A stretch of DNA of 5,906 nt from the NCBI GenBank assembly GCA_048939465.1, contig JBHLPL010000116.1, forward strand, positions 1 through 5,906, read 5' to 3'. Shown here one piece after another: positions 1 through 5,906 of this stretch. The notes beneath the pieces are model-generated. The model was not told where the DNA came from. It saw only the letters and a list, made by a program, of their open reading frames with translations, and ran no database searches. Origin of the DNA: Promethearchaeota archaeon. GTDB lineage: Archaea > Asgardarchaeota > Odinarchaeia > Odinarchaeales > JBHLKK01. Position 1 is the first letter of the stretch, and each line of letters starts with the position of its first letter. Both the position numbers and the translations under genes were made by a program.

Positions 1-2
1 AA

Positions 3-251
3 GTGGGCTCGATCTTCGAAGCGCTAGGGTATCTCATACACAGAAGGCTCATAGACAAAGATTTTGTCTGTGATGTTATAGGCGAATCAACCATGATGAG
101 TTGGGAAAAGGTCAAACCGATGATAGAAGACGCTAGAGAACAGCTGGGTCGGCGAATATCGGGTGAATATCTCCCTGTATTCAAATGGTGGGAATACATC
201 TATAGCGAAGTGAAAAAAAGTTGTACTAGTTACCATACTAGTACACGGTGA
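3..251 (+). CDS. DUF4760-like hypothetical protein, C-terminal part (5' end outside the window)
   Basis: The frame is open from the window edge. IFEALGYLIHRRLIDKDFVCDVIG..WEKVKPMIEDAR...F.WWEYIY resembles the DUF4760 pattern (FE.lG.lv..glid.....W....p.I...R.....f..fe.l), judged from memory. The stop TGA (249-251) lies inside the terminal GTGAAC of an IS right end. Confidence 0.65.
   Translation: MGSIFEALGYLIHRRLIDKDFVCDVIGESTMMSWEKVKPMIEDAREQLGRRISGEYLPVFKWWEYIYSEVKKSCTSYHTSTR
213..245 (-). terminator. Perfect 9-bp hairpin followed by a U7 tract on the minus strand
   Basis: TGTACTAGT (222-230) and ACTAGTACA (237-245) form a perfect inverted repeat with a 6-nt loop. The + strand A7 at 213-219 reads as T7 two nt after the stem on the minus strand, directly downstream of the IS right end at 248. 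Confidence 0.5.
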
Positions 252-340
252 ACCGCTCCCAACTTCCGCAGGGAGCTTCCTGCTTCATTCATTCCCCGAC
301 GGGATATATCTGACAGGCTCTACGGACAGTTCCTGCCCTA
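248..340 (-). mobile_element. IS200/IS605-family right end with TnpB omegaRNA (HgcC/sotRNA-like) scaffold; orphan, no tnpB
   Basis: The minus strand reads GGGCAG-GAA-CTGTCC GTAGAG CCTGT...TCCC-GTCG-GGGA..TGAA GCAGG AAG CTCCC-N10-GGGAG CGGTTCAC, the typical architecture at tnpB 3' ends. Guide tetramer GAAG (279-276) and terminal TCAC (251-248) satisfy all three pairings of the IS608 G_R/C_R rule. One frame reads DLGQELSVEPV, like a TnpB C-terminal tail. No matching left end was found in 340-565. Confidence 0.8.
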
Positions 341-408
341 AATCTTTACGTTTGCGAACTGGTGAGTGTTACCTCGACTCAATTCCATATGCTTGTCTTG
401 AAAACAGG

Positions 409-416
409 TATTTAAG
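409..416 (-). promoter_or_regulatory. Possible archaeal TATA box (CTTAAATA) driving the minus-strand omegaRNA-like transcript
   Basis: It resembles the TTWAWATA consensus. A start about 25 nt downstream (~385) would give a transcript of ~150-170 nt ending at the 213-245 terminator. This rests on motif and position only. Confidence 0.3.
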
Positions 417-565
417 CTCCTCGCAATTCATATCCTCCCTCTCGGATTGAATCTCCTTGGGGAGAAAAAGATAAAGTTCCCTAATAATATCACTAGTAAA
501 GGAGTAATCTAAAATAGCTGAATGGAAAAGATAATTTCTAGGTGCACGTTCGGAGTTGAAATGCT

Positions 566-1561
566 TTGAGGAGAATAACTGCCGTTCAATATGGTTTGGG
601 ACCAATAGGTTGCATGATTGCCCGATTGGCCAGCAAAAGAGGAATTGAGATCATAGGGGGGATCGATATCGATAAGCAAAAGATAGGAAAGGATGTTGGT
701 CAAGTTATTGGAATAGATCCTCTTGGCGTAAGAGTCGCCAATAATGCAACAGAATTCTTATCAAAAAGGAAACCAGATATAGTCTACCTGACTACCGTAT
801 CCTGCCTTAAGGATCTTATGCCTCAGCTCGATCAATGCATTGATGCGGGCGCAAACGTAATTTCTACGGCAGAAGAACTCGTTTATCCGTACGCTCAACA
901 TCCGGAGTTGAGCATCAAAATAGATGAGAAGGCGAAAAAGAGACAAGTTACAGTATTGGGTACTGGAATAAACCCTGGCTTTCTTTTCGATACCTTCATC
1001 GTATCTATAGCTGGCCTCTGTGAGAGTATTAACAAGATCAAATGTATACGCGTACAAGATGCGGCAAAAAGAAGACTGTCTCTTCAAAGGAAAATTGGGG
1101 CGGGTCTTTCTAGGGAGGAATTTGAAACTCAGATTCTGAGCAAAAGGGGTCATGTTGGTTTTATTGAATCTATAAGAATGATCGCAGATTCCCTGAAGTG
1201 GAATGTGGAGAAAATCTCGCAGGAAATGGAACCAATAATGGCGGAAAGGAGTGTCAAGAGTAACTACATAGAGGTTGAATCCGGCAAAGTTGCTGGAATC
1301 AAACAGACAGCAAGGGCCCATGTAGATGGAGAAGAAAGGATAGTTCTTGAAATACAATTCTACATAGGAGCCGAGGACCCTCATGATTCCATAAGTATCG
1401 AGGGGTCACCTCCGATACAATTCCACAACAAGACAGGGATAGATGGCGATGTTGCGACAACCGCCCTGGCTGTAAATATGACATCAAAAGTCATTGAAGC
1501 ATCTCCAGGTCTAAAAACCATGCTTGATCTTCCACTTTCATCTGACATTCTCAAACTATGA
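566..1561 (+). CDS. NAD(P)-dependent amine dehydrogenase, 2,4-diaminopentanoate dehydrogenase (Ord)-like / DapB-like N-terminal Rossmann domain, 331 aa
   Basis: TTG start with GGAGTT at 552-557. It has a Rossmann GLGPIG, an acidic beta2 end (GIDID), VISTAEE (the catalytic Glu motif of native AmDHs), GTGINPGF and GHVGF. RVQDAAKRRLSLQRKIGAG differs from the canonical Ord RVND motif, so the substrate is uncertain. Confidence 0.85.
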   Translation: MRRITAVQYGLGPIGCMIARLASKRGIEIIGGIDIDKQKIGKDVGQVIGIDPLGVRVANNATEFLSKRKPDIVYLTTVSCLKDLMPQLDQCIDAGANVISTAEELVYPYAQHPELSIKIDEKAKKRQVTVLGTGINPGFLFDTFIVSIAGLCESINKIKCIRVQDAAKRRLSLQRKIGAGLSREEFETQILSKRGHVGFIESIRMIADSLKWNVEKISQEMEPIMAERSVKSNYIEVESGKVAGIKQTARAHVDGEERIVLEIQFYIGAEDPHDSISIEGSPPIQFHNKTGIDGDVATTALAVNMTSKVIEASPGLKTMLDLPLSSDILKL

Positions 1562-1573
1562 TCTGACTAAGAG

Positions 1574-1579
1574 GGAGGT
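1574..1579 (+). promoter_or_regulatory. Orphaned Shine-Dalgarno (GGAGGT), probably the original RBS of the aminotransferase
   Basis: It lies 12 nt after the dehydrogenase stop. GGAGG ends 7 nt before the element boundary at 1586, where no start codon now follows. Confidence 0.6.
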
Positions 1580-1585
1580 TCATCA

Positions 1586-1646
1586 GTAAACTATCCCTCC
1601 TTGCGGAATGGGCCTGTAAACTACTCCTCCCTTCTGGAAGGAGCCT
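1586..1646 (-). repeat. Head-to-tail imperfect tandem duplication (30 + 31 bp) of the right-end hairpin plus TAGTTTAC
   Basis: On the + strand, 1586-1615 GTAAACTATCCCTCC-TTGCGGAATGGGCCT and 1616-1646 GTAAACTACTCCTCCCTTCTGGAAGGAGCCT match at 24 of 31 aligned positions. Both fold on the minus strand (GCAA and AGAA loops). Confidence 0.85.
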
Positions 1647-1760
1647 ATGACTATGCTAGACCTTGATTCCCTTGCGTGCTTTAGCCTCATCACACGCCAA
1701 ATCAGGGGCGGTTTACAGCGCCCCAGCCCGGCAATCCGCGTATGACGTCGGACTACGGAG
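1586..1760 (-). ncRNA. Putative TnpB omegaRNA scaffold
   Basis: The hairpin GGGGCG-CTGTAAAC-CGCCCC (1724-1705) has an 8-nt loop complementary to the terminal GTTTACAG (1621-1614), consistent with a pseudoknot. Further stems are TGATT/AATCA, GCGTG/CACGC and TCCG/CGGA. One frame reads GAVNRP*, resembling the TnpB C-terminal tails that overlap this scaffold type. The 5' boundary is uncertain. Confidence 0.65.
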
Positions 1761-1899
1761 TTTAACTTACCTACCTGCATCGGTTGTTAACCATTTCCAC
1801 ATAAGAGAGATGTGTGCCTTTAGATCTATTAGTACGTATGGCACAAACTTATCTAAGGATCCCTCAATTTACCTCCGTTCTTTCGGGCGGAGTCTCCTT

Positions 1900-1905
1900 G
1901 AGGTG
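1900..1905 (+). promoter_or_regulatory. Shine-Dalgarno GAGGTG of the aminotransferase, located within the element's left end
   Basis: A perfect archaeal-type SD 6 nt upstream of ATG 1912, at positions +7..+12 of the inferred left end. Confidence 0.75.
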
Positions 1906-1911
1906 GTTAGA

Positions 1912-3222
1912 ATGAAGAAATTTGAAGAATATGAGAATATGACTCCTACCTCCAAGAAATTGTACGAGAAGAGCAAGAAGTTGCTTCCGGGGGGCGTAAG
2001 TCACAACATACGGTTTTTCCGTCCCTACCCTTTCTTCACAAGCAAGGCGCAAGGAGCATACCTCTGGGATGAAGACGGGAATAAATACATTGACTTCTGG
2101 ATGGGTCATATGGCTTGTATTCTGGGCCACGCCCATCCTGCGGTAGTAAAGGCCATCAAAGAGATATTGCCCTCTGGGATACACTGGGGGACTGTCAACA
2201 AGATTGCACTAAGACTGGCCGAAAAGGTGAATGCTGTCGTACCATGCGCTGAAATGGTTAGGTTCTGTAATTCGGGCACCGAAGCCACAATGTATGCTAC
2301 CCGTATAGCGAGAGCTTTTACGGACAGAACTACTGTAATCAAAATGGAGGGAGGCTGGCACGGAGGAAATACCGACCTAATGATTGGTGTGGGTCCTCCG
2401 TACAACAAACCGGACACCGTGGGTCTTCCCTATAGAATCTCTGATTGTATCAAACTTGTTCCCTTCAATGATATCCCTAACAGTATGGAGGTTCTCAGAA
2501 GTGTTGGAGATAAACTGGCTTGTGTGATTGTTGAGCCGGTTTTGGGGGCAGGCGGCGTAATCCCTGCAGATAGAGAGTATCTCGGAATGCTTAGGGAAAT
2601 TACCAGAGACCTTGGAGCTCTTTTGATTTTTGATGAGGTGATAACTGGATTCAGGCTCAGCTTGGGTGGGGCTCAGCAACATTATGGGATTGTTCCCGAT
2701 ATGGCAACCCTAGGAAAAATACTCGGTGGAGGTGCTCCGATAGGCGCCGTAGTAGGAAAGAAAGAGATTATGGAGATGGCGGCTCCCGTTGAAAGAGAAG
2801 ACAATAAGGTTTGGATTGGCGGTGGAACCTTCTCCATGAACCCTCTTACAATGTCTGCTGGTCTTGCTACTTTAGAGTTTCTGCAAGGTAATCCAAATAT
2901 CTACTACAGAATCGAAAAGCTGGGAGAAGAAGTTCGGCAGGAATTGGACAATATCTTTGTCAAATATGGCGTGGTGGCTAAGACAAGCGGTATCAAGTCT
3001 TTGTTCGCGATACACTTTCTAAAGAGACTTATAGAACTCAGAAATCCTCGTCAGTATCTAGGGTTCGTAGATCGGGAAAAAGAAGCAGAATATTATCTCC
3101 GCCTTTTGAAACACGGGGTTTTCTTTCTGCCGGGACACAGTGGATCGATTTCCTGTGCACACTCTGAAGAGGAGATTGAAAGATTGCTGGAGGCAACTAA
3201 AGAGGTGGCAAAAACAACTTAA
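1912..3222 (+). CDS. Class III PLP-dependent aminotransferase, glutamate-1-semialdehyde 2,1-aminomutase (HemL)-like, 436 aa
   Basis: Motifs are GAYLWDEDGNKYIDF, ILGHAHP, RFCNSGTEAT, IVEPV, LIFDEVITGFR, TLGKILGGG (PLP-binding Lys269, codon 2716-2718) and GTFSMNPL. The start is set at 1912 by the SD and by the fact that homology begins there; the 1663-1911 extension is non-coding. The divergent motifs (MGHMA, GGWHGG) make true HemL function uncertain. Confidence 0.88.
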   Translation: MKKFEEYENMTPTSKKLYEKSKKLLPGGVSHNIRFFRPYPFFTSKAQGAYLWDEDGNKYIDFWMGHMACILGHAHPAVVKAIKEILPSGIHWGTVNKIALRLAEKVNAVVPCAEMVRFCNSGTEATMYATRIARAFTDRTTVIKMEGGWHGGNTDLMIGVGPPYNKPDTVGLPYRISDCIKLVPFNDIPNSMEVLRSVGDKLACVIVEPVLGAGGVIPADREYLGMLREITRDLGALLIFDEVITGFRLSLGGAQQHYGIVPDMATLGKILGGGAPIGAVVGKKEIMEMAAPVEREDNKVWIGGGTFSMNPLTMSAGLATLEFLQGNPNIYYRIEKLGEEVRQELDNIFVKYGVVAKTSGIKSLFAIHFLKRLIELRNPRQYLGFVDREKEAEYYLRLLKHGVFFLPGHSGSISCAHSEEEIERLLEATKEVAKTT

Positions 3223-3247
3223 CTCCGAGATTCTCGTTACTATTTGT

Positions 3248-3619
3248 CTAGATCCACATACTCGCTTCTTCGGCGGTTCTGGACAGCTTCCAGAAGTATT
3301 CTCTGTCTTCGCTAACAACTAGCATGATTTCATTAGTTAATCTAACTGGAAAAACATAAAGTCTTTTGAAGTAGTGCTTGAATGCCATCATAATTGTGGG
3401 ACGTGCAGACGGATCCAAAATAACCTTCCTCAAATTCCTGTTCTCAACATACTGGTTAACTAACTGTTCCGCCTCTCCCCTATCGATCCTGTATTCTGTT
3501 GGATTGTTCCTTAGCTCTCTAACCTTTCTATCCCACTTGACGAGGATATCTCTGAAGATTCTTCCAACTCTCAGCTTCTGTAACAACTGTTGCTCAGAAT
3601 CTATCGAAATTGTCTCCAA
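3248..3619 (-). CDS. Hypothetical protein (~123 aa; likely TTG start at 3619, open frame extends to 3691)
   Basis: It fills the gap between the convergent aminotransferase stop (25-bp gap) and the divergent TPR gene, and has a charged, protein-like composition. GAGGAGG directly precedes TTG, and a BRE/TATA-like motif lies upstream. No family was recognised. Confidence 0.65.
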   Translation of the reverse strand: METISIDSEQQLLQKLRVGRIFRDILVKWDRKVRELRNNPTEYRIDRGEAEQLVNQYVENRNLRKVILDPSARPTIMMAFKHYFKRLYVFPVRLTNEIMLVVSEDREYFWKLSRTAEEASMWI

Positions 3620-3652
3620 CCTCCTCGCGCTTATTATTAAGACTATGTTCAG

Positions 3653-3665
3653 CCTTATAATCTTT
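3653..3665 (-). promoter_or_regulatory. Probable archaeal BRE-TATA (AAAGA-TTATAA-GG) for the hypothetical gene
   Basis: A purine run followed by TTATAA, about 35 nt upstream of TTG 3619. Confidence 0.4.
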
Positions 3666-3775
3666 ATGGTTGATAGAGATGAAATAATCAATTATGGTAA
3701 ATTCCAAACAGTTCTTATGAACCGAAATGGTTATTTTGCAACTTCCTGATAAAGAAATCAAGGTGAAACTATCAT

Positions 3776-5578
3776 ATGGCAGACATCAATGAGCTGTTCG
3801 ATATAATCGAAGAAGAGTTGAGCAACGGCAGAATAGAGAGTGCTATTGATCACATTAACGAAGCAATAGAACTTGGCCCTGATGATCATAGGTCTTATTA
3901 CCTTCTAGGCGAAGCCTACGTAAAGAGCAAAAAATATGATGATGCTATCAACGCTCTCACAAAATGCCTAGAGTTTTATCCTTCTGACAGAAGGGTAGAT
4001 TTTGAGATTACAGAGCTAATATATGATCTGGGAAAAATGCTAATTAGAAACAAAAGATATGACGATGCTAGAAAATGCCATCAACTACTCCTTCGCTGCA
4101 ATTCTAACGACTTCTATTTCAGGTCACTTTCCAGAAAAATAGACTACGTAAAGATGAGAGATCAGGGAAGTAGATTTAAAGACGCGATACATGTTTTGGA
4201 CCTGCTGGAGAAGTGCGAGGGATACTTTCGATTTGCTCAGTACCGTGAAGCAAATCCTGAAGGGTGGGTGGAGGAGACCCGAAATGTGCTTTCAGAAGCA
4301 GCCGAACTTGAGTTTCATTTCGATCTGGTATGGGAAGATATGGGTATATTCTACCAATTACTTCTCAGCTTTGATGAGGCAATTAGCAACTATAAGAAAG
4401 CTCTCGACCTTAATCCAAAAGGTGTAACCATCCTGAATCATTTAGGCACAGCGTATCACGAACGGGGCTACTATGAAGACGCTATCAAGCAGTACAATCA
4501 GGCCCTGAAAATAGATCCCGACTATGAGGAAGCCAAAAAAAACACACAAATTGCTGAAAGCATGATTCTGAGCAGAAAAGCGGATGAACATAGGCGTAGA
4601 GGGGAGTTCAAGGAGGCCGTAGCGCATTATAGAGAGAGTCTCAGTTTGGTTCCAGGTAACAGAAAAGTAGAGAGAAGTCTAAAAGAAGCAATCAATTCGC
4701 ATGCTGAGGCAGAAATTGAAAGAGGTAAGAGATTACTTAAAGAACAAAAAAACGATGAGGCCTTGATCTGCTTCAAAGAGGTATTAACCATAAAACCTGG
4801 TTATGAACCTGTTAAGGAGTGGATCAAGATAACGGAAGAAGCCCTAGCAACGGGGGAGTTGCTTTCCTCTGAAGCTGAGAAGCGCAAGGAAGAATTTGAA
4901 AAAAGCCTACACTACTTAGAAGCGATTGAAATACTGAGAGACACGACTACGGAAAGAGAAAGACGCGTAAGTGAATTGTCTTCGATAGTCTCTTCTTTCG
5001 ACATAGTTTTCGCAGAAAGTCTGCTGGCGGTAATCCAGAGCATGCTCAGAGATAGCAAAGGGAGCCAGGAAATCATAACGGAACTGGATAGAATACTCAG
5101 TAAGAAGCTGGATGAACTCAATTTTGTAGATGTGGAAGCAATACCCTCCGAGATACCTACGGGGGGCAAACCCAGGTCTCTGTACTTCGATCTTGACCTG
5201 AAGGAATCGATGAAAACCCTCCTGAAGCAACCTTCCTCGTTGCAGAAAATGGAGGAAATAAACCAGAATATCTGGGAACATTATGTTTCCCCCAAGGCAT
5301 TAAAAACAAGGTCTCCATGCAAAGAAAGGGGAATCAAACTTGTGGACAGGCGTGAAAATGGAGCATTTGGATATGAAATCTGGCTTTCAGAATCCGGAAG
5401 AATACTCCTAGGTGAGGTTGCTAATTACAGGTACACCAAGGATAGTAGCGGGGAAATAGACTCTGCAGAATGGTTTTTAGAAATGAAGGAAATTGACACC
5501 CACAATCCTCACGTGATACTTCATAAACATAAGATCAAGCAAAGAATCAAAGATCTTCTAGAGGGTACGAGTAGGTAA
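3776..5578 (+). CDS. Tetratricopeptide-repeat protein (about 7 TPRs) with a helical linker and an uncharacterised C-terminal alpha/beta domain, 600 aa
   Basis: SD AGGTGA at 3761-3766. TPR-type repeats include SYYLLGEAYVKSKKYDDAINALTKCLEFYP, EDMGIFYQLLLSFDEAISNYKKALDLNP and LNHLGTAYHERGYYEDAIKQYNQALKIDPDY. The C-terminal ~134 aa (5174-5575) are non-TPR. Confidence 0.9.
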   Translation: MADINELFDIIEEELSNGRIESAIDHINEAIELGPDDHRSYYLLGEAYVKSKKYDDAINALTKCLEFYPSDRRVDFEITELIYDLGKMLIRNKRYDDARKCHQLLLRCNSNDFYFRSLSRKIDYVKMRDQGSRFKDAIHVLDLLEKCEGYFRFAQYREANPEGWVEETRNVLSEAAELEFHFDLVWEDMGIFYQLLLSFDEAISNYKKALDLNPKGVTILNHLGTAYHERGYYEDAIKQYNQALKIDPDYEEAKKNTQIAESMILSRKADEHRRRGEFKEAVAHYRESLSLVPGNRKVERSLKEAINSHAEAEIERGKRLLKEQKNDEALICFKEVLTIKPGYEPVKEWIKITEEALATGELLSSEAEKRKEEFEKSLHYLEAIEILRDTTTERERRVSELSSIVSSFDIVFAESLLAVIQSMLRDSKGSQEIITELDRILSKKLDELNFVDVEAIPSEIPTGGKPRSLYFDLDLKESMKTLLKQPSSLQKMEEINQNIWEHYVSPKALKTRSPCKERGIKLVDRRENGAFGYEIWLSESGRILLGEVANYRYTKDSSGEIDSAEWFLEMKEIDTHNPHVILHKHKIKQRIKDLLEGTSR

Positions 5579-5597
5579 TCCTTTTTGATCGGAAGAA

Positions 5598-5906
5598 TCA
5601 CTCTGGTTCGTCTTTCTTGCTAATCTCTAACTTGACTTCTTGTATGCCTCCCTTGTTCCACTGATACGCCCGCAGCTCGTCTCTATTGCCAAACTGGTCT
5701 GCAATCAGCCAAGGCACGGGATTCACCTTCATATAAAACTCATCAGTGTCCGAGGGGTAAGGCGGTGCAGGGTGAGAGTGAAATATTCCTACAACATCCA
5801 TATTCTGTTCCTCGGCTTTCAAATAGATTCTGTAAAGCTCGTTTGGGTCTACCGCGAACCTTACAGCCGAATTTATAGTGTTTCTTAGAAAGACAACGTC
5901 CTTGAC
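5598..5906 (-). CDS. JAMM/MPN+ (Mov34/M67) zinc metalloprotease, desampylase-like; 5' end outside the window
   Basis: The frame is open to the window edge: VKDVVFLRNTINSAVRFAVDPNELYRIYLKAEEQNMDVVGIFHSHPAPPYPSDTD. It contains the JAMM motif H-S-H-P-x4-P-S-x2-D and the typical RF.vDP.E motif. The 5822 start in the ORF track is internal. Confidence 0.92.
   Translation of the reverse strand, partial: VKDVVFLRNTINSAVRFAVDPNELYRIYLKAEEQNMDVVGIFHSHPAPPYPSDTDEFYMKVNPVPWLIADQFGNRDELRAYQWNKGGIQEVKLEISKKDEPE

Follow-up and report, generated by a model that had tools for sequence, protein, structure and literature searches.

We found that small, gene-less mobile elements in the genome of an Asgard archaeon supply the stop codons of the genes at whose ends they sit. 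The right ends of these elements carry the triplet T-R-A, which falls in frame with nearly all of the long open reading frames (ORFs) that enter them from upstream, and which at most of the insertion sites compared lies exactly where the uninterrupted gene has its native stop. At some sites, the left end of the same element precedes the start codon of the next gene with a motif that probably acts as its ribosome-binding site.

The window analysed here is the entire 5,906-bp contig C59 of a 1.96-Mb genome (152 contigs, 43% G+C). This genome is denoted G000, its two sister genomes G001 and G002, and contigs are given by their C numbers. Genes were approximated by long ORFs (at least 100 codons), not by a gene caller, and split genes are reported for this genome. 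The organism occurs in mangrove or sediment habitats, and the public runs that contain it include no RNA run.

A mobile element supplies the stop codon of a DUF4760 gene

The ORF at the left edge of the window (Table 1) is, judged by its Pfam match and its orthologs, a real DUF4760 gene. The fragment present in the window scores 20.7 bits on PF15956 (cut-off 25), and the full-length ortholog of a sister genome (174 aa) scores 44.1 bits against the same cut-off. Bases 243-253 read ACACGGTGAAC, and the ORF terminates with ACA CGG TGA. A genome search with bases 240-420 as the query returned about 17 copies, every one starting at query base 9, which is window position 248. At this boundary, at least 13 aligned genomic copies start with GTGAAC, while their upstream flanks are unrelated. 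The sequence common to this family (family A) is about 223 bp long and ends in ...GGAGAAGAAG, beyond which lie ATAAA-like flanks. Base 248 and the stop codon of the DUF4760 gene are element DNA, with GTGA (248-251) being the first four bases of the repeat. A preliminary description of the window had read the frame as ending CG/G TGA on a right-end GTGA, which both the ORF and the repeat boundary bear out, and had noted that the TTAC end of the other element reads GTAA, as it does in the second element, which starts with GTAAAC at 1616.

Table 1. Coordinates of genes, elements and element parts in the window
Feature	Position	Strand	Evidence or remark
DUF4760-family gene, 3' part, cut by contig end	3..251	+	Stop TGA 249-251; last sense codon CGG 246-248
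Family A mini-element (element A), 223 bp, gene-less IS200/IS605 derivative of PATE type	248..470	-	About 17 copies, full-length or partial, sharing sharp boundaries
Right-end terminus GTTCAC (+ strand GTGAAC), cleavage motif containing the stop	248..253	-	Terminus consensus
Right-end subterminal hairpin, 7-8 nt from terminus	256..275	-	Fold and stem comparison
A/T-rich TATTTAAG box, left-end region, many families	409..416		Conserved in 82 left-end matches
Left end: hairpin (partly decayed in the window copy) and 19-nt spacer ending ...GGGGAGAAAAAG on the + strand	427..470	-	Copy alignments and folds
Retained target pentamer ATAAA (top strand TTTAT)	471..475	+	Flank comparison
2,4-Diaminopentanoate dehydrogenase-like gene	566..1561	+	Start 95 nt past element A, away from the junction
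Extra 30-nt family B right-end hairpin copy (GTAAAC and stem-loop)	1586..1615	-	Tandem, directly before element B
Family B mini-element (element B), about 296 bp	1616..1911	-	Right end GTAAAC on + strand; left end with GAGGTG adjoins ATG 1912
Class III aminotransferase gene	1912..3222	+	Element B target retained as ATGAA 1912-1916

The preliminary description had also considered that the insertion might have truncated the gene well upstream of its native stop. Element-free DUF4760 paralogs end 9-12 residues past a conserved EY(I/L)Y.EV(K/R)(K/R) motif, and the window protein ends 10 residues past it. Because its C-terminal length past the motif lies within the paralog range, the gene is not truncated.

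An insertion at the same site is present in both sister genomes and in one metagenome contig (82% protein identity), and the element's TGA provides the stop in all carriers, as CGG TGA in the window and as CAG TGA in the three relatives. Since the insertion is common to three relatives, it is old. In silico removal of 248-470, which joins base 247 to base 471, restores ACA CGA TAA in frame, and the corresponding removal in the three relatives restores CAA TAA; we infer that the TAA of the ATAAA at 471-475 is the native DUF4760 stop. A search for an empty allele of this site in both sister genomes and the single related metagenome contig gave none, and four metagenome runs yielded no contig joining 247 to 471. 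For the window copy, the conclusion that the stop kept its position therefore rests on the reconstruction together with the C-terminal lengths of the paralogs.

The C-terminal tail of the DUF4760 gene differs among relatives: in metagenome contigs of related organisms, the match to the gene extends to about base 220 and then gives way to another tail (AGAACAAAGACTAC...). When orthologous copies are compared between lineages, the right-end 83 nt of element A (248-330) show 89-92% identity, compared with 89-93% for the adjoining coding DNA, 70-83% for the left end and 48-76% for the downstream spacer (471-565). These identities suggest that the right-end (guide-RNA scaffold) part of the element may be under constraint. 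The TATTTAAG box of the left-end region is a possible archaeal TATA box of putative function.

Identity of the mini-elements

From their sequence features, we identify the elements as non-autonomous derivatives of the IS200/IS605 family, of the kind known as PATEs, with the top strand corresponding to the minus strand of the window and the right end lying at 248. Families A and B contain no ORF and have no terminal inverted repeats. Alignment of about 30 copies shows imperfect hairpins, on the same strand, near both ends: the right-end hairpin lies 7-8 nt from its terminus, and the left-end hairpin about 19 nt from its own. The right-end hairpin has an uninterrupted stem in 44 of 56 copies, and its fifth stem pair varies in a compensatory manner, being T-A, A-T, C-G or G-C in different copies.

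Using iterated profile searches of the genome, we counted 56 right ends and 82 left ends belonging to several families. The right-end census is partial, as many left ends have no matched right end, and a simple motif search recovered right ends for only 5 of 33 unmatched left ends. Most of the 56 right ends terminate in GTGAAC or GTAAAC (top strand GTTCAC/GTTTAC). Element sizes range from 47 to 350 bp. The smallest, single-hairpin forms of 46-47 nt consist of a right tip, one hairpin and a left tip (C73:16377-16331, C69:17467-17421, C23:14124-14169 and others), and because two of them are absent from sister genomes, such forms seem to move or to be lost precisely.

The genome contains one TnpA gene (PF01797, 126.7 bits; C105:1180-1545), located beside a TnpB gene, and the copy that carries both (C105:997-2845) is bounded by the same end types as the mini-elements. 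TnpB-only copies share these ends as well, with the TnpB genes at C2:26975-27172 and C55:5867-6043 preceding family A and family B right ends, respectively. The right-end 99 bases of the window element A match the right end of the TnpB-bearing copy at G000 C2:25974-27281. The assignment to IS200/IS605 (PATE) thereby draws on the hairpins, the target, the right-end motif, a TnpA with matching ends and derivation from TnpB copies.

Two other classes of repeat were rejected. REP or REPIN sequences served by a RAYT transposase do not fit elements of 47-350 bp with GTRAAC termini and both hairpins in direct orientation, in a genome whose sole Y1 gene lies within an IS605-type unit next to tnpB. A classical MITE does not fit elements that lack inverted termini and that leave no target duplication when compared with empty sites.

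Upstream genes stop in the frame of the element

We measured the open stretch upstream of each right end in all three frames and discarded every ORF that is an antisense shadow of a longer one on the opposite strand. Genome-wide, the T-R-A of the element is the stop codon for 19 of the 20 long, non-shadow ORFs that enter a right end (binomial p = 1.2e-8 versus 1/3), including the window's DUF4760 gene, which is cut by the contig end. In the strict set, 9 long ORFs reach the junction at the 56 confident right ends and all 9 stop on T-R-A, while a relaxed search adds 10 ORFs in the stop frame and a single one in another frame. This exception (C23:7624) is a 232-codon ORF that ends five codons inside the element, at a hairpin TAG. 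An 84-codon ORF (C84:8667) is a possible second exception, and when it is counted as one, the strict set becomes 9/10 (p = 3.6e-4). In the two sister genomes, all six long ORFs at right ends use the element stop.

The in-frame excess does not come from stops being present in all frames, because within the elements the two remaining frames run for 10-100 codons without a stop. One right-end family has a second stop, the hairpin TAG, in another frame, as at C23:7624. Among the candidates dropped as antisense shadows of longer opposite-strand genes were ORFs of 66-86 codons in the other two frames (C137:8824, C137:14539 and C2:27281) and, likewise, the frame-0 ORFs C137:2852 and C125:2775.

Pfam domains were found in 9 of 10 tested upstream ORFs: citrate synthase/CoA-ligase domains, luciferase-like monooxygenase, a CxxCxxCC domain protein, NDK, RadA, ferredoxin, PTH2, Roadblock and AsnC. 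The RadA and PTH2 proteins end exactly on the final position of the domain model. The stop has been lost in about 7 unused right ends versus 0 of the 19 used ones, a comparison of small numbers on which no conclusion here rests.

Native stops at empty sites

Ten insertion sites were compared with their empty counterparts among this genome and its sister genomes, in both directions. At eight of the ten, the native N-TGA, N-TAA or N-TAG is located exactly where the element's G-TGA, G-TAA or G-TAG sits, in agreement with the earlier proposal that a stop is kept at the same position after insertion. The filled ACG TAA of the 47-nt form at C69:17467 corresponds to the empty ACA TAA and ACA TGA; AAG TAA at C96:1008 to AGA TGA; ATG TAA at C38:1878 to ATG TAA and ATT TGA; CTG TAG at C23:14124 to CTC TGA and CTT TGA; AGG TAA at C77:32210 to GGA TAG and AAA TAG; GGG TAA at G001 C20:16466 to GGA TGA; and TTG TAA to TTA TGA at both G002 C57:1876 and G002 C58:8075. 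The empty site of C66:3252 reads GAG TG/A TGA, a one-base stop/start overlap in which the native TGA straddles the cut (slash), and the element's TAA comes one codon later. The comparison at C25:4656 is ambiguous, as the gene in the sister genome extends 4-5 codons further.

Across these ten filled/empty comparisons, the insertions are precise and lack target duplications, and their presence or absence varies between sister genomes; the C38 site has 4 unexplained extra bases. At one gene end, two different families were found, a family B-like element at G000 C69:28752 and a family A element at G001 C7:13372 in the sister genome. This implies either two insertions at a hot spot or the replacement of one element by the other.

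Target motifs and the downstream junction

Of the 5-mers that flank the left ends, 24 are ATAAA and 20 are ATGAA, and the remainder are mostly one-base variants. The top-strand target is accordingly TTTAT or TTCAT, and the right-end termini on that strand are TTCAC or TTTAC. On the gene strand, the target A-T-R-A-A and the right end G-T-R-A-A-C consequently both have a stop at positions 2-4. In the IS200/IS605 family, the target is read through guide-target pairing by bases 5' of the hairpin. When we compared the base just 5' of the left hairpin with the third base of the target, 23 copies were concordant as T/A, 17 were concordant as C/G and 13 were discordant, a covariation consistent with such pairing.

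In about half of the family B copies, the left end directly precedes the start codon, ATG or in one case GTG, of an ORF of 150-800 codons; the window aminotransferase gene at 1912 is among these cases. The family B left end reads ...GAGGTGGTTTAG, then ATGAA. Host genes have motifs of the GGAGG/GAGGT type that mostly begin between -13 and -10. The GAGGTG of the left end falls at the same distance, and the left-end GAGGTG/GGAG probably works as a ribosome-binding site. At C66:3252-3549 and C139:3766-4065 of G000, one element provides the upstream stop and also precedes the downstream ATG.

The interpretation given in the preliminary description is supported, and neither of the outcomes that it named as refuting was observed. 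It had expected an ATGA-type target, as in the 20 copies flanked by ATGAA; the target of the window copy is ATAAA, a TAA stop without an ATG. Its proposal that both junctions could be repaired is borne out by cases such as the two elements just named; at the window element A, the downstream gene begins 95 nt away.

The genome contains about 13,100 ATRAA sites, of which about 3,160 are outside long ORFs; of these, 130 (4%) are stops and 147 are starts, in a class that also contains promoters and small genes. About 19 of 85 elements (about 22%) sit on stop codons, compared with about 4% of the available sites (p about 1e-9).

Mechanism and alternative explanations

The element boundaries, the target motif, the frame enrichment and the native stops at empty sites lead us to the following mechanism. 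A Y1 transposase, presumably TnpA, would have inserted element A just 3' of TTTAT on the minus strand. The right-end motif and the target are nearly alike, and both carry a stop in their complement. Where the T-R-A of the target is a gene's stop codon, insertion would push this native stop to the left-end side and the T-R-A of the element would replace it in frame, the sole change being a wobble base of the last sense codon that becomes G, which would usually be silent. Where the target contains the ATG of the next gene, the left end would set its GAGGTG/GGAG motif at the host's usual distance before that start codon. Such insertions would be nearly harmless and persist, while those that break or extend genes would be lost, leaving an excess of in-frame stops. 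Overall, TnpA-type insertion with like cleavage motifs, followed by selection against harmful insertions, is the best explanation of the data and in our judgement a highly probable one, with selection rather than insertion bias the likely source of the enrichment, although standing copies by themselves are compatible with both.

The preliminary description had cautioned that a frame match arises by chance one time in three, and chance could indeed not be dismissed from a single case; yet 19 ORFs are in frame against 1 (perhaps 2) here (p about 1e-8), the two sister genomes add 6 against 0, and these counts already refute it and leave it virtually no probability. That the stops arose by mutation after insertion is hardly more credible and is likewise already refuted, as the GTGAAC/GTAAAC consensus is present whatever adjoins the right end, including divergent genes and non-coding DNA. 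A preference of the transposase, either for a longer target or for single-stranded DNA exposed at gene ends, might produce the excess at stops and starts without selection. The occupancy of stop codons, about 5-fold that predicted from ATRAA sites outside long ORFs, could reflect such a preference, and the different families at one site (G000 C69:28752 and G001 C7:13372) hint at hot spots. However, no bases are conserved upstream of the right ends or downstream of the pentamer, known members of the family such as IS608 and ISDra2 read only 4-5 target bases, and the 'intergenic' class from which the prediction was made includes promoters and small genes, where insertion would be harmful. We consider an insertion preference unlikely.

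It is also possible, if somewhat doubtful, that selection acting on the element made its ends a portable adaptor for gene junctions rather than a by-product of transposase chemistry. The right-end stop and the left-end GGAG/GAGGTG at host distance co-occur in several families, down to the 47-nt forms, and the right-end 83 nt are conserved like coding DNA in orthologous copies. On the other side, the two cleavage motifs resemble each other throughout the family, as transposition requires, and the purine-rich spacers might have a role for the transposase or for the hairpin. We tentatively suggest, as a conjecture, that mini-elements could have evolved as self-contained junction adaptors, comprising a stop, a hairpin, a possible promoter and a ribosome-binding site, that colonise operon stop/start overlaps without polar damage. 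If so, they would uncouple the translation of such gene pairs, giving each gene its own initiation, and would represent operon spacers that Asgard archaea tolerate and possibly use for regulation.

Returning to insertion followed by selection, junction-compatible ends may explain how elements sit harmlessly at gene junctions, an arrangement that recurs at some 20 genes of this genome. They offer a simple, testable reason for the presence of about 100 copies of one transposon family in a compact 2-Mb archaeal genome, where elements lie exactly on stop and start codons, even in essential operons, and the genes are not destroyed. For annotation, the implication is that gene ends, ribosome-binding sites and operon spacers can be mobile DNA in such genomes, and that the last codon and stop of many genes may be younger than the gene itself. 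The idea can be tested across IS200/IS605 and TnpB elements because cleavage motifs (TAMs) are known for many members.

Relation to known systems

IS608 and ISDra2 reportedly insert 3' of a 4-5 nt target that lies next to the left end, and their right end is said to finish in a related motif, both motifs being read by bases 5' of the hairpins. The elements described here share the target-adjacent left end and the related right-end motif. The IS608 pair TTAC/TCAA reads GTAA/TTGA on the other strand, and within the scope of our searches we know of no description of IS608 or ISDra2 motifs serving as host stop codons.

PATEs were described as non-autonomous IS200/IS605 derivatives in Haloquadratum walsbyi and other haloarchaea and, according to the searched parts of that report, are TnpB-type elements without their core, down to terminal-only forms of 52 bp (Dyall-Smith et al. 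2011, PMC3119063). Like the PATEs of those parts, the present elements are gene-less, have hairpins near both ends, lack inverted terminal repeats and cause no target duplication, the smallest here being 47 nt; unlike PATEs, they reside in an Asgard archaeon. The searched parts of PMC3119063 do not report PATE ends that replace the stops or ribosome-binding sites of flanking genes.

The closest precedent is the provision of stops by GTAG-tagged REPs, which are mobilised by RAYT tyrosine transposases and whose termini are often the source of the TAG that ends a flanking ORF (Di Nocera et al. 2013, PMC3733652). In both systems, the terminal tetranucleotide of a Y1-served hairpin element acts as a stop. 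Unlike the elements here, REPs are bacterial, 20-40 bp long and often arranged in inverted pairs, with a single-copy domesticated transposase, and PMC3733652 presents no empty-site proof, frame statistics or ribosome-binding site at the other end. IStrons, which combine a group I intron with an IS605/IS607 element (bioRxiv 10.1101/2023.11.20.567912), also lower the cost of landing in or beside genes; whereas their transcript is repaired by RNA splicing, here nothing is removed and the element ends replace the displaced signals.

Our literature searches returned no description of IS200/IS605 ends that replace both a stop and a ribosome-binding site, no direct description of stop or start codon repair by IS605 elements, and none with empty-site evidence. 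The element is of a known kind, a PATE, and its junction-compatible ends are a modestly new and well-supported property.

Other features of the window

A repeat finder run on the window did not link its two elements to each other because they belong to different families, and an Rfam scan of the window gave no match at E <= 1. Between the genes for the aminotransferase and a TPR protein, a 147-aa ORF without a Pfam match lies on the minus strand (3248-3691). The 30-nt copy of a family B right-end hairpin at 1586-1615 could be a tandem duplication of the end of element B or the remnant of a second element.

Follow-up and report, generated by a model that had tools for sequence, protein, structure and literature searches.

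Cas12 and Cas9 descend from IS200/IS605 elements and their TnpB/IscB nucleases, which are intensely studied; the persistence of IS200/IS605 elements in compact genomes is incompletely understood. By the IS608 mechanism, the right-end terminus of such an element is the transposase cleavage motif. IS608 and ISDra2 reportedly recognize their targets by G_L:C_L pairing, and a changed G_L is said to retarget them (work attributed to Barabas, 2008, and Guynet, 2009). Relatives without genes, the palindrome-associated transposable elements (PATEs), have been described in Haloquadratum walsbyi (PMC3119063) and Geobacillus stearothermophilus (10.1101/2023.03.14.532601); in both species they are heterogeneous, produce no target duplication and have subterminal hairpins instead of inverted repeats. 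They share their ends with tnpB/tnpA-bearing parents of the same genome, keep the guide-RNA part, and include terminal-only forms of about 50 nt. TTCAT and TTTAT are the experimentally shown TAMs of ISGst5 and ISGst2 (10.1101/2023.03.14.532601). The words 'start codon' are absent from the main text of PMC3119063, and our literature search, incomplete in its coverage, found neither PATEs at start or stop codons nor ends that take the place of a ribosome-binding site or stop codon. A mobile element that leaves the gene product intact follows the same logic as IStrons, group II introns and inteins.

Here we describe elements that share all of the listed PATE properties and differ in their host, an Asgard archaeon (Hodarchaeota). 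The kind of element is therefore known; a variant that docks at start codons was not described in the literature covered by our search. We analysed a stretch of 5,906 nucleotides (the window; feature coordinates in Table 1) together with the genomes of two congeners, G001 and G002. A sequence-only reading of the window had placed a mini IS200/IS605 element exactly at a start codon, and this was confirmed: positions 1586–1911 are a 326-nt insertion docked at a start codon, and both congeners are empty here. The insertion lies inside a two-gene operon, where it splits the native ribosome-binding site and spacer from the ATG that they formerly served, now 326 nt away; in both empty-site orthologues, the native ribosome-binding stretch directly adjoins the ATG. 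The G001 site ends in GGGGGTTCATCA followed immediately by ATGGAAGAG, and the G002 site in GGGAGGTAAACTA followed by ATGGAAGAA, each colinear with the window joined from 1585 to 1912. The empty allele anticipated from the sequence thus exists with the expected join, except that the orthologues read ATGG rather than ATGA. The three refuting conditions set with the sequence-only reading were each checked, and none went against it. Orthologues of the upstream gene are 81–82% identical, and those of the downstream aminotransferase 81%.

Table 1. Features of the window discussed in the text (coordinates in nucleotides of the window).
Feature	Position	Strand	Details
Second, older PATE, family-B-like	248–470	-	Left end adjoins ATAA at 471; right-end G-TGA 248–251
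Upstream operon gene, 2,4-diaminopentanoate dehydrogenase family	566–1561	+	ORF list; Pfam PF19328, E 1e-47; stop TGA 1559–1561
Orphaned native ribosome-binding site GAGGGAGG (1571–1578) with 7-nt spacer (1579–1585)	1571–1585	+	
Extra right-end stub, 30 nt, diverged hairpin and TAGTTTAC terminus	1586–1615	-	Absent from empty sites
Mini IS200/IS605 element (PATE), family A, 296 nt	1616–1911	-	Left end 1911, right end 1616
Right end: terminal GTTTAC (complement 1616–1621) and subterminal hairpin 1624–1643	1616–1646	-	Consensus fold, pair counts, sharp family boundary
Putative guide-RNA (omega/reRNA) scaffold remnant, stem GGGGCG...CGCCCC	1687–1757	-	tnpB-element similarity
TATA-like box TTATCTAAGG (degenerate; family consensus GTATTTAAGG)	1849–1858	.	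Conserved in family profile and left ends from other phyla
Left end: lower stem, hairpin 1873–1892, G_L GAGA, 19-nt linker to terminus 1911	1862–1911	-	
Shine-Dalgarno-like GAGGTG (1900–1905) and 6-nt spacer (1906–1911)	1900–1911	+	Outward, directly 5' of ATG
Class-III aminotransferase gene	1912–3222	+	Pfam PF00202, E 8e-68, profile positions 9–380

The aminotransferase ORF is intact (436 aa) and its start codon (ATG 1912–1914) is the docking site, the opening ATGAA being the reverse complement of TTCAT. Each of the features read from the letters held on inspection: TCAT on the minus strand adjoins 1911, and GAGA stands at +16 to +19 with a hairpin after it. Comparison with both empty sites showed no target duplication at the window locus, in agreement with the prediction that the insertion follows TCAT/TTCAT on its 3' side and coincides with the start codon.

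The proposed identity as a minus-oriented mini IS200/IS605 element was borne out by matches of its ends and guide-RNA region to tnpB-bearing elements of the same genome. The left end is 82% identical over 65 nt to the tnpB-bearing element on contig C70 (C2 and C5 also match), and the scaffold remnant is 82% identical over 71 nt to a stretch on C55 overlapping and following the 3' end of tnpB; its GGGGCG...CGCCCC stem is kept across 30 copies. The source genome contains tnpB genes (PF07282) and one Y1 tnpA (PF01797), on C105, in a 91%-complete assembly, and the element carrying this tnpA matches the mini-element ends more weakly. The interior has no ORF with a family match. As judged from these similarities, the element is a non-autonomous IS200/IS605 element (PATE/MITE) with tnpB lost and the hairpin ends, TATA-like box and guide scaffold kept. 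The TATA-like box is presumed to be the promoter of tnpB and the guide RNA, with possible outward activity.

On the minus strand, the left end consists of 19 nt ending in GAGA and then the hairpin CTCCGCCCGAAAGAACGGAG; the lower stem pairs CCTCAA (1862–1867) with TTGAGG (1897–1902), and the G_L complement TCTC occupies 1893–1896. Both subterminal hairpins are kept in 30 copies, with G-U pairs and some double changes, and terminal inverted repeats are absent. This arrangement resembles IS608/ISDra2 in the 19 nt from cleavage site to left-end hairpin, in a 4-nt guide 5' of the hairpin that predicts the target (GAGA to TCNT, AAGA to TTNT), and in insertion 3' of the target with seamless empty sites. 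The targets differ (TTAC and TTGAT for IS608/ISDra2, TTCAT here), and, unlike in IS608/ISDra2, the guide occupies an internal loop, with the hairpin on one side and an additional lower stem on the other.

Two other identities were considered and rejected. An IStron requires a group I intron ribozyme, and an Rfam scan of the whole window with E up to 1 matched no RNA family, intron or riboswitch; relative to IStrons, the present elements have no ribozyme and no splicing, and the route proposed below is one of replaced translation signals at the junction. A cis-regulatory leader or riboswitch was rejected on the absence of the element from the orthologous congener loci, the unrelatedness of the genes behind its copies and the same Rfam result.

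The element belongs to a family of about 300 nt, with 18 full copies and approximately 13 shorter forms in the source genome, terminal-only forms of 47 nt and 104 nt among them, and further members in both congeners; such recurrence goes beyond chance. The boundaries deduced at the window recur elsewhere, all 18 full copies having the same ends. Both congeners lack three family insertions that lie in the POR operon of C139, and one on C66 is absent from G002 and shared with G001. From such presence and absence between species we infer that the family is mobile. At the five empty sites (the window, the three POR copies and C66), target duplication was found at none, a native Shine-Dalgarno motif at all five, and the junction at ATG except for GTG at the first POR copy (por el1); the second (por el2) additionally lacks 27 nt beside the right end.

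We put the probability of our whole account, a PATE docked at a start codon with ends that mimic a gene junction, at about 60%. By analogy with IS608/ISDra2 biochemistry, the single-copy Y1 transposase TnpA (C105) would have moved the element as single-stranded DNA, the left-end guide GAGA picking the target by pairing with TCAT. Since ATGAA reads TTCAT on the other strand, many of the sites open to the element are start codons or ATGA stop/start overlaps. Comparison between the loci suggests that copies at such junctions would survive because the element ends look like a gene junction: the left end, whose final 12 nt are GAGGTG-N6 directed toward the host gene, would replace the displaced ribosome-binding site, and the right end, whose opening 4 nt are G-TAA or G-TGA, would restore the upstream stop in frame at A/TGA or A/TAA (slash, insertion point).

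The distribution of targets is consistent with the guide step. The G_L/C_L rule put forward for this element (G1:C2, G2:C1, G4:C4) fits family A (GAGA/TCAT) and also a sister family B (AAGA/TTAT). The G_L complement TCTC occurs with ATGA or ATGG 16 times, with 4 exceptions, and TCTT with ATAA 10 times and, shifted by 1 nt, a further 6 times, with 2 exceptions; this covariation involves one position in two related families and so represents few independent events. At the right end, the family-A guide TAAG fits TTAC at only 2 of 3 positions, unlike in IS608/ISDra2, and the family-B guide GAAG fits TCAC (both read by hand from the consensus only). The ISGst5/ISGst2 pair, TTCAT/TTTAT, corresponds to families A and B; those elements are bacterial, ISGst5 carries IscB rather than TnpB, ISGst2 has TnpB2, and the likeness is one of target motifs. 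Among family-A left ends, 23 of 31 adjoin ATG or GTG, with A as the fifth base in 17 of the 23.

Real genes stand behind many of the docked copies: 13 of the 23 ATG/GTG codons open ORFs of 141–797 aa, one of them cut by a contig end at 153 aa. Seven tested by Pfam (aminotransferase, Iso_dh, NTP_transferase, PFL-like, and POR gamma, alpha and beta) begin at profile positions 1–9. The share of copies at gene starts is about five times the expectation of approximately 10.5% from site availability (binomial p ~8e-8), under a crude null model whose gene calls overcount non-coding sites and in which targeting and survival are inseparable.

The left-end GAGGTG may stand in as the ribosome-binding site of the gene downstream. 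Its minus-strand form, CACCTC at +7 to +12, was expected to be conserved and is kept in about 90% of 30 copies. GAGG ends 8 nt and GGTG 6 nt before the ATG; with a genome-wide peak at 7–10 nt, this spacing is within the preferred range of the genome. However, the conservation of CACCTC/GAGGTG is probably explained, at least partly, by left-end DNA structure, and the same transposon could carry both the Shine-Dalgarno-like motif and G-TAA as by-products of what its transposase needs (lower stem, guide tetranucleotide and cleavage motif), with no harm-avoidance device selected. Start-codon copies would then be tolerated through initiation without a Shine-Dalgarno sequence, through re-initiation or through the element's own promoter. 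Several observations agree with such a by-product. The TTGAGG/CCTCAA lower stem is matched in family B by a compensatory CGCAA/TTGCG, and family B shows GGAG at the same place even though it targets ATAA and no start codon. In the family profile, GAGGTG is not better conserved than neighbouring positions or the rest of the element. A predicted mRNA fold, in which the lower stem and hairpin (MFE -18.7 kcal/mol) mask the GAGG of the motif, points the same way; its stability is not above that of shuffled sequence (z -0.7).

Nevertheless, we consider a pure by-product unlikely, if well worth weighing. It does not account for copies being about five times more frequent than expected at real start codons, nor for the presence among docked genes, in several phyla, of essential single-copy genes that must still be translated. 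GAGGTG is the sole ribosome-binding-like motif within reach of the docked ATGs, and the spacer after it is fixed at 5–6 nt with its sequence free to vary (50–70% conserved in the family profile). Moreover, any complementary hexamer would serve the stem, yet the one present is an anti-16S motif at the correct distance. A perfect GAGGTG occurs in 10 of 13 genic and 5 of 15 non-genic copies, a suggestive contrast that is confounded with element type, since most non-genic copies are micro-elements, and that we therefore left out of the evidence.

At the other end of the element, the right end on the plus strand begins G-TAA in family A and G-TGA in the sister family. Of 17 right ends entered by a long ORF, 13 are in the nnG-TAA/TGA frame, as are 10 of 10 in an HMM-defined set, and the original nnA-TGA is seen in the empty sites at the third POR copy (por el3) and C55. 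These counts suggest that at ATGA/ATAA junctions the right end takes over as the stop codon of the gene upstream, a property not described in the literature covered by our search. The right-end terminus is also the cleavage site by the established IS608 mechanism, so the stop codon there may be coincidence, as the by-product explanation would have it. The second element of the window gives an example: its right-end G-TGA is the stop codon of ORF 3–251, and in both G001 and G002 the element lies at the same place and supplies the stop likewise.

Alternatively, the host might have domesticated the copies, no longer merely tolerated selfish DNA, as expression cassettes (promoter, hairpin, ribosome-binding site) that benefit it by fixing the expression level of the genes behind them. 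The TATA-like box is conserved about 55–60 nt before the ATG, copies are enriched at gene starts, and the second element is orthologous in three species and 85–90% conserved against 75–84% for the adjacent spacer. The C66 copy, whose identity between species is 86.5% where third codon positions have 64%, at first appears to add to this, but we dropped it as a measure of constraint: its identity is not above that of non-orthologous copies (84–85%) and its flanks group G001 with G002, so that orthology is indistinguishable from parallel insertion or precise excision. Of the five start-codon insertions tested, four differ in presence between closely related species, and the C66 copy is shared with one congener; about half of the copies sit at non-genic TTCAT sites; the served genes are functionally unrelated; and the family retains everything for mobility and TnpB guidance. 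We regard domestication as very unlikely.

Patterns with the same left end occur well outside this genus. MAGs from about nine further archaeal lineages contain a 17-mer, GGAGTCTCCTTGAGGTG, followed by N5–6 and ATGA; the scan of the genome collection gave 56 matches against ~69 expected by chance, and only archaeal matches with full left-end context were used. Since the 17-mer includes GAGGTG, these matches carry no independent word on conservation of the motif. The genes opened there encode ThrRS (residue 1 at profile position 1), SAM synthetase, ribosomal protein S5, NFACT, an NTP transferase and an ABC-2 permease. In Methanohalarchaeum, none of six copies examined stood at a long ORF. It is conceivable, and we offer it tentatively, that an IS200/IS605 clade found in many archaeal phyla, with junction-imitating ends, docks silently, without splicing, and leaves neighbouring proteins unchanged even at essential genes. 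The right end would be G plus a stop codon and the left end a Shine-Dalgarno motif with a 5–6-nt spacer, and TTCAT targeting would let the element dock within operons at ATGA overlaps as well as at start and stop codons.

These other archaea also bear on whether the insertion simply inactivated the aminotransferase and the other genes behind copies, the ORFs being young, undecayed pseudogenes. The displacement of the native ribosome-binding site by 326 nt and the structured element now 5' of the ATG would fit such an outcome. We nevertheless find it exceedingly improbable, with all 13 ORFs behind copies intact and the seven Pfam-tested ones full length, all three subunit genes of one POR operon among the docked genes, and ThrRS, SAM synthetase and uS5 in the same configuration in other archaea. 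The second element and its neighbour genes have stayed intact through two speciations, and the copies are mutually 67–79% identical and thus not very recent.

If the docking account is true, replacement of the ribosome-binding site and stop codon would be a new strategy that lowers the cost of a transposon to its host, and it would explain copies before essential genes and within central-metabolism operons. Gene callers and operon predictors should then expect inserts of 50–300 nt that separate genes from their native signals. The element would amount to a portable 'RBS plus stop' cassette of natural origin, and TTCAT-guided docking would suggest designs for scarless insertion tools. If the motif is a mere structural by-product, what is left is an Asgard archaeon with a well-documented PATE family.

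Two further properties of the family were observed. Read on the strand of the host gene, the consensus stays open for 99 codons between the right-end TAA and the TGA of ATGA, and an open frame through the element that ends on the host ATG might help silent docking; we did not use this 'relay ORF' as evidence, as 6% of shuffles reach 99 codons, and stop-creating variants are only mildly rarer in the relay frame (16 cells, against 27 and 30 in the other two frames). The 30-nt stub beside the right end was not seen at the other family copies examined. GTAAAC, the complement of GTTTAC, begins at both 1616 and 1586, and the stub, which is part of the insertion, aligns with the true right end at about 75% identity.

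The window is the entire 5.9-kb contig, from an assembly of 1.96 Mb in 152 contigs, and every coordinate and motif reported in the sequence-only reading was found in it (see table). The gene pair flanking the mini IS200/IS605 element occurs in the genomes of two congeners (G001 and G002) at 81–82% identity with no insert between the genes. The empty site reads ...GGGGGTTCATCA|ATGGAAGAG in G001 and ...GGGAGGTAAACTA|ATGGAAGAA in G002. The predicted junction, 1585|1912, was correct: the window joined in this way is colinear with both, so the insertion comprises 1586–1911 (326 nt). Compared with these empty sites there is no target duplication, and the insertion point falls exactly between the native ribosome-binding-site spacer and the A of the ATG. 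On the minus strand, the junction runs from TTCAT through 19 nt ending in GAGA into a hairpin; an Rfam scan of the window gave no match. The right-end stub is missing from the empty sites and belongs to the insertion; it may be what is left of a previous copy at this TTCAT, or may have been brought from the donor site.

Features of the window that bear on the insertion (+ strand coordinates)
Feature	Coordinates	Strand	Remarks
Second, older PATE, family-B-like	248–470	minus	Left end abuts ATAA at 471; upstream of operon; flanks 3–251 and 471–565
Upstream gene	566–1561	+	Stop TGA at 1559–1561
Native ribosome-binding site GAGGGAGG	1571–1578	+	Followed by 7-nt spacer, 1579–1585
GTAAAC occurrences	start 1586 and 1616	+	Read from sequence
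Extra right-end stub	1586–1615		30 nt; diverged copy of right-end hairpin and terminus, outside the true right end
Element terminus ...GGAG TCTC CTTGAGGTGGTTAGA	ends 1911	+	ATG next, at 1912

The element proper (1616–1911) is one of 18 full copies in its genome (G000), the others being 67–79% identical to it, alongside shorter forms made of the right and left ends (~104 nt) or of a single hairpin (~47 nt). All copies start uniformly with GTAAACTACTCC (+ strand as in the window) and end in ...GGAGTCTCCTTGAGGTGGTTyAG. The family has 5 matches in one same-genus genome and 15 in the other; one congener genome matches a contig from a MAG that carries the label Candidatus Hodarchaeota. G000 encodes one Y1 transposase (contig C105) and several tnpB genes. 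In minus orientation, the element's left end resembles the sequence upstream of the tnpB on contig C70 (82% over 65 nt), and its right third a stretch overlapping and following the 3' end of the tnpB on C55 (82% over 71 nt, plus the terminus), the part of a tnpB element that encodes the TnpB guide RNA; weaker matches lie on C2, C5 and C105. Because it shares ends and guide-RNA region with tnpB elements, the element is a PATE-type, non-autonomous derivative of IS200/IS605. Gene-less, non-autonomous PATEs of the same kind, including terminal-only forms of ~50 nt, are known from Haloquadratum (PMC3119063) and Geobacillus (10.1101/2023.03.14.532601). The only tnpB-bearing element of the family is split across two contig ends (C70:3-1000 and C55:5721-6043) whose protein sequences overlap. 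This element lies with its left end against the ATG of a 174-aa ORF and provides the neighbouring gene with its stop from the right end; its two flanks are non-adjacent in the congeners. The copy at C118:3635-3933 has a degenerate left end, and the sequence after it resembles, by eye, the 3' end of an opposite-strand tRNA gene.

Directly after 23 of the 31 left ends of this family (family A) in G000 comes an ATG (GTG in one case) and then mostly AA, giving TTCAT as the target on the element's strand. A sister family (family B) ends in ...GGAG TCTT CTTGCGGAGAAGAAG followed by ATAA, and its target is therefore TTAT/TTTAT. Under the IS608 rule, target position 2 has a pairing partner in the guide tetranucleotide, and this guide base covaries with that position between the families. 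Read on the host-gene strand, TCTC accompanies ATGA or ATGG 16 times (4 exceptions), and TCTT accompanies ATAA 10 times, with 6 more shifted by one base (2 exceptions). The element's identity, orientation, boundaries, target and start-codon position are all shown. The target itself is not new, since experiments have established TTCAT and TTTAT as the TAMs of ISGst5 and ISGst2 (10.1101/2023.03.14.532601).

Thirteen of these 23 ATG or GTG triplets open ORFs of 141–797 aa (one cut at 153 aa by a contig end); the other ten are intergenic TTCAT sites. In the seven of these ORFs that were tested, Pfam domains start at profile positions 1–9: the class-III aminotransferase of the window, an isocitrate/isopropylmalate dehydrogenase, a nucleotidyl transferase, a PFL-like enzyme, and three subunits (gamma, alpha and beta) from a single pyruvate:ferredoxin oxidoreductase operon. 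Under a crude gene model, start codons account for ~10.5% of the ATGA sites whose use would not break a gene, compared with the 13/23 observed (p ~8e-8). This null is only approximate, with non-coding DNA overcounted, and it blends targeting with survival; the excess at start codons stays clear even with a two-fold error. The oxidoreductase operon (G000:C139:2510-5570) carries three copies, one before each gene, all missing from both congeners. Beside the right end of the second, 27 nt that the congeners have between two ATGA sites are gone. The copy before the dehydrogenase gene (C66:3252-3549) is also present in G001 (C22) and not in G002 (C80), and its flanking genes group G001 with G002; this pattern would result from a precise excision in G002 or from independent insertions at one site. 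Another copy (C69:24353-24652) precedes a gene resembling, by eye, ribosomal protein S27ae; the start-codon position reads ACG, and the sole nearby in-frame start is the GTG within the element's GAGGTGG.

At each of five empty sites compared, a native ribosome-binding motif is present, which the insertion displaced by ~300 nt. The left end puts GAGGTG 6 nt ahead of the ATG, leaving 8 nt between GAGG and the start codon and 6 nt for GGTG; Shine-Dalgarno tetramers in G000 peak 7–10 nt ahead of unambiguous starts. We infer, with a probability of about 0.6, that the element's motif is used to translate the downstream gene. As predicted, CACCTC at left-end positions +7 to +12 (the complement of GAGGTG) is conserved, at ~90% across 30 copies, and the 6-nt spacer at 50–70% in the same copies. 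TTGAGG also pairs with CCTCAA beyond the left-end hairpin to form a lower stem, and a 5x5 internal loop holds the guide tetranucleotide, so conservation of CACCTC alone does not demonstrate selection for translation. Family B has the compensatory change CGCAA/TTGCG at the same places, and keeps GGAG 6 nt short of its terminus even though its ATAA is no start codon; in the predicted mRNA fold, the stem masks GAGG. The motif could accordingly be a by-product of the stem, yet any complementary hexamer would pair as well, and that this one spells a ribosome-binding motif at the right distance is suggestive, though short of proof; we consider the by-product account unlikely.

A scan with GGAGTCTCCTTGAGGTG against one genome per prokaryotic species returned 56 matches, about the number expected by chance. 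The archaeal ones have the full left-end context in common, followed by 5–6 variable bases and ATGA, and come from Methanohalarchaeum, Methanoxibalbensis, Methanosarcinales, Methanophagales, Aenigmatarchaeota, Hydrothermarchaeota, Bathyarchaeota, Micrarchaeota and Borrarchaeota. In 7 of ~20, the ATG opens a full-length gene: threonyl-tRNA synthetase (residue 1 at profile position 1), archaeal SAM synthetase, ribosomal protein S5, NFACT, nucleotidyl transferase, ABC-2 permease and a 522-aa ORF with no more than a short match to Lon protease. As the essential genes among these must be translated, they offer the best indirect evidence that an element-bearing junction would work in translation. 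The left-end context is nearly identical in MAGs of Methanophagales, Aenigmatarchaeota and Hydrothermarchaeota, as is the right end in the first two; such near-identity across three phyla points to recent horizontal transfer or misbinned contigs.

Read along the host-gene strand, the element opens with G-TAA (G-TGA in family B, with G-TAG variants). Long ORFs entering the right end do so in the nnG-stop frame in 10/10 cases of an HMM-defined set and 13/17 of a regular-expression scan, a bias explained by the TGA or TAA within the target together with selection against gene disruption. porA ends ATG AAA TGA in the congeners, overlapping the porB ATG, and AAG TAG, from the element, in G000; the gene beside the C55 element has GAA AAA TGA as its last codons in the congeners versus GAA AAG TAA in G000. 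That the right-end terminus appears to give back a stop at once is notable; as this terminus is also the cleavage motif, the match is possibly a coincidence. We only tentatively suggest that the ends were selected to mimic a gene junction. In a search with incomplete coverage of the literature, we found no account of start-codon docking or of ends that replace a ribosome-binding site or stop; the element is of a known kind, the PATE, with variant behaviour for which we found no description.

The older element at 248–470 is orthologous in three species of the genus, in all of which its G-TGA is the stop of ORF 3–251. It is conserved at 85–90%, versus 75–84% for the following spacer, and its TATA-like GTATTTAAG (408–416) could serve the downstream operon. 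The family consensus (30 copies, host-gene strand) holds a 99-codon open frame bounded by the right-end TAA and by the TGA within the target ATGA; there are weak hints of selection on this frame, which might pass ribosomes on to the host ATG. The last ~50 codons of a second consensus frame end at a TAG just ahead of the ATG, and an open run of at least 84 codons is kept in most copies.

Follow-up and report, generated by a model that had tools for sequence, protein, structure and literature searches.

What occupies the 350-bp spacer between a 2,4-diaminopentanoate-dehydrogenase-like gene (566-1561, plus strand) and a class-III aminotransferase gene (1912-3222, plus strand, ATG at 1912; Pfam family Aminotran_3) in a Promethearchaeota archaeon, and can the guide RNA that it seems to encode still direct a nuclease to its target? 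The spacer lies in a stretch of 5,906 nucleotides, analyzed at full length and called the window below. An initial annotation had placed an orphan TnpB omegaRNA at 1566-1760, with a guide matching the Shine-Dalgarno/start region of the allele that lacks it. A search of the window's own genome (G000, a 91% complete MAG of 1.96 Mb in 152 contigs, with congeners G001 and G002) found that most of the spacer is one copy of a dispersed repeat. This copy, at 1616-1911 on the minus strand, is a real guide-RNA-scaffold-bearing, protein-less IS200/IS605 derivative, a new member of an already described kind (Dyall-Smith et al. 2011; Meers et al. 2023). Our preferred reading, to which we assign a probability of roughly 0.8, is that of a non-autonomous, tnpB-only (IS1341-type) derivative with an omegaRNA, probably homing-defective at this locus.

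A gene-less mobile element and its empty sites

The element (PATE or MITE) is complete, gene-less and 296 bp long, and is oriented along the minus strand from its left to its right end. Its extent was established by alignment of 17 copies from its own genome and 12 from the congeners, and it is collinear with a full-length, tnpB-bearing insertion sequence (IS). The boundaries of the family alignment, TTCAT/CTAAACCACC ... GGAGTAGTTTAC/, are sharp and common to the copies. Read along the minus strand of the window, the flank/element junctions are ...TTCAT/CTAAACCACCTCAAGGAG... and ...GGAGGAGTAGTTTAC/flank. The interval 1566-1760 of the initial annotation thus covers the right-end half of the element plus flank, but not its full extent. 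The copy retains a left end with a TATA-like box, a TnpB omegaRNA scaffold, and the right end. There are no terminal inverted repeats; near-terminal palindromes at the left end (1871-1893, minus strand) and right end (1623-1645, minus strand) are homologous to those at the ends of the tnpB IS. The former is an RNAalifold helix with compensatory changes (columns 20-39 of alignment A1), while the latter covaries with IS copies from Borrarchaeota.

The genome holds at least 17 full-length copies of this ~297-bp family, which share 67-79% identity with the window copy, plus fragments. The congeners contribute 12 further copies, for 29 across the three genomes. At no fewer than eight loci the element is present in one of the three species and absent from another, with a clean empty site, and the mobility of the family is shown by these differences. 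The window locus itself is empty in both congeners, where the orthologous gene pair is about 84% identical and only nine bases separate the aligned blocks. The empty allele of G001 reads ...AGGG(A)GG TTCATCA/ATGGAAGA..., the part after the junction beginning ATGGAAG, with a similar sequence in G002; the junction is seamless and no target is duplicated. All of 1586-1911 (326 bp) must therefore be viewed as inserted DNA. Because the empty alleles join the flank directly to the ATG, the sequence left of 1586 is the Shine-Dalgarno/start region of the element-free site, as the initial annotation had recognized. The native Shine-Dalgarno sequence, GAGGGAGG, lies at 1571-1578 on the plus strand and is followed by the spacer TTCATCA (1579-1585). 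The filled allele also occurs in contigs of other mangrove-sediment samples, one (X3) spanning all of 1200-2400 and another (X7) spanning 1477-2400. Over 1200-2400, no empty joint was seen in contigs of four other metagenome runs, although contigs drop rare variants.

Insertion occurs without duplication, 3' of TTCAT. At this locus the target (1912-1916, minus strand) is the reverse complement of ATGAA, the aminotransferase start codon and the next two bases, with the ORF at offset 0, and the element therefore sits between the native Shine-Dalgarno sequence and the ATG. In a tally of left-end flanks over the 29 copies, TTCAT precedes 15 and NTCAT 20, and the others differ by one base; the TCAT core first proposed for the target-adjacent motif (TAM) thus stands. 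The aminotransferase starts with ATGAAGAAA (M-K-K) in the window versus ATGGAAGA(G/A) (M-E-E) in both congeners, so that their minus-strand site is TCCAT rather than TTCAT. At 10 of the 25 independent family loci, an ORF of at least 100 aa starts on the CAT of the TAM; of all ATGAA sites, 15.7% open an ORF this long. Targeting of TTCAT, combined with survival of harmless insertions, is a sufficient explanation for this bias. The tnpB-bearing parent IS (C70, near position 1000) likewise abuts a host start codon, its TAM overlapping the ATG of an ORF that encodes MKNYTLLIS.... The left end of the window copy places GAGGTGG (1900-1906, plus strand) 5 nt before the ATG at 1912, where it may serve as a replacement Shine-Dalgarno sequence, and the left-end consensus at this position, CTAAACCACCTC, is conserved in the family. 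No 16S rRNA gene from which to read the anti-Shine-Dalgarno sequence was found in the assembly.

Two orthologous pairs of copies allowed comparison with their surroundings. The pair C66/G001 shows 85% identity against 84-88% in mostly coding flanks, and the pair C84/G002 shows 71% against 80-86%. No purifying selection was seen on either pair, identity being no better than in the flanks. Selection on the RNA is therefore not evident at this level, and individual copies seem to drift.

Several reduced or unrelated forms accompany these copies. At C139:9844-9868, where the two congeners carry a complete MITE in common, G000 retains a scar of 24 nt in which ~10 nt from the beginning of the left end are fused to the final ~14 nt of the right end; the scar is an in-situ core deletion of the orthologous copy. 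A 48-bp terminal-only miniature of the same family occurs at C69:17420-17467 (CTCAT, then the start of the left end, one hairpin, and GGAGTAGTTTAC), and a 104-bp short form at C84:8667-8770. The window also contains a second, unrelated gene-less IS200/IS605 derivative of ~228 bp at 248-475 on the minus strand, delimited as TTTAT/CTTTTTCTCCCC ... GGGAGCGGTTCAC/. It recurs about 15 times in the genome, and the tnpB IS on contig C2 is a relative. The TGA stop of ORF 3-251 lies inside the right-end terminus of that derivative (GTGAACC, plus strand).

The parent transposon and its enzymes

The genome encodes three full TnpB proteins and one Y1 TnpA. The cognate tnpB is split over contigs C70 and C55, which share 77 identical overlapping bases and were joined in silico into an IS of 1246 bp. 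From the TTCAT at its left-end junction, the joined IS runs 86 nt to an ATG that opens a TnpB reading frame of 381 aa; the stop codon falls 14 nt short of the right end, which reads GTAGTTTAC. An IS of identical architecture lies on single contigs in the two congeners. The cognate TnpB retains an intact D175/E254/D331 triad and two CxxC pairs, contains the Pfam domains OrfB_IS605 and Cas12f1-like_TNB, and has Cas12f and TnpB proteins as its best PDB relatives. The genome check suggested at the outset thus returned what it was meant to find, a tnpA and a tnpB, the latter bounded by GTTTAC ends and with its RuvC D-E-D intact.

The MITE consensus is collinear with this IS. Positions 1-62 correspond to the left end, including a TTAAATA box; 91-102 and 112-132 are tnpB-internal pieces; and both 158-228 (82% identity; IS 1498-1568) and 258-299 align to the final 150 nt of the IS. 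At 296 bp the copy has no room for a transposase gene; the parent ORF is gone from it, and a 16-residue relic is all that aligns, with the TnpB C-terminus. The earlier statement that no tnpB coding sequence remains is accordingly right as to an ORF, but the scaffold itself is the tnpB 3' end.

Two features upstream of the scaffold deserve comment. The TATA-like box of the left end (1848-1858, minus strand), a putative promoter element, reads CCTTAGATAAG here versus CCTTAAATAC in the family consensus and is thus degenerate in the window copy. Its IS counterpart lies about 25 nt before the leaderless tnpB ATG. A conserved central block with invariant columns (1757-1827, minus strand) is collinear with two short tnpB-internal segments, IS 1114-1125 (12/12 matches) and IS 1161-1181 (19/21 matches), and is probably the 5' part of the omegaRNA. 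This most conserved part of the MITE interior (consensus 85-157) derives from mid-tnpB, about 320 nt upstream of the remaining scaffold in the parent.

The single Y1 TnpA (one PF01797 match, 126.7 bits) is encoded on contig C105, in an IS of a different subfamily with a similar right-end terminus and hairpins. A right-end-like solo end lies just upstream of this tnpA (C105:1001-1043). The linked TnpB (C105:1557-2837; L033:568-1848) has Gly at the canonical RuvC-II Glu (IIVGDL, versus VIEDL and VFENL in the other two) and may therefore be nuclease-dead. Related IS elements occur in Candidatus Borrarchaeota contigs (L072-L077). Their TnpB proteins are 68-76% identical, and they share the scaffold, the GTAAAC loop, the GTAGTTTAC end and a covarying right-end hairpin, but are mostly preceded by TTCAC rather than TTCAT.

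The omegaRNA scaffold and its displaced guide

A search of Rfam 15 with E-values up to 10 found nothing in 1560-1915, and Rfam 15 seems to lack a model for this omegaRNA clade. We therefore trained a covariance model, R1, exclusively on 3' regions still attached to tnpB. Of the ten used, four came from this genus and six from Borrarchaeota, and MITEs were left out. R1 finds a single match in the window, at 1616-1756 on the minus strand (85 bits, E-value 3e-17), running over all model positions, 1-151 of 151. The covariance-model check proposed at the outset thus gave no match in Rfam 15 and a full-length one to the tnpB-only model. The model matches all other family copies as well, at 37-120 bits, a range in which the 85 bits of the window copy fall in the lower half. 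Together with the 17 full copies in the genome, this match puts the features noted initially far beyond chance. All of them are present on the minus strand, namely a hairpin at 1705-1724, GTTTAC at both 1616-1621 and 1586-1591, and the flank at 1585-1566.

To assess the structure, 28 MITE and 4 IS copies were aligned, and a hand-drawn fold was compared with controls in which the pairing partners were slid. In the drawn structure 92% of cells are paired, versus 40-53% in the controls; double-change cells number 32 versus 8-12, and the covariation score is 0.197 versus 0.05-0.08. The hairpin GGGGCG-CTGTAAAC-CGCCCC (1705-1724, minus strand) has compensatory double changes in five of its six stem pairs. 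Its stem is GGGGCG/CGCCCC in the MITEs and GGGCTT/AAGCCC in the IS, with the loop kept. An extra long-range helix carries compensatory pairs between IS and MITE. A different long-range helix predicted by RNAalifold, GACC/GGTC, is not conserved in the IS and was discarded. Compensatory changes, both within the family and between MITE and IS, imply that the lineage of copies has been under RNA-structure constraint. The region 1616-1756 (minus strand) is thus supported, by homology and covariation, as a TnpB omegaRNA module without its nuclease, homologous to the tnpB 3' end and ending at the right end. The module is orphan, as first annotated.

The loop of the hairpin, GTAAAC (1711-1716), is the 5' strand of a candidate pseudoknot, and its 3' strand would be the scaffold terminus GUUUAC (GTTTAC in DNA; 1616-1621), which is also the predicted TnpA cleavage end. 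Counted from the terminus, the strands lie at about -113 to -105 and at -6 to -1, and they are paired in 93-97% of cells. Both are almost invariant, with one double change only, so the pseudoknot rests on conservation rather than covariation. A local alternative, TAAGCT (-32 to -27) with AGTTTA, fits the data equally well. We regard the GTAAAC/GTTTAC pseudoknot as plausible but not proven. Of the 8-bp loop-to-terminus complementarity reported initially, 6 bp (GTAAAC/GTTTAC) are a family feature, while the outer 2 bp use the first two bases of a sequence foreign to the scaffold.

That sequence is a 30-nt tail, a solo right end at 1586-1615 on the minus strand that consists of a degenerate hairpin and GTTTAC (1586-1591). 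The initial annotation ended the scaffold at 1586, but the GTTTAC end corresponds to 1616 in 29 of 29 family copies, and the covariance model also ends there. In the alignment the tail corresponds to the final 31 nt of the family consensus, and its first base falls directly after an internal GTCAT of that consensus. Across the three genomes it occurs in the window copy alone; no other copy has it, nor does the empty allele of either congener. The junction between right end and tail (GTTTAC-AGGCCC...) has no second occurrence in G000, G001 or G002. Two histories fit. An older copy at TTCAT may have lost its core between the flanking and the internal TCAT, after which a new copy entered the restored site; or one copy may have entered the internal TCAT of another, the two then moving as a composite by way of the outer right end. 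Since the junction is unique in the three genomes, two insertions plus a deletion are not distinguishable from a nested composite donor. Both histories invoke processes documented for PATEs, in which repeat-mediated core deletions yield terminal-only forms and PATEs insert into PATEs (PMC3119063).

The tail determines what the locus would encode as guide. Because it directly follows the scaffold, the encoded guide is AGGCCCATTCCGCAAG... (also given as AGGCCCATTCC...), not TGATGAACCTCC..., and its first 20 nt, AGGCCCATTCCGCAAGGAGG, occupy 1596-1615 on the minus strand. Such a guide would consequently fail to recognize the ancestral empty site, TTCAT+TGATGAACC. The sequence first taken for the guide, TGATGAACCTCCCTCTTAGT (1585-1566, minus strand), belongs to the flank that predates the entire 326-bp insertion, as the empty alleles of G001 and G002 demonstrate. 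A scaffold that carries a guide against the start region (target TTCAT+TGATGAACCTCCCTCT) is not supported, given the intervening 30 nt, and the window copy lacks a guide that both lies directly 3' of its scaffold and matches the empty site. Other family copies have no tail after the scaffold. A genome-wide search found no second site with a TAM for either candidate guide, the best being a single G000 site with 2 mismatches in the 12-nt seed. For AGGCCCATTCCGCAAGGAGG, the genome held no other match with 2 or fewer mismatches.

Competing readings and related systems

In the history that we favor, of a guide-RNA-bearing derivative probably unable to home from this locus, the ~1246-bp parent would have become a MITE by losing nearly all of tnpB while keeping its left-end hairpin, TATA-like box, ~215-nt scaffold and right end. 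The genome's single Y1 TnpA presumably moves the element. A minus-strand RNA would start behind the left-end box, fold into the TnpB scaffold, and be loaded in trans by the intact C70/C55 TnpB. In ordinary copies the flank would act as guide, so that TnpB cuts the TTCAT+flank site left by excision and the element is copied back. The window copy, with a tail that would come from core deletion of an older element between two TCAT repeats or from a nested composite donor, is probably homing-defective, a fixed and slowly decaying selfish insert in an operon spacer. Points against this reading are the degenerate TATA-like box, a model score in the lower half of the family range, orthologous copies that drift like their flanks, pseudoknot strands too invariant to covary, and a cognate tnpB assembled from two contigs of an incomplete MAG.

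The initial annotation envisaged a functional orphan omegaRNA instead, with TGATGAACCTCCCTCTTAGT as guide and a TnpB supplied in trans that cuts element-free alleles at TAM TCAT, causing homing. The TAM, the active-looking cognate TnpB and the sequence of the empty allele are all as predicted, and the tail, which repeats the last hairpin and the GUUUAC strand, could allow an alternative fold on the outer terminus. We nevertheless consider homing by this copy improbable, since 29 copies and the IS-only model agree on a scaffold end at 1616, leaving 30 extra nt before the proposed guide, whereas in TnpB ribonucleoproteins the guide directly follows the pseudoknot strand (PMC10097598). A variant of the proposal, in which a nuclease-dead, TldR-like TnpB binds translation-start regions through the anti-Shine-Dalgarno-like ACCTCC, could draw on the possibly dead C105 protein. 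That protein, however, comes from another subfamily with an unrelated scaffold, the cognate TnpB keeps its D-E-D, and neither guide has a second TAM-flanked match. ACCTCC is accounted for by the insertion, being what the displaced native Shine-Dalgarno sequence reads on the opposite strand. With the cognate enzyme catalytically complete and the doubtful one assigned elsewhere, the repressor idea is unsupported, and we hold it to be extremely improbable.

The copy might also be an inert relic, neither transcribed nor used by TnpB, its stems intact through fairly young insertion and a structured parent sequence. The degenerate TATA-like box, the lower-half model score, the divergence of orthologous copies at least as fast as their flanks, and the tail in the guide position all fit such a relic, and we treat it as a tentative possibility of some weight. 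It sits less well with the compensatory changes in family and MITE-versus-IS stems, which indicate constraint on the source lineage, and the conservation of the central block and TATA-like box is hard to explain by the needs of TnpA alone. Domestication by the host as a 5' leader, whose plus-strand Shine-Dalgarno sequence and strong structure control translation or stability of the aminotransferase cistron, would account for GAGGTGG before the ATG, for the excess of start codons at family loci, and for the filled allele in other mangrove-sediment contigs where no empty joint was seen. But that excess follows from TTCAT targeting and the survival of non-disruptive insertions, the congeners lack the insert, and orthologous copies show no constraint, all of which makes domestication a doubtful prospect that we rate very low. 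A broader conjecture is that the whole family is specialized for docking between Shine-Dalgarno sequence and ATG, its gene-less copies forming a library of trans TnpB guides antisense to host 5' leaders. It rests on the TTCAT/ATGAA complementarity, the substitute Shine-Dalgarno sequence brought by the left end, and a predicted promoter that faces away from the gene. This is unlikely in our estimation; if true, such guides might, beyond homing, enable TnpB or the RNA on its own to sense or regulate host leaders in Asgard archaea.

Under the preferred reading, of a non-autonomous derivative with a displaced guide, the locus adds a well-delimited Asgard example of guide-RNA-bearing mini-transposons and leaves the known mechanism of such elements unchanged. 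What it offers in particular is a direct comparison of filled with empty alleles, together with a cognate TnpB encoded by the host genome itself and a TAM that falls on start codons. Such elements are a source of TnpB/omegaRNA/TAM triplets, and their recognition is of use in annotating Asgard MAGs, where these inserts interrupt operons, replace ribosome-binding sites, and cause assemblies to break. The solo right-end tail, by uncoupling scaffold from guide, shows a route by which copies can lose their presumed homing ability.

Comparison with known systems begins with ISDra2 (Nakagawa et al. 2023, PMC10097598; PDB 8H1J, 8EXA), in whose omegaRNA positions -3 to -5 pair with -103 to -105 "rather than with the predicted -30 to -32". 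In both cases the RNA overlaps the tnpB 3' end and ends at the right end, with terminal bases complementary to a segment about 100 nt upstream. The distant partner prevails over the nearby one in ISDra2, whereas here the local partner TAAGCT fits equally well. The TAM is TTGAT in ISDra2 and TTCAT here, there is no detectable sequence similarity, and the 5' pseudoknot strand of the window family is a hairpin loop, conserved without proof by covariation.

TldR proteins, reportedly described by Wiegand and colleagues in 2024 (see also PMC13622181), are nuclease-dead TnpB-like repressors encoded outside transposons, beside their guide RNA, with a conserved promoter target. A TnpB-type scaffold with a guide could in principle repress genes. 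The window element differs in that none of those traits (a dead RuvC, a place outside transposons, a neighboring guide, a conserved promoter target) applies to it.

PATEs, known from Haloquadratum walsbyi and other archaea, are gene-less, lack inverted terminal repeats, have IS605-like near-terminal palindromes, duplicate no target, and occur as heterogeneous copies (Dyall-Smith et al. 2011, PMC3119063). The element at 1616-1911 shares all of these defining features and differs in its Asgard host and in a TTCAT target that coincides with start codons. The PATE description predates the omegaRNA and did not consider RNA content. The closest parallel in that respect is found in Geobacillus stearothermophilus, where PATE-like elements accompanying ISGst1-5 are minimal, gene-less and non-autonomous IS200/IS605 elements that "often encode omegaRNAs" used in trans by TnpB from other IS copies (Meers et al. 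2023, PMC10055086). Those elements are bacterial and their activity was demonstrated experimentally, whereas the archaeal element described here is known from sequence and carries a solo right-end tail that displaces its guide.
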